Numbered from the stretch's first letter, positions 1 through 64,000 are shown. The stretch: DNA of 64,000 bases from an uncultured virus (IMG/VR IMGVR_UViG_3300032233_002452) (IMGVR_UViG_3300032233_002452), one strand, 5' to 3'. Notes: generated by a model from the sequence alone, not told the origin. Numbers and translations are program-made.

Positions 1-924
1 ATTACCAGAAATATTTAAATCTTTTAGTCCAGAAATAGTACCATTTGTAGGTAGTGTTAATGAACCATCTTCACCAAATGTCCAATTTTGTGATGTTCCT
101 TTAGTATTGGTCCTAATTTGAACATTTGTATTAGCGTATAACTCAGCTGACGATGCCCCCATAAACAATGCAGTAGAATCATCATTAGTGGTTGTTAGAT
201 ATGCGGTGTTGGAACCATAAGTGGTAAAATCTAGTTTAGAACTTCCTAATCCACTAATTGGTCCTGTAATTGTACCACCAGATGAACGGAATACTGTATT
301 GTCAACATCAACCATAACAGTATTGTTTGCATCAACAAATGCAGTTGTAATACCGTCATTACCTTTAACAACTAATCCATCAGTAAGAAGGTTGAGTGAG
401 CCTGAACCCGAATCACCAGAAACAAGTAATGTGGTTGCAACGTTTATAGTTGTTACGTTTGTTAGCCGACCTTTGGTGTCAACTGTAACAATTGGAATTT
501 GTGTTTGGCCACCAAATGTGCCTGATGTAACACCAGTTGTCGGTAGAGAAGTATTGATTGTAACGTTAGAAGAACCGTTTAGTGCTACGTTACCTACTGA
601 ATCACCAGTTGCGAAAATGGTAATTGTATTCTGCCATGCATTCGCAGTACGTGCATTGCCAAGGAGTTCAGCACGAATAAAAGATGCTTGAAAACCACCA
701 GAACCATCACGGCGTACCAACTGACTAAAAGTATTGGCTTGAGTTGCGGCTTCTAAGTCATCAACATAAGTTTTACCACCAATAACGAGTGGTGTACCGG
801 CAGTATTACCAATGAATAACTTATTCGATGTGAATGAATATGCTGGTTCTGCGGTGTTTAATGATGCTGGTGTCGAGTTGGCACCAGAATATTTTAGTTC
901 AATTGATGTATTATTTGTTGACAT
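1..924 (-). CDS. Tail fibre-like virion protein, N-terminal part (runs off window start)
   Basis: Not in ORF track. ATG at 924 overlaps the upstream TAA; open to base 1 (MSTNNTSIELKYSGANSTPASLNTAEPAYSFTSNKLFIG...IPIVTVDTKGRLT); Thr/Gly/Asn-rich like phage fibres. Confidence 0.7.
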   Translation of the reverse strand, partial: MSTNNTSIELKYSGANSTPASLNTAEPAYSFTSNKLFIGNTAGTPLVIGGKTYVDDLEAATQANTFSQLVRRDGSGGFQASFIRAELLGNARTANAWQNTITIFATGDSVGNVALNGSSNVTINTSLPTTGVTSGTFGGQTQIPIVTVDTKGRLTNVTTINVATTLLVSGDSGSGSLNLLTDGLVVKGNDGITTAFVDANNTVMVDVDNTVFRSSGGTITGPISGLGSSKLDFTTYGSNTAYLTTTNDDSTALFMGASSAELYANTNVQIRTNTKGTSQNWTFGEDGSLTLPTNGTISGLKDLNISGN

Positions 925-1127
925 TAAAACGTTCCACCAGAAATTTTATTTAATGATTTAACTGTGTATTTACCAGTTCCAGCATCATATACAAGTGTTT
1001 GTCCGTCAGCTGGGTCAGTAGCAACAATATTAGTTAATTGTCCTAGTGATACGTTTGCTTGAGGTCCAATAGTAACAGAAGAAACTGTGGATTTGGTTGG
1101 TTTGATTGTTACTGAGATGTTTGCCAT
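924..1127 (-). CDS. Small virion-associated protein
   Basis: 67 aa, DGQTLVYDAGTGKY fibre-repeat-like motif, tight packing. Confidence 0.6.
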   Translation of the reverse strand: MANISVTIKPTKSTVSSVTIGPQANVSLGQLTNIVATDPADGQTLVYDAGTGKYTVKSLNKISGGTF

Positions 1128-1130
1128 GTA

Positions 1131-1463
1131 TTATCTCGTTACGTTAGGAAGAACAACGGCAATTCCTTCAAAGATTCGAGTGACTACACCAGAGCCATCA
1201 TCAATTTCAACATCATACAAGTAACGGCCAGGAGTAAGGTTGGCTGTATTAGCCGCACTCATACCCATAGTGATTTCTCCAATACCTGGAGAGGAAACAG
1301 ATACAGTAAAGTCTTTTGCTGAAGATGAGTAATATGATTTACGCATTTGTGAACGTGCAGTATAACCAACTAAATTTTTGGTTGCACCGTTCGCATCATT
1401 GACTGTGATGACTGTATTAAATGTGGCACCCTGTTCCAAGGTGATTTCAACGAACTCTGCCAA
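1131..1463 (-). CDS. Conserved phage structural protein (beta-sandwich-like)
   Basis: 110 aa, LEQGATF...GRYLYDVEI pattern; GGAG SD and TAAATA upstream. Confidence 0.65.
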   Translation of the reverse strand: MAEFVEITLEQGATFNTVITVNDANGATKNLVGYTARSQMRKSYYSSSAKDFTVSVSSPGIGEITMGMSAANTANLTPGRYLYDVEIDDGSGVVTRIFEGIAVVLPNVTR

Positions 1464-1511
1464 GATTATCTCCTTTTATCGTCTATTTAGTCAATCTCGG
1501 TATCTAATAAT

Positions 1512-1535
1512 AAAAAACCCCACCGAAGTGGGGTT
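1512..1535 (-). terminator. Rho-independent terminator with UUCG loop
   Basis: Minus strand AACCCCAC-TTCG-GTGGGGTT followed by T-run. Confidence 0.9.
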
Positions 1536-1552
1536 AATGGGAGTAAGTAAGA

Positions 1553-1714
1553 TTACTCGTCAGCAGGTTCTGGTGTATTGCCTTCTGCAACCCATTTTAA
1601 ATATTCTTGGTAGTCGTTGTTTGCTGGGTCGAATGGTATGCAAGCACCATCTAACAATCTTCGAATTGATGTTGATTCTGTTTGGCCAATAAAAGGTCGA
1701 ATTAATTTATACAT
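1553..1714 (-). CDS. Small tail-fibre chaperone-like protein, paralog 1 (53 aa)
   Basis: Hand-translated MYKLIRPF...[25 protein letters not shown]; below ORF-track cutoff; three paralogs in window. Confidence 0.8.
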
Positions 1715-1720
1715 GTTAAT

Positions 1721-2848
1721 TTATAACTCTGAAGATAATAATATAGGAGAAGCAAAAGAAAATACACCAGGTGCACCAGCAGCAACAGCCACGGTGCAAT
1801 CAAGTATAATACTTCCACTAATTACAGGGCTGCTGCCAATAGAACTAATAATGTTTGCAGCGTTTTGTGTGAAAAAGTAATGAGTACCAGATGAAAAAGT
1901 AGCTGTTGGTGCAGCTCGCATGTATACTGGATAAGGAATCGAACCTAACGCTCTGTTTGTTGAAAATCCGAATCCAGAAAAGTAACTACCGCCGACCAAA
2001 GTAACAAAATACCTTTGACACAATGCAAACTCTGTTCCATATTGGCGATATTCAAATGCAGTAGCCGAAGAACCTTTTTCCAGCTGGACACCAGTAATAT
2101 AGAAAGTAGCACCATTGGTACCTACTACGCTGACTGCGCCTGTGGCAGAGAAGTATCCTGCTGATGCCCAAGCACCCGCAGTTCCACTAGTTGTAGACCC
2201 AGCACCTAGACCCCAATAAACTGCTATGCCAGTTCCGTTTGTATTTAACCATGTGCCAGACGTATCGCCAGCAATAGTTATCCTAATTGATGTCCAAGTA
2301 TTTGCGGATGAAATTGTGTAAGTAAATGGATAACTTCTGTCACCAGCCGAATTTTGCAATGCACCGCCAAATGTGCCTGTCAAACTTGAATAAACTTGAA
2401 ATGACAAAGTTATGGTGGCCGCACCTGCCGCACCCCAACCCAAATCAGCAACATTTAAACCCTCAATATTTTGAGCAATATTAAATCTATCACCAGATAA
2501 AACAGCATATGCTGATGTTGATACCACCCCTAAATAATTTATAAATCCAGCGGGTGGAGTAACGGAATTATAATTTTGCTGGACATTAGCTTTTGCCGTT
2601 TGGGTTGAACGATACCAAAATCTGTCAACCAAATATTGTGCACTTGCGGGAGAAGTAATCAATGCACCAGAATTCCTTTGGTCAATCCGCATATCTCCGT
2701 TTATGATACGATTCCGCATACTACCAAAAGTAGTATCTTGTCCACCAATTTGCATACCGCCAGTAAAGTTTACCTTTGATGCAACATTGACAGTTGATGT
2801 GTAACTTGAGTCCGATTCAATACGGTCTACAACAATTGTTCCTGCCAT
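1721..2848 (-). CDS. Putative receptor-binding/tail fibre protein (RNRIINGDMRIDQR family), paralog 1
   Basis: RNRIINGDMRIDQR...ITGVQLEKG...CQRY...SEL architecture shared by four genes. Confidence 0.75.
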   Translation of the reverse strand: MAGTIVVDRIESDSSYTSTVNVASKVNFTGGMQIGGQDTTFGSMRNRIINGDMRIDQRNSGALITSPASAQYLVDRFWYRSTQTAKANVQQNYNSVTPPAGFINYLGVVSTSAYAVLSGDRFNIAQNIEGLNVADLGWGAAGAATITLSFQVYSSLTGTFGGALQNSAGDRSYPFTYTISSANTWTSIRITIAGDTSGTWLNTNGTGIAVYWGLGAGSTTSGTAGAWASAGYFSATGAVSVVGTNGATFYITGVQLEKGSSATAFEYRQYGTEFALCQRYFVTLVGGSYFSGFGFSTNRALGSIPYPVYMRAAPTATFSSGTHYFFTQNAANIISSIGSSPVISGSIILDCTVAVAAGAPGVFSFASPILLSSEL

Positions 2849-2851
2849 GGT

Positions 2852-3109
2852 TTATCCTACTCTATTTAAAGAAGCTTCAATTAATGCTTCATATGCGGCA
2901 ATAACCGCAGGTGTATGTGATACTTGACAAATTGCTTTTACATTGTCTGGTTGGTCAGAATAGTCTTGACCTGGTGCAATTGTCCAACGATGAAATGATT
3001 GTGATAATTGAACACCATCTTCCATAATACGAGTTGCTTGGCGAACCTGAACAGTACCACCTTCAACAACTTCAATTTTATCAATTAATATTTCTTTAGT
3101 TAAACTCAT
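2852..3109 (-). CDS. Small fibre-associated/chaperone-like protein
   Basis: 85 aa immediately downstream of fibre gene 3155-3784. Confidence 0.6.
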   Translation of the reverse strand: MSLTKEILIDKIEVVEGGTVQVRQATRIMEDGVQLSQSFHRWTIAPGQDYSDQPDNVKAICQVSHTPAVIAAYEALIEASLNRVG

Positions 3110-3154
3110 GTTTTTCTCTTTTAATGTTCGTCTGTATTGTCTGAAGCAGATAGG

Positions 3155-3784
3155 TTAAACAAAATAAAAACCAGTTGCCCAAACAATCGAACCTCCTCTA
3201 GGGTCATTTAGTGCTACGCTGGCGCTGTTGGAAACCATCCTACTTAATGCCAGGCCTGTTCCCGAAGGAACCATAATTCCAATAAAAGGTGATGATGTAA
3301 ATTCCCAATTATATAATTGAATAGTAATTCTTGCGTTATCGTAACCTGAGGTACTTCTCTGAGCAAAAGGAAGACCAGCTAAAAGCAAATCGCCGCTTGC
3401 AGTTCCTTTTGAAAATGCCGAAATTCGATAGTCAATTGTAAAATAAACAACTCTACCTATTTTAACGTAAGTACCAAACCTCTCCGTAGAGGTAATACTC
3501 AAAGTACCAGGAGTTTCATAACTAATAGCAGGAGTAAAAGTACCTTCTTCATAATCATCAAGTGTATTTGGGTCAGCACTTGCATTAACTGCAGCGGGAA
3601 ACGAAATACCATTGTTTGCATAAAGCAAACCGCCAGTTGTTCTAAGTGTAGAACCGCCAGCAATAATTTCTCCACCGACAATATTTACACCGGTAGAGTT
3701 AAAGAATGAAACGTTAGACCCACCAACGTTAAATGCTAGGTTTGAATCTGATTGTACTCTATCGACTTTAATTATGCCTGCCAT
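3155..3784 (-). CDS. Tail fibre tip-like protein
   Basis: NTLDDYEEGTFTP...GTYVKIGRVV...GLPF motifs typical of fibre C-terminal domains. Confidence 0.7.
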   Translation of the reverse strand: MAGIIKVDRVQSDSNLAFNVGGSNVSFFNSTGVNIVGGEIIAGGSTLRTTGGLLYANNGISFPAAVNASADPNTLDDYEEGTFTPAISYETPGTLSITSTERFGTYVKIGRVVYFTIDYRISAFSKGTASGDLLLAGLPFAQRSTSGYDNARITIQLYNWEFTSSPFIGIMVPSGTGLALSRMVSNSASVALNDPRGGSIVWATGFYFV

Positions 3785-4062
3785 TATTCACTCTTTGGAT
3801 GTGCGTCTTTTACTGCTTTGATTGCTGTGTAAAAGTCTGATGTTTTATTTAGTGTGCCTGCATCAATAGCGTGCCACAACATATCAAGTTGGTCACCAAT
3901 AGTTGGGTACTGTCGAGCAGTTTTGTATGCATTGGCATCTATGTAAGCCTGAACTGTAGCTTCATTATAAGATACTACATTACCATTTGCATTATAGGCA
4001 ACATCACCACGGATAGTAACCACATTGGAATGTGTTGCGTAGATTGCTTCGTTCTTGGTCAT
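3784..4062 (-). CDS. Tail fibre assembly chaperone-like protein
   Basis: YPTIGDQLDMLWH...IKAVKDAHPK motif common downstream of fibre genes. Confidence 0.65.
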   Translation of the reverse strand: MTKNEAIYATHSNVVTIRGDVAYNANGNVVSYNEATVQAYIDANAYKTARQYPTIGDQLDMLWHAIDAGTLNKTSDFYTAIKAVKDAHPKSE

Positions 4063-4694
4063 CCTGCAATCTCCAATAAAGTAATGGTTGATGTTCTTAA
4101 ACTAGCGTGTTGCGCTTCTAACGTATAAATTGCAGCACCAGTATACATTTGAGTTTTATAAGTAGTAGCACTTGTAGTTGCCGGAGTATCTAACACAAAA
4201 CATGTATATGTGCCATGTGCATATTGCATATACATGTTTGTACGAGGGTCTGTATAAATTTGTGTAGCATCTCGTAATACTCGCCAGGCACCATAAGTGT
4301 TTGAGCCAGAAGTAGTTGAACTGAGTGTTTGTGCTACACAAACTAATATTTTGCTAGTTGAAGATGTAGGTGTGATAGTTGCTGTTAATCCAGTATCTAC
4401 AAATGATGTGCTAGTAGTTGATGTTCCAGTTGCATAAGCAACATTAACCACCTGCAACACCGCACCAGTATACATGTTCGTTCTAGAAACTGATGCAGCA
4501 CCTAATTTGCCAACAGGAATTGAACCTGCGGCAATTGATGCGGCGTTAATTTGACCGTTCTGGTCAATAATCTGAACACCAGTATTACTATGAAATCCGG
4601 CCGAGTTGATTGTGGCAAAAGTAACATTACCTACATTCAAACTTAATTTGTTAGCATCCGTACGGATGTAATCTGCAATAATTGTGCCTGCCAT
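4059..4694 (-). CDS. Tail fibre tip-like protein
   Basis: GAVLQVV...ATITPTSSTSKILV...ITLLEIAG; start moved to MAGTII by TAATG overlap. Confidence 0.7.
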   Translation of the reverse strand: MAGTIIADYIRTDANKLSLNVGNVTFATINSAGFHSNTGVQIIDQNGQINAASIAAGSIPVGKLGAASVSRTNMYTGAVLQVVNVAYATGTSTTSTSFVDTGLTATITPTSSTSKILVCVAQTLSSTTSGSNTYGAWRVLRDATQIYTDPRTNMYMQYAHGTYTCFVLDTPATTSATTYKTQMYTGAAIYTLEAQHASLRTSTITLLEIAG

Positions 4695-5116
4695 TAAAAT
4701 ACCGTCCAAGTTGCGTTATTTGCAATTGTTACTGTAACGTTGTTTGCAATGGTCAATGGACCTGCTGAACTTGCGTTATAACCTGTTGCAATTGTAGCAT
4801 TCTCTGTCAACACATTAGGATTAACACGAATGATACCATATGTATCTGCTGCCAAATAAGGGTTTACAGTTACACGTTCACCAAGGTATGTCAACTCAAT
4901 GTTGTTTGTACCTGGAGGTGGTGCTTCTGTGAATACAATCTGTCCGTTGATTAATGCATATGTACTGGTCTGTTGTTTAACACCAGAGATTGCAACTAAT
5001 ACAGATGCTTCGTTACCGTGAGCATATGCTAGATTGTATGCGGTAGTTGTGCCGTCACCAGAGAAGTACTCTGAACGGAACGTACCTGAAATGTTTTGAT
5101 TACCGAGATATGACAT
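4694..5116 (-). CDS. Fibre adaptor-like virion protein
   Basis: MSYLGN start, FSGDG..FTEAP repeat, C-terminal SAGPLTI..VTI..WTVF motif. Confidence 0.65.
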   Translation of the reverse strand: MSYLGNQNISGTFRSEYFSGDGTTTAYNLAYAHGNEASVLVAISGVKQQTSTYALINGQIVFTEAPPPGTNNIELTYLGERVTVNPYLAADTYGIIRVNPNVLTENATIATGYNASSAGPLTIANNVTVTIANNATWTVF

Positions 5117-5123
5117 GGTTTAT

Positions 5124-5294
5124 TTATTCGCTCTGTGGTTCGTCAGCTGGTTCAGGTGTATTGCCTTCAGCAACCCACTTTAGGTATTTTTGGTAATCGG
5201 TGTTGTCTTCAGCCAAAGTAAATGATGATGTTGTGCCTAATATTTGTACAGCAACAACTTGATTTGTTCTAGGGTCTTTAATTAATTTATACAT
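5124..5294 (-). CDS. Small tail-fibre chaperone-like protein, paralog 2
   Basis: MYKL...[25 protein letters not shown] overlaps upstream TAA. Confidence 0.8.
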   Translation of the reverse strand: MYKLIKDPRTNQVVAVQILGTTSSFTLAEDNTDYQKYLKWVAEGNTPEPADEPQSE

Positions 5295-6400
5295 TATAAC
5301 TCCGATGAAAAATCGCTCCAAGCACTTGCGTTTGAACCGAATACATGAGCTCCAGGTCCAGTAATACCAGAAGCAACTACTGCTTGGATTGTGACAGTAT
5401 CAGCACAGGCAGCATTGATTCCCAAAAATGTCGGCGTTCCTTGGCCACCACCAAGACCTTCAATGACAAAGTGACTTAAAGAAGAATAACTATACGATGG
5501 TGCTGCCCGCATTGTTTGTTTTAAATAAGCAGTTGGAAAACAAGTGTTGCTTCCATTACCTGCAATAAAATGTCTTGCGTTGCCACCACCAGAAATACGT
5601 TGGTAATAACGTTGACACAATGAAAATTCTGTACCATATGAACGATGTTCGAAAGGAGTAGCTACTGCTCCTTCTTCCAGCTGTACACCTGTGATGTTAA
5701 AAGTTGCACCGGTCGTGGCAATTAAATCGACTTCACCGACTGCGCCTAATTTGCCGCCAGCATTCCAAGCATCGTTTGACACAGCCTTGTATGTGCTTCC
5801 GCAACCTAATGAAAAAATAATATTTATGCCATATGCGTTACCTGTGTACCAAGTGCCGGTTGTGGGAGCTGCAATGGTGACAGACTTTTTCTCCCAAGTG
5901 TTTGCGGCGTTGATGTTGTAGGTTGTCCAATAAGATAAATCAAAGGCGCTATTTCGAAAGCCTAAGCCAAATGCTCCTGTGACGCTTGAACGAACCCAAA
6001 AAGACACCGTAAACTGTTGAGCATTGGCCGTACCAAAAGACAAGTCAGAGATATTATGTGCTTCAACATATTGTTGAATACTAAAATAACTGCCAGCTGC
6101 AACAGCAGCACCAGTTGAAACTGTGGCAAGTATACTGTTAGCAAAACCTGGTGCCGAATTAGCAGCTGATTGTTGAATTGTTACTGTTGAACCAGTCCAA
6201 ACACGGTCTACATTCCAACGGTCAAGTGTGTATGCCGAACCTGCTGTAACACTAGCCCCTGAATTTCTCTGGTCAATAGCCATGGCTCCGTTAATAATTT
6301 TATTTCGGAAAGCAATCTGGTTACCTTCGTTCGTAAGCAGATTAGTGATTACGTTACCAGTAGGTGATACTGAGTTGACTTTAATTCTTGATAGTGGCAT
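5294..6400 (-). CDS. Putative receptor-binding/tail fibre protein, paralog 2
   Basis: RNKIINGAMAIDQR...ITGVQLEEG...CQRYY...SEL. Confidence 0.75.
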   Translation of the reverse strand: MPLSRIKVNSVSPTGNVITNLLTNEGNQIAFRNKIINGAMAIDQRNSGASVTAGSAYTLDRWNVDRVWTGSTVTIQQSAANSAPGFANSILATVSTGAAVAAGSYFSIQQYVEAHNISDLSFGTANAQQFTVSFWVRSSVTGAFGLGFRNSAFDLSYWTTYNINAANTWEKKSVTIAAPTTGTWYTGNAYGINIIFSLGCGSTYKAVSNDAWNAGGKLGAVGEVDLIATTGATFNITGVQLEEGAVATPFEHRSYGTEFSLCQRYYQRISGGGNARHFIAGNGSNTCFPTAYLKQTMRAAPSYSYSSLSHFVIEGLGGGQGTPTFLGINAACADTVTIQAVVASGITGPGAHVFGSNASAWSDFSSEL

Positions 6401-6415
6401 AGTCTTATTTATCTC

Positions 6416-6577
6416 TTATTCATCAGCTGGTTCAGGTGTATTGCCTTCTGCAACCCACTTTAAATATTCTTGGTAGTCGTTGTTGGCTAGGTCGAAAGGA
6501 ATAAAAGCGTTATCCGTTGAACGCTTAACTACCGTAGATACTGAACCTTCTACAATTGGTTTTTGAAGTTTGTACAT
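6416..6577 (-). CDS. Small tail-fibre chaperone-like protein, paralog 3 (53 aa)
   Basis: Hand-translated MYKLQKP...[25 protein letters not shown]. Confidence 0.8.
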   Translation of the reverse strand: MYKLQKPIVEGSVSTVVKRSTDNAFIPFDLANNDYQEYLKWVAEGNTPEPADE

Positions 6578-7654
6578 TTATAACTCCGCAGAAAATGCCA
6601 CGTTAGCAGATGTGCCATCTAATAATTTTGAACCAAAACCAGCAGTAGCACCTGAAATCGTAAAAACTACAGACGCCATTGAAACGGAAGCTGTTTGCAA
6701 ACCAACTACTGTAGGTACTCTGTTTGCACTATCTTGGCATAAAAAAGTATTTGCTGCTGAAGAAGTAAATGTTGGAACAGAACGCATAGTTACTGGAAAA
6801 GGAATGCCATAGGCACCCTCATTTGTAGCTGTGTTATATCCAAAACCAAGAACACCGTTACTTGTGCTACTAGCTTTATAATAATACTTTTGACACAATG
6901 CAAGCTCTGTTCCATATGGACGATAATCGAAAGGAGTGGCCTCAATTCCTTTTTCCAATTGTACGCCAGTAATATAGAAAGTAGCACCGTTAGTACTTAC
7001 AACTGAAGTTGCTCCTGTAGCTGAAGCATAATCTGCATTAGTCCATGAACCAGCAGCTGCACTATATGTTGAACCAACACCAATACCAAACCCAACTAAA
7101 ATTCCTGTGTTATTATCTGTTAACCAATTTCCAGTTGTTTCTCCTGGAATTGTTATAGTTTCATATTCCCAAGTATTTGCGTTATTGATGGTGTAGGTAT
7201 ATGGATATGAGCGAGTGCCGGTAACATTTTGAATTGTGCCTCCAAATGTACCAGTTAAACTTGAACGAACCCAAAATGACAAAGTTACTGGTGCTGCGTC
7301 TACAGTTCCCCATCCAAGGTCAGCGGTATTAAAACCTTCAATATTTTGCAACACACGAAAATAATCACCTGCGGCCAAAGAGTAAGCAGATGTAGAAGTT
7401 ATACCAAGATAGTTTGTAAAACCTACAGGAAGAGCAACGCTACCAGCATTTCTTTGCATGGAATATTTTGACGATGCTGACTGACTTGCACGCCAACGGT
7501 CAATCGAGAAATATCCTCCAGATGTAGGAGTCACGCTTGCACCAGCAGTCCTCTGGTCAATTCGCATATCTCCATTGATAATCCGATTTTTAAAACCGAA
7601 TGGTATACCGCTACTTTGGTTTTCTATTGCTTGCGTTGCTGTTTGAATTGGCAT
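6578..7654 (-). CDS. Putative receptor-binding/tail fibre protein, paralog 3
   Basis: KNRIINGDMRIDQR...ITGVQLEKG...CQKYY...AEL. Confidence 0.75.
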   Translation of the reverse strand: MPIQTATQAIENQSSGIPFGFKNRIINGDMRIDQRTAGASVTPTSGGYFSIDRWRASQSASSKYSMQRNAGSVALPVGFTNYLGITSTSAYSLAAGDYFRVLQNIEGFNTADLGWGTVDAAPVTLSFWVRSSLTGTFGGTIQNVTGTRSYPYTYTINNANTWEYETITIPGETTGNWLTDNNTGILVGFGIGVGSTYSAAAGSWTNADYASATGATSVVSTNGATFYITGVQLEKGIEATPFDYRPYGTELALCQKYYYKASSTSNGVLGFGYNTATNEGAYGIPFPVTMRSVPTFTSSAANTFLCQDSANRVPTVVGLQTASVSMASVVFTISGATAGFGSKLLDGTSANVAFSAEL

Positions 7655-7658
7655 TTAA

Positions 7659-7928
7659 TTAACCTTGTGCTAAACGACTAGCTTCATATTCTTCTTGAAC
7701 TTGTGCAGCAGTTTTTATATTAGCTGCAAGAACAATTTCTTCTTTTGTACCGGAAATTGGTTGACCTGCGGCCAGTTTACGTTGAACTTCTGCGTTAACA
7801 ATCTCTTCAATTGCATCTTGGCATCTAGCATTAACTGCATTTTGTATCCACTCTTGTTGAGAAACAGTAACAAAAGAAAGTGCTTTATCTTGCGCCGCAG
7901 AAATTGTAATTGTATAATTTTTTGACAT
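7659..7928 (-). CDS. Small fibre-associated protein
   Basis: 89 aa directly after 7939-9216. Confidence 0.6.
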   Translation of the reverse strand: MSKNYTITISAAQDKALSFVTVSQQEWIQNAVNARCQDAIEEIVNAEVQRKLAAGQPISGTKEEIVLAANIKTAAQVQEEYEASRLAQG

Positions 7929-7938
7929 TTTAATCCTT

Positions 7939-9216
7939 TTATGCTACTAATTTGATTGAATAATTGCAGGCACCTTCAGCGCTTCCAGTTAACTGTTTTG
8001 AAGTACCTGCGCTTTGCCATGCAACAAATTCTAAGTAATCGTTTACCGATAGAGACACATAAGTTGAAAGTGATAAAGCTTCATAACCAGCTATTGATTG
8101 GTGATAATCGTAAACAACATATGTACCATTTTTCTTTAACATAAATTCAACAGAAAAACCTCCAGTTGAGTCTTGAATTCTTATTTTTCCGTGAACAAAG
8201 AAAACACCGGCAACTTGTGCAGTAAATCTTCCAGCAGAATATGATATACCAGAAGAACCTTGATTAACAAAATTTTGATCCCAATTTACAACAGCGTTTG
8301 TTGCTGTAGCTACAGTTTGTGCTGTGAACAATCGACCGGCCAATACTGGTTGACTTGGCATTGTAACACGATTTAGTGAATCAATAGAAATACTATTTAC
8401 ACCAGTTGTATTTGCAACACTAAATGATGTTACATTTGCAAGTGCAATTGTTGATGCTCGAACACTTAATGTATTTGCACCAACATCTAACTGGACTTGA
8501 CCAGCAGAAGTGGCACCAAAACGACCTACTTGTGAAGTGCCTGCTGAATTGAATAATGAAACGTTGCCTTTAAATGATGAGTTCTCAGCAGCCAATGTAA
8601 TCGTTGGATTACTAATATTTGGTTGAACCAAACTGGTACCAGCAGGAATTGCAGTAATAACAGATGAACTACGGAAGCCTAAGTGCTTGATGTGTACATT
8701 TGAACCACTTGGTGGTGCAGATGTGAATGTGATTGTTTGACCTGAAATTGTATAGTTGAGTGGTGCTCTTTGAACAATACCATCAACTGATACAGATAAT
8801 GTGTTTGCATCAGCAGGCGCTTCAGATAAAGCATACGTAGAAATTGCAGTATTACCGATATAGTTATCAACAGTAAACAAACGAATGTTGTTTGCTAATT
8901 TGTTGTATGATACTGAACCATCAGGTAAATAGACCTGAGCGCCAGAATCAAACTTACGGTAAATAACATAGATGTTGGAAGAACCAGTTGGAACTGCTTC
9001 TGTAAATATTAGTGATGTGCCGTTAACATCATAGGCAACGATTGGTTCTTGTTGAACGTTCTCAACGAAGACTTCAAGGTCAACCGCTTTCTGCACGAAA
9101 CGAGAAAGAGTAAATGTTGTTAGTGAACCGTTACCAGAGAATCTTTCCGCATCACGGGGTTCCGCAGCGGTTCTCATTGGGTCGAAAGGTAAATTATTAT
9201 TGCCGAGATATGCCAT
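7939..9216 (-). CDS. Tail fibre protein with two adaptor-like repeats and C1q-like C-terminal domain
   Basis: MAYLGN start; two V.V...Q....Y...G....FT.A.P.G repeats; GRFTAQVAGVF C1q-like motif. Confidence 0.7.
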   Translation of the reverse strand: MAYLGNNNLPFDPMRTAAEPRDAERFSGNGSLTTFTLSRFVQKAVDLEVFVENVQQEPIVAYDVNGTSLIFTEAVPTGSSNIYVIYRKFDSGAQVYLPDGSVSYNKLANNIRLFTVDNYIGNTAISTYALSEAPADANTLSVSVDGIVQRAPLNYTISGQTITFTSAPPSGSNVHIKHLGFRSSSVITAIPAGTSLVQPNISNPTITLAAENSSFKGNVSLFNSAGTSQVGRFGATSAGQVQLDVGANTLSVRASTIALANVTSFSVANTTGVNSISIDSLNRVTMPSQPVLAGRLFTAQTVATATNAVVNWDQNFVNQGSSGISYSAGRFTAQVAGVFFVHGKIRIQDSTGGFSVEFMLKKNGTYVVYDYHQSIAGYEALSLSTYVSLSVNDYLEFVAWQSAGTSKQLTGSAEGACNYSIKLVA

Positions 9217-9224
9217 AGTAGTAT

Positions 9225-9383
9225 TTATTCGTCCGCTGGTTCAGGTGTATTGCCTTCAGCAACCCACTTTAAATATTCTTGGTAGTCGGTGTTGGATGGG
9301 TCAAAAGGAATATATGCGTTATCCGACAGACGCTTAACTTGGTCTTGCTCGTTACGAATATTTAATGGACATAATTTATACAT
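9225..9383 (-). CDS. Small tail-fibre chaperone-like protein, paralog 4 (52 aa)
   Basis: Hand-translated MYKLCPL...[25 protein letters not shown]. Confidence 0.8.
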
Positions 9384-10496
9384 TTATAACTCCGCTGATG
9401 CTGTTGCATGAAACTCATATGTTTGAGCTGCTACACCATTTGTTGATGTCTGAATATAACTAAGCAAAGAATTTGTGCCGTGGTTTTGTACACTAGATAC
9501 TGTAATTGTGGATCCAGAATTACTATAAACATTAATTCTGTCTGCGGTTCCTGTTTGTGAGTATAAAGTCACGGTTGGAGTTACCCTCATTGATACTGGC
9601 AATCTTGGATTAAATGCTTTTAATCTAGATAAAGTCCCGTCTGCTAAAGTCTCACAATATACGCTGCCTACAGATGTACTTGTACCAACAGCAACATCGG
9701 TATTATATGTTTTATAAAAATATCTCTGACACATTGCAAGTTCTTGTCCAAAGGGGCGGTATTCAAAACTTGAGGCCGTAGAACCTCTTTCCAATTGAAC
9801 ACCAGTAAATGCCCATGTAGCTCCAGTTGTAGCAACTACAGAAGTACCTCCTATTGCACCACGATAATCACCAGCAGCCCAAGCACCAGCAGTTCCTTGA
9901 AGTGTAGAGCCACAACCCATATCCCAATAAACAAGCATGCCAGTACCATTTGTTGCACCGACCCAAGTTCCTGATGTATCACCTGGAATTGTTATTGTTT
10001 CATACTCCCAAGTATTTGCTGAGTTTATGGTATATGTGAATGGGTAAGAACGGTCTTGTGCAGAATTTTGTATTGAACCACCAAAAGTACCAGTTAAACT
10101 AGAACGAACCCAAAATGATAATGTTATAGTTTTAGCGTTTACACTTCCCCAACCAAAATCGGCGGTGTTATAACCTTCAATTTTTTGAATTAATTGTGCT
10201 CTAGTGGAAGCACCTGATGCTGAGCCACTTGTTATTGTATAGAGTAAAGAAGCAGAAAAACCTACAGGTGAATTACTACTTTGAGCCAAAGTTCCTGTTG
10301 CAGAGCCGTTAGTAAAATATGAATATCTGTCAACAGAGTAAATTGTATTGTTGTTGGAAGCAACATTAGCTCCAGCATTCCTCTGGTCAACAGTCATGGC
10401 TCCGTTTATAATTCGATTTCTAAAATGAGTCCAACCAGACGATACTGTTGAGCCGTCATCGAATGCGATATTACTTCCGCTGTATGATACAGTCAT
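9384..10496 (-). CDS. Putative receptor-binding/tail fibre protein, paralog 4
   Basis: RNRIINGAMTVDQR...FTGVQLERG...CQRYF...AEL. Confidence 0.75.
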   Translation of the reverse strand: MTVSYSGSNIAFDDGSTVSSGWTHFRNRIINGAMTVDQRNAGANVASNNNTIYSVDRYSYFTNGSATGTLAQSSNSPVGFSASLLYTITSGSASGASTRAQLIQKIEGYNTADFGWGSVNAKTITLSFWVRSSLTGTFGGSIQNSAQDRSYPFTYTINSANTWEYETITIPGDTSGTWVGATNGTGMLVYWDMGCGSTLQGTAGAWAAGDYRGAIGGTSVVATTGATWAFTGVQLERGSTASSFEYRPFGQELAMCQRYFYKTYNTDVAVGTSTSVGSVYCETLADGTLSRLKAFNPRLPVSMRVTPTVTLYSQTGTADRINVYSNSGSTITVSSVQNHGTNSLLSYIQTSTNGVAAQTYEFHATASAEL

Positions 10497-10506
10497 GTCT
10501 TAACCT

Positions 10507-10680
10507 TTAATTAATCTCTGCCAACTGCTCATCAGTTGGTCTTTGTAATGTTGGGTGTTCCCATTTGGCAATGTAATCGCCACGTTCATCACCATCGTTT
10601 TGCAATGTGATTGTACCAAATGCAAAATCGGTAAATGTTAATTCTGGATAAATTGTTTTAATTTTTTCTACTAATGTCAT
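10507..10680 (-). CDS. XkdW-like small fibre-associated protein (57 aa)
   Basis: Hand-translated MTLVEKIKTIYPEL...LQNDGDERGDYIAKWEHPTLQRPT. Confidence 0.75.
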   Translation of the reverse strand: MTLVEKIKTIYPELTFTDFAFGTITLQNDGDERGDYIAKWEHPTLQRPTDEQLAEIN

Positions 10681-11219
10681 TATGCAGTCCTTGCCATATA
10701 ACCATTAAACCAAGTTGCACTACTTCCAAAACCAATTGATGCAGAAGCGCTAGATATGTATCCGTACAATTCTACATAATCAGTAGTTCCATTTAGATAC
10801 ACTAAAGTTGACACACCAAAACAATCAGCTGCAATATAATAATTGCCATTAAAATAAAGTTGAGTACCTTGTTTAAATATAGAACCATTTTTGTATAGTG
10901 CTGCAATTTTTAAAGCACAAGCTGCCCCATTTCTTAAATATAAAGTTCCATTAATCTGATAATATCCAGCAACAGTAGGTGTAAATCGACCTGAAGAAAA
11001 GTTACTATTAGTATCATATTCTTCTGTATCTAAGAGCGCCTTTGTCCAAACATCACCTGTGATTGATTGGTTTGCGCTACCATTTACTTGATACGCAGCA
11101 AACGCAGGACCATTTCCAACAACGTTTGCTGCCAAATCTTCTTGAATAATAGATGCATTTGGCAATCCACCAGGAGTTAAACCTGTAACGTTACCGTCTC
11201 CATTAAGAACTAATGGCAT
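10680..11219 (-). CDS. C1q-like domain fibre protein
   Basis: PAFAAY...EEYDTNSNF..GRFTPTVAGYYQ...LNGTTDYVEL. Confidence 0.75.
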   Translation of the reverse strand: MPLVLNGDGNVTGLTPGGLPNASIIQEDLAANVVGNGPAFAAYQVNGSANQSITGDVWTKALLDTEEYDTNSNFSSGRFTPTVAGYYQINGTLYLRNGAACALKIAALYKNGSIFKQGTQLYFNGNYYIAADCFGVSTLVYLNGTTDYVELYGYISSASASIGFGSSATWFNGYMARTA

Positions 11220-11376
11220 CTAATTGCTCCTGTGTTGGTTGTGCAAGTGTTGGATGTTCCCACTTGGATATGTAGTCACCTTGGCCATTGCTATCGTTTT
11301 GTAATGTAATAACAGTAATAAAATCTCTGTTAGTCAATTCGGGATAAATTGATTTAATTTTTTCGTATAATGTCAT
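11203..11376 (-). CDS. XkdW-like small fibre-associated protein (57 aa)
   Basis: Hand-translated MTLYEKIKSIYPEL...LQNDSNGQGDYISKWEHPTLAQPT; paralog of 10507-10680. Confidence 0.75.
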   Translation of the reverse strand: MTLYEKIKSIYPELTNRDFITVITLQNDSNGQGDYISKWEHPTLAQPTQEQLDAISS

Positions 11377-11909
11377 CATGCAGCCTTAACTAAAATGCCT
11401 TGAAACCAACTATATTCAATTTGCGTACCATAAACGGTTGCCCCAGCGCCACTAATGTAAACATATAACTCAGTATAATCAGTTGTTCCATTAAGATATA
11501 TTAGTGCTGCTCCGTTGACGTATGATTCACCATTAGTAACTGAAATTCCACTAGAGCGTTTTTGTCTGACACCATTTTTATAAATGTCACAAAGATTCAA
11601 AGATGTTGAGACACCGCCAATATCTAACTGCCAATTGAACTGATAATAACCGGCAACTGTTGGTGTGAAACGACTGGTACTGGTGTCATAGTTACTATTT
11701 GTATCAAATTCTTCTACATTAAAAGTTACTTTTGTAAAAGTGCTACTAGCAGTACCTGTTTGGTTTGCGCTTTTATAAGCACTAAACGCAGGAATGTTTC
11801 CGTATGTTCCTAATGTGACACCATTCTGTTGAATGTTTAGTGGACCAGTTCCGTCAGCAAAAAATGTTGAACCTAGTACACCAGTTGTTGTTGTATTAAT
11901 TAATGCCAT
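11376..11909 (-). CDS. C1q-like domain fibre protein
   Basis: PAFSAY...RFTPTVAGYYQ...LNGTTDYTEL; paralog of 10680-11219. Confidence 0.75.
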   Translation of the reverse strand: MALINTTTTGVLGSTFFADGTGPLNIQQNGVTLGTYGNIPAFSAYKSANQTGTASSTFTKVTFNVEEFDTNSNYDTSTSRFTPTVAGYYQFNWQLDIGGVSTSLNLCDIYKNGVRQKRSSGISVTNGESYVNGAALIYLNGTTDYTELYVYISGAGATVYGTQIEYSWFQGILVKAA

Positions 11910-11910
11910 A

Positions 11911-12126
11911 TTATAGAACCGTCCATTTCTGACCTGTTGGTACTGTGATTGCCTTACCGTTTAAAATGGTAATAGGACCAACAGACATAGCATTGTTACC
12001 ACCAGTTAGTGTGTAACTGTTGTAAACTGTATTGGCATTTTCCAACATAGCAACACCGGTTTGAAACGCTGTGTTAGCGCTACCACCAGTACCCCAAATG
12101 CCACCTTGAACTCTAGTAAGTGCCAT
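11911..12126 (-). CDS. Small fibre adaptor-like protein
   Basis: C-terminal NAMSVGPITI..ITVPTGQKWTVL matches the end of 4694-5116. Confidence 0.65.
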   Translation of the reverse strand: MALTRVQGGIWGTGGSANTAFQTGVAMLENANTVYNSYTLTGGNNAMSVGPITILNGKAITVPTGQKWTVL

Positions 12127-12134
12127 TTTTATCC

Positions 12135-12461
12135 TTAAGCGATTTCAAGTAAAGAAACAATCACATCTACTGAGCCGTTGGCGCTTGTAGTGATTTTCAC
12201 ACTATCTGCTGCCTGTAAAACAACTTTCTGGTCACCACCGATAGGAACTAAGGTAGACCCTGTGAGGATTGGCGCATTAGATATAATTGAGTAATCTACT
12301 GATGAACGAGTTAAGAAAACGTTTGCTGTAACGGTACCAGCACCTTTGTTTGAAAGTGTCATACCGATAAGCGTTGTCTGTGTTGCACTTGGCGTAGTGT
12401 AGATTGTGTTACCACTAGTTACAATATTTGCCGCAACGTTACTTTTGAAGGTGTTTGCCAT
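12135..12461 (-). CDS. Conserved phage virion protein
   Basis: 108 aa, MANTFKS...KVVLQAADS...SLLEIA; TAAATA upstream. Confidence 0.65.
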   Translation of the reverse strand: MANTFKSNVAANIVTSGNTIYTTPSATQTTLIGMTLSNKGAGTVTANVFLTRSSVDYSIISNAPILTGSTLVPIGGDQKVVLQAADSVKITTSANGSVDVIVSLLEIA

Positions 12462-12488
12462 TTTTTATATTTTCCTTGATATTCTTAT

Positions 12489-13229
12489 TTATCCAAGTGC
12501 GATGGCCATAACGATTGCTTGACCAGCAGGTTCGAACTGAAATACTGAATTACCAGTAATACGTTCAATATTTGCATTATTCGATACATTCACATTCACT
12601 ACATTCATTACACTATTAGGTTTGCCTTCTAGTGTCCGGAAGTAGATTGTATTTGCATTAATGTTATCTAAGTTGGTGTTACCACGTACGGTTAAATCAC
12701 CATTAATAATCGTATTACCACCAACATATAGGTCTGAACCTACATTTAGTGTCGTGCCAACTCTTGCGTTATTTGATACGTTGATTGTGTTGGCAGTAAT
12801 ATCACGTAAGTTGGCATTATTGCCAGTAATCGTGCCACCAAATGTGATGTTCCCTGATACTTCTAGGTCATTGAAACCAATTGCATCAAGTTGAATATTA
12901 CCACCAACATACAAGTTGCCAGTAATATTAGTATCACCATAGACCCAAAGGTCGTCACCAATCCATGCATCAGTTGTTACATTAAGTGATGCAACATTAT
13001 TTAGAATTGTTACATTACCTAATGTTGCAGAATTTGCATATAACACGTTAATGCCAGCGGATGTGCGGACATTAAGAATTGCACCTGTACCAGAAACTTG
13101 AAGTTTTGTATTGGCGACAAAGGTCGCACCGTTACCATCAGTAAGGTTGTTCGCAACCGTAATTAATTCTTGGGTGGCAATCAACCATTGTTGAAACGTA
13201 TTGCCAGTATTGACTTGTTTAATTGCCAT
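12489..13229 (-). CDS. Fibre-like protein with beta-helix repeats
   Basis: NTFQQW N-terminus, repeated L.V.G.....G units, AIVMAIALG C-terminus. Confidence 0.65.
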   Translation of the reverse strand: MAIKQVNTGNTFQQWLIATQELITVANNLTDGNGATFVANTKLQVSGTGAILNVRTSAGINVLYANSATLGNVTILNNVASLNVTTDAWIGDDLWVYGDTNITGNLYVGGNIQLDAIGFNDLEVSGNITFGGTITGNNANLRDITANTINVSNNARVGTTLNVGSDLYVGGNTIINGDLTVRGNTNLDNINANTIYFRTLEGKPNSVMNVVNVNVSNNANIERITGNSVFQFEPAGQAIVMAIALG

Positions 13230-13462
13230 TAATTACCTCTGTTTTGTGCGAGACTACGCAACAAACTTTTAATTTCCAACATATCTTCTTCTATTCTATT
13301 CAATCGTTCATGCGTTTCGGTAACTTCTTTTTTCTGACGATTAAATATATTTTTACGCATACGATATGAATTGTATGCTTCACTATTGGTATTTAGAAGA
13401 GCTTTGGAGTTAATATCTCTCAAAAGCGATTCATTTTCAGTTTGTACAGTTTGCGTTTCCAT
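13229..13462 (-). CDS. Hypothetical protein, coiled-coil C-terminus
   Basis: 77 aa, LLRDINSKALLN motif; coupled to neighbours. Confidence 0.65.
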   Translation of the reverse strand: METQTVQTENESLLRDINSKALLNTNSEAYNSYRMRKNIFNRQKKEVTETHERLNRIEEDMLEIKSLLRSLAQNRGN

Positions 13463-14985
13463 TATGGTGCCAATGCCAATGTTCTAAAATCTCTAATTAA
13501 AGGAACGAATGTTGGGTCAGATGTTGTCATAACAATCTTAATTGCAAACGTTTTGAAAGTATCATATGTTGCATTATTTGAACCAACATATTGACAGTCT
13601 GTTGTGAACGGCAAGTATAGGTACTCACGGTAGTCACCGACATATTTTGATTTGATTGTGTTCGGTATTGTTTCATTACCTGTCTGAACACATTTCATAC
13701 GAACATATGGACGGTCATCAAAGTTGTCACCATCTTCTGCGGCTAAAACTTTGTAGTAAACTTCAATGCTTGTTTGTGAAGGATTGTATGCAGACATATA
13801 AACACGTAACATGTTTGCATCAAAACCATCTTGTAGTACAACTCGGCGTGTAATATAACGTGCCTTTGCATTGCCACCACGAGCAGCAACTTCATTTGCA
13901 ATTCTAACTGTAGCACCAGTACCGCCGCCACCAGTTACGGTTGCGGTAATAGCATCAACATAACCTAAACCTGGTGCATCAACTTTAATGTCAACAATTT
14001 GACCTGTTACAACATTTGCAACAGCATATGCGTTTGCACCAGAGCCTTTTGCGGAAGTAATTGTAATAGTTGCATTGCCACTAAATCCTGAACCTGGATT
14101 TGTAATTACAATGTCACCTGGATGAATTTCTGCATTATCAATAACGTTTTCAATCGCAACGATAGAAACACGTTCAATATCGATAACAGGAGAAACAGTA
14201 TCATCAGAGGTAACAAATTCTGTTTTTAGAATGTATGCACCATTATTGGCAGTTAAAACTTTACGTTCATCTAAGTAATAATTTTCACCAACGGTTGCAT
14301 CAGCAAAGTCAGCATCGAAAGCACCAGTTGCATTTGATGTTGCCTTGTCGTAATAGAGAATATCGGTATCTTTGAATACCAATTCTTGTGTTGTAATTTT
14401 GCGTAAATCGTAAACTGTGTTAGCAGTTGCAGCTTTACTATTAAGTTGTAGAACTGTGGTACCGGTTGTAAACTTACAACGATTCAAACGGAACATTAAG
14501 TCTAATTCTTGATATGGTGTATATGTTGAACCGTTTTGTGATTTAAAGAATGCACCAGCATATGGCTGTTCAGAAATCAAACGGTCAGAACCATCCAAAC
14601 GTGTCTTACCTAATTCGGCAATATAGACAGAGTATGAATCTGAGTTTGTGTAAAGAACGATTGAATGTTCACCTGGTTGTAAATAAACTGGTGCAGAAAA
14701 TTTAAATCTTGTGTACTTTGTGTTATCGCTGAACGTAGGTACATTACCATCAATACCACTAACTGTGTTTATGTCTAACGATTGTTTAACAACCTCACCA
14801 AATGGGTAAATTGTTGTTGAGTGTGGATATCCATTAACAGTAGGACGTAACTGAAGTGTGAATGGTAAATATGTGATAGTATCTTTTTTCTTAAAACACA
14901 AGTCGATACTATCCGCAAACATACCCTTAGGATATTTTTGAGCGTCAACAAAGAACGTTTGTGCAACTGGGTCAATATTAGACAT
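13462..14985 (-). CDS. DUF4815/VrlC-type virion protein, C-terminal portion
   Basis: DPVAQTF start, GAFFKSQNGSTY, FKTFAIKIVM...P.IRDFR end. Confidence 0.7.
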   Translation of the reverse strand: MSNIDPVAQTFFVDAQKYPKGMFADSIDLCFKKKDTITYLPFTLQLRPTVNGYPHSTTIYPFGEVVKQSLDINTVSGIDGNVPTFSDNTKYTRFKFSAPVYLQPGEHSIVLYTNSDSYSVYIAELGKTRLDGSDRLISEQPYAGAFFKSQNGSTYTPYQELDLMFRLNRCKFTTGTTVLQLNSKAATANTVYDLRKITTQELVFKDTDILYYDKATSNATGAFDADFADATVGENYYLDERKVLTANNGAYILKTEFVTSDDTVSPVIDIERVSIVAIENVIDNAEIHPGDIVITNPGSGFSGNATITITSAKGSGANAYAVANVVTGQIVDIKVDAPGLGYVDAITATVTGGGGTGATVRIANEVAARGGNAKARYITRRVVLQDGFDANMLRVYMSAYNPSQTSIEVYYKVLAAEDGDNFDDRPYVRMKCVQTGNETIPNTIKSKYVGDYREYLYLPFTTDCQYVGSNNATYDTFKTFAIKIVMTTSDPTFVPLIRDFRTLALAP

Positions 14986-17900
14986 TAGTATTCCCGATAA
15001 ACTTATTCACAATTTTTGATTTGATAAAATTTTTAATTTTTTCAAATGGTGTTGTAACGGCAGTCAAGGCCATTGTTACAAAATAGAAGAATGACAATGT
15101 GAAGAAGATTGTGTAACCTTTCAACAATGTGTCCTCTTTATCTAGGCGAGGATTAATCCAACCAATCAAGGCACAGATAGGTAAACCAATACCCATCATA
15201 ATCTTACCAGCAAGGTTAGATTCTTTACGCACCTTCATCATGCAGGCCATTTCTTCTGCCCATGGACGTGCCATCTTGTTAGCATACTTGATGACGAAAT
15301 TCTTTTGAATCTCTGTACGGTTTGTTTGGTCTGGCCAGAAGAAACCTAGGTTAGGACCTTTGCCTTCCATCCAGTCAACAACTGTCTGAGCCCAATACAC
15401 ATAACCTTTATAGGTCATTGGGTATCTACGTTTCAACATAACACCGAAACGTTGGTCAGCAGTATTGATATCATTCTCAAAGTAACCAAGTTTGTTCAAC
15501 TTAGCACAGATAATCTTACAGTCATCACCACCTGGTGCAGGAGTTTCGTCCCGCACAAGAATACCTGATTGAGTAACAACAGGGTCAAGTACTGCATAAC
15601 GTGGTGCAGAAGTTTGTGATGCTGACAACTGTTTAGTTTGCAATGTAGGTACACGTACAGAAACAGAAACTTCTTCAACAGTATTTAACAGGCCGTTGGC
15701 ATGAAAATAAGCATCAGCAAACGATGTAATATTATCTATGTTATTGTTTGTATCATTACAAATACGAATCAAACGAGAACCGGTACGGAAACGTAAACCG
15801 GATTGTTCATATGACGGGAAGTGTACACGAGCAGGTGCAACACCAAAGTCATTGGTGTATAAGTTACCTACAGTATAAATTGATGTACTGTCAGGAATAA
15901 TTGTCCATGCTGCGCTGATTGTTGCAACTTTAGTTGAACCGTTATATGCAGTAATTGTACGAGTTTGACCTAGACCTTTACCAGCAATAATCTTAATGTA
16001 CTTGTAACCACGAATCTCATCTTGGTCTGCCTTGTCCATCACTTTCAAGCCAGTTGATGGCCAGTTGATGGTTGGGAACACAGCAGAGAAATTACTATAC
16101 CAGTTATTATATGGCATACCGTTTGTAAGTGTGATTGTTGTGCTACTAGCGGTAGTAACACCACCTGTACAGATTACAGGAATATCAATTTTAGCGGTTG
16201 CACCAGATTTTGCGCCAGTTACAGTATCATTTGCAGCAAAAGTACCTGATACATCAACCAAGTATATACGAGCTTGATTCAATGACCATGAACGGCCGCC
16301 TTGGAAAATAACAGTACCACGACCACCTGAAGATGATGTAACAGTTTCATATTCACCAAACTTATCATGGAAGTTACTTGTTGCATTATACAAATACAAA
16401 CAAGCAGGACGTTCAATAAAATCATTAATTTTAATATCATCAAAGAATATATGAATGCGTTCGTTTGAACGTAAGTTCTTAGCAACAGCAATAACTTTCT
16501 GAGCACGAATATACGGAATAACAGACAAATCAACTTGACGATTACCAATAGATTTGGTAATAGTTTCTGGCACCATAATTTGTTGTGTACCAGAACGTGT
16601 TTGTTGTAATGTGAATTGTTGAGTTACACGTTCTGAAACATCTCTTATGACCAAGTTACTGTTGTTCGGGTCACGGTATTCATCACCATTAATTGTTTGA
16701 ACACTATAGCGGTCATTAGTAACAGTCTTGCTACCAGCAACATCTTCCCAGTTATTCCAGTTTTCACCCCAGCCTGGTAGGTTAGAACGTGGGTCATTCA
16801 ATGCTTTACCAATTGCGTCCCATGCATCATTACTACCTTGTAGGTTAACAAGAACATCAGGGTTCTTCTTAGTATCAACCCAAGTATCAGATGCAGGTGT
16901 TAAATCAATAGAACCAACATAGTTGGTCATAGTAAATGGGTTAACTAAAATTGCGTTACTTGCAATGTCTTGTACAATTGCAGCTTCAGAAATAAATGAT
17001 GTAGTAGCAATAGAACCAGCAGAAATATTTGAAGTAGTATTGTTTGCATCAATAACAAATGCGTGTGAGGTTGGAACAAACGGTGGACGTAGTTCACCTT
17101 TTGATTTGTCTACTGAACAACGATATTCGAAGTTGGATACGTCACCGACACCGTGGCCACGGAAATTATCAACAAGAATACCATTCTTAAATCTTTCCAG
17201 TCCATTCTCATCAAGTACTGTTGTATCAGCAGCAGTCTTTTCTAATGAGTTTAAAGATGTGTAATATTCAAGGTTATCAATACGTTTTTCTAAACGTCCA
17301 ATGTCTTTCATTGTGTAACGTTTGTTTTCAACGTAACGCACAACAGTATCATTAGGGAAGAATGTGTATGGTGACAAGAGAATTGTGTATAATGCCATAG
17401 CATTATCTGGTGTCACAGGAGTTTGTGCATTAACAGCAGGCAAACCTTTGATGACTTGGAACTCACGTTCCGCTTTCAATACAACCTTGTCGATGCGTGG
17501 AACGTAATAACTGTAATCTGAAGTTAGACTCTCATCAGCTTTAGGAATAGCAACACCATTCAATGTAAAGTTAGGTGTTACATTAACCGCATTTGCACGA
17601 ATTGGTCGGAAGTCAATACAATCACGTAAATTATAAATTGTACCTGATGTAGGACTTGTGTATTTTGGAATCTTTGCGTAACGAACGTCAGCAGTTGCTC
17701 CCAAATTAATGTGTGTATACGAATCTACTGAACAGTAACCGTCACCAACATGTGTGAAGTAGTTAACAAGAACTAGAATCTGACCAGTAGGAGGCAATGA
17801 ACCTGGACGCAACGTGATGGCACCATGGTCATAATAGTTGTCACGTTGACCATCATCTAAGATGTATCGGTCAGTAATGTCTCTAGATGAACTTGCCATG

Positions 17901-20242
17901 TCAGCAGCATCAACAGCATCAGCAATATTACCAGAATCAATAACTTTGAACGAAGCTTTTCGGATTGTTCCATCAGCTTTGGTAATTGAGAAATGACCGT
18001 ACTGTTCTTCAAATGAACCATCAAGTTTAAATATATCTGAAATCCATAGATTATCAGATTTACCTGGAATTCTGTTTGGTGAGGAAATTGCAACTTGACC
18101 AGCAGCTGTGTAAACTGTTGCGGTGCCAATTGTTGTTCCACCTGTAGTATATGCAAATGTTGTGTTTGCCAAATTTAATTGTTTTGTTTTGGCAGCAGGC
18201 GAATTGTTATCTACAGAAGCAATAACGTCAACAGTAAATGTATTTGATGAATTAAAATTCAATGTTGAAGTTCCACCAGAAACAGAAATTGTTCTGCTTG
18301 CGGTGGTAAATGGAATTACTTGTCCAGATGTAAATTCTGAACTGCTTGCATTATTGGCAACAACGATAAAATGTTCAGTCTTTTGAGATTCTGACAAAGA
18401 ACCAGAGCCAACAAACAACGTTGTAGCTGAACCGGTTGAAAGTGCCAAAGAACCAGAAGAAACTGTTACGTTTGTATATACTTTACGTGTGCGATAAGCT
18501 TGGTCGCTCATTCCATAAGAAACGAAACTTTGTGGAATCGCAAACAATAATGTGTTGTAATTTGTGTCGGAGAAGAATGTATTACCAGCAACAGTACCAC
18601 CTTGTTTATTTGAAGTGTATACGTCTGCGTTTGCTTTGAGTGTAGAACCGGTAGCAATAGTAATAGAATCTACATCTTTGACATTGAACTCAATAGAATA
18701 TACTGAGTTTGCTGTTGGTGAAGTTGGGAAGTTATTTGCAACAGTCAATGTACGAGTTGCAGCAACATAACCCGAAACTCTACGTGCAACGTTATCTCCA
18801 GCAGAACCTGTGGTGATACGAATTGTTGCATTGGCAAATGCATTATCGGTTGCAGGTGATGCACCAGAACCAGGAAGAATCAATGTACTTGTTGAACCAC
18901 CAGTTGCATTACCTGTAATAGGTGTGAATCGGGTATCAAACACATATGCATCATACAAGTATGTGCTTGATAGTTGTGTGTTAGCAGCAGAAACATATTG
19001 CAACTGGCGAACACGAGCAGTACCAATTTTTGTAGAGTTGTATGTTGTATTATTTGCAGTTGTGATTAAACCAGATTGCACACAATGCATATCGGTGGTT
19101 ACCATATTACCGATATCAAAGAAACCTCTTACGTTTGCGGCAACAAAGTAGTTACCATAGTTTGCTGCAATGTCGTAGTTGTTTACAGTTTCAGTTGTAC
19201 GTGCTTTTTCGATTGACAAGTTAGTAGGTGCAATCGTTTCAAATTCATAACCACGTACATATGCTTTACCTGGACTCAAAGAAGCAGTAATGAAACTTGC
19301 GTTGGCGGCCGCACCGGCTGCAGGAACATGGTCTTTCAAGTTCAATGCAAAAGGACGAACGGTGTAATCACCAGATTCGTCAAATGTACGGCGTGCGAAT
19401 GTGGCTTCTAAGTCAGAGTAAATTGGGTACTTAACATTCTTTGTAACAGTACCACCATCAGTACGAACAATTTCAATGAACTTAGAATCGTCTGTAGAGT
19501 CTGTGGTTCTCTTCTCTAGTGTAAGAGTAATTTTGTAACGTGCGGAACCAGGAGCTTGATAGTTTGAAGCATCAAGTGCTGGATCCAACAAAGATGTATC
19601 AGTAACTTCAGTTACGATTTCATCATCATAGATTAGACCAACACGATAAGTAACATCGTTTGTGTACTTACCGAGAATAATTGTTTGTGGCAATACTTTA
19701 ACAAAGAATCCATCAACATAGTAGATGCCTTCATCGATGTGAGCAATAGAACCCAAACCAGATGATGCAGTAGAAATCAATTTAGCATTATATGGAGAAG
19801 CTTCGATAGTATAAATTGTTTGAGCATCAGACAGAACAACACCGGTTGTATACTCAACCATGATTGTTGGAGGCTCAGTATCGGTGGCAGCTGAAACAGC
19901 AACAACCTTACCAAGACCACCTAAGTGGCCTAGTGCGTGAATGTCACCAACTGATTTACCTATAAAGTTGTTAACATCAATATCATTACCATTGATATCT
20001 GTAGTTTCTAATTTGTGATAACGTACCTTTGTTGATACGTTAACTTGACCACCGGTTACAACAGAACCGTGTTTAAAAATGTGGTTACCAAAACGAGAAA
20101 CTTGATTTTGTAGGATTGTTTGTAGTTGAGTTAATTCACGAGCTTGAACTGCGTAACCTGGACGAAACAGAAGACGTAAGAAACGTTTTTCTTCATCATA
20201 ATCGTCATAGTATGGGGTTACATTAAAGTTTCTAATAGTCAT
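14978..20242 (-). CDS. Giant DUF4815/VrlC-type virion structural protein, N-terminal portion
   Basis: PYYDDYD...LFRPGYAVQARELTQLQTILQNQ, RRTFDESGDY, RYTMKDIGRLEKRIDNLEYYTSL, RFKNGILVDNF. Confidence 0.85.
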   Translation of the reverse strand: MTIRNFNVTPYYDDYDEEKRFLRLLFRPGYAVQARELTQLQTILQNQVSRFGNHIFKHGSVVTGGQVNVSTKVRYHKLETTDINGNDIDVNNFIGKSVGDIHALGHLGGLGKVVAVSAATDTEPPTIMVEYTTGVVLSDAQTIYTIEASPYNAKLISTASSGLGSIAHIDEGIYYVDGFFVKVLPQTIILGKYTNDVTYRVGLIYDDEIVTEVTDTSLLDPALDASNYQAPGSARYKITLTLEKRTTDSTDDSKFIEIVRTDGGTVTKNVKYPIYSDLEATFARRTFDESGDYTVRPFALNLKDHVPAAGAAANASFITASLSPGKAYVRGYEFETIAPTNLSIEKARTTETVNNYDIAANYGNYFVAANVRGFFDIGNMVTTDMHCVQSGLITTANNTTYNSTKIGTARVRQLQYVSAANTQLSSTYLYDAYVFDTRFTPITGNATGGSTSTLILPGSGASPATDNAFANATIRITTGSAGDNVARRVSGYVAATRTLTVANNFPTSPTANSVYSIEFNVKDVDSITIATGSTLKANADVYTSNKQGGTVAGNTFFSDTNYNTLLFAIPQSFVSYGMSDQAYRTRKVYTNVTVSSGSLALSTGSATTLFVGSGSLSESQKTEHFIVVANNASSSEFTSGQVIPFTTASRTISVSGGTSTLNFNSSNTFTVDVIASVDNNSPAAKTKQLNLANTTFAYTTGGTTIGTATVYTAAGQVAISSPNRIPGKSDNLWISDIFKLDGSFEEQYGHFSITKADGTIRKASFKVIDSGNIADAVDAADMASSSRDITDRYILDDGQRDNYYDHGAITLRPGSLPPTGQILVLVNYFTHVGDGYCSVDSYTHINLGATADVRYAKIPKYTSPTSGTIYNLRDCIDFRPIRANAVNVTPNFTLNGVAIPKADESLTSDYSYYVPRIDKVVLKAEREFQVIKGLPAVNAQTPVTPDNAMALYTILLSPYTFFPNDTVVRYVENKRYTMKDIGRLEKRIDNLEYYTSLNSLEKTAADTTVLDENGLERFKNGILVDNFRGHGVGDVSNFEYRCSVDKSKGELRPPFVPTSHAFVIDANNTTSNISAGSIATTSFISEAAIVQDIASNAILVNPFTMTNYVGSIDLTPASDTWVDTKKNPDVLVNLQGSNDAWDAIGKALNDPRSNLPGWGENWNNWEDVAGSKTVTNDRYSVQTINGDEYRDPNNSNLVIRDVSERVTQQFTLQQTRSGTQQIMVPETITKSIGNRQVDLSVIPYIRAQKVIAVAKNLRSNERIHIFFDDIKINDFIERPACLYLYNATSNFHDKFGEYETVTSSSGGRGTVIFQGGRSWSLNQARIYLVDVSGTFAANDTVTGAKSGATAKIDIPVICTGGVTTASSTTITLTNGMPYNNWYSNFSAVFPTINWPSTGLKVMDKADQDEIRGYKYIKIIAGKGLGQTRTITAYNGSTKVATISAAWTIIPDSTSIYTVGNLYTNDFGVAPARVHFPSYEQSGLRFRTGSRLIRICNDTNNNIDNITSFADAYFHANGLLNTVEEVSVSVRVPTLQTKQLSASQTSAPRYAVLDPVVTQSGILVRDETPAPGGDDCKIICAKLNKLGYFENDINTADQRFGVMLKRRYPMTYKGYVYWAQTVVDWMEGKGPNLGFFWPDQTNRTEIQKNFVIKYANKMARPWAEEMACMMKVRKESNLAGKIMMGIGLPICALIGWINPRLDKEDTLLKGYTIFFTLSFFYFVTMALTAVTTPFEKIKNFIKSKIVNKFIGNTNV

Positions 20243-20250
20243 TTTATTCC

Positions 20251-21801
20251 TTAAAACCTAACAACAAATCTGATGTTTTCTGATTGACCATTTGAACGCT
20301 CAACTTTTTTGAAATTTTCTGCATATAGTATGTCACCGGTATACGGTTGAAATTCTGGCCTTTTAATATTAACTACTGTTCTGCTTACTGCGGAATTTTC
20401 ACCAATTAAACCTTGGCCAACAACAGCAGAACCTCTTACTTTTGTTAAACGCACCACGTTAGATGTTTGTGCATGTACAAAACCAACAAAGGACTGATAT
20501 TCTGGTGTACCTTGATAAACCATCTCATTCAATTGATATTGTGTACCTGAAACCAATGTAATATCCGTTGTCTGTGAAATTACAGTATTAGAAGTGGTAG
20601 TATTTGCAGCACTTATTCTTCCATATTTATATGGGTCTCTTAGAAGACCATACTGTCGGAATGTTGTATTTGTAGAAATTATTCCACCTTCAGTAGAATC
20701 AATTGCACCAATCTTAACTGCAACCATTACATTGTTTGCAGACAATTCTTTTGCGGGGTTAAATGCATGGCCAAATTGTGGTGGCAATATAACTCTTGCA
20801 TTTGCAGCGGTGCCAGAACCATAAATTTTAACATTGGCATAATTGTAGTCTCTACCATATGTTGACAACGTGATAGAATTTAATGTTCCGCCTTGCACGT
20901 TTGCACTTGCAGCTGCGCCAGTTCCATCACCAATGATATAAACTCTAGTTGAAATGGTAATTGTGTTTGCGCTATTTGCACCGCCACCGTTTGCAGTAGT
21001 CGCAAGAGATATATTAATAATATTGTTTGGTGTATCAATACTTGTAATATGTGTACCCACAGATATACCTGTGCCTGATACGGCCATATTAGAAGATACG
21101 TTACCCAATGTGGATATGCGTAAGAATGATTGACCTGTGGTAAATGCGGTTGCGGTTGCGTTTACTGTCTGATAACCAGAACCACTATTTGTAACAACAA
21201 TTCGGTTAATTTGACCAGGAACAACACCTGTAGGATTTACATTATAGTCCAATTTTGAACTACTGACTGGTGCTGGAATCCATGTATTGGAAATAAACTT
21301 ATTAAACGGTTTAACGTTATACATGTACTTCCAAATATAACCATCAGAAGTAGAGATTGTACCGTTTGATGTGTTATAGTCACCAGTTGGTTCAATTGTT
21401 GATATTACAGCAGTACCGTTTGATAAACATTTATATACATTACGTTCGGCAGTAATAATATACATGCCATTTAAATTTTGACTCGCATTCGCAGTCAATA
21501 AACTGGTCATGTCAATGGTGTCATCAAATGAACGATAACGAACATTTGGCGTCCACTCTTTTCTTGGAATAACAAGTTCCACATCGTTGCCAGTAATTTT
21601 CTTTGCGGCATACATGTTATCCCAAGTTTCTTTTTCAAACTTAACTGTATCTTGAGCCGCAGGAACTACATCCTCATTTACATAAGGAACATGGTTTGCA
21701 AGGTAAATATAACCAATCGTGGCCGGTTCTGGTTCATAGAACGATTCTTTGAACTGTTCAGCTGTATTAAACGATAGTCTTGTGGTTGTGGTAGATGACA
21801 T
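20251..21801 (-). CDS. gp8: Baseplate wedge subunit
   Basis: VYKCLSN...DGYIWKYMY, FRQYGLLRDP, GDILY.EN. Confidence 0.85.
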   Translation of the reverse strand: MSSTTTTRLSFNTAEQFKESFYEPEPATIGYIYLANHVPYVNEDVVPAAQDTVKFEKETWDNMYAAKKITGNDVELVIPRKEWTPNVRYRSFDDTIDMTSLLTANASQNLNGMYIITAERNVYKCLSNGTAVISTIEPTGDYNTSNGTISTSDGYIWKYMYNVKPFNKFISNTWIPAPVSSSKLDYNVNPTGVVPGQINRIVVTNSGSGYQTVNATATAFTTGQSFLRISTLGNVSSNMAVSGTGISVGTHITSIDTPNNIINISLATTANGGGANSANTITISTRVYIIGDGTGAAASANVQGGTLNSITLSTYGRDYNYANVKIYGSGTAANARVILPPQFGHAFNPAKELSANNVMVAVKIGAIDSTEGGIISTNTTFRQYGLLRDPYKYGRISAANTTTSNTVISQTTDITLVSGTQYQLNEMVYQGTPEYQSFVGFVHAQTSNVVRLTKVRGSAVVGQGLIGENSAVSRTVVNIKRPEFQPYTGDILYAENFKKVERSNGQSENIRFVVRF

Positions 21802-21819
21802 GGTGTTATTTATTTCTCA

Positions 21820-23679
21820 TTACCAAGCATCACTTGAAGAAATTCTACTCCAAACATTTGTTGTCCCATTATAAGTTGCGGTGCAATAGTAGAAATAATT
21901 ATTAGCAAGATATACCATGCCTTTAGTATCACCAGAGGCACCTTTATTGGTCGATGGTGCAGCAGCAACAAATACAACTGAATTTGCAACAATGACATTA
22001 ATGTTTGCCACATTGGCATTGGTTGAAACTAAATTGTTTGCAGTTGTGTTGGCTTGATTTCTTACTACTTGAATTCTATCAAGGTTGGCGTTAACTCTAA
22101 CATCAAGGTCTGATGCAAGAGATGAGGTAGAATTTGCCAAACTATATCCGGCATTCGCATGTGCATAAGCACCATTGGCGTGGGCGAATGCGAGGTTGGC
22201 AGAAGATTCTAAAGTAATTGCTAAACTGCCTAATTGCAATGCCGTGTTGGCAACATCGTGTGCTGAATTGGCATGAACTCTTGCCGCATTGGCCTGAACG
22301 AATGCTGGCGTTGCAATGTTTGCTTGAGTATAAACTGTTGCAATTGTATTTGAGTTGGTATTAGCAACAATGTATGCGGCATTTGCGTGTGCGAATGCTG
22401 GTGTTGCAATATTAGCCTGAGTGTAAATTACTACAAGATTGTTTGCGTTTGTATTGGCCAATGCATAGGCTGCGTTAGCATTAAACAATGCTAAGTTGGC
22501 AGTATTTGCAGATACCGCACCAACGTTTGCTTGATTATATGCCGCATTCGCAGTTGCAGAAGCATAGTTTGCGGTATTATTTGCAGTTGTCGCAGTATTA
22601 CCAGAATTGTTTGCAACCTGAAAAGCTGCATTGGCATACACACCACCGCTTGTAACGGTCAAAATCAATGTTGCAATAGCCGAAGTTGATGTGTTTGCTT
22701 GGTCATATGCACCACGAGCATGTACGTTCGCTGAGTTGGCGGTAGCAAATGCACTATTGATAAAGTTCGTATTCAATGTAACAGACAAACTATTTGCAAA
22801 ATTGTATGCTGAGTTTGCATGAATGACTACAGAGTTGACAGTATTTGATACTGTGCTTAATGTCTGTGCGGTAGTATTTGCTTGTAACCAAACTGTTGCG
22901 ATTGTATTCGAGTTGGTGTTAGCAACCAAGTATGCCGCATTGGCATATGCACCAGCAGAGTTTGCATTAATTGTTGCTAAGTTTGCGGCATTCCAACCAG
23001 CAACCGCAATGTTACTTACGTTTGCAATATTGGATGCAACATTGATTGTAATTGTGTTGGATAGTACATTTGCGGCGTTATAAGCAGAATTTGCATGTGC
23101 ATAAGCACTTAATGTTAATCCAACGTTTGCGGTTGATACTAAAGTGTTTGCTAAATTAAAGGCACCGTTTGCGTGAATGTATGCGGTATTGGCAGCTTCA
23201 AATGCTGGTGTTGCAATGTTAGCCTGTGCAAATGCAGCCACGGCAGTAGTGTTTGCGGAACGTGCAATTGTGTTAACCGTGTTACCTAAACTGAATGAGG
23301 CTAGCGCCGTGGTGTTTGCTGACAGAGCAATTGTGTTAACTGTATTTGCCAGATTAAATGCACCTGTCGCATGACCTGAAGCAAAGTTTGCAGTAGTATT
23401 TGCAGTATTGGCCGTGTTTGCGGCACCGTTTGCATGTGCAAATGCTGGTGTTGCGATATTTGCCTGTGTGAAAGCTGCGTTAGCTCGGTCAAATGCAGTA
23501 TTGGCACGACTATAAGCAATGTTTGCATAGTTATCGACAGCCAAATCCAGACTGGATAACGTCAGTTGTTTTGTCGTGAATGTACCACTACTTTTATCGA
23601 CAACAACAAACACCGTATTGTCGGTGTTTGCGTCTGGTGTACTCAGTAGAGGTAAGTCCGTGATTCGTGTAGATGCCAT
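21820..23679 (-). CDS. Ala/Asn-rich repetitive coiled-coil fibre protein
   Basis: Long ANxA repeats, four QANIATPAF units, C-terminal G..G...YFYYC...WSR cap. Confidence 0.7.
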   Translation of the reverse strand: MASTRITDLPLLSTPDANTDNTVFVVVDKSSGTFTTKQLTLSSLDLAVDNYANIAYSRANTAFDRANAAFTQANIATPAFAHANGAANTANTANTTANFASGHATGAFNLANTVNTIALSANTTALASFSLGNTVNTIARSANTTAVAAFAQANIATPAFEAANTAYIHANGAFNLANTLVSTANVGLTLSAYAHANSAYNAANVLSNTITINVASNIANVSNIAVAGWNAANLATINANSAGAYANAAYLVANTNSNTIATVWLQANTTAQTLSTVSNTVNSVVIHANSAYNFANSLSVTLNTNFINSAFATANSANVHARGAYDQANTSTSAIATLILTVTSGGVYANAAFQVANNSGNTATTANNTANYASATANAAYNQANVGAVSANTANLALFNANAAYALANTNANNLVVIYTQANIATPAFAHANAAYIVANTNSNTIATVYTQANIATPAFVQANAARVHANSAHDVANTALQLGSLAITLESSANLAFAHANGAYAHANAGYSLANSTSSLASDLDVRVNANLDRIQVVRNQANTTANNLVSTNANVANINVIVANSVVFVAAAPSTNKGASGDTKGMVYLANNYFYYCTATYNGTTNVWSRISSSDAW

Positions 23680-23700
23680 CTATATTCCTATTAATCCGTT

Positions 23701-23708
23701 TATTTATA
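23701..23708 (-). promoter_or_regulatory. T4-type late promoter TATAAATA
   Basis: Exact consensus upstream of ATG 23679. Confidence 0.75.
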
Positions 23709-23720
23709 ACGCCAGATTAG

Positions 23721-26591
23721 TTAACTTGTTTTTCGATACAAAATTGCGGTGCCAGAACTTGGAATGTTTGGTGTGATGTAGACCTTATAAACTTTTCCGT
23801 CAGTTTCTACATTTCTTGAAATAACTCTTACTTCATAACCATCAATTACAACATTAGAACCAACAACGATACCTGCAGCATTCATATCAACGTTGTAAGC
23901 GTCTGTTGAAATAGAGTAGTAATAGTAGTCTGCCAGACCAACCTGTGCGGTATTAGCAGGTGTCGTTGGTACATATGGTTCTTCACGTACAACAGGAATT
24001 CCTTCTTCTGTGCTGATGCCGCCTGTGCCAACACCGCCAATACCAGAAATTGGCATTATAATAACAATAATTTCTGAGTTGACAATGTTGCTTGTGAGAT
24101 TAGGTGTAACAGTAATTGTGTTGGAGTTGACAATATTAGAAATAACAACAATCTCATTGTTAACACTAATGATAGAACCATTAGAGATAAGTTGATTGTT
24201 TGCCGCACCAGTAAAGTTAATTGTGTTACTTGTAATTGTTGATGTATTGCTTCTACCGTTTGCGTAACCAGAAATAGTAGCAATAGAGCCAGGATTCGTT
24301 AAGTCACCATCAACAAAGTTTCTAGTATTGATAATAACATCTAATGCTGACCATTCACCATGTTCTTGGAAACCAGCTGGGTGCAACAATTGTTTGATTA
24401 CGTTTTTATAACGTGAGAATTCAATTTGTGTTGAAATTACATATGAGTAATCGTGATAATAATTACCAGATTCTAAACGTGTCTCTTCAGATGACAATAA
24501 ACCATCTGAAGTTACAAAACGACCTGGTAATGAAATGTATGGGTTTTCAATCTGTGCATTAGCAGTTGCGGTGCCGTCACCTGATTGTGTCAAATCAATT
24601 TGTGGAACATCTAAGTAACCGTTACCAGGACTTGTAATGGTGATAACAAGAATTTCACCAGATTTTTTATTTGATTGGCCAACAAGAATTTCACCATCAC
24701 CAAGAATTGATGTAATTACTACGTTAGCGCCATTACCTGTTGGTGATGAAACGACCGTTGTTGGCAATGCACCTTGTTCATAACCTTGTCCACCAACCAA
24801 ATACAAGTCATAGTTACCAACTTTTTTGTTAGTAGTATTGAATGTGAAATTATTATTTGCAACCATGTATGTGTCTGATGAAACTGACGATACAAAGTTG
24901 ACTTGATTATTAATCATAATCTTAGCACCAATACGCAACTCTGACATGAATAGTGTGCCGGTGCCAATTACAACTGTTGAGTTTGCGGTGGTGTTTGCTG
25001 TACCTGAAATTCTATATGGTTGAAATTCCATAACCTGAATCATACCATTTGAAGCGACTTTAGTTACGGCAGCTGCTGCACCTAATCCTTTTTCACCAGG
25101 TTTGTTAGTAAACAATATTTCATCACCAACAGCATATCCTGTTCCACCTGCGTTAATTTTAAAACGACCTAGTGAACCATAATCATTAATATAAAAAGTG
25201 TTGTTTGCAAACTCAGTACTTGCACCCAAAGCATTCAATGGAGGCGGTGATGAGAATGTACCATTTGAACTTAATAGTGCAACTGAAACAATTGGTCCTA
25301 AACCAGTAAAAGTGGTATTTGATAATGCATCAGCAATAACAGTATTAATTGTTTCGGAAGGAACAACAATAGCAGGAAACAAATAGTCTGTAGAAGACAA
25401 TAATGTATTTTTGTACGTTTCAATAATGTCCGGTGAAATCACAAAGGTATTTGGACTCAAGTTGGTAGCATAACCACCAGCATCAACTTCATCTATGGCA
25501 AGGCGTAAAACTTCAGGTGGAAAACCAATAGGTAAAACATCTGAACCTGGTTTGAATCCAGCACCACCATAAGTTACAACAATTCTTTCAATAGAGCCGG
25601 CAAAAACTTGACTAACAATAGCCGTAGCAGGAGTTGATGCGCCGCCACCAAAAACAATAACCACATCACCAACGTTATAACCAGAACCACCATTGATAAC
25701 GTTGATGGTTCTTAAAATAGAAATTGTTTGAGCTTTGATTTTAACCAATACACCATTGGTGTTAAAGATATCAAAAAGTACTCGTTCACCTTCTTTAAAT
25801 TTACCTATTACATTTTTTTCAAATGTGAATAGTGAAAACACCGGTAATTCATTGATGTTTTCTTCAACAATCTTTTCTGTGATAGTTGTTGCACCAGAAA
25901 TTTCACCAGTAATCTTTCGACTGGCAAATTGACTAGGATTTAATGAAGTAAAATTCTTATAATAAACTTCAACCTCGGCACCATCTGCCGGTGCGGTAAG
26001 AAAGACTAAACGCAAATATTCTTTTTGTGTATAGTATGTTGATGGGTTTTGTTCAGTACCATTAATCGTGACTGTAATGTCTTCTTTTGATACAGGTAAA
26101 ATTAAATCAAATTTTTTATTTACACCATTACCTTCATAGTAACTAAAAAAGTTCTTACTAATACGTAATTTGTTATCTACAATCCATGTACCATCGGATG
26201 CACGTAGTATGTTTTCCGATGGTCGTCTAAATTCAATCTCTTTATTATAGAGCGCACGAAATAAAAATTTAAAAGATTTTTCACTACCTTTGGTCAAATA
26301 AAGAGGCAAAATATTCTTTAATAAGTATGCCTTGTCAATTACAGCGTCTTTAGGAATAAAACGCATGAATGTTTCCATGAAGTAGTCTTCAAACTCATCA
26401 ATGGATTCGTCTACGTTACTTAAATCTTTTAATGTCTGCGCTTTAGCAAGAAGGTCATTAGTTTGTGTGCCTTGTTTATTTTCAAGGAACTCATAGTATG
26501 CCTCAAGAAAAGATTGGAATTTAGGATACTCTTCCCTCACATAAGAAGGGAGTTGTTTTCCAACCAATAATGATAGTTTTTCTGAACTCAT
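23721..26591 (-). CDS. gp7: Baseplate wedge initiator-like protein
   Basis: QLPSYVREEYPKF..FLEAYYEFLE, KGSEKSFKFLFR, YYHDYSYVI, LLHPAG; between gp6 and gp8. Confidence 0.75.
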   Translation of the reverse strand: MSSEKLSLLVGKQLPSYVREEYPKFQSFLEAYYEFLENKQGTQTNDLLAKAQTLKDLSNVDESIDEFEDYFMETFMRFIPKDAVIDKAYLLKNILPLYLTKGSEKSFKFLFRALYNKEIEFRRPSENILRASDGTWIVDNKLRISKNFFSYYEGNGVNKKFDLILPVSKEDITVTINGTEQNPSTYYTQKEYLRLVFLTAPADGAEVEVYYKNFTSLNPSQFASRKITGEISGATTITEKIVEENINELPVFSLFTFEKNVIGKFKEGERVLFDIFNTNGVLVKIKAQTISILRTINVINGGSGYNVGDVVIVFGGGASTPATAIVSQVFAGSIERIVVTYGGAGFKPGSDVLPIGFPPEVLRLAIDEVDAGGYATNLSPNTFVISPDIIETYKNTLLSSTDYLFPAIVVPSETINTVIADALSNTTFTGLGPIVSVALLSSNGTFSSPPPLNALGASTEFANNTFYINDYGSLGRFKINAGGTGYAVGDEILFTNKPGEKGLGAAAAVTKVASNGMIQVMEFQPYRISGTANTTANSTVVIGTGTLFMSELRIGAKIMINNQVNFVSSVSSDTYMVANNNFTFNTTNKKVGNYDLYLVGGQGYEQGALPTTVVSSPTGNGANVVITSILGDGEILVGQSNKKSGEILVITITSPGNGYLDVPQIDLTQSGDGTATANAQIENPYISLPGRFVTSDGLLSSEETRLESGNYYHDYSYVISTQIEFSRYKNVIKQLLHPAGFQEHGEWSALDVIINTRNFVDGDLTNPGSIATISGYANGRSNTSTITSNTINFTGAANNQLISNGSIISVNNEIVVISNIVNSNTITVTPNLTSNIVNSEIIVIIMPISGIGGVGTGGISTEEGIPVVREEPYVPTTPANTAQVGLADYYYYSISTDAYNVDMNAAGIVVGSNVVIDGYEVRVISRNVETDGKVYKVYITPNIPSSGTAILYRKTS

Positions 26592-28630
26592 TAAATTGCT
26601 TCTAATTCTAACGCAATAGCTGTTGGGTCGTTTTCGTCAATTGTGATAATTGTACTTCTCTGCGATTGAATAATATCATTCTCAGATTCAACATCAAGAC
26701 GCATTAAATTGTCCGATGAGGACAAACTAACAATACGTAAATTGTTAATAGTTACATATCCAGTATCGTAGTTGATTGAACCAACATCCGAATTGATAAT
26801 TTGTTTTTCCGCATTGGTGTCGAAGTAAACAACACGTAATGTACCGATTCTGCCTGTTGCCAGAGCAGAAGCACTTGCCGAAACACCGCCACCGCCTGTG
26901 ATTGTCACAACGGCACGGGTATATCCTGTGCCTCGGTTGGTGATATCGATTCGGTTCAAACGGCCGTTAACAATAACAGCCTCTGCGGTCGCACCAAAAC
27001 CGTCACCTGTGATTGTAACTGTAGGAGTTGTTATGTAGTTATATCCAGGATTCGTAACGTCAATCTGTTCGATACCCGTGAATGATTGGGCAGTCTCTTC
27101 AATTTGAGCATTTCTCAACACACCAAATGTATCATATGTGGTAAACTCGGTAGATAACATTCGGTTAACTACTGTACCACGGTGTAGTGCGGAATTGTAA
27201 TCGATTATGTAAGATGCAATCTGGTTAATCTTAGGCTCAAAACGTTTTTCTAAACGCAGTCTTGTTTCGGAACCAATAAATGAAATGTCGGTATTGTCAA
27301 TTTCATCTTGCAATTTAGATAATACAAACAACGCACCAAATTTGTTCAAGTTGTTCAAGTTATAATTTAATACTGAATTTCTAGTAGCATTCAACAAAAA
27401 AGGAGTATTGTTGACTGTTTTTCTTTTCTCATATTTAATTTTAGTGGTTGTTTTCAAGTACAAATAATTTGGGTCACGAATTTCAATATTAACACCAACA
27501 ATAGATTTTGGTTTAATGATGTCTTCAATAATGTATGCTTTTTCTGACTCTGAAATATAATAGTTTTGTTTTGGTTTCAAAGATACAAACACTTTACCAT
27601 AAACTTTTGGTACTTCATCTTCACCACCCCAAACGGATAAAGAATCAACGCTTGGGTAGTTACGTTTAATATATGATTCATAATCTTTGAATGTGACTAA
27701 ACGATTTTGTGTTGTAAACTGTGATGGTGCAGAATATTTAATACTATCAACGGTTTCACGTGATGAACCGCCAGATGCGACTGTGATAACATCTACTCGA
27801 ATTACATTAAAGATGCCGAGGGCCGAGGCTGCTACAAAGTCTGTTGACTTATTTGCAGAAACACCATTTGTTACCAAGTATTCAATATTTACAATAGCTC
27901 CATCAGGTAACTTTTTGCCAACATTGCCATCGCCAAAATAAATCTCATACTTGCCATCACGACCTTCTTGTAAAAAGAAAACTTCAGACAATGCAGAAAC
28001 TTCAAAGATATCGGTAACACGACTATAAACAGTACTACTTGTATTTGAAGATGATGGTGAAACACTTACTTTGAGTGTCTTGGTATCAATGTTCTCATCT
28101 TGTAATTTGAAAATAGATTTTGGATTCTCAGTCAATGAATGTTCATAACGATATGTTACTAACTGACCTTCATAGATATCAATATTTTCAAAAGAAAAAT
28201 CAGTATTCGCTTTAGTGATTGTTACGTCTTCTAATGTTACAAAATTGTAAGTACGGCCGTCAAGAATACCAGAAATGAAACGATATCCTTTTGGAATAGT
28301 CAAAGTCTCTGTTGTATTAGTCGCCGTATCTACAAGAATATTAACTGTGGCTTTTGAAGCATTCACAGAAAACGGTATATAACCTAATGTCTTTGCATGA
28401 GAAACTACAGAATCACGCAATAGTGCAGTATCCAAAAATGACTCATTTGCCACCATATTTAAATAGTAAGCATTGTAGTGAGTGTTGTATGCCAACAAAT
28501 CAACAAGCACACTTAGGCCAGCGCCTTCAAAGTCGTAGTCTTGAAATTCTGTTTGTTGTTTTAGAAAGTTTTTAAGATTTGACTTGATTGTGTCAAAGTC
28601 AAGGTCTGTAACCTTTAAACGGTCTGCCAT
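26591..28630 (-). CDS. gp6: Baseplate wedge subunit
   Basis: LDFDTIKSNLKNFL..Q.EFQDYDFEGAGL..LLAYNTHY, QNRLVT..DY. Confidence 0.92.
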   Translation of the reverse strand: MADRLKVTDLDFDTIKSNLKNFLKQQTEFQDYDFEGAGLSVLVDLLAYNTHYNAYYLNMVANESFLDTALLRDSVVSHAKTLGYIPFSVNASKATVNILVDTATNTTETLTIPKGYRFISGILDGRTYNFVTLEDVTITKANTDFSFENIDIYEGQLVTYRYEHSLTENPKSIFKLQDENIDTKTLKVSVSPSSSNTSSTVYSRVTDIFEVSALSEVFFLQEGRDGKYEIYFGDGNVGKKLPDGAIVNIEYLVTNGVSANKSTDFVAASALGIFNVIRVDVITVASGGSSRETVDSIKYSAPSQFTTQNRLVTFKDYESYIKRNYPSVDSLSVWGGEDEVPKVYGKVFVSLKPKQNYYISESEKAYIIEDIIKPKSIVGVNIEIRDPNYLYLKTTTKIKYEKRKTVNNTPFLLNATRNSVLNYNLNNLNKFGALFVLSKLQDEIDNTDISFIGSETRLRLEKRFEPKINQIASYIIDYNSALHRGTVVNRMLSTEFTTYDTFGVLRNAQIEETAQSFTGIEQIDVTNPGYNYITTPTVTITGDGFGATAEAVIVNGRLNRIDITNRGTGYTRAVVTITGGGGVSASASALATGRIGTLRVVYFDTNAEKQIINSDVGSINYDTGYVTINNLRIVSLSSSDNLMRLDVESENDIIQSQRSTIITIDENDPTAIALELEAI

Positions 28631-29035
28631 TTATCGAATCCGTTCTAGTAAAAATTTGATGTTAATTGGTTCTGTTCTGTTGATAATAAAAAATTCAAGT
28701 TCAACCTGATACGCATTATCGTCATACTTTGGTATTGTGGTAATTTTGGTTACCTTAGCTCTAGGTTCAAAGTTGGCAATCGTCTGTGAAATTTCTTGTT
28801 CAATCTTATTAGCGACAATAGAATCTATATTTTCAAACAACAAACGGCGAATATTTGAACCTAAATCCGGTTGAAATGGACGTTCATAATGATTCGTAAG
28901 AATCAAATTTTTGATTGCGTTTATGACTGCGATTGGACCAACATTTTTGTTGATATCCTTTCTAACCGGATGGATAGAAAAGTTTAAATCCAAGTCTCTA
29001 TAGTCTTTTGGTATTTGAGTGATTACAGTTGCCAT
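28631..29035 (-). CDS. gp25: Baseplate wedge subunit
   Basis: YRDLDL, AIKNLILT..YERPF.P.LGS, FEPR. Confidence 0.92.
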   Translation of the reverse strand: MATVITQIPKDYRDLDLNFSIHPVRKDINKNVGPIAVINAIKNLILTNHYERPFQPDLGSNIRRLLFENIDSIVANKIEQEISQTIANFEPRAKVTKITTIPKYDDNAYQVELEFFIINRTEPINIKFLLERIR

Positions 29036-29045
29036 CTTCTATTTA

Positions 29046-29888
29046 TTAAGCTAACCTAGACAATAGTTTGTCGGTACCAATATAATTATTAATTAGTGTA
29101 TTTTCGCTGCCACCCATACTACTAAACTGTTTTAAGGTTTGATAGTTTTCAACCATAGTTTTTGAATTGTTATAGTAGTTCACATCATGTTCACGGCGTA
29201 TTCTGAGTGTGTAGTTAATTGTTGCAATTTGTTGGTCAATTGTATGTACAGTACTGTATGACAGGTTTGAAGTGTGGGTCGTTACTTCATCCGGATGAAC
29301 TCCTGAAGTAACCGAAGTGAGACTATTCGCAATCTGATTATAATATGGTGTAATTGTTGTATTACTCGTTCCAAGTGTATCGACAATAAGAATACTGGTA
29401 AAATTTCCCATTATTGGAGAATTATTTCCAATATTGTCGGTTTTGTTGGTCAAATACATGATTGTTTTACCAATACCCATTGCTGTGTCGTAGTGTGGTA
29501 ACAACGCAGTTGCGGGAGTAATTGTTGTTACACCAGAGATTCTATTCGTGTGAGCAATGAATTGGTCAGCTTCTCCGCCAGTAGTGGATATAGAATTTGC
29601 ATTAACCGCAATATTAGCAAACAATGTGGTTGCACCACTATTCGCACCAACAATACCTGCTGGTAGTGAAAATATTTGAATGCATTTATTTTTAATTGCG
29701 GTAGCAGGAGTCGCAGTTGGATTTTTAAAATAACCACCCACACTACTATCTGCAATGTCTTGCGATTGCCATTCATTTAACAATGGAGGTACCGAATCTA
29801 AGAATTTCTTAGACTCTGTGGATAAAGGTGTTATTGCACCTTCAGGGTCATTAAAGTTATAACCTAATTTTTGAAAAATTTCTGCCAT
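29046..29888 (-). CDS. Hypothetical baseplate-region protein
   Basis: 280 aa ORF between gp5-C and gp25. Confidence 0.7.
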   Translation of the reverse strand: MAEIFQKLGYNFNDPEGAITPLSTESKKFLDSVPPLLNEWQSQDIADSSVGGYFKNPTATPATAIKNKCIQIFSLPAGIVGANSGATTLFANIAVNANSISTTGGEADQFIAHTNRISGVTTITPATALLPHYDTAMGIGKTIMYLTNKTDNIGNNSPIMGNFTSILIVDTLGTSNTTITPYYNQIANSLTSVTSGVHPDEVTTHTSNLSYSTVHTIDQQIATINYTLRIRREHDVNYYNNSKTMVENYQTLKQFSSMGGSENTLINNYIGTDKLLSRLA

Positions 29889-29889
29889 A

Positions 29890-30708
29890 TTAAATCATAC
29901 CAGGGAAAGGAGTGCTCGAAACACCATGTGGTGTAATATGCAAATGGAAATTATGCAATGTAGTATTGACAACATCGGTCATCAAAATTGCAGACATTAG
30001 ACCAAAATTACCCATCGGTGCATTCACAGAAACAACTGAGTTAATTGAACCTAATGTGTAGATAGATCCAGGTATAGCAACAGGAATACCTAAAGATAAT
30101 CCACCAAAGACTGAAACGAAACCTAAAGGTCCAGCGTTAACACCAGTACCAGCATCAATACGTGTTAATGAAGTAATCTTATCGGCAGTCAGTTCACCAG
30201 CAATCGTTAAGTCTGAATCCAAATATAAGTGGTCACCAGTTGACACACGTAAAGAACCGGCAAAACCTGGATTAGAACCAATGGTCATGTCATTTTCAGA
30301 CAAGATTTTAGCTTCACCTTTTACTACTTGTGTGAAGTCACCACGAATCTCTTGTTCATAATTACCATCAATACGTTCATACTTGTTACCTTTAACGTGC
30401 ATGACAGCATCACCTTCAACGGTGATATTACATACACCTTTGATTAGTACATTCTTGTTTTTGATATTAATTTCATAACCATCACCAAAAACTTTATGCA
30501 CCTCTGTACCATCAGAATGCACTTCAGTAAAAGTACCAGAACGGTGTTGCAAACGAATACGTTCACGACCTGGTGTATCATCCATTTCAAATGAATGACC
30601 AGATTCAGTTTGTGTTATGTTATTGTATGGATAAACCGGTGGACTATCAACGTTTGCTTGCGATTCCGGTTCAGTCCAACTGTTGTCAAAACTTGGCTTT
30701 GTTGTCAT
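29890..30708 (-). CDS. gp5: Central spike gp5, C-terminal beta-helix portion
   Basis: YPYN...ESGHSFEMDDTPGRERIRLQHRSGTF, V.G repeats, terminal HxH. Confidence 0.8.
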   Translation of the reverse strand: MTTKPSFDNSWTEPESQANVDSPPVYPYNNITQTESGHSFEMDDTPGRERIRLQHRSGTFTEVHSDGTEVHKVFGDGYEINIKNKNVLIKGVCNITVEGDAVMHVKGNKYERIDGNYEQEIRGDFTQVVKGEAKILSENDMTIGSNPGFAGSLRVSTGDHLYLDSDLTIAGELTADKITSLTRIDAGTGVNAGPLGFVSVFGGLSLGIPVAIPGSIYTLGSINSVVSVNAPMGNFGLMSAILMTDVVNTTLHNFHLHITPHGVSSTPFPGMI

Positions 30709-30714
30709 ATTATA

Positions 30715-31821
30715 TTAAGGTGAACTTGCAGTTGAGGAAGTATAACCATATGTATTAGCTGCCTCGGACGATGATGTTGAATTTGTTGCAATGTAACTTG
30801 TAAGTGTATTACCTACAGCCTGCACATCAGCAGCACTTGCAGGTGTGGCAAGAATACCAATAATGGCCGCAGGCACAGCAGCAATAGTTGCTGAGTTACT
30901 AATAATTTGTTTAGCTTCATTAGTTGCAAGTTCTATTTCTTTAATTAGTGCTGATACATCTGTTTCTGAACCTGAGCCCAATGCAAACAAGTCTTTAAAT
31001 CCATTGGCCAATGCGCTTAAAAATTCAGCCAAACACTCTCTAAACATTGCCAATAATTTAGCAGGTAAACCTAAAATGTAATCAATCATTGCACGGACTT
31101 TTCTGGCAAAATCAATAAGAACCCTAGACAAATCTAAGATTTCTTTCAGAATCTTATTAATATTTTTCAACTCACGAACAATGGCCTTTGCAAGTGATAC
31201 AAGTTTTGAAATTTCACCACTAGGTTCTAAACCTAAAGCGGCAAGCAATGCTCGAAGTTGTTTACGTACAGCTTGAAGAAAAGAGCTAAATTTGGCACGA
31301 GCAAGCGCAGAGTTTTTTTGCAATTCGGTAGTAATATCACAAACGTGGACTCGTTTGTTATTTGTGATATGAATCATTGACTTACTGACTTCACCACGAG
31401 CCAACGGAGAATTTGTAGGTTGTCCTACAACACGGTCTTGTGTACCAGCAGGAATCTGAGGACCAGCAGCCTTTTGTGCGACAGTACGTGGGTCATTGAA
31501 ACCTTTTGATGGGTCATTGTTATACATCTGAATGCCAGGGAAAACACCCATAACAACAGGTTTATTAGCCAACTCACCATCCATAAAATAACCCATAACC
31601 CACTCACCTTCACGTGGAACGGAATATGAATTGGGAGAGTTTACTGATTGTAATGTTTGTGCCCATGGCAAATCTTTAGTTGGTAACAAAGATTTCTCTT
31701 CCGGATGCCAACCAATAATACGTACACGACAATGGCCTAGTTTCAATGGGTCGTTACGGTCTTCAACGACACCGACCCACCAAACGAAACCGTTTAATCC
31801 CGCAAAATCTTTTCTAATCAT
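30715..31821 (-). CDS. gp5: Central spike gp5, N-terminal OB-fold portion with helical extension
   Basis: WWVGVVEDRNDPLKLG.CRVR..GWH, LPWA, GEWVMGYFMDG. Confidence 0.85.
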   Translation of the reverse strand: MIRKDFAGLNGFVWWVGVVEDRNDPLKLGHCRVRIIGWHPEEKSLLPTKDLPWAQTLQSVNSPNSYSVPREGEWVMGYFMDGELANKPVVMGVFPGIQMYNNDPSKGFNDPRTVAQKAAGPQIPAGTQDRVVGQPTNSPLARGEVSKSMIHITNNKRVHVCDITTELQKNSALARAKFSSFLQAVRKQLRALLAALGLEPSGEISKLVSLAKAIVRELKNINKILKEILDLSRVLIDFARKVRAMIDYILGLPAKLLAMFRECLAEFLSALANGFKDLFALGSGSETDVSALIKEIELATNEAKQIISNSATIAAVPAAIIGILATPASAADVQAVGNTLTSYIATNSTSSSEAANTYGYTSSTASSP

Positions 31822-33146
31822 TAGTAATCACCCGCTTGTTTTAACGACAAATTTGAACCTAGTGTCAAAGGTTTATTAGTAGAATCTGATGCAACTTCAA
31901 CAAGAGTTTCGTGACGATTGTACTTAATGATGTGACGGCAACCAATAACCAGATACTTACCGTTCAACGCTTCATCAGTATTATCACCTGAGTCACCCTG
32001 TATCGATTTCATTGGCATATCTAAGTGCAAGTTTAAACCGGATGATATCGCAAAGTTTCCTGGTAAAACCATCTTAACACGTTTTTGCATCAAGTTTTCA
32101 AAGATTGCTCTGCGTTGAAAAATGTAGTTTTGAGAATCATCTTCAAATGTTAATGATGATGCGTTTTTATCTTTAATATATGAACTCTTCAATCTGCTGC
32201 CAGGAAAAGCAAACAATGATTTGCGTGATTGGTTCATGCTTGAATTTAACTTGTTGTCTTTATTAACTGCCAAGTTAATGTTTGGGTTTGCATTGCCGTG
32301 TCTCATCTTTTGATAAATGTCAGCAATGTTAATATTTTTATGTTCAATCGTTCTTGTTAATGTATCAAAACCAATGAATGACCCGGAATAAGCACCTGAA
32401 CGTGTACTTGAAATTGAATCATACTGTGATACAACTTTAACATAACGGGCACCTAACATTTCTGTATATTCAGTCTCGGCCAAGTTTTTAGGATTAAAAT
32501 TTACCTTGAACAATTCGGGTCTACTGAACAATGATGATAATGTTGCAAAGTTATAACCTTGAGAATTTTGAAAGAAAATGAAGTTAGGTGAACTCTGTAA
32601 ATCTACTGCCTTTTTGGCCAGCCAACGCAAGGCATCAAATGGTGTCATGTTTGGTACAGCAATACTTCTTAATCCTAATGACTGTTCAATCAAACCAATT
32701 GAATTTGGTTTTGAAGACAAATCCAAGTAGTCAGTTAAAATTTTGTAGGCAATATTTGAATAAGTATCGGTATATGATTGATTAATCTTTTGTTGTTCAG
32801 AATAAATGAATTCGTCTGAAACAAAATTCAACACATACATTTCACTACTTTGATTCTGACCTTTGCGTTCAGATTGTTTGTAGATTCTGAATGCTCGTTT
32901 AATTGATAACTCATCATCTTCTTTACCAATGTTTATCAGTAAGAATTCACTACCATCAAACAACAAATTGGTTGATAGTCCGACAGCATCACGTATGACA
33001 ATACTACCCGACATACAAGGTGTCAGTATACTATCGTAAATATTAATCTCTTCATAGATACCAGAAACGTCAATGTTACCTTGCTTGGTAACAATCGTCA
33101 GCTCATTGATACTGAAGTCGGTTGTTTGATTTATGTCAAAACTCAT
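31821..33146 (-). CDS. Baseplate hub protein (gp27-like position)
   Basis: INIYDSIL.PCMSG.I.I.D, GKYLV...HII; between gp53 and gp5. Confidence 0.65.
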   Translation of the reverse strand: MSFDINQTTDFSINELTIVTKQGNIDVSGIYEEINIYDSILTPCMSGSIVIRDAVGLSTNLLFDGSEFLLINIGKEDDELSIKRAFRIYKQSERKGQNQSSEMYVLNFVSDEFIYSEQQKINQSYTDTYSNIAYKILTDYLDLSSKPNSIGLIEQSLGLRSIAVPNMTPFDALRWLAKKAVDLQSSPNFIFFQNSQGYNFATLSSLFSRPELFKVNFNPKNLAETEYTEMLGARYVKVVSQYDSISSTRSGAYSGSFIGFDTLTRTIEHKNINIADIYQKMRHGNANPNINLAVNKDNKLNSSMNQSRKSLFAFPGSRLKSSYIKDKNASSLTFEDDSQNYIFQRRAIFENLMQKRVKMVLPGNFAISSGLNLHLDMPMKSIQGDSGDNTDEALNGKYLVIGCRHIIKYNRHETLVEVASDSTNKPLTLGSNLSLKQAGDY

Positions 33147-33784
33147 TACAATGCCATCACTCGTCTAAACTCTTTTTCCAACTCAGAAACAAATTCAGGT
33201 TTTAACAATTTAATTTTACGCTTACTTTCGTTCAACTCTTCTTCATACTCAAAATGTGTTCTTGTTGACTTGGTCACGGCAAAATTAATTTGTTGCCCAT
33301 TTTTTAAAGTATAATCGTTTGTTGTAACGGCCAAATTTGTATGTGCATTTGCATCAATACTAAATTTTTCAACATTCTTTACACCAGTATTACTTATCGT
33401 CTGCGTTTCAACCTTATAGTAATCTTTGACATTATTTCTTGCCCATAAAAGACCGGTTTGTCCTGCAGCTGCATTAGGTTTATACTTATCCTCAACATAT
33501 GAAACAAAGGTTGCATAGTCTAAAGGGAAGTCAAAGCGAGCATCAAAAATGTCATTCATTGACATAACAATCCAATGTTTTTCAGCAGACTTGTAAAACT
33601 TATGTGCAATAATTTCTGGTGTATCACCATCACGCAATTCATACTCATAATACACAGAAGTATTATTTTTAAAATCATCCGATAGGTTAAAACGTGCAAT
33701 GATGTTGGAAACGTAATCTACATCTTTTTGATTTTCATCTAATGAATAAAATGCTTTTGGAAAGTATTCGAAATATTTTGCCAT
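33146..33784 (-). CDS. gp53: Baseplate wedge subunit
   Basis: YFEYFP, GDTPEIIAHKFY...HWIV..N, EYEEELNESKRKIKLL. Confidence 0.88.
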   Translation of the reverse strand: MAKYFEYFPKAFYSLDENQKDVDYVSNIIARFNLSDDFKNNTSVYYEYELRDGDTPEIIAHKFYKSAEKHWIVMSMNDIFDARFDFPLDYATFVSYVEDKYKPNAAAGQTGLLWARNNVKDYYKVETQTISNTGVKNVEKFSIDANAHTNLAVTTNDYTLKNGQQINFAVTKSTRTHFEYEEELNESKRKIKLLKPEFVSELEKEFRRVMAL

Positions 33785-34977
33785 TAGTAAACACCTCCTT
33801 CACTAGTTCCTCTTGAAGAGAAATTGGACTTGGTAAGAATTTCTGTTTCTTTGAATTGTAGTGACAAGCGAATACCAACTGGCATACCAGTTCCACCTAG
33901 ACTTGGTTTGCCGTCACCAAAAACTTCATATGCTGCAAAACCGTTAGGTGCATAATCAACGTTAATATCTGTCAATACACATGTTGATACTTTAGGAATA
34001 TTCATGTTTTCTTTGCCATTGTACATGAACTTGATATCAAACTCTGAAGGTGGTACTAAAAAGTAACCACTACTTCCTTTTACATATTCTGGTGCTTGAT
34101 GAAATTTCAAACGACCAATAATCTTTTGTACCTCGGCTGCTTCCTTTTCGGAACGTGGGTACATCATAAATTCAAATCTAAATGACCTGAATGATGGTGA
34201 AGAATACAACAACTCTAACATTGGGTTAACTACAGCACCTTGTGTTGCAAAGATTGCTTTACCAATATTCGATTGATTCAGGATGTAACCTGCAACAAAT
34301 GGAGTCAAGTTACCAACTGCTTTACCAATTTGTTCAGCTGATGCGCCACTTTTTAAAGCATCAGCAAGAGATGAACCAGCTGCAGCAGCTGCCGCAAGTG
34401 GTGAGTCACCTAAACTCACATCAGAATAACTTTGATTGTAATCAAATGCCATTGTATCTGGCATATACAGAGCAATAGTATCGGTTGTACGTTTGATTGT
34501 TCGTACAAAGTTTTCATTGGTCAAGTTGTTATAATATGCTGATGTTGTATCTAAAACACCTTTTGTAGTGTTAGCGGCTAAGTTAACCAATGGATTATCA
34601 GATGATGTTGCATCACCAAACAACTTAGAAATACCATCAGTAAGTGATGATATACCAGGAATGTTATTCAATGCGCCTTGAATCGCTGAACCTGTATTTT
34701 TAATATTGCCGGCCAAGTTCACACTACCATATTGACCCGCCAAAGCTTTACGATTGGCAGTAATAGTAGGTACATCAGTTGTTCTGCTTCCCTTAAATGA
34801 TGTTTTGGCTTGTTCATTAACGTGAACCAGTAAGTAGTGGCCACGGTCATAGGTCGTACCCAAGTCTTCCGGATATCGAAATACGTTGTAGTCGAATTTA
34901 GAGTCCACCAAATCGTTTAGTGGTCCTCTAGACCCTTCTTTATTGAAGGTTATATCTGTAAGAGAAAATAGCGCCAT
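33784..34977 (-). CDS. gp48: Baseplate tail tube cap
   Basis: IALYMP, VNPMLELLY..P.FR.F.F.F.MYPRS..EA, CVLTDINVDYAP, LQFKETEILT. Confidence 0.8.
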   Translation of the reverse strand: MALFSLTDITFNKEGSRGPLNDLVDSKFDYNVFRYPEDLGTTYDRGHYLLVHVNEQAKTSFKGSRTTDVPTITANRKALAGQYGSVNLAGNIKNTGSAIQGALNNIPGISSLTDGISKLFGDATSSDNPLVNLAANTTKGVLDTTSAYYNNLTNENFVRTIKRTTDTIALYMPDTMAFDYNQSYSDVSLGDSPLAAAAAAGSSLADALKSGASAEQIGKAVGNLTPFVAGYILNQSNIGKAIFATQGAVVNPMLELLYSSPSFRSFRFEFMMYPRSEKEAAEVQKIIGRLKFHQAPEYVKGSSGYFLVPPSEFDIKFMYNGKENMNIPKVSTCVLTDINVDYAPNGFAAYEVFGDGKPSLGGTGMPVGIRLSLQFKETEILTKSNFSSRGTSEGGVY

Positions 34978-35000
34978 TTTAGTCCTGTGAGTTGACTACA

Positions 35001-35008
35001 TATTTATA
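35001..35008 (-). promoter_or_regulatory. T4-type late promoter TATAAATA
   Basis: Exact consensus upstream of gp48, abutting the divergent gp4 start. Confidence 0.75.
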
Positions 35009-35454
35009 TGACTTTCGGTAACAAATCATATAAAGGATTCTTCAAGCCTAAGAATCCGGCAAAGTATAAAGGTGACCCATCCAATGTGGTTTATCGTTCA
35101 TCATGGGAACTTCGTGTGATGAAGTGGTTTGACGACCACCCAAATGTAATATGGTGGTGTTCAGAAGAACTTCACGTTAAGTATTTTTCTCCAGTAGATG
35201 AGAAATGGCATCGTTATTTTCCCGATTTTGTTGTAAAAATGAGGAGAAAAGATGGTACCGTTATGACCTATGTATTAGAGGTCAAACCTGAGTTTCAAAC
35301 GAAAAAACCGGTTCAAAAAAGAAAAACTAAAAGGTTTATCCAAGAATCAATGACTTATATTGTCAATCAATGTAAGTGGAAAGCAGCCGATGAGTTCTGT
35401 CAGGAACACGGATGGCAGTTTAAGGTGGTTACTGAAAAGGACCTAGGTATCTAA
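35008..35454 (+). CDS. gp4: Head completion protein (nuclease fold)
   Basis: YKG.FKPKNP.KYKGD..N.VYRSSWE, HRYFPDF, EVKP, KWKAA. Confidence 0.92.
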   Translation: MTFGNKSYKGFFKPKNPAKYKGDPSNVVYRSSWELRVMKWFDDHPNVIWWCSEELHVKYFSPVDEKWHRYFPDFVVKMRRKDGTVMTYVLEVKPEFQTKKPVQKRKTKRFIQESMTYIVNQCKWKAADEFCQEHGWQFKVVTEKDLGI

Positions 35455-35537
35455 TGAAAACGGAACACCAATACTTATGCAGTATATCAGTAAAAATAAG
35501 GCAAAGGTATAGGTAAACAATTGAACATAAATAGAGA

Positions 35538-36116
35538 ATGGCATATCTTTTAGACAGAATACAACAACAGTTGATGAAAACTGGTTACGAACCTCGTTCA
35601 AAGCAGGCTCGTGATTGGTTACGTGGTAAGGTCAAGGACTTAAAACCTACCAGACAAACAATGATGCAAGACCGTGATAGATTGACAAATTCTGCTTTCA
35701 TTGGTCATATGTACTTCTATTCCTACGACCCAAAAACAAAAGACAGTTTGCCGTATTATGACCGATTCCCTCTGGTGATACCCATTGAACAATATAAAGA
35801 TGGTTTTCTCGGCATCAATCTACACTATATTCACCCAAAACAACGCATACTGCTTCTCGACCAATTAAGTGAGTATGCCACAAATAAGAACTTCGACATA
35901 CGTACCCGGTTACGTTTAAGTTACGATTTGTTGCGTAGAGCATCTAAGGCTTATCAAGCAACTCCTTGTATTAAACGGTATCTGTTTTCGCACGTCCAAT
36001 CACGCTTCGTAGAAATCTTTGCGGATGAATGGGACATTGCTGCACTATTGCCTGCCGAAAACTTCGTTGGTGCCTCTACAAGCAAGGTATGGTCAGATTC
36101 TAGGAAAAAATTCTAA
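35538..36116 (+). CDS. gp2: DNA end protector protein
   Basis: YDPKTKDSLPYYDRFPL, GFLGINLHY, CIKRYL..HV.S. Confidence 0.92.
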   Translation: MAYLLDRIQQQLMKTGYEPRSKQARDWLRGKVKDLKPTRQTMMQDRDRLTNSAFIGHMYFYSYDPKTKDSLPYYDRFPLVIPIEQYKDGFLGINLHYIHPKQRILLLDQLSEYATNKNFDIRTRLRLSYDLLRRASKAYQATPCIKRYLFSHVQSRFVEIFADEWDIAALLPAENFVGASTSKVWSDSRKKF

Positions 36117-36901
36117 TGTCATTTTCACCTCAATTATTCTTATCCAACGTTAAGGCAAAAGACGGTCTTGCCCGTCCAAATCGATTTGAGACAATCGTGC
36201 CCATTCCAAAATATGTTGGCGATTTTGTTGGTAACTCAATACTTGAACAGATTGCAAACTTACCAAACGTATTGTTTACCGATGTTCAGAGTGGTATCAA
36301 TAACTTACTTGGTAACAAAAAAGGTGACCCACAATCTATGTCTGCTAATCCAACAATGTCACGATACTTGACATTGCAATGTGAAACTGCGGAGATTCCG
36401 GGTAGGACTTTACTTACAGCAGATGCTAAGGTTTACGGACCAACTTATAAAGTACCATATCAGACACAATACAATGATATGAGTATGACATTCTTATGTA
36501 CCAACGAATTCTATGAACGTAAACTGTTTGAGCGTTGGATGGAAGCAATTATGCCTTTAGACTCCAGCAACCTTAGATTCCCTAAAGGTGAGAATAGTCG
36601 TTATCTAACAAACATTCAAATTATTCAGTATGATGATTTTATTAAGAAGATTCATATTGTGGAATTGAAAGATGCTTTTCCTACCGGTATTGCACCACAA
36701 CAGTTGAGCTGGGCCGATGATGGTTTTCACAGGTTGAATGTTCAGTTTGCTTATCATAAATACGAAACACTATACTCAGGTCAATACGATTTGGGTCAGG
36801 CTGCGGCCGCACTATTTGGTACACGTGCTGCTGCATGGTTTGATAAAACAACCACAGAACTTGGTACCGGTGTGACGAACACACTATTGAAAGTTTTTTA
36901 A
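36116..36901 (+). CDS. Tail tube initiator / gp19-gp54-like protein
   Basis: GLARPNRF, CETAEIPG, ERKLFERW, AFP..I....LSW, LNVQFAY. Confidence 0.75.
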   Translation: MSFSPQLFLSNVKAKDGLARPNRFETIVPIPKYVGDFVGNSILEQIANLPNVLFTDVQSGINNLLGNKKGDPQSMSANPTMSRYLTLQCETAEIPGRTLLTADAKVYGPTYKVPYQTQYNDMSMTFLCTNEFYERKLFERWMEAIMPLDSSNLRFPKGENSRYLTNIQIIQYDDFIKKIHIVELKDAFPTGIAPQQLSWADDGFHRLNVQFAYHKYETLYSGQYDLGQAAAALFGTRAAAWFDKTTTELGTGVTNTLLKVF

Positions 36902-36920
36902 TTTATGGAGATGAGTTATT

Positions 36921-37661
36921 ATGTTACCTAAACTTGATGTGCCGATGTTTGAATTGGTTCTTCCATTAACAAAGAAAAAGGTCAAGTTTCGACCGTTCTT
37001 AGTTAAAGAGGAAAAGATTCTATTGATGGCGATGGAATCAGAAGATGATAATGCAACATCATTAGCTATTAAACAGATTGTTAATAACTGTTTAATTAGT
37101 GATAATGTTGATATTGAAAGTATGCCTGTTTTGGATTTAGAATATTTGTTCTTAAATTTACGAGCAAGGTCTATTGGTGAAGTTGTTGAACTGCAATACA
37201 AGTGCAACAACAAAGTCAAAGATGATAAAGGTGAAGAACAAGAATGCGGCGCAGTTATTAAATTGCCTGTAAATCTTTTGGAAATTGAACCTGTCATTCC
37301 AGAGACACACAAAAATAAAATTGAATTCTCACCAACAATGGGTATGCTTATGCGTTATCCATCATTCAAGTCTATAGAAAATGAAAGCAATTCTGATACG
37401 ACAGAAGTTGAACGTGTGATGAATATTTTGGTAAACTGTGTCGAATCTATTTACGATGCAGATAACATTTTCTATGCGAAAGATATTCCACAAGAAGAAC
37501 TTGTAGAATTTATTGAAAATTTAACCCGTGAACAATTTGTAAAAGTGCAAGAGTTCTTTGACACTATGCCAAAGATTAGTAAGAAATTAAATTTTGGTTG
37601 CAAAAAATGCGGTTACAAAGAAGACATTACTGTTGAGGGTCTTCAAAATTTTTTCGTATAA
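36921..37661 (+). CDS. gp26: Baseplate hub assembly protein
   Basis: LPKLDVP, RPFLVKEEKILL, DLEYLFLNLRARSIGE, EGLQNFF. Confidence 0.9.
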   Translation: MLPKLDVPMFELVLPLTKKKVKFRPFLVKEEKILLMAMESEDDNATSLAIKQIVNNCLISDNVDIESMPVLDLEYLFLNLRARSIGEVVELQYKCNNKVKDDKGEEQECGAVIKLPVNLLEIEPVIPETHKNKIEFSPTMGMLMRYPSFKSIENESNSDTTEVERVMNILVNCVESIYDADNIFYAKDIPQEELVEFIENLTREQFVKVQEFFDTMPKISKKLNFGCKKCGYKEDITVEGLQNFFV

Positions 37662-37711
37662 CTTTTCGTCATGATAACCTGAAGAACCATTTTGAGACAA
37701 ATTTTGCGTTA

Positions 37712-37849
37712 ATGCAACACCACAAATACTCGTTAAGTGACTTAGAAACTATGATACCTTGGGAACGAAGCATCTATGTTTCAATGCTTGTACAGTATAT
37801 TGAGGAAGAAAACGAAAAAATTAAACAACAGAAGTTAACTAAGAGATAA
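37712..37849 (+). CDS. gp51: Baseplate hub assembly catalyst (45 aa from first ATG; frame open from 37637)
   Basis: Hand-translated (NFAL)MQHHKYSLSDLETMIPWER; not in ORF track. Confidence 0.8.
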   Translation: MQHHKYSLSDLETMIPWERSIYVSMLVQYIEEENEKIKQQKLTKR

Positions 37850-37851
37850 AG

Positions 37852-39801
37852 ATGGCATCAAATTTTTCAGATATTGTTAAGTATCAAAGAGCACAGGGAA
37901 GAGGAGTTTTAGGCTCACTCGGTTCTGCTATGGGTCAATCCACATTACAAAGGATGGATCCTAGAAATTACCTGTTCAATAGAAAGGGAGCAATGGCATC
38001 ATTGTTTCCTGGTCTAAAAGGATACCAAGCAAAAACAACATCTGATAAAATCTCTAGTGGCGGAAGTTCAGGTGGTTTTTCAACCGGTCAGGTTGAATTG
38101 ATAACAGAAAAACTTGACCAAGTAAGAACACAAACAGGCCTTGTTGCCAAAAATACATTGGTGTTACCATCTCTTGCAAGAGATTTCCACCTTGTAAAAC
38201 AAAACATCATTAAATTGGTGAAGTTACAAGGCGGCACACCAACAACAAAGGCTGGTGATTTCTTCTCACGCCAAATGGCAAGAGAATCTGCATATGAATC
38301 TAAATTTGGCAACAAACCCACACCAGTAGTAAAAACAGAACAGAAAAAAGAAGGTGGTTTCTTCTCAAACCTTTTTAGTGGTGGACTATCCGGTATTTTG
38401 AGTAATCTTGTTAGTACTCTCGTTAAGGGTGGTTTAATCGTTGGTGCTTTGGCAGCAATAGGTAAAGCTGTTGAGAAATTCTTTTCCGACCCCGACTTTA
38501 GAGAAAAAGTCTTTACTATGATTAAAGATTTCTTTTATTCCGATTTTGGTAAAGCTTTAATGATTGGCGTGGGTGTAGTGGTTGGCGTATTTGCAACTTT
38601 CAAACTCGCATTGTTGGCGCTCGAGGCCGCAGTTCTAATGGCAGCTAGAAAGATTGGTGCCCTCTCTGGTATTCCTGGAGGTGCAGGCGGAGGCGGAATA
38701 CCTACAGATACACCAGATAGTGATAGAAATAAACCTGGTCAAAAAGGTCCAACTAAAGATAAAAATGGTAGAACTTTACCACCAAGAGATGCAAAAGGAC
38801 GATTCACCAAATTACCTAAACCTGGAACAAGTTCTGTTGGTATAGGTAGAGCAGCTGGTATTGCGGCCATTCTTGGCCTATTAGTCGATTCAGTTTATAC
38901 ATCAGAAGATGATATTGCAATCATACGTGACTCAGGTTTTAGTAAATCTAAGATTTTTGAAAAACTGTCTGAGGAAGACCAATCTCAATATTTGGCCAAC
39001 GTTTATGACAAGAGCGTACTTGAAGAAGATTTGAAAAAGTTTCGTCAAGAATTAATGTCAAAATATAACATTAAAGAAACTGGCGCAATTCTACGTTGGA
39101 AAGAACGTTATGTCGAAACGCCTGCCGCAGCAACACCTGACTCACCAACACCTTACAACGCAGCTAAAGATAGTCAAGCAGCGAATTCACCTTCATCAAC
39201 TGCTACCTCAGCAGTCACCCAAATGAATGGCGCAAGCGGTACATTCAATGGTTTATCTCGAGCTCAACAAGATGCATTCTTAAATGCTCAGTATGAAAGA
39301 GAAGGTAATAAACCTGGAAATTTGGCATATGATTTAAATAATCCTGGTGCTATGTTATATGCCGATTGGCAAAAAGCTTATGGTGCTGTACCAAATAATG
39401 ATAGAGGTAAAGTATTTTCAAATGGCAAGAAAGTTCCTTTTGCTGAGTTTCCATCATTCGAACAAGGACGTGAAGCACAAAGAGCATTATGGTCTTCTAA
39501 GTATGGAAGCATGCCTCTATCTCAAGCAGTTGCCACTTGGTCGGGTACCAAAATCGGCACAGTAGAACATGCAAATTATACAAATGCATTGATGACGGCC
39601 GCAAATAATAGTGGCGCAAACCTCAACAATTCATCAGTTGCAATGGCAGATGGCAGAACAAACACTTCTGGTACTAATCAAACTGTGAACAATACACAAG
39701 TTGCTCAGGCAGCACCGGCATTTAAACCAATGGAAGTTCCTGATTTGAAAGTGTATGATTCCGATTTAGCTAAGTTCTTACTAGAACCAGTAGTTATATA
39801 A
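37852..39801 (+). CDS. Tape measure/hub gp29-like protein with possible C-terminal lytic domain
   Basis: Follows gp26-gp51; hydrophobic segments, RDAKGRF motif, NNPG..AEFPS.EQG lysozyme-like motif. Confidence 0.55.
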   Translation: MASNFSDIVKYQRAQGRGVLGSLGSAMGQSTLQRMDPRNYLFNRKGAMASLFPGLKGYQAKTTSDKISSGGSSGGFSTGQVELITEKLDQVRTQTGLVAKNTLVLPSLARDFHLVKQNIIKLVKLQGGTPTTKAGDFFSRQMARESAYESKFGNKPTPVVKTEQKKEGGFFSNLFSGGLSGILSNLVSTLVKGGLIVGALAAIGKAVEKFFSDPDFREKVFTMIKDFFYSDFGKALMIGVGVVVGVFATFKLALLALEAAVLMAARKIGALSGIPGGAGGGGIPTDTPDSDRNKPGQKGPTKDKNGRTLPPRDAKGRFTKLPKPGTSSVGIGRAAGIAAILGLLVDSVYTSEDDIAIIRDSGFSKSKIFEKLSEEDQSQYLANVYDKSVLEEDLKKFRQELMSKYNIKETGAILRWKERYVETPAAATPDSPTPYNAAKDSQAANSPSSTATSAVTQMNGASGTFNGLSRAQQDAFLNAQYEREGNKPGNLAYDLNNPGAMLYADWQKAYGAVPNNDRGKVFSNGKKVPFAEFPSFEQGREAQRALWSSKYGSMPLSQAVATWSGTKIGTVEHANYTNALMTAANNSGANLNNSSVAMADGRTNTSGTNQTVNNTQVAQAAPAFKPMEVPDLKVYDSDLAKFLLEPVVI

Positions 39802-39804
39802 AAG

Positions 39805-39830
39805 AAAACCCTGCCGAAGCAGGGTTTTTT
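39805..39830. terminator. Bidirectional rho-independent terminator
   Basis: AAAACCCTGC-CGAA-GCAGGGTTTTTT between convergent genes. Confidence 0.9.
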
Positions 39831-39846
39831 ATTGGGTGATTAGAAA

Positions 39847-40746
39847 TTAATCTTGGTCAGCCAAAGACTTGAAATAATTCATGTCATCATCTTCAGTAGC
39901 TGGGACAGTATCAATTACTGAAACGTCTTCATCTTTAAACTTGGCCAACACAGCATCTTCTGCCTTAGTTTTTAAGTTTACAGCAGCATTGCCATCGAAA
40001 CCTAGGACCTTGTCAAGGCGAGCCTTCAACTGGTCATAAGGTTTGAATTGTTTACGGTCTGTGAAATCTTTGAGTGAGTACTCTTTCTTCCACAAGTCTT
40101 CAAGTTTCTCATCATCACCATCAAACAAAGCGGTGATGGAATCAAATTCAGACTTATCGTAGTTACGATAACCTTCAACATTACGAATCTTCAACTTGAA
40201 GTTGGCACCTTCCCACATATCAAATGGGTTAGTTGGTTGCTCATCAGGGAACTCAGGGTTCATAGTCTCTGAAATTTTATCAAAGATTTTCTTACCAAAC
40301 TTGAACAGTTTGATTTTACCTTCATTCTCTGGATGTTTTGGGTCAGAGATGACCAAGATATTTGCGACATAGCTCAACTTACGTTTTTGCTTACGTGCGA
40401 TATCTTTGTTTGCTTCAATACCAGAATTCCATAGTGTATTGTTGTGTTCACAAACTGGACACTTCTCATTGAGAGTTGTCAAACAGTTATCAATGAACCA
40501 ACCACCAGGACCTTGGAACCCGTGAGAGAATGTTCGTGCCCATGGAAGAGCATCGTCACCATCTACGGAAGGAGCGGGAAGAAAACGGATGATTGCCATG
40601 CCGTTACCTGCCTTATCGACTTCTGGTTGCCAAAAACGTGTATCGTCTTTAGAACCTGCTTCGGCAGTTTGCGTTGTTTGTTCCAATGCTTTGGTCAGTT
40701 TGTCCAAAGAAGAACGGTTACGCTTAAGATTTGCAAATGAACTCAT
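39847..40746 (-). CDS. gp32: Single-stranded DNA-binding protein
   Basis: DKAGNG.A.IRFLPA, NCLTTL..KCPVCE, KFGKKIFDKI, GANFKLKIR, acidic tail. Confidence 0.95.
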   Translation of the reverse strand: MSSFANLKRNRSSLDKLTKALEQTTQTAEAGSKDDTRFWQPEVDKAGNGMAIIRFLPAPSVDGDDALPWARTFSHGFQGPGGWFIDNCLTTLNEKCPVCEHNNTLWNSGIEANKDIARKQKRKLSYVANILVISDPKHPENEGKIKLFKFGKKIFDKISETMNPEFPDEQPTNPFDMWEGANFKLKIRNVEGYRNYDKSEFDSITALFDGDDEKLEDLWKKEYSLKDFTDRKQFKPYDQLKARLDKVLGFDGNAAVNLKTKAEDAVLAKFKDEDVSVIDTVPATEDDDMNYFKSLADQD

Positions 40747-40801
40747 ATATTACCTCGTATTAAATGTATGTTTTGTATAACGTCTTATCCACAGTATGCA
40801 T

Positions 40802-40830
40802 AGTATATCATGTATTTATGCTTCTGTCAA
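40802..40830 (-). promoter_or_regulatory. Sigma70-type promoter with embedded late motif for gp32
   Basis: TTGACA-17-TATACT, with TAAATA at 40813-40818 in the spacer. Confidence 0.75.
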
Positions 40831-41304
40831 GTAGAATCTCAGTAACTTTTTACATTCACCGAAATCCTTGTAAAGAATGCCTGTACCGCCTGCTTTGACA
40901 AATGATTCAATCACATCAGGGGTATCGTCAATCATTACATAGTCTGGTTGAGCATACTTCGCCTTGTTACGGCGACCTGCAACCACGTTAATCTTATAAG
41001 GAATGCCGTGATTACATAACCAAACTGTTTTCTGTGCCGCAACATCATCATGTCTGGCATTGCCGCCACTTGATGTTAGAATTTCAATCGGCACATGTAA
41101 CGTAGCCAGAAAACTAAGAAGATTCTCAGCATCAGGCCAGTACTCTAGTGTTTCAAACTGTTTCGTTTCAATGAAGTCGTGCCAGTTTGTATTCCATTCT
41201 TTTCGGTCACGTTGAGAACCTGGTAATTCACCATAACGTTCTGTGTACCGTTTTTCAAAGTTGGCAATTACGCCATCCATATCCAAATAAATTTTACTAA
41301 TCAT
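40816..41304 (-). CDS. HAD-family 5'(3')-deoxyribonucleotidase-like protein
   Basis: IYLDMDGVIANF, ILTS, K..W, MIDD; start at MISKI. Confidence 0.8.
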   Translation of the reverse strand: MISKIYLDMDGVIANFEKRYTERYGELPGSQRDRKEWNTNWHDFIETKQFETLEYWPDAENLLSFLATLHVPIEILTSSGGNARHDDVAAQKTVWLCNHGIPYKINVVAGRRNKAKYAQPDYVMIDDTPDVIESFVKAGGTGILYKDFGECKKLLRFYLTEA

Positions 41305-41305
41305 A

Positions 41306-41548
41306 TCAATATCCAGGTGCGCTATAATCCGTGGTCTTTGTGTAGATAGCAAATCCATCTGCACCGATTTGTGGACAAACCATAATCGTCTTAGGTAGAC
41401 CCATGTTATCTTTCTCACCAGATTCACCGCAGATAAAAAACAATCCAGTCTTATCTGCCGTTGCGTGTGCGAAAATCTTTTCCAATTTCACAACACGTTC
41501 TCTTAGTTGCCTAAGTTCACCCTCAAACGATTCAACTGCGTGATTCAT
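41306..41548 (-). CDS. Hypothetical protein
   Basis: 80 aa, coupled to gp59. Confidence 0.6.
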   Translation of the reverse strand: MNHAVESFEGELRQLRERVVKLEKIFAHATADKTGLFFICGESGEKDNMGLPKTIMVCPQIGADGFAIYTKTTDYSAPGY

Positions 41549-42132
41549 AATAATTCCTTAATCAAAATACCACGAAACTTATCCTTTTCAAACTCAATGA
41601 AAGGTGTATACTTTAACACCTTCCGATGAATCTCAGGATAACGAATCGTGTCCGTAATCTTTCTTTTCCACATCGGCAGAAAACCCATCAACGAATTCAG
41701 TATACACAAAGTTTCAATATGTGTAACCTTCTGTAGAGTCATTTTTAACAATACAGGATAGTCTCCGTCTGTCTTCAACAAATCGTTAGGGTCTTCAAAC
41801 AATTCTTTCAACTTTTGACAATCGGATTGAAACATATATCCCAACGATTGAATTACCTTCATACGTTCTTTATATCGAACAATGGCATCTTCTTGTAACA
41901 GGTCACCTGCCCAACAGTTATCATTATCGATAAAGTTGGAGATTAAAAACTCAATGTAATCTTGAGTTTCCTGTCGGCGAGAAAGTTTGTAAAAGTGGTA
42001 CTTATCTTTTCGTTTTTCGAACGAATCGATAGAAATATTGCTTTTACCATTGTACTTAAAATAGTCATAAGAATCCGTTGAGAAGTGTAGTTTTAGTGAA
42101 TTGTAAATACTAAATGCTTCATAACCAGTCAT
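41545..42132 (-). CDS. gp59: Helicase loader
   Basis: Y.SLKLHF..DSYDYFKYNGK, FEKRKDKY.FYKLS, KYTPF. Confidence 0.9.
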   Translation of the reverse strand: MTGYEAFSIYNSLKLHFSTDSYDYFKYNGKSNISIDSFEKRKDKYHFYKLSRRQETQDYIEFLISNFIDNDNCWAGDLLQEDAIVRYKERMKVIQSLGYMFQSDCQKLKELFEDPNDLLKTDGDYPVLLKMTLQKVTHIETLCILNSLMGFLPMWKRKITDTIRYPEIHRKVLKYTPFIEFEKDKFRGILIKELL

Positions 42133-42152
42133 AGTTCATATTATAACACATA

Positions 42153-42374
42153 TCAAATAGGAAGGCGGGCAGACTTAGGAAGCATGTTGCATTCCTGAGC
42201 ATCTAATTCAATCTTTGCCTTTAGATTGGCATTGACTAGACTAGAGGCAACTTCAATCTCCAAGCCCGTTGTTTTACAGTATTCAACAATTGCCTCAATA
42301 TGATTGTAGTCTGTTTCAGCAACCAATTTCTCAATTGCTTTGGCAAACTTCATCATTTCGTCTTTTGTCGGCAT
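42153..42374 (-). CDS. gp33: Late transcription co-activator
   Basis: F...IEKLV..T.YNHIEAIVEYC...LEIE...LKAKIE; adjacent to gp59. Confidence 0.85.
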   Translation of the reverse strand: MPTKDEMMKFAKAIEKLVAETDYNHIEAIVEYCKTTGLEIEVASSLVNANLKAKIELDAQECNMLPKSARLPI

Positions 42375-42694
42375 TATCGTACCTGCGTTCTGTTTGTGCC
42401 ACCGAAAGGACGAGAATACACAGTTTCTCCCTTGTCTGGTGATTCATAGATTCGTTGTTCTGTTTCTGTTTCCGATTCAGAAACTTCTTCGAGCATTGAG
42501 TTAACCGCATCATAATCTACCTCTTCAACAATATCAAGTTGTCCATCAAAATGAAATCCCGCACCTCGCAGGAATTGTTCAAACTCTGCCAAGATATCTG
42601 GCAAAGAAACGTTGTTGGTTTCAACTGTCACCTTACTATCAAGGGAATCATCCCAAGGATTTCGGTGTTCACAAATAAATGTCATATAGCTCAT
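42374..42694 (-). CDS. Hypothetical protein
   Basis: 106 aa, FEQFLRGAGF and IYESPDKGETVYSRPFG segments. Confidence 0.65.
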   Translation of the reverse strand: MSYMTFICEHRNPWDDSLDSKVTVETNNVSLPDILAEFEQFLRGAGFHFDGQLDIVEEVDYDAVNSMLEEVSESETETEQRIYESPDKGETVYSRPFGGTNRTQVR

Positions 42695-42701
42695 AATAAT
42701 C

Positions 42702-42974
42702 TCACTTCACAATGGTTTCGTATAGTTGTTCAAATTGTTCATGCGTGGCAACTTCTTCATCATAGTTTTGTTTATGATAAACTTTCACCAAACGAGAAAC
42801 AATTTTTTTAGGTAGTTTCAAGTCATTACAAATTTGCGTAACGGATTCTTTAATGTAATCCTTTTCGCCCTCCATTCGGGTCATTGAACCCGAACATTCA
42901 CGTAGAACCTTCAACAACTTTTCACGGTCTGCTGGGTTCGATATCTGATTAATTGCCAATTGCATTACTGCCAT
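42702..42974 (-). CDS. T4 DsbA-like double-stranded DNA-binding protein
   Basis: E.S.SMTR.E.EKD.IKE, L.KVYHKQ, LYE; near gp33/gp59 as in T4. Confidence 0.7.
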   Translation of the reverse strand: MAVMQLAINQISNPADREKLLKVLRECSGSMTRMEGEKDYIKESVTQICNDLKLPKKIVSRLVKVYHKQNYDEEVATHEQFEQLYETIVK

Positions 42975-42988
42975 AATATACTCCTAGG

Positions 42989-43225
42989 TTACTTTTTGTT
43001 TGTTATTTGGAATGTGTATGCAACACAAACCGCATCAACATGAGATGCATAAGAACATCGAATTGAAAGTGGGTCAATACCTTTTCCCATTGCCATTTCG
43101 ATGTTCTTCGACATTAATACACGTTCATTATAATGATAGATTGCTAAAGAAACAATTGCTGACACAAGAACAATCGTTATTGCGACAATTAGTTGCGTCA
43201 GATTACCTTTTAGTGATTCAATCAT
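42989..43225 (-). CDS. Small membrane protein
   Basis: One N-terminal hydrophobic helix. Confidence 0.6.
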   Translation of the reverse strand: MIESLKGNLTQLIVAITIVLVSAIVSLAIYHYNERVLMSKNIEMAMGKGIDPLSIRCSYASHVDAVCVAYTFQITNKK

Positions 43226-43785
43226 AATTTAATTTCCTTGTTATCGATGGTTATAAAATCTTTACTGCTCTTATAAAAAATGTGTCGACCAATCTTGGTA
43301 GTTTTGGGTAAACGCCAATCAGGATTAACATAGTCTGCATGATAAAACGTTGCACCTTTTGTGTGGTCTTCCATTCTCTCATAGTTCATAAAAACATAAA
43401 CAGCGAGATTACGTATATCATTATACAACGGATTGTGTTTGATAGTCAAGCGTTTTGAGGCAATAATGGGTTGACATACCCATGAGAATTGGCAAACACC
43501 TGCGGTCTTCTGATAAACTACACCACAAATATCATTGGCATAATTGCCTGATATCAATCTGTTTAATGTAACTAAGGCAACCGCAATTTGACCGTCTTTA
43601 GGTTCGCTGAGTGATTCAAAGTATATGTTTTCTGCTAAACAATCTATTTGTTTCTGTGCAGGTTTCGATAGAGAATAATAACTCACATTATCGAAAACAA
43701 ACTTATTTTCATTCTTAACGGTAAATGCTGCTGTTAGAAATGATAGTGCCAGTAAGACACCGATTAATATGGATTTACTTCGCAT
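43222..43785 (-). CDS. SleB-type cell wall hydrolase (Hydrolase_2) with signal/anchor
   Basis: CLAENIYFES, GQIAVA.VTLNR, ICGVVYQ, CQFSW, GATFYHADYV.P.W, IGRHIFY. Confidence 0.88.
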   Translation of the reverse strand: MRSKSILIGVLLALSFLTAAFTVKNENKFVFDNVSYYSLSKPAQKQIDCLAENIYFESLSEPKDGQIAVALVTLNRLISGNYANDICGVVYQKTAGVCQFSWVCQPIIASKRLTIKHNPLYNDIRNLAVYVFMNYERMEDHTKGATFYHADYVNPDWRLPKTTKIGRHIFYKSSKDFITIDNKEIKL

Positions 43786-43803
43786 ATTTTCCTCTCTGTG
43801 TGT

Positions 43804-43827
43804 AAAAAGGGAACTGTTAGTTCCCTT
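43804..43827 (-). terminator. Rho-independent terminator
   Basis: Minus strand AAGGGAACT-AAC-AGTTCCCTTTTT after 43833-44108. Confidence 0.7.
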
Positions 43828-43832
43828 GCCCA

Positions 43833-44108
43833 TCAGGACTTCTTAGAAACTTTTGGTATAGTTTCAGAGACAACATTAGACACAAAGCCATTCAAAGTTT
43901 GGGCTTTAGTGATAATGTCTTGTTCTGTGGGATAAGCCGGCATTGGTGGGTGGTCAGGTGGTGTGACGCCGGCATGTCTGGCAGATTCTATTTTAGTCTG
44001 CCAGTCGTTGGTGACTTGCTCTTTTTTGGTGTAGTAATCTTCTACAAGCATGTCTTTCGCCATTTTTAAAAGTTCTAGGCGAATCTCGAACGGACTCATA
44101 TTACTCAT
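43833..44108 (-). CDS. Conserved phage hypothetical protein
   Basis: PFEIRLELLKMAK...YPTE.DI..KA..LN.FVS; GGAG SD. Confidence 0.7.
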   Translation of the reverse strand: MSNMSPFEIRLELLKMAKDMLVEDYYTKKEQVTNDWQTKIESARHAGVTPPDHPPMPAYPTEQDIITKAQTLNGFVSNVVSETIPKVSKKS

Positions 44109-44180
44109 TTTTAACTCCTGTGTGTGTTATGTGTTACTAGACGTTAGTGTGTTTTGTCTAGTAAGCTTATTTAGTAAACT

Positions 44181-44891
44181 TTAATCCCATAGCGTTTGAT
44201 AATACTTACCAAACAATCTAACACCATTACTTACACGTTCTTGGTGCTCACGTAGACCTTCCCAATCAACTTGCGCTTCTTTCAGCCAACGCAATGGTTT
44301 AGAGGTCTTACCCTCATCTTCTGGATGTTTAGAGAAATCAATTTCACCATGTTCAATCCAGAATTTACCCTCACCTTTATCATCATCACAAAGTTGTTCA
44401 AACGTCCAAATCAATTCATTTAGGAACCAATCATAACGTTTATGAACATCAGGTCCTTCAGAGGTGTCTTCACGATAGAAATCAAAAGTTGATTGTGAAT
44501 CATAATCTTCTGTTTGTGTAAATCTTAGGTGTTCTGGTACATCTTCAAGTTCGATATAACCTGAACCATGTTTCACTTCTTTGAGTTGTTTCAACATCGG
44601 CAGAATTATTGGAGAGAGGGTATAGTCCATAGACCAAACATCCCAATAATCAATCTTAACATACTCTATCGGTGGATGAACCTTATTCAGTACCCATTGA
44701 ATTGCTTTTGATACAGGTTCAACTTTATCGGATAACTTTTCAACCCATTTTGGATGGTCGATGTTTTTGTCCTCAGGAATATATTCCTTACTACGAGAAC
44801 ATTTAGACCAATCTGTCCAAAAGAATGCATAATCTATTAGTGTGTAAGGACTAATCCAATGATTACGAGGTTTACTAAGATAAACTTTCAT
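44181..44891 (-). CDS. Hypothetical phage protein
   Basis: 236 aa; D.WSMD.TL..II.PML..L, LFGKYY..LWD; ATGA overlap with fabF. Confidence 0.7.
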   Translation of the reverse strand: MKVYLSKPRNHWISPYTLIDYAFFWTDWSKCSRSKEYIPEDKNIDHPKWVEKLSDKVEPVSKAIQWVLNKVHPPIEYVKIDYWDVWSMDYTLSPIILPMLKQLKEVKHGSGYIELEDVPEHLRFTQTEDYDSQSTFDFYREDTSEGPDVHKRYDWFLNELIWTFEQLCDDDKGEGKFWIEHGEIDFSKHPEDEGKTSKPLRWLKEAQVDWEGLREHQERVSNGVRLFGKYYQTLWD

Positions 44892-46063
44892 TTATATTTT
44901 CCAAATGCTAAAACAATATTTGTTCCACCGAATGCGAATGAACTGTTCAATACAACATCAATTTCTTTTTCAAACTTCTTAGTTGGCAAATAGATTCCTT
45001 CGGGAATATTTTTATCGGGATTGTCTAGGTGCCAATTTGGAATAATTGTATCACATTCTATAGTGGCAAGGCAAGCGATTGTTTCAATTGCACCCGCTGC
45101 ACCTAAAGTGTGCCCATGCAACGCTTTAGTTGACGATACCGGTGGAGAAAGATTACCAAAAACTTCTTTGATAGATTCCAATTCAATCATGTCACCAACT
45201 GGTGTCGATGTACCGTGAGCATTGATATAACTTACCCGTGTCTTTGATATATCTTTAAGTACCTTTTCAAGTACCATAATTTCACCTTCTTTATTCGGCT
45301 TAGTCATAGATTCGGAACTACATGAGAATCCAAAACCTAAAATCTCAGCATAAATCTTTGCACCACGATTTAGTGCATGTTCAAGTTCTTCAAGTATGAA
45401 TATTGCCGAACCTTCGGCGATAACGATACCACTTCTATCAGCAGAGAATGGTTTAGATGCCTTTGTAGGTTCTTTACTATCCTTAGCGATAGCATTCATT
45501 GCTCGCCATGTTGCGACAGATAATTCATTCAAACAAGATTCTGCACCACCAGCTGCAATAGTATCAACCTCACCGAGAGCGATATATCGATATGCTTCAC
45601 CGATAGCAACTGAAGCAGAAGAACATGCCGCTGAGTATGTGAAAACAGGACCTTTAATCTTCTCTTTGTATGCAATAAAGTTTGTTGCATTATTAGGCAT
45701 GGAACACACCAAGGCGGTAGGTCTAGTGCGTTTAATTCTCTTTAGGTCGGAATATGATTGTTCAAGTGCAAGAGCACCACCGCCATATCCAACACCCAAC
45801 ATAACGCCTTCAACATCGGTGCCAGAATCCTTGTGTGCTTGTTGATAAGCTGCCCACGCTAAACGTGAGAATCTATCTGTAACACTTAAATCGGTAGAGT
45901 CCATATTATCAACGTCAACCTTTACTCTCGCAAGGTTAACACCGAATGGTTCATAAAACTCTACACCAGATTCACCGTTAAACAAAGCTTTCTTCACTTC
46001 GTCATATGATGCACCAATTGGTGTTACACAACCAATTCCTGTAATTACAACTCTACGTTTCAT
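44888..46063 (-). CDS. fabF: Beta-ketoacyl-ACP synthase (FabF/FabB-type)
   Basis: RRVVITGIG, catalytic ACSS, INAHGTSTP.GD, STKALHGHTLGAAG, NSSFAFGG.N. Confidence 0.92.
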   Translation of the reverse strand: MKRRVVITGIGCVTPIGASYDEVKKALFNGESGVEFYEPFGVNLARVKVDVDNMDSTDLSVTDRFSRLAWAAYQQAHKDSGTDVEGVMLGVGYGGGALALEQSYSDLKRIKRTRPTALVCSMPNNATNFIAYKEKIKGPVFTYSAACSSASVAIGEAYRYIALGEVDTIAAGGAESCLNELSVATWRAMNAIAKDSKEPTKASKPFSADRSGIVIAEGSAIFILEELEHALNRGAKIYAEILGFGFSCSSESMTKPNKEGEIMVLEKVLKDISKTRVSYINAHGTSTPVGDMIELESIKEVFGNLSPPVSSTKALHGHTLGAAGAIETIACLATIECDTIIPNWHLDNPDKNIPEGIYLPTKKFEKEIDVVLNSSFAFGGTNIVLAFGKYK

Positions 46064-46811
46064 TTTTCTTAATCAATCTAATAAATTGAGCAGCGAGGTC
46101 GAACTCCCACCACTTCACCTTCTCATCGAAACGACCTGGATATTTGTGGTGATTATTGTGCCATTCACCACCGACCCAGCCGGCAAATAAATCATTCTTT
46201 GATGTGTCTGGAGTTTCAAAGTTTCGATATGTAAATCTATGACCAAGATGGCAAAACACATTTACATATCCAACGGCAAGAAACGCCAATGCAACACCAA
46301 CATTATATGTCAAAGCAAGTCTATAGTCAATAAGCAATAAGGCAATATAGAAGATACCAATAATCGCAATATACCAATCATGTGTAAATTTAATCCACTT
46401 ATCACGTAGACCATTTGCATACAGTAAACTGGCACCTTTCATATTCCAACGAAAGAACATTGTGTTAAATTTACCTTTTTCCGGATTATGCGGGTCTAAA
46501 TCGGTATCTGAATATCGATGATGCGTTCTGTGAGCAATCGTATATCCTACTGGTGAACCAAAAGTTACCAGACATGCTGAAAAGGTAATGAAGATGTGCC
46601 AGAATTTATTGAGTTTGTAAGAACCGTGTGAAAAATAACGGTGTAATCCTGCATGATGGCAGAAATGTAGTAGGAAAACGAACCAACCTAGAATCGCAAA
46701 CCAGTACCAAGTTTGATACTGCAAAAGCAAAACTGGCAATGCCATTGAAGCAAATGCCAGTTGTAACAGAATTATGTTTTGTGAATTTTTATCGTTGGCA
46801 CGAAATAACAT
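46053..46811 (-). CDS. Membrane-bound fatty acid desaturase (delta-9-like)
   Basis: His boxes HRYFSH, HRTHH..SDT..DPH.P, GEWHNNHH; WWEFD; hydrophobic helices; start set by TAATG overlap. Confidence 0.9.
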   Translation of the reverse strand: MLFRANDKNSQNIILLQLAFASMALPVLLLQYQTWYWFAILGWFVFLLHFCHHAGLHRYFSHGSYKLNKFWHIFITFSACLVTFGSPVGYTIAHRTHHRYSDTDLDPHNPEKGKFNTMFFRWNMKGASLLYANGLRDKWIKFTHDWYIAIIGIFYIALLLIDYRLALTYNVGVALAFLAVGYVNVFCHLGHRFTYRNFETPDTSKNDLFAGWVGGEWHNNHHKYPGRFDEKVKWWEFDLAAQFIRLIKKNET

Positions 46812-46903
46812 TAAAATGGCCATCCATAGGTTAGTATTTCAAGGGTTGATACAAACAGAACACTAAGAAGTATGTAAATCAAATCCTTCTTAGTCATCTT
46901 CAT
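46811..46903 (-). CDS. 30-aa single-pass membrane peptide
   Basis: Hand-translated MKMTKKDLIYILLSVLFVSTLEILTYGWPF; fills the ACP-desaturase gap; TAA overlaps desaturase ATG. Confidence 0.5.
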   Translation of the reverse strand: MKMTKKDLIYILLSVLFVSTLEILTYGWPF

Positions 46904-46907
46904 ATCA

Positions 46908-47171
46908 TCACTTGATTGAGTTGAGGTATCCTGCATATATTGAATCAAAGATATCTTTAAGATTTTTTGGAGCATCTGCATCGCCAAATTTGAATTTCAT
47001 TTCATCTTCAACGTCAAATAAAAATTCAAGTATTTGAAGAGAATCCAATTTCTCATTTAATTTCTGTAAGTCTTCCAATGGTGCTTCTTCATCAATTTCC
47101 ATCAAGTTAACATTAAACTTGGATTGGAACATATCTGACACTTGTTGTTTAAGGTCTTCTCTAGTTAGCAT
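46908..47171 (-). CDS. Acyl carrier protein
   Basis: Acidic 87 aa, LDSL phosphopantetheine site followed by ..LE....VEDE.K.KF. Confidence 0.85.
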   Translation of the reverse strand: MLTREDLKQQVSDMFQSKFNVNLMEIDEEAPLEDLQKLNEKLDSLQILEFLFDVEDEMKFKFGDADAPKNLKDIFDSIYAGYLNSIK

Positions 47172-47172
47172 A

Positions 47173-47469
47173 TTATTTCCTAAGTGCAATCGCTATGATT
47201 AAATCATCTTCATGTGAAAGTGTGAGCACGTATGAACCACTTAATACGTTACCCACATCTTCAACTTGTGGTGCCATACTTTTTGGAAATGAAATGCGAA
47301 TGTCTCGGTATTGAATTTGTTTACCTTCTGCTTTGACAATCGATTCGTAACATGCCCAAAATTTTGCCACATCTTTTATGTTGGAATAATTGGTATTGAA
47401 TCTACGATTATATCTATTCAACCAATCAGATTTGAATCTAGATATTTTTGTAATGTCAGTACCAATCAT
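47173..47469 (-). CDS. acpS: AcpS-type 4'-phosphopantetheinyl transferase (compact, divergent)
   Basis: MIGTDI..ISRF, AKFWACYES.VKA (cf. FAAKEA..KA), LTLSHE...AIAL; AAGGA SD. Confidence 0.75.
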   Translation of the reverse strand: MIGTDITKISRFKSDWLNRYNRRFNTNYSNIKDVAKFWACYESIVKAEGKQIQYRDIRISFPKSMAPQVEDVGNVLSGSYVLTLSHEDDLIIAIALRK

Positions 47470-47483
47470 AATAATCCTTGAAA

Positions 47484-47832
47484 GTGGTGATTCTTCTGTT
47501 ACGAGGTGAACCACCGAAACCCTAAGCGGCGATTAGGCTGCTAATGCGAACTGTGAGTCGTTTGCTTTTACTTTTTTGCTTCTACGACCGGGTTACCCCA
47601 ATCCTAATGGCTTTCACATTGCCAAGTTGTCCACTTCTGTACTTCTTGCCCTGTCGAAACTATTCATCCCCATCATAAAGACTTTTTATAATCCAGAACA
47701 TATAATTTATCCAAATTAATATGCCCCACATATAAACCCAATGCCATTCACCTAACATAAAAGTCCTTATGGTGGAGATGGGGGGATTCGCACCCCCGTC
47801 CAGAACACGTTTCTAGTTGCTTCATACAACCA
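47484..47832 (-). ncRNA. ssrA: Circularly permuted (two-piece) tmRNA, tag peptide ANDSQFALAA (outer ends approximate)
   Basis: Minus-strand order: T-arm GGGGG-TGCGAAT-CCCCC + CATCTCCACCA (ends 47770), intervening segment, GGGGATG 5' acceptor strand (47671) with G3:U pair, tag frame 47565-47533. Confidence 0.9.
47660..47758 (-). CDS. Putative 32-aa Trp-rich membrane peptide starting in the tmRNA intervening segment
   Basis: MLGEWHWVYMWGILIWINYMFWIIKSLYDGDE, preceded by TAAGGA. Confidence 0.4.
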   Translation of the reverse strand: MLGEWHWVYMWGILIWINYMFWIIKSLYDGDE

Positions 47833-47841
47833 TAATCTGCA

Positions 47842-47850
47842 TTATAACAC
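47842..47850 (-). promoter_or_regulatory. Extended -10 promoter for tmRNA
   Basis: TGTTATAAT about 10 nt upstream of the acceptor piece. Confidence 0.6.
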
Positions 47851-48528
47851 AACCAATTCGTTTTTGCGGTAGTATTGTGTTACATACAATTCAAACTCAG
47901 GTAAGTATTTATCTTTTTTCACTTCAAAAATCTGTGATTCTTTACTACCTTCTACACCAATAGCAACGACCAAATCGTCAATTGGTTGACCTGTACGGTC
48001 TTCAAACATATCTGCATATGCGGCACATTGCATAAAATAATTTAGAATGCCGTCTGCTGATTTTAATCGTGATGCCGATTTAAAGTCAATGACTGCAATT
48101 TTACCTTTCCATTCGGCGATACAGTCAACACGACCTGCAATGCCAAGACGGTCAGAATACAATGCTTGTTCTAGTGAAAAGATTTTACCAATATTATCAT
48201 CAAGTTGTGGTTTCAATTGCACAAACAATTCTTTGACATTCGGCATCATTGATTGAATTTTCATTGGTGTCAATTCATTCAATAGATACTTCTCACAAAT
48301 GGTGTGTAATGCGGTACCTCTACGTGATGCCTTTGCGGCAATACGATTAGCTTCTTCTGCACCCACACGTTCACGCCATTCAAACAAAGCTTTCTTACCA
48401 TAAGGTGCAAGCACAGTAGTTACAGACGGATATTTGTTACCTGTTGGTGTGACATATTTACGACCTTCTGTTGTCGTTTCTGAAACTAAATCAAAATCTA
48501 ATTCAGGTATTTTTACAAATTCAAACAT
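47842..48528 (-). CDS. PD-(D/E)XK exonuclease of T4-like phages
   Basis: YPSVTTVL, WRERVG, RGTALH, AGRVDCIAE, IDFKS, YFMQCAAYA. Confidence 0.85.
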   Translation of the reverse strand: MFEFVKIPELDFDLVSETTTEGRKYVTPTGNKYPSVTTVLAPYGKKALFEWRERVGAEEANRIAAKASRRGTALHTICEKYLLNELTPMKIQSMMPNVKELFVQLKPQLDDNIGKIFSLEQALYSDRLGIAGRVDCIAEWKGKIAVIDFKSASRLKSADGILNYFMQCAAYADMFEDRTGQPIDDLVVAIGVEGSKESQIFEVKKDKYLPEFELYVTQYYRKNELVVL

Positions 48529-48857
48529 TATTTACCATCAAGTCGTTTTGTGATTTTATCAATGTGTTTACGTACAACTTCACGGGTTTTAACAGTCTTA
48601 ATGGATTTATCACCATATTCAGCACCAACTTTTGACATTGGATGTGCTTCACCAACTTTGGCGAGAACCTCTTTGAAACCATCAGGCACTCTATTATTTG
48701 TACCGTTAGATGTTGAAACACTAGTTACAATCGATGGCGCCGTTATAATAGGTGTGATGTGAGGATTTTCTTTTAAGAATTCCTCACGCTCAGAAATTTT
48801 CATAAAGACTTCAAAGTTTTCATCTGTCTTCGTATCTAAAAATTCATATGTTGGCAT
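48528..48857 (-). CDS. FmdB-like small regulatory protein
   Basis: MPTY.F...E.F..FMKISE, GFKEVL.K. Confidence 0.6.
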   Translation of the reverse strand: MPTYEFLDTKTDENFEVFMKISEREEFLKENPHITPIITAPSIVTSVSTSNGTNNRVPDGFKEVLAKVGEAHPMSKVGAEYGDKSIKTVKTREVVRKHIDKITKRLDGK

Positions 48858-49392
48858 TATACCATCCTGGTGTACTTCGTTTTTTCCATGACGCTAAATG
48901 CGTCTTGTTGTTTATATAGTAGTTACGATAAGACTTGATGGAATCGCCTGCAATTTTCACTTCGTCAGGCATCGCAGGAGTTGGTTCAGTAAAAGGACCA
49001 ATAGGTATTTTAACTGGTGTTGTTTGCAAACGATTTACTAAACCATCTCTTTCACACTTATGAATTTTACCATAACGATAGGTGTATTCTTTACACAATG
49101 CATCAAGCATGGTATACAACCAGTAATAATTCATTGCTGATTGTCTTGCCCAAACTGCTGACGGATGATGAATATGAGTAGCTTTATACAATGTATAATC
49201 ACGACTATCTGCTAAAGTCCAGAATTTCTTTTTTCTTCCTGAAGCAGAAAGACCACTAAGCTCTACACCATCAAGAAAACGATGGGCAGTAGAAAGTAAT
49301 TGTGCATATTCAAGAATCATCTTTACAACATGTTTATCATTATGCATTTCTGCACACTTTACTACATCGTGGTCTAGGTAAAAGATATTCAT
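48844..49392 (-). CDS. Pyrimidine-dimer DNA glycosylase-like (DenV family)
   Basis: MNIFYLD, H.DKHVVKMILEYAQLLSTAH, YK.TH.HHPS.VW, AMPD, YRNYY. Confidence 0.75.
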   Translation of the reverse strand: MNIFYLDHDVVKCAEMHNDKHVVKMILEYAQLLSTAHRFLDGVELSGLSASGRKKKFWTLADSRDYTLYKATHIHHPSAVWARQSAMNYYWLYTMLDALCKEYTYRYGKIHKCERDGLVNRLQTTPVKIPIGPFTEPTPAMPDEVKIAGDSIKSYRNYYINNKTHLASWKKRSTPGWYNANI

Positions 49393-49781
49393 TCTTTACG
49401 TTTATTCCGAGCCCATCCGGCAACAACAGATTGCAATTCATCGAATTTATATTCTGTGTTCACCAAACTCTCAGTATGAGATTGCATTAATGCCTTTTTT
49501 AGATTGGCAATTTGTTCTTCTGTGAGAGCACCATCATCTTCTTCATATGCGGGTTCTTCATCAAAAGAATCATCACGTACAGCATCAAAACAAGTATTAA
49601 ATGCTTGTCTCAGTTTATCGTTAATATCCTCAAGGGCGCCGGTAATATGCCATAGAGCATTTGTTACTTCTTCACGTGAAGAGCCGTCACAACCATTTGC
49701 GACAACATTAACCAGAGATTTTAAACAGTCAAGCCGAATAGATTCGGTCTCAATTGCAGTAAGTTCATTCCAATATTTCAT
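49389..49781 (-). CDS. Hypothetical protein
   Basis: Acidic ORF coupled to neighbours. Confidence 0.6.
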   Translation of the reverse strand: MKYWNELTAIETESIRLDCLKSLVNVVANGCDGSSREEVTNALWHITGALEDINDKLRQAFNTCFDAVRDDSFDEEPAYEEDDGALTEEQIANLKKALMQSHTESLVNTEYKFDELQSVVAGWARNKRKE

Positions 49782-49948
49782 TACCAATTCCCATTATCAA
49801 TCCAAAAACGAATACTAAACATGCCGAGGTTCAAAACATATGCCTCGCCATCCCATGGGTCTTTTTCAATTACATACCCAACCGTCCATTGCAACGGATT
49901 TAATTTGATTATAACATTACAACCACTATATTTGAGGTAACTAATCAT
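49781..49948 (-). CDS. Hypothetical protein (55 aa)
   Basis: Hand-translated MISYLKYSG...IRFWIDNGNW; TAATG overlap with the next gene. Confidence 0.6.
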   Translation of the reverse strand: MISYLKYSGCNVIIKLNPLQWTVGYVIEKDPWDGEAYVLNLGMFSIRFWIDNGNW

Positions 49949-50222
49949 TGTTTTCCACACTAAAAATGTTTGACCACTTTAAAAGTTTGTTACGTTTTGC
50001 ACCAGATGCATTGAGCAATTCCTTGCGGTCGATAATACCTGATTCAACAATCAATTCAATCATACAATGCAAATCACCGATTTCTTCGGTCAGTCGTTGC
50101 CGGTTGGTGAAATTATTATGTTCACCATCGATGCCAAATCGAAACACTTTGCTGATAGCTTGTGTCACTTCAGCACATTCTTCTTGGGCAATCAACAGAA
50201 TTTCTTTTTCATTATTTTTCAT
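49941..50222 (-). CDS. MazG-like NTP pyrophosphohydrolase
   Basis: EECAEV.QAISK..RFG, L.EEIGDL. Confidence 0.75.
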   Translation of the reverse strand: MKNNEKEILLIAQEECAEVTQAISKVFRFGIDGEHNNFTNRQRLTEEIGDLHCMIELIVESGIIDRKELLNASGAKRNKLLKWSNIFSVENND

Positions 50223-50232
50223 ATATTGAATG

Positions 50233-50305
50233 CTAAGGGACGCAACCGGCGATTCTCATCGAGCTACTGTCATTTAAGTGCGAGCAAATTGCAGCACTCC
50301 CATAA
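50233..50305 (-). ncRNA. Candidate structured RNA (three-way junction, GNRA loop)
   Basis: GC-rich intergenic; GGGA/TCCC, GTGC/GCAC, CGAT-GAGA-ATCG helices; strand inferred from GNRA loop. Confidence 0.35.
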
Positions 50306-50313
50306 CGAAACCT

Positions 50314-50694
50314 TCACTCAGTAACTTCTGTTACTTCAAGTTTATCGGTAACTTCAGCCTTCACTTTGACTGGTTCAGAAATAACTTCTGACTTTAGGTC
50401 AGCAAGTTTGCTAACATAAGTCATAGGTACATCATTACGTTTCATGTAGTCTTTAACATCATTAACGTTACAGATTTGGTAACCAGTAACCTTACGACCA
50501 TCTTTAACAGGTTTTACTACACCGTTAGCGATAGTTTTAATGTGCCACATATAAGTGGAGATACGGTACATGAAAATTTCCTTACCGAGCAACGCATTGA
50601 TTTTCTCAAGCGATGTAGGTTGTCCGTCAATCATAACAGTCAACACTTTTTCGAAAGGTTTCAGTTTTTTAGTTTTTGCAGTAGTTTTAGCCAT
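50314..50694 (-). CDS. Basic hypothetical protein, possibly DNA-binding
   Basis: Lys-rich, AAGGA SD, behind a consensus promoter. Confidence 0.65.
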   Translation of the reverse strand: MAKTTAKTKKLKPFEKVLTVMIDGQPTSLEKINALLGKEIFMYRISTYMWHIKTIANGVVKPVKDGRKVTGYQICNVNDVKDYMKRNDVPMTYVSKLADLKSEVISEPVKVKAEVTDKLEVTEVTE

Positions 50695-50731
50695 TTTATA
50701 AATTTCCTTCACAAGTTAATCAAGAGACTAT

Positions 50732-50760
50732 AGTATAACACAAATATGCCGCTGTGTCAA
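50732..50760 (-). promoter_or_regulatory. Sigma70-type early promoter
   Basis: TTGACA-17-TATACT with TG extension. Confidence 0.8.
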
Positions 50761-50786
50761 GCGTTTTTGGCAGGTTTGCCGAAAAA

Positions 50787-51200
50787 TTATTTAACGTGAA
50801 CAAGAGTTGCCTCATTCATAAGTTCATCCTTATCCTTATAACAGAAAGAATGGAATTCTTCCCATGTACCATCAAAAATCACTTCGGTAGGATTCTTCAC
50901 AATCACGGTATTTTCATAAAGGTGATATTCATATTCCTGCCAACAATCGGTAGAATCAACGGGGTAAATGTAGAAACCACCAACACTCTTTTTAAAATTA
51001 CAAATCAATTGAGCAGCAAGACAACCCATACCATTGAATTGTATAGTTTTTTTATCTGAGTAACCATTTACCAAAGTACCAGACTTTAGAAAATCTGCCA
51101 ATTCTTGGCCATGTCCAGAAATGTAACCATCGAATTGACGGTACATATTCATAATTGGTTTGTTTTCTTCATACACGAAAGTTAAAGAACGAGTTCCCAT
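50787..51200 (-). CDS. Conserved phage hypothetical protein
   Basis: MGTRSLT...YRQFDGY..GHG..LA.FL...NGMGCLAAQL. Confidence 0.7.
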   Translation of the reverse strand: MGTRSLTFVYEENKPIMNMYRQFDGYISGHGQELADFLKSGTLVNGYSDKKTIQFNGMGCLAAQLICNFKKSVGGFYIYPVDSTDCWQEYEYHLYENTVIVKNPTEVIFDGTWEEFHSFCYKDKDELMNEATLVHVK

Positions 51201-51388
51201 TAAATATTCTCCTTTGCCATATCATAACCATTCATAAAATCAGCATTGGAAAACAATGTATCGTTCCAACGCTTTTCAACAATTTTCTCAACCCATTCAA
51301 CTGGACAGCCAACTTGCTCTGCAATTTCTTCGCAAAGCATAACTGTAGTGTCTAGTATCTCATTAATTTCAATTTCAATTTCGCTCAT
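51200..51388 (-). CDS. Small acidic hypothetical protein
   Basis: MSEIEIEI start with GGAG SD. Confidence 0.55.
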   Translation of the reverse strand: MSEIEIEINEILDTTVMLCEEIAEQVGCPVEWVEKIVEKRWNDTLFSNADFMNGYDMAKENI

Positions 51389-51395
51389 TATAATA

Positions 51396-51560
51396 TTACT
51401 CCAGAGGTAAAGTTTCAATTTCAATAAACTCACCATCATCTTCAGTTATTTGTTTTTCAACTTGCGCCTGATAATTTTCGGCATCATCCATATTATAGAA
51501 TGCACGTAAGACAACATAACCATTGTCTGGATGAAATGATTTTACAATATGAACAAGCAT
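51396..51560 (-). CDS. Small hypothetical protein
   Basis: MLVHIV start downstream of promoter. Confidence 0.55.
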   Translation of the reverse strand: MLVHIVKSFHPDNGYVVLRAFYNMDDAENYQAQVEKQITEDDGEFIEIETLPLE

Positions 51561-51590
51561 TTTTACTCTCTTACCAACTGAACAAATTCT

Positions 51591-51652
51591 AGTATAACAC
51601 AATGGGTGAAAATGTCAACAACTATTTTCATTGTTGTTGTTTTCTTGCAACA
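51591..51652 (-). promoter_or_regulatory. Sigma70 promoter plus TGTTG-N8-CAACA palindrome
   Basis: TTGACA-16-TATACT; palindrome 51635-51652. Confidence 0.7.
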
Positions 51653-51876
51653 CCATGAATTTGCCACAATTTTTCTTCACCTTCATAATCGTGGGCATAA
51701 ACAAAAAGTTTTTGGCCGTATGCCTCGATAGTACCCCAACAATCATAAACATTATGCGGGTCTGGTTCTACAGTAACGCTCCGCATAATTTCACAAAAAC
51801 CATTTCGCCATGTAGGCAATTTGCTTTTAAAATATTTGTAATTATCGGTTTGAATGATAAAGATTTTAGATTTCAT
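51628..51876 (-). CDS. Hypothetical protein
   Basis: 82 aa, operon packing. Confidence 0.6.
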   Translation of the reverse strand: MKSKIFIIQTDNYKYFKSKLPTWRNGFCEIMRSVTVEPDPHNVYDCWGTIEAYGQKLFVYAHDYEGEEKLWQIHGVARKQQQ

Positions 51877-52113
51877 TTAATAACTATAAACAGAGAAAGA
51901 TTTTGCGGATTGTTTCAAGCAAGTGGATTGCTTGGAATTTGGCGAGCGACCAATATCATTTTTTCTAGGACCACGATATCTGATTTTATAAACACCAGGA
52001 TATGCGGTACGGAATTGGTCAAGTAATTCAATTGGCACATTACTATAACAAGCAGTAACACCATACCAACGATTTTTTACAGGTTTATTTTTTGAGTAAA
52101 ATTGGTCAAACAT
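51877..52113 (-). CDS. Hypothetical protein
   Basis: 78 aa, KIRYRGPR motif. Confidence 0.6.
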   Translation of the reverse strand: MFDQFYSKNKPVKNRWYGVTACYSNVPIELLDQFRTAYPGVYKIRYRGPRKNDIGRSPNSKQSTCLKQSAKSFSVYSY

Positions 52114-52115
52114 AA

Positions 52116-52865
52116 TTAAGCAGCTTTCAACATAATTGAGGGATATTTCACAAAACCAGTTTCGTCTTTTTTTGCTTTGCCTTTGGCATACAATCCAACG
52201 ACAACATTTTTAGGGTCAAGGAAACGCAAATCTGATTCATCACCATTAAACACAGGACGACCCAAATAGGTTTCTGGCATCGGCAAGGTTTTCTTAATGC
52301 CAAATACAACAGCGATATTATAACCTTGTTGAATGGCGGCATATACGTCAGCATCATTACCATCAGCGGCAGAGAATGTCAACGAATAATTAGGAATTGA
52401 TTTTACTTTGCGACCAAGAATTTTGGTATAATCATAAAAAGTCAATTCAGGGAATGCCATGAAAATATTAGAATAAGATTGGCCATTGCGGAGTACTTCA
52501 TACTTTTCAAAAGCAAGGTCGGAGGTACCATTCAAACGAATTACAGGAACCAAATTCATGCGAGCAGATTGTTTAATTGCCAATTCAATATCTTTAACCA
52601 ACAAATTCATAAATGTAATACGGTCTTCGAAAAACATTTTGGTTTTACGAATACGAGCTTGCTGAATAACGTTTGTCGTTTCGCCTCTTTTAAACATACC
52701 GCCACGACCAGCAAGGTTCAAACAAGCGGCAGTACAACCAGCGGTGCGCTTAGCACAGGTTTCATAACCAGACAAATTCGCAGGGGCAAGGTGTAAGATA
52801 TAAGTATTAAAACCTTCTTTAATACCTTTTAATACTTTTGGGTTACCTGTACTAAGCAATTTCAT
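52116..52865 (-). CDS. GP88-like protein (Cys-cluster, radical-SAM-related)
   Basis: LHLAP, C.....GC...CL..AGRG, RLNGTSD, FYDYTK, GD..DLRFLD, GL.AKG. Confidence 0.7.
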   Translation of the reverse strand: MKLLSTGNPKVLKGIKEGFNTYILHLAPANLSGYETCAKRTAGCTAACLNLAGRGGMFKRGETTNVIQQARIRKTKMFFEDRITFMNLLVKDIELAIKQSARMNLVPVIRLNGTSDLAFEKYEVLRNGQSYSNIFMAFPELTFYDYTKILGRKVKSIPNYSLTFSAADGNDADVYAAIQQGYNIAVVFGIKKTLPMPETYLGRPVFNGDESDLRFLDPKNVVVGLYAKGKAKKDETGFVKYPSIMLKAA

Positions 52866-52897
52866 TTCAATGTGTCCTTATCAACTCAACATAACCA

Positions 52898-52969
52898 ATT
52901 ATACAGGTTCCGGCAGGAATGGCAAGCGGTCTAGCGTTCCGGTCAAGTATTTGTTGTTTTTTTGCAACA
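52898..52969 (-). promoter_or_regulatory. Sigma70 promoter plus TGTTG-N8-CAACA palindrome
   Basis: TTGCCA-16-TATAAT; palindrome 52952-52969. Confidence 0.7.
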
Positions 52970-53001
52970 TCCTGTAAGCTATTGATTTGTAACACTTTTT
53001 T

Positions 53002-53343
53002 CTACCTCCGCATCGTTGCCTGGTCTAGAGCTTCTTCGGCACTAAAAATAGGCACAGCATTAGACTTGTGGAGGGTACCAATACCGACCATTTTATCGCC
53101 AGTATAAACTGGTACAGGTTTTTTCGAGGTATCGTGAAAACCCGAATTTAAAGACGGGTAATATGGCGTTTCACGGCGGTAAGGTTCAGACTTTTTAATA
53201 TCAACTTTTTTCACTTTACCGTAGCGACCACCAAAATTGGTTTTCTGACTTTTAACAGAATCTAGCCAAGCAGTATACTCAGCTATTTCCTTTTGCGTTT
53301 TGTTTTTCTTCTTAGATTTTTGATTAGTATAAATTAAACCCAT
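53002..53343 (-). CDS. Conserved basic phage protein
   Basis: YTG.K..GIGTLHKSNAVPIF...A.D.ATMRR. Confidence 0.7.
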   Translation of the reverse strand: MGLIYTNQKSKKKNKTQKEIAEYTAWLDSVKSQKTNFGGRYGKVKKVDIKKSEPYRRETPYYPSLNSGFHDTSKKPVPVYTGDKMVGIGTLHKSNAVPIFSAEEALDQATMRR

Positions 53344-53483
53344 CACTTCACCATAATCATAAACAAAAATGCAAAAGCCATAATGCCAAATGTAGCCGTT
53401 CGGCCAAGCAAGGCACCAGCAAAAGCACCGATAATAAAAAGGGTACTTGCAGTTATTTGTACACTTGCGATATCCATAATCAT
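53343..53483 (-). CDS. Small membrane protein (46 aa)
   Basis: Hand-translated MIMDIASVQITASTLFIIGAFAGALLGRTATFGIMAFAFLFMIMVK; TGATG overlap. Confidence 0.55.
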   Translation of the reverse strand: MIMDIASVQITASTLFIIGAFAGALLGRTATFGIMAFAFLFMIMVK

Positions 53484-53507
53484 TACTCTATCAATTCAAC
53501 AAAGTCC

Positions 53508-53569
53508 ATTATACAGGTATTGGTAGGAAAGGCAACAATTATTTTGCCTGCTGTTGTTTTTCCGCAACA
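53508..53569 (-). promoter_or_regulatory. Sigma70 promoter plus TGTTG-N8-CAACA palindrome
   Basis: TTGCCT-16-TATAAT; palindrome 53552-53569. Confidence 0.7.
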
Positions 53570-53913
53570 GCAGTAATATGTTTACATTTTCCACGGAAAG
53601 TAAAACCAGTACAGGTACAAGTATATTTTGAATTATCGATTAACTCAACCATATATTCTTTATCTTTCGATTTTACTTTGAATATACGAATATTATTTTT
53701 ATTTTTGGGTATTAATTCAGATAAGGCAGAATTATCGACCTTAATAAAGGTACGATAACGCTTATCGATACGCATTCTGGATTTTAGTTGATTAACTTGA
53801 TTATCGCCATATTTAACATAAGCGACAATTTTATCATTATCCAGTAAATAAGTGTGATTACAATGATTATAATCACCTGCCCATTTTGTAGTTTCTTGTA
53901 ATATTGAATACAT
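53539..53913 (-). CDS. SWIM zinc-finger protein
   Basis: CTCTGFTFRGKCKH. Confidence 0.75.
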   Translation of the reverse strand: MYSILQETTKWAGDYNHCNHTYLLDNDKIVAYVKYGDNQVNQLKSRMRIDKRYRTFIKVDNSALSELIPKNKNNIRIFKVKSKDKEYMVELIDNSKYTCTCTGFTFRGKCKHITAVAEKQQQAK

Positions 53914-53919
53914 GATAGT

Positions 53920-53972
53920 ATCCTAACACAAGATGAAGGGTCTGGCAAGCCCTGTGTTGTTTTCCTACAACA
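53920..53972 (-). promoter_or_regulatory. Sigma70 promoter plus TGTTG-N8-CAACA palindrome
   Basis: TTGCCA-17-TAGGAT with TG; palindrome 53955-53972. Confidence 0.6.
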
Positions 53973-54134
53973 TCATTCCTGCAATAATTGCCCTTGATTC
54001 CGCAAGTCTTCCTCAAACTCTTGAACTTGCAAACGGGCAAGTGCCTGTTTCATTTGCTCAACGTCACCGATATCGCTGGCAATTTTAGATTCGAGCTCAA
54101 CGATTTGTTTTTTTAGGGTTTCTTGGTAACTCAT
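53973..54134 (-). CDS. Small coiled-coil protein (53 aa)
   Basis: Hand-translated MSYQETLKKQIVELESKI...; GAGGA SD. Confidence 0.55.
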   Translation of the reverse strand: MSYQETLKKQIVELESKIASDIGDVEQMKQALARLQVQEFEEDLRNQGQLLQE

Positions 54135-54261
54135 ATTCATCCTCAATCTTTTTATGTCTCTTGTCTTTCGACTTGAACTTTTTAAAACTCATTGGTTGTT
54201 CGTCATCTTCGTAACGATTTTTCTTCTTGCTGATTTTCTCAACAAACTTCCCGCTATACAT
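54097..54261 (-). CDS. Small charged hypothetical protein (54 aa)
   Basis: Hand-translated MYSGKFVEKISKKKNRYEDD...; AAGG upstream. Confidence 0.4.
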   Translation of the reverse strand: MYSGKFVEKISKKKNRYEDDEQPMSFKKFKSKDKRHKKIEDEYELPRNPKKTNR

Positions 54262-54270
54262 CTTGCTACC

Positions 54271-54840
54271 TTATAGAATGTGGTCTGCTACACCTAGTTC
54301 GACTAACTCTTTTGCCGTTAACCAAATGTCACTTGGTGGCAAAAGCTTAGACTTGATTGTGCGGACATCCAGACTAGTGGCGTCACGCAAAATATTTACC
54401 ATTCTTTGATTACAATTTTCATGTTCACGTGCTTGCGCTTTTATATCGTGGTACTTACCTTCTGGTGAATCAGAAAATTGATGGCACATAATGCCTGTGT
54501 TGGGTGCAATGTATCTGTTTCCCTTTTGACCTGATGCAAAAATAAGAAACGCTGCGGACATAATAGAACCAATTCCAATAGTATGAATCGGATGTGTACT
54601 CATCTTCATTATGTCAATCAGGCCAAATGCCTGATATAAATCTCCACCAGGACTGTTCACGTATAGGTGTAAAGTTTTTGGTTTCGACTGGTCTAAATTT
54701 TCATAGACAATCCATTGAATCGCATCACGAATGTTGTCTTCATCAACATCACCCGTAAGGAAATGGATGTGTTTGTCTAAAAATTTTAATTCTATCTTTT
54801 CTTGTACTGGACAAAAGTCCAAATCTTTATTCTCTACCAT
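54271..54840 (-). CDS. clpP: ClpP-family serine protease
   Basis: LYVNSPGG, MSAAFLIFASG..G.R, IMCHQ, D.WLTA.E..ELG.AD. Confidence 0.88.
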   Translation of the reverse strand: MVENKDLDFCPVQEKIELKFLDKHIHFLTGDVDEDNIRDAIQWIVYENLDQSKPKTLHLYVNSPGGDLYQAFGLIDIMKMSTHPIHTIGIGSIMSAAFLIFASGQKGNRYIAPNTGIMCHQFSDSPEGKYHDIKAQAREHENCNQRMVNILRDATSLDVRTIKSKLLPPSDIWLTAKELVELGVADHIL

Positions 54841-55771
54841 TTCGTTTTTCCCATTCGTAGGCTGTTGCGATAATAGAGAATATATCATGTTTAGGGCGGT
54901 AATTCAATAGATTCTTGGCAAGAGTAACATCGGCAACTAACCTGTCGGGGTCACCCATTCTGCGTTCGGCAATACTGTAATTTACCTTTATGTTTTGGGT
55001 AGATTCGATTAATTTAATGATTTCTAAGATAGAATACCCGGTGCCTGTGCCTAAGTTGACAATGAAAGAATCATTATCATCCAAGTGGTCAATAGCTAGA
55101 AGGTGTGCTGAGGATACATCACTTACGTGAACATAGTCTCGGACGCACGTACCATCATCGGTACTATAGTCATTACCATAAACTCTGAATGTATTTAGAT
55201 TCCGAAAAATGCTAGGAATCAGATGTGTCTCAGGTTCATGGTTTTCACCAATATCACCCTCAGGGTCAGCACCGGCAAGGTTGAAATATCTGAAAATACC
55301 ATACTTAATTCCAGACTCCATAATCATGTTTTCACAAGCGATTTTGGTAGAGCCATAAACTGAATTATCTGGTGTTGTACATTCGTCTTCTTGTAAAGGC
55401 ATGTAACCGGCTAGATAAACTGCAGCAGTTGAACTAAACAAGATTTTTGGCACCTTGTTTTTCTTCATTGCATTTAAAAGAATCGCAGTACCACCAACGT
55501 TCACTTCATGGAATTCTGTTGGGTCTTTCATTGATTCACCAACCTCAATACGTGAGGCGCAATGAATTACCAGGTCGTACCTATGTCGAGCTAGAACTTC
55601 ATTCACCCTAGTACGGTCACGAATATCACCAGGATAAAAAACGTGGTTGTATTTGTGAGTTGGTATTTTTTGGTCAAACCCAACTACAGTAAAACCTGCT
55701 ATATGCAGGTCTTTACTTAACTGACTACCGAGATACCCGGAGCTACCTGTAACAAGTGCTGTTTTTTCCAT
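54827..55771 (-). CDS. galE: UDP-glucose 4-epimerase
   Basis: LVTGSSGYLGS, VGES, FSSTAAVY, YGSTK, RYFNLAGA, DGTCVRDYVHV. Confidence 0.9.
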   Translation of the reverse strand: MEKTALVTGSSGYLGSQLSKDLHIAGFTVVGFDQKIPTHKYNHVFYPGDIRDRTRVNEVLARHRYDLVIHCASRIEVGESMKDPTEFHEVNVGGTAILLNAMKKNKVPKILFSSTAAVYLAGYMPLQEDECTTPDNSVYGSTKIACENMIMESGIKYGIFRYFNLAGADPEGDIGENHEPETHLIPSIFRNLNTFRVYGNDYSTDDGTCVRDYVHVSDVSSAHLLAIDHLDDNDSFIVNLGTGTGYSILEIIKLIESTQNIKVNYSIAERRMGDPDRLVADVTLAKNLLNYRPKHDIFSIIATAYEWEKRNGRE

Positions 55772-56460
55772 GGAAATTCACTATTATATTTTTGAAATTG
55801 AATTGCATTACCTTGGTCAAAGAATTCTTTACTAACAGAATTCGGATTACCATCTAAACGATAACACATTGTATGAGCATTCGTGCATCCAAAATTAGGA
55901 AAGTTGTTTTTTAACGCACCAAAGAATTGTCTATCGGCGCCCCATTGGCCGTACCAAGCATGCCCAATCCTAACAGCAACATCACGGCGTATGGCAAAAC
56001 TTGATGTATCAATGTGAAATACTTCATTGTTAAAAAATACAGGCCATTTTCCCAACGATTCACAATTGTCATCACAGAGGTAGTTACCATTTTTATCATA
56101 TATTTTCCTTAAAGAATATGCCCAATCATTACCTTCTTGAATTTTATTCACCAACTTTTCAACGTGACGTGGTTCATACCAGTTGTCTTCGTCAAGGTAA
56201 CAAATAATATCCGCATTTACCAGAAACGAACAGGCAGCATAGACACGGTGACCGTACCAATTCTTACCTACGTTTTCTTCCAATTCAATCATTCTGGTTT
56301 TAGTAGAACCAACTAGAATTTCTCTAGCTTTAGGTTCATACTGACAACCATCAATGAAAACGTAATGTGTCAAATCTTTATAAGTTTGTTTATCAACAGA
56401 ATCGACACAATCCTTCAGTAACGAACTACCAATTGTAGGAGTTACAACAGCAACTTTCAT
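55717..56460 (-). CDS. Glycosyltransferase family 2
   Basis: VVTPT, CVDSV..QTY, ICYLDEDNW (DxD). Confidence 0.85.
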   Translation of the reverse strand: MKVAVVTPTIGSSLLKDCVDSVDKQTYKDLTHYVFIDGCQYEPKAREILVGSTKTRMIELEENVGKNWYGHRVYAACSFLVNADIICYLDEDNWYEPRHVEKLVNKIQEGNDWAYSLRKIYDKNGNYLCDDNCESLGKWPVFFNNEVFHIDTSSFAIRRDVAVRIGHAWYGQWGADRQFFGALKNNFPNFGCTNAHTMCYRLDGNPNSVSKEFFDQGNAIQFQKYNSEFPWKKQHLLQVAPGISVVS

Positions 56461-56711
56461 TTCTTCACCAAAGGGTTTACAGTATCATCCCAGCCCATTT
56501 CTTGTGAAATTTTTGACAACTTCTCAAGTGCTGCCAAACGAGCATCATCTTCTTTTTTAATTTCTTCTGCTGCTTGAATCACTTGTTCATGCAGATTCTC
56601 ATCTTTCAAATCACGTTGAAAAATTGCGTCCCAACGGTTCACATATTCCTCTTGTGAAATGCTGAATGGTCGTGGCGAACTTCCTTTGCCGCCATCACTC
56701 ATCTTACTCAT
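56457..56711 (-). CDS. Hypothetical protein
   Basis: GGKGSSPRP...Y..RWDAIF motif. Confidence 0.6.
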   Translation of the reverse strand: MSKMSDGGKGSSPRPFSISQEEYVNRWDAIFQRDLKDENLHEQVIQAAEEIKKEDDARLAALEKLSKISQEMGWDDTVNPLVKK

Positions 56712-57467
56712 TTATAATTTCCTCTCAATGTCTTCTTCTGTACAATAATCACCATATTGTATTTCAACAATACGGCAAGGCTCATCGTATGGGTTACACA
56801 ATTGATGCCATTCACCCAATGGAATATCTAGTTTGTCGTGCTTCATCATATTAACGGATGGCAATCTATAACCACTCAACATTGCTCTATGTACAACGCA
56901 TTTACCTTCAGATACAATCCAATACTCATGTCGTCCACTATGTCTTTGAAAACTTAGTGAAGCTTCGGGGTCAACAGTCAACTCTTTAACTTTCATTCCC
57001 GGTACTTCATGTAGTATACGATAATAACCCCATGTGCGTGTGGTTTTAGGATGTGTCCATTGGTCGAGAATCCAAGAACTTGAATTCATCTTATGGTCGC
57101 CACCAATACCGAACTTGAATTCTACTCCAGCAACTCTCATCTCGGGAATATTTTCTTTTGTCCGGTCTCCACCATTGGCAAAAATTATTTCTGCTTTTGG
57201 GTATTTGGCCTTCGCATATTCTAACACATCACATGCTGTATTGTCAAGGTCATTAATATTATATACCTCATCAACCATGCGTAGATTGTAAATAATTCCG
57301 GCACGGTCATTCCAACGCATGAAAGGTCGACCTTTTTTACGGGTCAACCAATCATCAGAATTTACACCAACAATAAGGTAATCACCAAGAGCTTTTGCTC
57401 GGTGAAACATTTCAATATGACCGGAGTGTAATGGGTCAAACCCACCAGATACGACCACGACTTTCAT
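56712..57467 (-). CDS. Cytidylyltransferase-like domain fused to cupin (mannose-6-phosphate isomerase type II-like)
   Basis: SGGFDPLHSGH, VGVNSD.WL.RKKG, FANGGDR; R.WG.Y, LS.QRH..R.E.W, EIQYG..C.EEDIER. Confidence 0.85.
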   Translation of the reverse strand: MKVVVVSGGFDPLHSGHIEMFHRAKALGDYLIVGVNSDDWLTRKKGRPFMRWNDRAGIIYNLRMVDEVYNINDLDNTACDVLEYAKAKYPKAEIIFANGGDRTKENIPEMRVAGVEFKFGIGGDHKMNSSSWILDQWTHPKTTRTWGYYRILHEVPGMKVKELTVDPEASLSFQRHSGRHEYWIVSEGKCVVHRAMLSGYRLPSVNMMKHDKLDIPLGEWHQLCNPYDEPCRIVEIQYGDYCTEEDIERKL

Positions 57468-57469
57468 TT

Positions 57470-57904
57470 TTAAACTCCGATTTCGATACCGGGAAATGCT
57501 TCGACTACCAACTTAGGTGTAAGACCTTTAACACCAAGATTTTTCTTCAGCATATTGACAAGCAATGAAGCTTCATCTTTATGTAAAGACTTCAAGGTCG
57601 TAGCGAGCTGTTTAGATTGTTTATCTGCCGAAAGACCTAATGGTCGTTTTGGATGACCAATAATGTACAGGTACATTCTTCGCATCTCTTGGTCAAGGTA
57701 GGTGTGGTTTAGACCAGCAGGTTCAATCGCAGGTGTGTATTCGGGAATCTCAACATCAATTTTGATTCCTGGATGCATAGCAATAATGAAGAACTCTCGC
57801 AGAGCATAATGATTATGCTTCCGTAAGATATCAATCTTCTCTGCTTTTGTGGTGGCTTTCTCAAAATCCTCAAGGATTTCGGAATATAATTTATTAGAAC
57901 TCAT
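57470..57904 (-). CDS. Conserved T4-like phage hypothetical protein
   Basis: L.SEIL...KAEKI.IL, L.SLH..EA.L, LV.EAFP; follows rnh. Confidence 0.7.
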   Translation of the reverse strand: MSSNKLYSEILEDFEKATTKAEKIDILRKHNHYALREFFIIAMHPGIKIDVEIPEYTPAIEPAGLNHTYLDQEMRRMYLYIIGHPKRPLGLSADKQSKQLATTLKSLHKDEASLLVNMLKKNLGVKGLTPKLVVEAFPGIEIGV

Positions 57905-58742
57905 CAATCACTTCCAGTAGATTTTTCAAACGATTCGCAATCATATAATTCATAAACTGCTGTTTCGTTGCGGGTTTAGTATTCTCATATGTATCTAGGA
58001 TACTTTCTACAATTGGTGATGGAATAAAGTCCAAATCAATCATAGTCTGGTTACGAGACCAGTTACGTTTTAAATCATCATTGCCATCTTTAGCAATGTC
58101 AACATTCATCAATTCATCAATACGTTTTTGTGTAAGTGCCTTCTGACGAATGCCTTCAACGAGACAATTATCGGCAGATAGAATGTTTGGCACACCGTCA
58201 CCTTTATCACCATCGAGGATAAGATTCTTCAATTGCACTTTGGCATTGTCCGTCTTGATGTACTTTTTCATAGTAGTTGAATATTGTACAACATTCGGAT
58301 GTGTCTGTAATTGAACAAAGTCTTTATCGGAGGAAAGAATCATAATCTTTTCGTGAGCACAATATTTTTTGGTAAGTACACCGATAATGTCATCTGCCTC
58401 TGCGCCATCGATATCAAGTACCTTATATGGTGAACTAGTTGCCAATTCTGTACGAACTTTATGTAGACATTCGAAAATGGATGCCCAATCATGTCCACTT
58501 GCATCACGGTTCTTTTTGCGGTTACTCTTATAAAACGGGAACACATCACGGCGCCAGTATCGTTTGTTGTCACAAGCAATAATTACATCACTACCATATT
58601 CAGCCTTGAATTTACGCAAGTTGGCACGAATAGTGTTTAGAATCATGTGACGAACCAAAGATTCTTCAACGGGTTGTTTAGAGGAACCAATTTGTTCCAT
58701 TAGATTCGCAATAGCGATTTGGTTAAAGTCAAAAATAATCAT
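57894..58742 (-). CDS. rnh: T4-type RNase H / 5'-3' exonuclease
   Basis: D.NQI, RHMILN, YWRR..FP.YK..RKK.R, EADDIIG, SSDKDF.QL, GDKGDGVPN. Confidence 0.93.
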   Translation of the reverse strand: MIIFDFNQIAIANLMEQIGSSKQPVEESLVRHMILNTIRANLRKFKAEYGSDVIIACDNKRYWRRDVFPFYKSNRKKNRDASGHDWASIFECLHKVRTELATSSPYKVLDIDGAEADDIIGVLTKKYCAHEKIMILSSDKDFVQLQTHPNVVQYSTTMKKYIKTDNAKVQLKNLILDGDKGDGVPNILSADNCLVEGIRQKALTQKRIDELMNVDIAKDGNDDLKRNWSRNQTMIDLDFIPSPIVESILDTYENTKPATKQQFMNYMIANRLKNLLEVIDEF

Positions 58743-58783
58743 GTCACCATTCTATCACAATAAAAAATTAAAAGAGGCAAATG

Positions 58784-58957
58784 TCACTTACCATCATCGG
58801 CATACCGAATGAGAAACATCTTCACCAAATCGGTAAGTTGCCTTTGTGAGCCTATGTAAGTATCACCCAAATCTTTAGTGCGGAAACCAAGTTTCTTTGC
58901 CTCATTTAATATATCATAATCGAGCTCAGTCATTTCGGTATTTTTGTAGTATGTCAT
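58784..58957 (-). CDS. Small hypothetical protein
   Basis: MTYYKN start with GAGGA SD. Confidence 0.55.
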   Translation of the reverse strand: MTYYKNTEMTELDYDILNEAKKLGFRTKDLGDTYIGSQRQLTDLVKMFLIRYADDGK

Positions 58958-58964
58958 ATTATCC

Positions 58965-59471
58965 TCACTTAAAGGGCCATGCAGCTGCAGAATCAGGTTC
59001 ATCATTTGGTATAAATTCACGCTGAAAATACCGTTCATCAATCTTCTCTAAAATCTGCATCACTTCTTCTTCAGTAACTTCACATTCTGAGGTTTCGTAC
59101 ATACTATTAATTGACCATTCTTCGTTTTCTACATCATACCATGCGTAGATACAAATTTCTTCTTTTGGTCGGTGAATCAATGCCCAAGGTGTTTGCTCAT
59201 GTTCGGGGAATGAAAATTCTTCCTCAGTAAGAACTCCCTTATGCAAAAATATAGCATAAGATTCCATATTCTTGTTACCACCTTCGGTGTAACGATACTC
59301 ACCGTCTCCGTCTTCTTCTTCAAGGTCACCATAACCATCAAAGATGATTTTCACTTCAGGTAAATCGGAAATATCTTCACCAATTTCCAATTCATCGGGG
59401 TCTCGCCACATTACATCCAACATTTTTAGGATGATTTCTTCATAACGATTGTAATCGAATTCTTCGCTCAT
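58965..59471 (-). CDS. Highly acidic hypothetical protein
   Basis: 168 aa, very Asp/Glu-rich. Confidence 0.7.
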   Translation of the reverse strand: MSEEFDYNRYEEIILKMLDVMWRDPDELEIGEDISDLPEVKIIFDGYGDLEEEDGDGEYRYTEGGNKNMESYAIFLHKGVLTEEEFSFPEHEQTPWALIHRPKEEICIYAWYDVENEEWSINSMYETSECEVTEEEVMQILEKIDERYFQREFIPNDEPDSAAAWPFK

Positions 59472-60556
59472 TTTATTACCCTTAGTAAAATTGTTTCTGC
59501 ATTCAAGCGCCCATTTGCTTCCATGTCTTTTGTTGTCAAATTATCCATAATACCACGCAATGCAACCTTGCCACCATTCAACACCTCAGGTAAAGTCTTT
59601 TCAGGTTTACGTAAAGTTTTAGTGGTAGATTTTGTTGCATTGAAACCCATTAGTGTAGAACCTTTAACAGACAGGCCACTTGCATCATCGGCATTATATA
59701 CCGACAATCGTTTATATTTAACGTTGAATACCCACAATTGAATTGCACCAATGATATCTTTGGCCGGTATAGATTTCAATTTATAGTTATCATCCGACTC
59801 CAGCATTTTCACTTTAGCAACCAACTGGTCTGGAGACTTAGCCTTGCGCTTACGTGGTTTACGTGATGCAACGGCTTCACCTGAAATTTTAATGCAGTCC
59901 GTGATGACCTGGTCACAATAGGCAACCAATTTTTTCAATTGTACTTTTGTGAAATTCGACCAACCCTCTTTAACCTGTGGGTCTTTTGATTCCAATGCTT
60001 CTTCAAATTGAACACGTTGAGATTTTGCCCATTCTGAGATTTGTTTGGCGTGCATACCCTTAACATTCATGCCGTGCATAATGCCATAAGGCGCAGGTGT
60101 CTTTTTAAAATCACTTAGTACAAAATCATCAATAGAACCTTCCAACTCACCAATCATTTCCGAAACTTTTTCAGCAACACGGTCTTGGATTGATACTGTA
60201 GGTTTCTTTTCTTCTTTTTCTATGACTGGTTTTGATTTTGCAACCAGCATATCATCAACATATGATTTGAACTTTTCTTCATGTTTATCGGAAAAGACAG
60301 CACCATTATTTTTCATTCGGCAAAGAAAACCGAATGTGTTATTTTGCCGATTGACAATATCAACCGCAACTTTAATTTTATTTTTCTTTAGATAATCGCT
60401 AATGTATTTGATTGCCTGCTTCGAATCACGGTTTTGCCCGTACCAATTCAAAGTTTGCATCATTTTACTTTCAGAAACGGCATCAGCGGTAAACCGAGGT
60501 TCACCGCCGTTCATTGTTGCTTCAATTTCTTCTAGCGTTTTACGCCTTGTTGCCAC
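59468..60556 (-). CDS. Conserved phage hypothetical protein
   Basis: 362 aa; SIQDR, RKPRKRK, IIGA..LWVFN.KY, KTLRKPE, NGRLN. Confidence 0.75.
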   Translation of the reverse strand: MATRRKTLEEIEATMNGGEPRFTADAVSESKMMQTLNWYGQNRDSKQAIKYISDYLKKNKIKVAVDIVNRQNNTFGFLCRMKNNGAVFSDKHEEKFKSYVDDMLVAKSKPVIEKEEKKPTVSIQDRVAEKVSEMIGELEGSIDDFVLSDFKKTPAPYGIMHGMNVKGMHAKQISEWAKSQRVQFEEALESKDPQVKEGWSNFTKVQLKKLVAYCDQVITDCIKISGEAVASRKPRKRKAKSPDQLVAKVKMLESDDNYKLKSIPAKDIIGAIQLWVFNVKYKRLSVYNADDASGLSVKGSTLMGFNATKSTTKTLRKPEKTLPEVLNGGKVALRGIMDNLTTKDMEANGRLNAETILLRVIK

Positions 60557-60833
60557 TTGTCAATTCCTCAAATGTTAAATCCGGATAATTGTTGACAAAC
60601 ATAATACCATCGTCCGTTTCATCAACGGTGTTACTTATATCAAACGCCGCCTCTAAAACAGACTTTTCATTTGGATAAACCGGACTTTCACCGAATAGTA
60701 TCTTAAATTCTTCAGCATTCGGTATATAATTTATAGCAGAATCATCATATTTACCGAAAAGAGCATCATATTTTTCACCATAAGCAACCCGGTAACCATC
60801 TTTAGTCACCAAGATATAAACGCCAGTATTCAT
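60540..60833 (-). CDS. Hypothetical protein
   Basis: 97 aa, GVYIL.TKDGYRV. Confidence 0.6.
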   Translation of the reverse strand: MNTGVYILVTKDGYRVAYGEKYDALFGKYDDSAINYIPNAEEFKILFGESPVYPNEKSVLEAAFDISNTVDETDDGIMFVNNYPDLTFEELTSGNKA

Positions 60834-60834
60834 A

Positions 60835-61053
60835 TCATCTTTCCAAAATCACATAGTCTCCAAAATTATCTTCAAATATTTGTACAAGGTTTTCATAATC
60901 GCCTGCCATCATATTTTTAATTATTGTATCACTATTCAAGCCTAATTGGCGGGCAAATTTGCGAGCATAACCCATTAAAGCAAAAGCATTGCCGTCAGGA
61001 CCAGTCAGGTCAATTATAACTGGTCCGGTTTGGGATTGTTTTTCCCTAATCAT
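60835..61053 (-). CDS. Conserved small phage protein
   Basis: IDLTGPDGNAF.LMG...GDYE.L...F. Confidence 0.7.
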   Translation of the reverse strand: MIREKQSQTGPVIIDLTGPDGNAFALMGYARKFARQLGLNSDTIIKNMMAGDYENLVQIFEDNFGDYVILER

Positions 61054-61406
61054 TTTGTGAGCTCATAAGGTTTATTCCACTTACCTACATTAATGTGGTA
61101 GTAATAAGCAGTATCAAAATAATCGGTCATTGCATCCGAACGGTCATAATAATCCGCAGCGAGCAATGCCTGTTTGATTTCTTGCAATGCTTTCAACGCT
61201 TTTGGTTTATCTTTATAGTGGTCTTCTAACCAATAGGGATTCACTTGAATATTATCGCCACCAAAATCAATTGGACCAGATTTGATATTTACGCAAATGC
61301 TGGAATGATTGTGAACACTCAAGGTTGCCTTCAAACCATATTTTTTAAATACAGGTTTAATAGCGGCGGCAATAACTGCCTTTTTTTGTTGATTCATGTA
61401 TGCCAT
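61050..61406 (-). CDS. Conserved phage hypothetical protein
   Basis: MAYMNQ, D.SDAMTDYFD.AYY..INVGKWNKPY. Confidence 0.7.
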   Translation of the reverse strand: MAYMNQQKKAVIAAAIKPVFKKYGLKATLSVHNHSSICVNIKSGPIDFGGDNIQVNPYWLEDHYKDKPKALKALQEIKQALLAADYYDRSDAMTDYFDTAYYYHINVGKWNKPYELTK

Positions 61407-61416
61407 TTTTATTTCC

Positions 61417-61689
61417 TTACATTGACCAATAAGATTCTGAAGCGGGAGAGCAATAATACGGAGTATCGTATTTTTCTTTGAATTCTTTTCCGCTCATCAT
61501 GTTCTTTTTTGTAACCCAAGTTTCAAACACTTCAACGGTCAAACCAAGTTTACGTTTTTGTTCTGCCACAATTTCAATATAATCCTTGGTGACAGGAGCA
61601 AATTCTTGTTTAGCAATCAAGCGGCGACCTTCTTTGGTGCGCTTATCTGATTTGTAAATTTCGAGGGTATATTCGGTTAATGCAGACAT
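61417..61689 (-). CDS. Hypothetical protein
   Basis: DKRTKEG, NMMSG..F.E..DTP..CSPASESYWSM; GGAG SD. Confidence 0.7.
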   Translation of the reverse strand: MSALTEYTLEIYKSDKRTKEGRRLIAKQEFAPVTKDYIEIVAEQKRKLGLTVEVFETWVTKKNMMSGKEFKEKYDTPYYCSPASESYWSM

Positions 61690-61690
61690 T

Positions 61691-61924
61691 TTAAACTCCT
61701 TGCTTTTCACGTGATTCCATCATTTCTGACAAAATAAATTTAGCGACATTTAGTTGCTTGCGAACCATTTCGGTTTTATTCATCGCACCTAATTCTTGAC
61801 AATCTGACAAAATGCCCATAACAACCATTTCGATACCGCAACATTTTGCGGTCATGCTATTGATATATTCATCACGAATATCCGATTCGGTCATGCCGTA
61901 GCACTTGCTTTCAAATTCAGTCAT
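61691..61924 (-). CDS. Hypothetical protein
   Basis: 77 aa, first gene after a consensus promoter. Confidence 0.65.
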   Translation of the reverse strand: MTEFESKCYGMTESDIRDEYINSMTAKCCGIEMVVMGILSDCQELGAMNKTEMVRKQLNVAKFILSEMMESREKQGV

Positions 61925-61955
61925 AATTTTCTCTCTTTTTTCAATCTATGGATAG

Positions 61956-62043
61956 AGTATAACAGAACCACGGTAATTGTCAAGCACTATTTGAATACTT
62001 GACCAAATTGGTCTGGTATTACTGTTGTTGTTTTTATACAACA
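61956..62043 (-). promoter_or_regulatory. Sigma70 promoter plus TGTTG-N8-CAACA palindrome
   Basis: TTGACA-16-TATACT; palindrome 62026-62043. Confidence 0.7.
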
Positions 62044-62231
62044 GTTATTTCATCCGAATCCATTAGTACTATGGTTCTCAGTTCTCCGAACACCACAATA
62101 GGTTCATCTAATACAATAGTATTACTTACCTTACCACCGTATTTTACACGTGATTCCTGTACAATACCAGTAAAAAAGTACTCATTTAAATACTTGCCCA
62201 CAACCTGCTTACCATCAAGAATCCAACTCAT
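62034..62231 (-). CDS. Hypothetical protein
   Basis: 65 aa, G.V..SRVKYGG; GAGG SD. Confidence 0.65.
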   Translation of the reverse strand: MSWILDGKQVVGKYLNEYFFTGIVQESRVKYGGKVSNTIVLDEPIVVFGELRTIVLMDSDEITVV

Positions 62232-62256
62232 AGTTACCTCATTAATTTATAGGGTA

Positions 62257-62328
62257 ATTTTACACTAAATAGGGATAATTGGCAAGCGGTATAACCGTTA
62301 TTTTTCATCATGTTGCAAAAATACAACA
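62257..62328 (-). promoter_or_regulatory. Sigma70 promoter plus TGTTG-N8-CAACA palindrome in divergent intergenic region
   Basis: TTGCCA-17-TAAAAT; palindrome 62311-62328; plus-strand TAAATA at 62266-62271. Confidence 0.6.
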
Positions 62329-62340
62329 ATAAGGGTCAAC

Positions 62341-62619
62341 ATGGACTTTTTTAAATTGGTAGCCGAGGTAGGGTTTCCTATCGCAGCGGCTTGTGCGGGT
62401 GGTTACTTTATTTTCTTAACACTCAAATTCATTTTGGCTGGTGTTATGAGCTCAGTCAAAGGTCTATCAGGAATCATTACAGCATTAGACAATCGTGTTA
62501 AAACGATGAATCATGATGTAGTGCGTATTGATACCGTAGTTTCAAATGCTCTTGGTTTAAAACCAGATACAAATCGTATAGCTCGTGCCGATGGCAAGAA
62601 TGACGCAAGGAGAGATTAA
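62341..62619 (+). CDS. Small membrane protein (holin-like topology), paralog A
   Basis: GFPIAAA..GGYFIF helix then coiled coil. Confidence 0.65.
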   Translation: MDFFKLVAEVGFPIAAACAGGYFIFLTLKFILAGVMSSVKGLSGIITALDNRVKTMNHDVVRIDTVVSNALGLKPDTNRIARADGKNDARRD

Positions 62620-62816
62620 TGTTATATGTTGAATATAATTTTGATTTAGAAAACAACACCATTATGTTTGATAGTGATATGAGATTGGAAGGATATCCAC
62701 TTCCGGGTGTGGGCGGAAGATTGCCAGAAAAGTGGAAAGATGGAGATTTATGGATGATGAAAGTTGTCGCTGATGGTAGAGTCGTTTTACAGAAAGTTAA
62801 AGAGAATGAACTCTGA
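62619..62816 (+). CDS. Hypothetical protein
   Basis: 65 aa, TAATG coupling. Confidence 0.55.
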   Translation: MLYVEYNFDLENNTIMFDSDMRLEGYPLPGVGGRLPEKWKDGDLWMMKVVADGRVVLQKVKENEL

Positions 62817-62967
62817 CAATTTGACTCAACGTGAACAACTGATATACAACATGTATTTGTGCGAATGTGATAAAAATAAAAGAATGAAAAGTATCATATA
62901 CAGATGGAAATTGTCGTGGTACAATCTTACAAAGAGAATAAAAAATGGATGTAGTAGAGTTAATTAA
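62806..62967 (+). CDS. Small hypothetical protein
   Basis: MNSDNL start; overlaps both neighbours. Confidence 0.4.
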   Translation: MNSDNLTQREQLIYNMYLCECDKNKRMKSIIYRWKLSWYNLTKRIKNGCSRVN

Positions 62968-63244
62968 CAAGTATGGTTTCCCAATTGTCGCTGCTGGCGG
63001 CATGGGTTACATGATTTACTTTGTATGGGAATGGGCAACAAAAGAGGTAAAGCCTGTTTTGTCTGAGGCAAATACGGTGCTTATCGCATTGATTGACCGT
63101 ATTCGTATGCTTGATAATGACCTGATTCGTTTACAACAAAAGGTCGATGTGGTTCTTCACCTGCGTGGTAAGACCATTGAACATGAGCGTGTGATGGCTG
63201 AAGCAGAAATCAACAAACAACACGCCGAAACAAACAAGAAATAA
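62945..63244 (+). CDS. Small membrane protein (holin-like topology), paralog B
   Basis: GFPIVAAGGMGYMIYF helix; L.DR...LDND..R similar to 62341-62619. Confidence 0.65.
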   Translation: MDVVELINKYGFPIVAAGGMGYMIYFVWEWATKEVKPVLSEANTVLIALIDRIRMLDNDLIRLQQKVDVVLHLRGKTIEHERVMAEAEINKQHAETNKK

Positions 63245-64000
63245 TTACTTGCTTGTTGCCCGATAGGTGCCGTCCCAATCTTTTGGTGCGGTACCACCTT
63301 TAATTCTGTCATACATTACATCATAATAGTCACTCATTTCTGGAGTGGCATTCTTACACAATTCAATAACACCACAAGCTTTAGACCATTGACCTCTGTA
63401 GTAAAAGTCAAGGAAGGTTTTGTGTTGTTCCGTTTCATGTGCTAGTGTAAATATTTTTACACCTTCTTTTTTACCTTTAACTGCGATACAATCCAGTTCA
63501 AAGATATCATATTCATCTTTTACCAATTCTGCGGTTCTTTGACCTAAGACCATCTTTACAGCATAAGGTTTAGATTGTCCCTCTAAACGTGATGCAAGGT
63601 TTACGCCGTCACCTAGGCATGTGTAGTCAAATCGTTGGTCACTACCCATGTTACCTACAACCACGACCGCACTATTAATACCAAGACCCATACCGAATGC
63701 AGGAATGCCTTCAGCGGTTATCTCTTTGTTGAAATCTTCTAAACTTTCCATCATCTGCAATGCAGTCTTAACTGCCATGTGTGCATGTTGTGGTTCGTCT
63801 AGTGGTGCATTCCAAAATGCCATCTGAGCATCACCAATATATTTGTCTAGTGTACCATTATTGTCAATGATTTTTTTCGTCATTGCCGTCATGTAACGGT
63901 TCATAATCTTTGTTAGGCCTTGTACATCTCTACCATAGTGTTCTGAGATTGTGGTAAAACCACGAACATCGGTAAACATAATTGACAACTCACGTTCATC
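63245..64000 (-). CDS. Class III adenylate/guanylate cyclase, C-terminal part (starts beyond window end)
   Basis: MFTDVRGFT..SE, DKYIGDA.MAFW, VGNMGS..RFDYT.LGD.VNLASRLEG, VKGK. Confidence 0.92.
   Translation of the reverse strand, partial: DERELSIMFTDVRGFTTISEHYGRDVQGLTKIMNRYMTAMTKKIIDNNGTLDKYIGDAQMAFWNAPLDEPQHAHMAVKTALQMMESLEDFNKEITAEGIPAFGMGLGINSAVVVVGNMGSDQRFDYTCLGDGVNLASRLEGQSKPYAVKMVLGQRTAELVKDEYDIFELDCIAVKGKKEGVKIFTLAHETEQHKTFLDFYYRGQWSKACGVIELCKNATPEMSDYYDVMYDRIKGGTAPKDWDGTYRATSK

Follow-up and report, generated by a model that had tools for sequence, protein, structure and literature searches.

The bacterial type II fatty-acid synthesis system (FAS II) relies on AcpS, AcpP and FabF/FabB, and the phage proteins described here have folds and catalytic residues in common with them. 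Compared with their bacterial counterparts the phage proteins are shorter and divergent, each scoring below the curated equivalog cutoffs. The phage genes also differ from bacterial FAS II in that they form a phage-only clade, are joined to a membrane desaturase, which is rare in cells, and come without FabD, FabG, FabZ and FabI. A Delta9/SCD-like membrane desaturase as auxiliary gene of T4-like aquatic phages has been seen before: cyanophage vFAD-I/II (Roitman et al.) are active Delta9 lipid desaturases (PMC5776448). The full text of that paper has 0 mentions of ACP. Sequence kinship with these enzymes was not found, and our desaturase gene, unlike theirs, sits between genes for an acyl carrier protein (ACP) and a ketosynthase (KS). 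Zaragoza-Solas et al. (2020) name 'fabF, stearoyl-CoA desaturase' in one sentence on the freshwater pelagimyophages PMP-D (PMC7029224), and these genes are probably the same module as ours or a sister of it. That sentence gives no ACP, phosphopantetheinyl transferase (PPTase), operon structure, clade analysis or function; the supplement may list more.

In the JamABC terminal-alkyne cassette and the cay/pgn polyyne clusters, membrane desaturases modify the ACP-bound chain and the dedicated ACP is encoded next to them (PMC8341276; PMC9828172). The dedicated ACP next to a desaturase is common to these systems and our locus, and several desaturases in a row are common to them and related viral loci. 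The JamABC and polyyne systems load the ACP by an acyl-AMP/ACP ligase and release the product by a thioesterase, whereas neither was found in the phage loci, where the KS replaces the ligase. The likeness is one of gene layout.

Here we analyse a locus in a 64,000-nucleotide stretch of DNA from an uncultured virus (IMG/VR IMGVR_UViG_3300032233_002452), the whole of which we call the window. Apart from the passing mention in PMC7029224, neither the four-gene module nor arrays of up to six such desaturases were found in print. The preliminary description of this DNA knew of no characterised phage cluster of such composition; this holds for the word 'characterised', but the combination of fabF with a stearoyl-CoA desaturase had already been named.

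Results

Operon layout and setting

Five co-oriented, tightly coupled ORFs lie on the minus strand at 44888-47469 (Table 1). Both the span and the abutting or overlapping junctions given in the preliminary description were exact: all junctions overlap or are at most 4 nt apart. The PPTase and ACP genes meet as TAAtATG, the 30-codon ORF starts 4 nt past the ACP stop (TGAtgatATG), and its own stop overlaps a possible desaturase start (TAATG). The desaturase and KS genes overlap by 11 nt, and the KS stop overlaps the next gene as ATGA. An AAGGA box is found upstream of the PPTase ATG start. A longer PPTase starting at GTG 47514 would enter the tmRNA gene, and the contig of a relative has a 1-base gap at 47480.

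Table 1. Features of the operon and its flanks (positions in the window)
Feature	Position	Strand	Remarks
Permuted (two-piece) tmRNA gene	47533..47831	-	directly upstream of operon
Predicted AcpS-type 4'-phosphopantetheinyl transferase (PPTase)	47173..47469	-	98 aa, pI 9.3
Predicted acyl carrier protein (ACP)	46908..47171	-	87 aa, pI 4.2 (4.24), K-L-D-S-L motif with Ser44
Hydrophobic ORF, 30 codons	46811..46903	-	putative single-pass membrane peptide
Predicted short SCD-type (Delta9-family) membrane fatty-acid desaturase	46053..46823	-	256 aa; alternative start Met5 = 46811
Predicted FabF/FabB-type elongating beta-ketoacyl-ACP synthase (KS)	44888..46063	-	391 aa
Virus-only hypothetical protein orf236, phrog_11543	44181..44891	-	PHROG match E 5.7e-42

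The setting is T4-like, as had been noticed earlier, with gp32, gp59, RNase H, DsbA and baseplate genes in the window, and the phage, from fresh water, is Melnitz/pelagimyophage-like. Two of the related loci, L018 and L022, look pelagimyophage-like as well (alpha-type tmRNA or ACP-KS-desaturase order). The tmRNA gene scores 124 bits with Rfam RF04321 (gathering 47) and 106.6 bits with beta_tmRNA RF01850 (gathering 84), its tag according to ARAGORN is ANDSQFALAA, and it occupies the same position upstream of the module in 4/5 relatives. It is probably the head of the operon's transcription unit. The T4 late motif is present only at structural genes, and in phage Melnitz the tmRNA is located just behind an early promoter (PMC9004378). 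Since the operon lies in a replication-gene block behind the tmRNA, with the late motif elsewhere and the Melnitz precedent, we infer early or middle expression. A promoter scan gave 28 sites as compared to 24.6 +/- 5.9 in shuffles. At the other end, orf236 follows the KS gene directly in L004-8, L021, L024 and L027 and does not in L010, L016, L017 and L018; its relatives in the Atlas are viral hypothetical clusters only. It is doubtful that orf236 is a member of the module, because its family is virus-only and is often absent from the module.

Identity of the four proteins

All four assignments made in the preliminary description hold, and the motifs are real, being invariant in 14 ACP, 35 desaturase and 28 KS sequences. 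The HMM searches that it proposed had a mixed outcome: the desaturase and KS domains pass, while the window ACP and PPTase stay below curated cutoffs and have structure matches.

The 98-aa protein is well supported as a predicted AcpS-type (group I) PPTase, consistent with the alpha/beta fold of about 100-130 aa of this class. Pfam ACPS (PF01648) covers its full length at 22.6 bits, missing the gathering cutoff of 25, and relatives exceed the cutoff (L156, 53.5 bits; G005, 45.6 bits); all 10 of the 10 family members match ACPS at E<=0.01. The PPTase profile matches H. pylori AcpS (5xuk, E 4e-5) with the N-terminal motifs aligned. For the AF2 model (pLDDT 95.2) Foldseek returned 59 PDB matches at E<=0.001, and those listed are all AcpS or FAS PPT domains (TMq 0.65-0.79). 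Residues G3, D5, E42 and K46 do not vary among 10 sequences. In AcpS the N-terminal Asp and the mid-helix Glu/Lys bind Mg2+ and CoA.

For the 87-aa protein, sequence profiles and the structure model together give good support to a predicted divergent, acidic and dedicated ACP, kept next to the KS. The window ACP itself has no Pfam match, PP-binding (PF00550) included, and its match to NCBIfam ACP models is sub-threshold (E 9e-5, 22 bits versus a cutoff of 71). Among 14 relatives, PP-binding is matched by nine, three of them over the 20.8-bit cutoff, and D43 and Ser44 of the DSL motif are invariant. The 14-sequence profile, which includes one canonical ACP (from L002), finds 121 PDB sequences of ACPs at E<=0.1, the best being 2n50 (E 2e-13). 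In the AF2 model (pLDDT 84.9) helix II spans residues 44-58, starting at Ser44, and its top Foldseek matches are to entries for ACPs or for complexes that contain one (TMq up to 0.76, best E 6e-3).

The 256-aa protein matches Pfam FA_desaturase at 57.9 bits (gathering 29.7) and is well supported as a predicted SCD-type membrane desaturase. Over residues 16-248 it can be aligned with SCD1 of human and mouse (4zyo, E 2e-11; 4ymk), all His boxes included; the nine metal-binding His (three His boxes plus one more) align with those of SCD1 and are invariant in 35 sequences. Note that characterised relatives use acyl-CoA (SCD1) or lipids (cyanophage vFADs), not acyl-ACP. The best cellular desaturases are only 24-36% identical to that of the window. 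In 50,697 phage records tblastn found three weak matches at 24.6% identity, and none of the matches at E<=1e-5 was to a cyanophage. Among the best 80 cellular desaturase loci an ACP is near in 2/80 and a KS in 3/80. Prediction of a desaturase-ACP complex gave a score of 0.15, the mark being 0.32, which speaks neither for nor against such a complex.

Both Pfam KS domains are matched by the 391-aa protein (120.9 and 98.2 bits), and Cys147, His283, His318 and Lys313 are invariant in 28 sequences, which is good support for a predicted FabF/FabB-type elongating KS (KAS I/II). Among solved structures T. thermophilus FabF (1j3n, E 5e-76) matches best; FabF and FabB structures lie at about the same distance from it, and its identity to FabF of many phyla is ~40%. 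It misses the cutoffs of TIGR03150 fabF (342.8 bits versus 493.75) and FabB (275.1 versus 630), and its substrate range may differ from that of FabF because the score is below the FabF equivalog cutoff. The KS clade comprises 36 protein clusters of 46-95% identity, all metagenomic, after which scores fall from 366 to 290 bits (ordinary FabF). The phylogeny suggested in the preliminary description places the KS in a phage-only group of 47 rows with SH-like support of 100.

The module in other viruses

The same synteny does recur in viral databases, as the preliminary description asked: an alignment-based scan found 25 KS-anchored IMG/VR loci, several of which are near-duplicates. Two scans of metagenomes, one with an alignment of close KS sequences and one with P0004, yielded no confirmed locus. 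An ACP gene lies upstream in 21/21 loci reaching far enough. With PPT and DES for the PPTase and desaturase genes, the layouts are PPT-ACP-DES-KS (6), ACP-DES-KS (7), ACP-KS (5), ACP-KS-DES (2) and ACP-DESx3-KS (1), and four loci are cut off. ACP and KS are thus the core of the module, while the desaturase (one to three copies) and the PPTase are accessory. The claim of a dedicated, divergent ACP stands, but the PPTase that would go with it adjoins the module in only 6/21 upstream-complete loci and is found elsewhere in the genome in one more. A PPTase profile search of five related records gave no match, an empty answer that carries no weight here. Most related loci lack a PPTase, so that host AcpS may serve instead.

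A dedicated ACP beside one or more desaturases occurs in the window, in 16/25 KS-anchored loci and also in L002 and L094. Tandem desaturases are found in L025/L095 (three, with ACP and KS), in L106 (five, with KS) and in L156 (six, with KS and PPTase; an ACP is found just outside the locus). Membrane fluidity alone hardly accounts for three to six tandem desaturases, which suggest a more elaborate product.

The preliminary description counted the 30-codon ORF (GRAVY 0.87) as a fifth gene of the operon, which is unsupported. No homologue is present among the ORFs of 27 loci, and the 84-nt spacer that it fills is absent in relatives: in 6/6 inspected the ACP stop overlaps or abuts the desaturase start, leaving no room for it. 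As a real peptide gene it is unverified. It is not a split-off desaturase N-terminus either, since desaturases of relatives have the same length and N-terminus without the ORF.

Misassembly, a danger foreseen for this locus, and host contamination are ruled out by matching GC (0.372 in the operon, 0.378 in the window), an independent contig, the KS clade and the distance of cellular desaturases. The contig, from an independent study, spans 44625-47552 in the same gene order with about 91% identity, 264 differences and one gap. A near-identical record (G001) was used in place of the window's own assembly. DNA megablast of the operon region against phage records gave no match.

Discussion

Our results suggest that this phage auxiliary operon runs, on a phage-encoded ACP, a branch of the host's FAS II that leads to unsaturated acyl chains, a reading from sequence to which we give a probability of roughly 0.55. 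The AcpS-type transferase would move phosphopantetheine from CoA to Ser44 of the phage ACP, and host malonyl-CoA:ACP transacylase would put malonate on this ACP. The phage KS would take an acyl chain on Cys147 and condense it with malonyl-ACP, so that chains are moved onto or extended on the phage carrier, each cycle being finished by host FabG, FabZ and FabI. The SCD-type di-iron desaturase, drawing on O2 and host electron donors, would then introduce a cis double bond. Its substrate is probably the ACP-bound chain, given the fixed place of its gene between the ACP and KS genes; gene linkage alone is the basis for this. The product would be used by host acyltransferases. Early in infection the cell would thus contain more acyl chains, or longer or more unsaturated ones, and we infer that they end, most simply, in membrane lipids.

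Host enzymes are needed because FabD, FabZ/A and others are absent from the window, and FabD and FabZ/A also from five related viral records. This bears out the earlier observation that reductase, dehydratase, acyltransferase and thioesterase are all missing from the window; FabG and FabI were not found. Partial insulation from host FAS II and a specific product, both put forward in the preliminary description, are not established.

It is also conceivable, but unlikely, that the KS and desaturase(s) use the phage ACP as a thiotemplate to build an unusual unsaturated compound and not bulk membrane lipid. Candidates would be a polyene, an alkyne or a polyyne-like lipid, a signal or a toxin, released or transferred. 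The dedicated ACP with its own PPTase beside membrane desaturases is the layout of ACP-dependent alkyne/polyyne pathways (PMC8341276, PMC9828172), and the tandem arrays of L025/L095, L106 and L156 fit such a product. The nine His are kept in 22/22 desaturase paralogues checked, and multiple desaturase copies occur in 34/79 viral loci listed as compared to 1/80 of the best cellular loci (not de-duplicated). Tentatively, aquatic phages might then have thiotemplated clusters for lipid tailoring of a class that has not been described before, the window being the one-desaturase form. Such clusters would have a phage ACP primed by a phage PPTase, and a KS that stands in for an acyl ligase by loading or extending the chain. 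Short SCD-type desaturases, from one to six paralogues, would work in series on the ACP-bound chain, giving a polyunsaturated or acetylenic product with its own role, for example as a toxin, a signal, an anti-grazer or an anti-defence agent. Against this, the window has only one desaturase, and the gain for a lytic phage is not evident. An AMP-binding domain, which an acyl-AMP/acyl-ACP ligase would have, is lacking in the window, in the neighbours of relatives and in the five viral records (0/5, all fragments), and Pfam scans of the relatives' neighbours found no thioesterase or rubredoxin.

The genes could instead be independent auxiliary metabolic genes that share a hypervariable island without channelling, with a Delta9 acyl-lipid or acyl-CoA desaturase on the one hand and a KS and ACP topping up host FAS II on the other. 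The interval from exonuclease/tmRNA to gp33/gp59 is a known variable spot, the desaturase aligns with an acyl-CoA desaturase (SCD1), cyanophage vFADs act alone as lipid desaturases (PMC5776448), and one KS subclade has no desaturase. Moreover, of the 79 viral desaturase loci listed, 66 have no ACP and 65 no KS within 5 kb. What makes us regard independence as rather improbable is the fixed ACP-desaturase-KS order, in which stop and start codons overlap (ATGA) in 5/6 relatives inspected. In addition, ACP-desaturase pairs recur even without KS (two desaturases and an ACP in L002; three desaturases, PPTase and ACP in L094), and the same gene combination recurs with a KS of a very different lineage in L156.

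Over-production of FabF is reported to be toxic to E. coli. A host-takeover device, in which surplus KS and foreign ACP tie up malonyl groups, FabD or acyl chains and thereby block or redirect host fatty-acid synthesis, would agree with this, with a core lacking any cycle-completing enzyme and with a probably early module behind the tmRNA, but it is very improbable, as the catalytic residues have all survived long divergence and a PPTase and an oxygen-dependent desaturase are useless to a mere blocker.

Few auxiliary genes are as poorly understood as the lipid genes of phages, of which only single desaturases have been tested so far. If an ACP-centred branch of host fatty-acid synthesis is indeed encoded here, phages would do more than add one enzyme: some steps of fatty-acid synthesis would take place on a scaffold that the phage itself supplies. 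The module is common among uncultured T4-like phages of fresh water, which probably infect streamlined bacteria, and the multi-desaturase arrays in related modules hint at unknown lipid products.

Operon structure

The preliminary description had proposed a self-activating acyl-chain operon in the order PPTase, ACP, peptide, desaturase and ketosynthase (KS), and five consecutive ORFs with the expected coordinates and junctions are indeed present on the minus strand at 44888-47469. The junctions show tight coupling. Specifically, PPTase and ACP are joined as TAAtATG, ACP and the small ORF as TGAtgatATG, the stop codon of the small ORF overlaps Met5 of the desaturase as TAATG, the desaturase and KS ORFs overlap by 11 nt, and KS meets the next gene as ATGA. 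That gene, whose start and the stop of KS overlap, encodes a virus-only hypothetical protein (phrog_11543); it directly follows KS in eight related loci and is absent from others. Longer starts (GTG 47514, TTG 47189) were rejected as over-extensions in favour of ATG, because AAGGA and AGGAAA boxes precede the ATG starts, PPTase relatives in databases are 98-101 aa long, and a relative's contig has a one-base gap at 47480.

Table. Features of the module and of the rest of the window
Feature	Coordinates	Strand	Remarks
Permuted two-piece tmRNA	47533-47831	-	Rfam RF04321, 124 bits (gathering 47)
PPTase	47173-47469	-	98 aa
ACP	46908-47171	-	87 aa
Hydrophobic ORF	46811-46903	-	30 codons
Desaturase	46053-46823	-	256 aa
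Ketosynthase	44888-46063	-	391 aa
phrog_11543 protein	44181-44891	-	hypothetical
Sugar block	54271-57467	-	ClpP-type protease domain protein, then sugar-nucleotide epimerase, family 2 glycosyltransferase, cytidylyltransferase/mannose-6-phosphate isomerase fusion
Nucleotide cyclase ORF	63245-63988	-	247 aa; adenylate/guanylate cyclase catalytic domain, PF00211, 73.2 bits
Tail-fibre-like paralogues	1721-2848, 5294-6400, 6578-7654, 9384-10496	-	match phrog_4492 C-terminal part

Protein assignments

The four enzyme and carrier identities are well supported. Taken alone, the PPTase scores 22.6 bits with Pfam ACPS, below the cutoff of 25; all ten family members examined match ACPS, and the family profile matches H. 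pylori AcpS at full length (E 4e-5). Its AF2 model (pLDDT 95.2) finds AcpS or fungal FAS PPT domains in all Foldseek matches listed (TMq 0.65-0.79), and G3, D5, E42 and K46 are invariant in the family, which bears out an AcpS-type enzyme. The ACP of the window has no Pfam match by itself. Its assignment is upheld by its relatives: D43-S44 is invariant across 14 of them, 9 of the 14 match PP-binding, and the profile, which takes in one canonical ACP from a related viral locus (L002), matches ACP structures with a best E of 2e-13. In the ACP model (pLDDT 84.9) helix II begins at Ser44, and the best structural matches are ACPs. The pI of the PPTase is 9.33, that of the ACP 4.24.

The desaturase is, by alignment, clearly of the SCD type: residues 16-248 align with human and mouse SCD1 and nine histidines are invariant in 35 sequences, in agreement with the His boxes noted before. 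It is short (about 250 aa), the median ORF being 254 aa in viral loci versus 312 aa in cellular relatives. Both domains are present in the KS, and its Cys147-His283-His318 triad and Lys313 are invariant. The assignment given to it holds as FabF/FabB-type; its score lies below the equivalog cutoff for FabF as well as that for FabB, and it is about as distant from solved structures of the one as of the other.

The peptide is the part of the proposed operon that must be called putative. The 30-codon ORF is hydrophobic (GRAVY 0.87) and its placement suits coupled translation, but a search for homologues among the ORFs of 27 loci found none. Moreover, six relatives leave no space for such a gene, their ACP stop overlapping or abutting the desaturase start.

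Phage setting and expression

By gene content the window is a T4-type myovirus, with gp32, gp59, RNase H, DsbA, a gp2-like end protector, and baseplate and tail genes. Among isolates, its gp6 baseplate protein is closest to those of Methylophilales phage Melnitz (42.5%) and Pelagibacter phage HTVC008M (40.6%). Sequencing runs containing the stretch bear the labels metagenome, lake water, freshwater and aquaculture. The four tail-fibre-like paralogues may provide alternative receptor-binding tips, and the sugar block is likely a surface-sugar auxiliary block.

A co-oriented tmRNA gene lies directly upstream of PPTase, and a permuted one directly upstream of the module in four of five relatives checked (L004, L015, L025 and L018); that of L018 is of the alpha type. 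The tmRNA of the window encodes the tag ANDSQFALAA. Within its clan, the betaproteobacterial model (RF01850) matches best, with 106.6 bits, and this is a possible pointer to the class of the host. Genes for tmRNA are known for Melnitz-like phages; that of Melnitz is two-piece and has an early promoter upstream (PMC9004378). Given this promoter, the position of the module behind the tmRNA, and a T4 late motif confined to structural genes, our results suggest early or middle expression.

Conservation of the module

Judged by its conservation, the cluster is a real phage module. The block led by the KS comprises 36 protein clusters (46-95% identity); all are metagenomic, some on contigs of 110-166 kb. 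Beyond it, scores drop from 366 bits to the 290 bits of ordinary FabF, which is about 40% identical. In a quick FastTree tree of 78 rows, made without bootstrap, 47 rows form one KS group (support 100, stem 0.59). An IMG/VR profile scan gave 25 loci with KS at 45-54% identity; several are near-identical, so that they represent about ten lineages. The order is PPTase-ACP-desaturase-KS in six, ACP-desaturase-KS in seven, ACP-KS in five, ACP-KS-desaturase in two and ACP-three desaturases-KS in one, and four are cut off upstream; ACP thus precedes KS in 21/21 loci extending far enough. The T4-like flanks also agree with the window, with exonuclease, regulator and denV-like genes upstream and cell-wall hydrolase, gp33-like, gp59 and gp32 genes downstream. 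Near the module, relatives also encode NAD synthase, an IF-1-like protein, Fe/Mn superoxide dismutase and an Fe-S assembly protein (L010 8596-11040; L016 3363-4145 and 8853-9953).

Misassembly with a bacterial locus can be set aside. A 2,951-nt contig of another study spans 44625-47552 with 264 differences and one gap, GC content is 0.372 in the cluster versus 0.378 in the window, and the best of 567 cellular desaturase matches (one genome per species) are 24-36% identical, a close cellular source not being found among them. Against 50,697 deposited phage records, a set from which the window's own record may be missing, all KS matches are below 40% identity (mostly fragment or unannotated records, one registered as a Salmonella genome). 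The desaturase gives three weak matches there and the ACP none.

Proposed mechanism and alternatives

PPTase priming, malonate loading, KS condensation, reduction and dehydration, and desaturation are steps known from the biochemistry of these families. In the phage, the PPTase would prime Ser44 of the ACP, host FabD would load malonate on it, KS would condense a Cys147-held acyl chain with malonyl-ACP, host reductases and dehydratase would finish the cycle, and the desaturase would use O2 to introduce a cis double bond. The predicted need for host enzymes is supported: FabD, FabG, FabZ, FabI, acyltransferase, thioesterase and acyl ligase are found neither in the window nor adjoining the module in relatives, and FabD or FabZ/A matches in none of five related viral records (55-85% complete). 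The sole SDR of the window is a sugar epimerase, grouped with glycosyltransferase and cytidylyltransferase.

The module centres on its ACP, which always stands beside KS and is also paired with desaturases without KS in two loci (L002, L094). Since, in addition, the ACP-desaturase-KS order is fixed and ATGA couplings occur, an ACP-bound substrate appears, by linkage, the more likely one for the desaturase. Lipid desaturases of the Delta9 type have been shown in cyanophages (PMC5776448), and a text search of that study gave no ACP. That the genes are independent auxiliary metabolic genes without channelling is improbable.

A specialised-product pathway on the phage ACP is likewise unlikely. A desaturase-anchored scan gave at least 594 viral stretches encoding relatives. 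Two or more desaturases occur in 34/79 best viral versus 1/80 best cellular loci, three or more in 10/79 viral loci, KS in 14/79 versus 3/80, ACP in 13/79 versus 2/80 and PPTase in 7/79 versus 0/80, in a comparison whose counts may include duplicates and whose viral set overlaps the KS-anchored one. L106 has KS followed by five desaturases, L098 a row of five, and L156 six with KS and a PPTase that passes Pfam (53.5 bits), ACP lying just outside; nine histidines are kept in 22/22 paralogues checked. Arrays of three to six paralogous short SCD-type desaturases also occur in L138, L147, L155 and L158, among other viral loci, and some arrays are neighboured by KS, PPTase, ACP, radical SAM, ATP-grasp or Rieske proteins. 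A 'predicted metal-dependent hydrolase' (PF10118, 119.9 bits) comes after KS at 8149-8781 of L025, the three-desaturase relative; release or tailoring may be its role in that cluster. Multi-desaturase loci do not fit a simple membrane-lipid reading, and a desaturase series beside a dedicated ACP recalls thiotemplated alkyne and polyyne systems (PMC8341276, PMC9828172). Yet neither of the enzymes defining those systems, the ligase and the thioesterase, was found in the window or beside the relatives' modules, nor was the ligase in the five records, and we therefore keep this explanation as a rival only.

On the whole, the operon of the preliminary description is borne out, and its interpretation is supported in part. 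We favour, with a probability of roughly 0.55, a phage-run, ACP-centred branch of host fatty-acid synthesis giving unsaturated chains. The simplest end use would be in membrane lipid whose unsaturated chains are more numerous or longer.

Significance

Freshwater pelagimyophages are mentioned to carry 'fabF, stearoyl-CoA desaturase', with no further treatment in the text consulted (PMC7029224), and the searched text of the Melnitz paper (PMC9004378) has zero occurrences of desaturase, acyl carrier or fabF. Neither a phage PPTase-ACP-desaturase-KS operon nor tandem desaturase arrays in phages were found described in the full-text papers searched, few of them from subscription journals. In kind, the module belongs to the known phage lipid auxiliary genes, and it occurs widely among uncultured T4-like phages of aquatic habitats. 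Its significance would be greater if the multi-desaturase relatives prove to be makers of unusual lipids.
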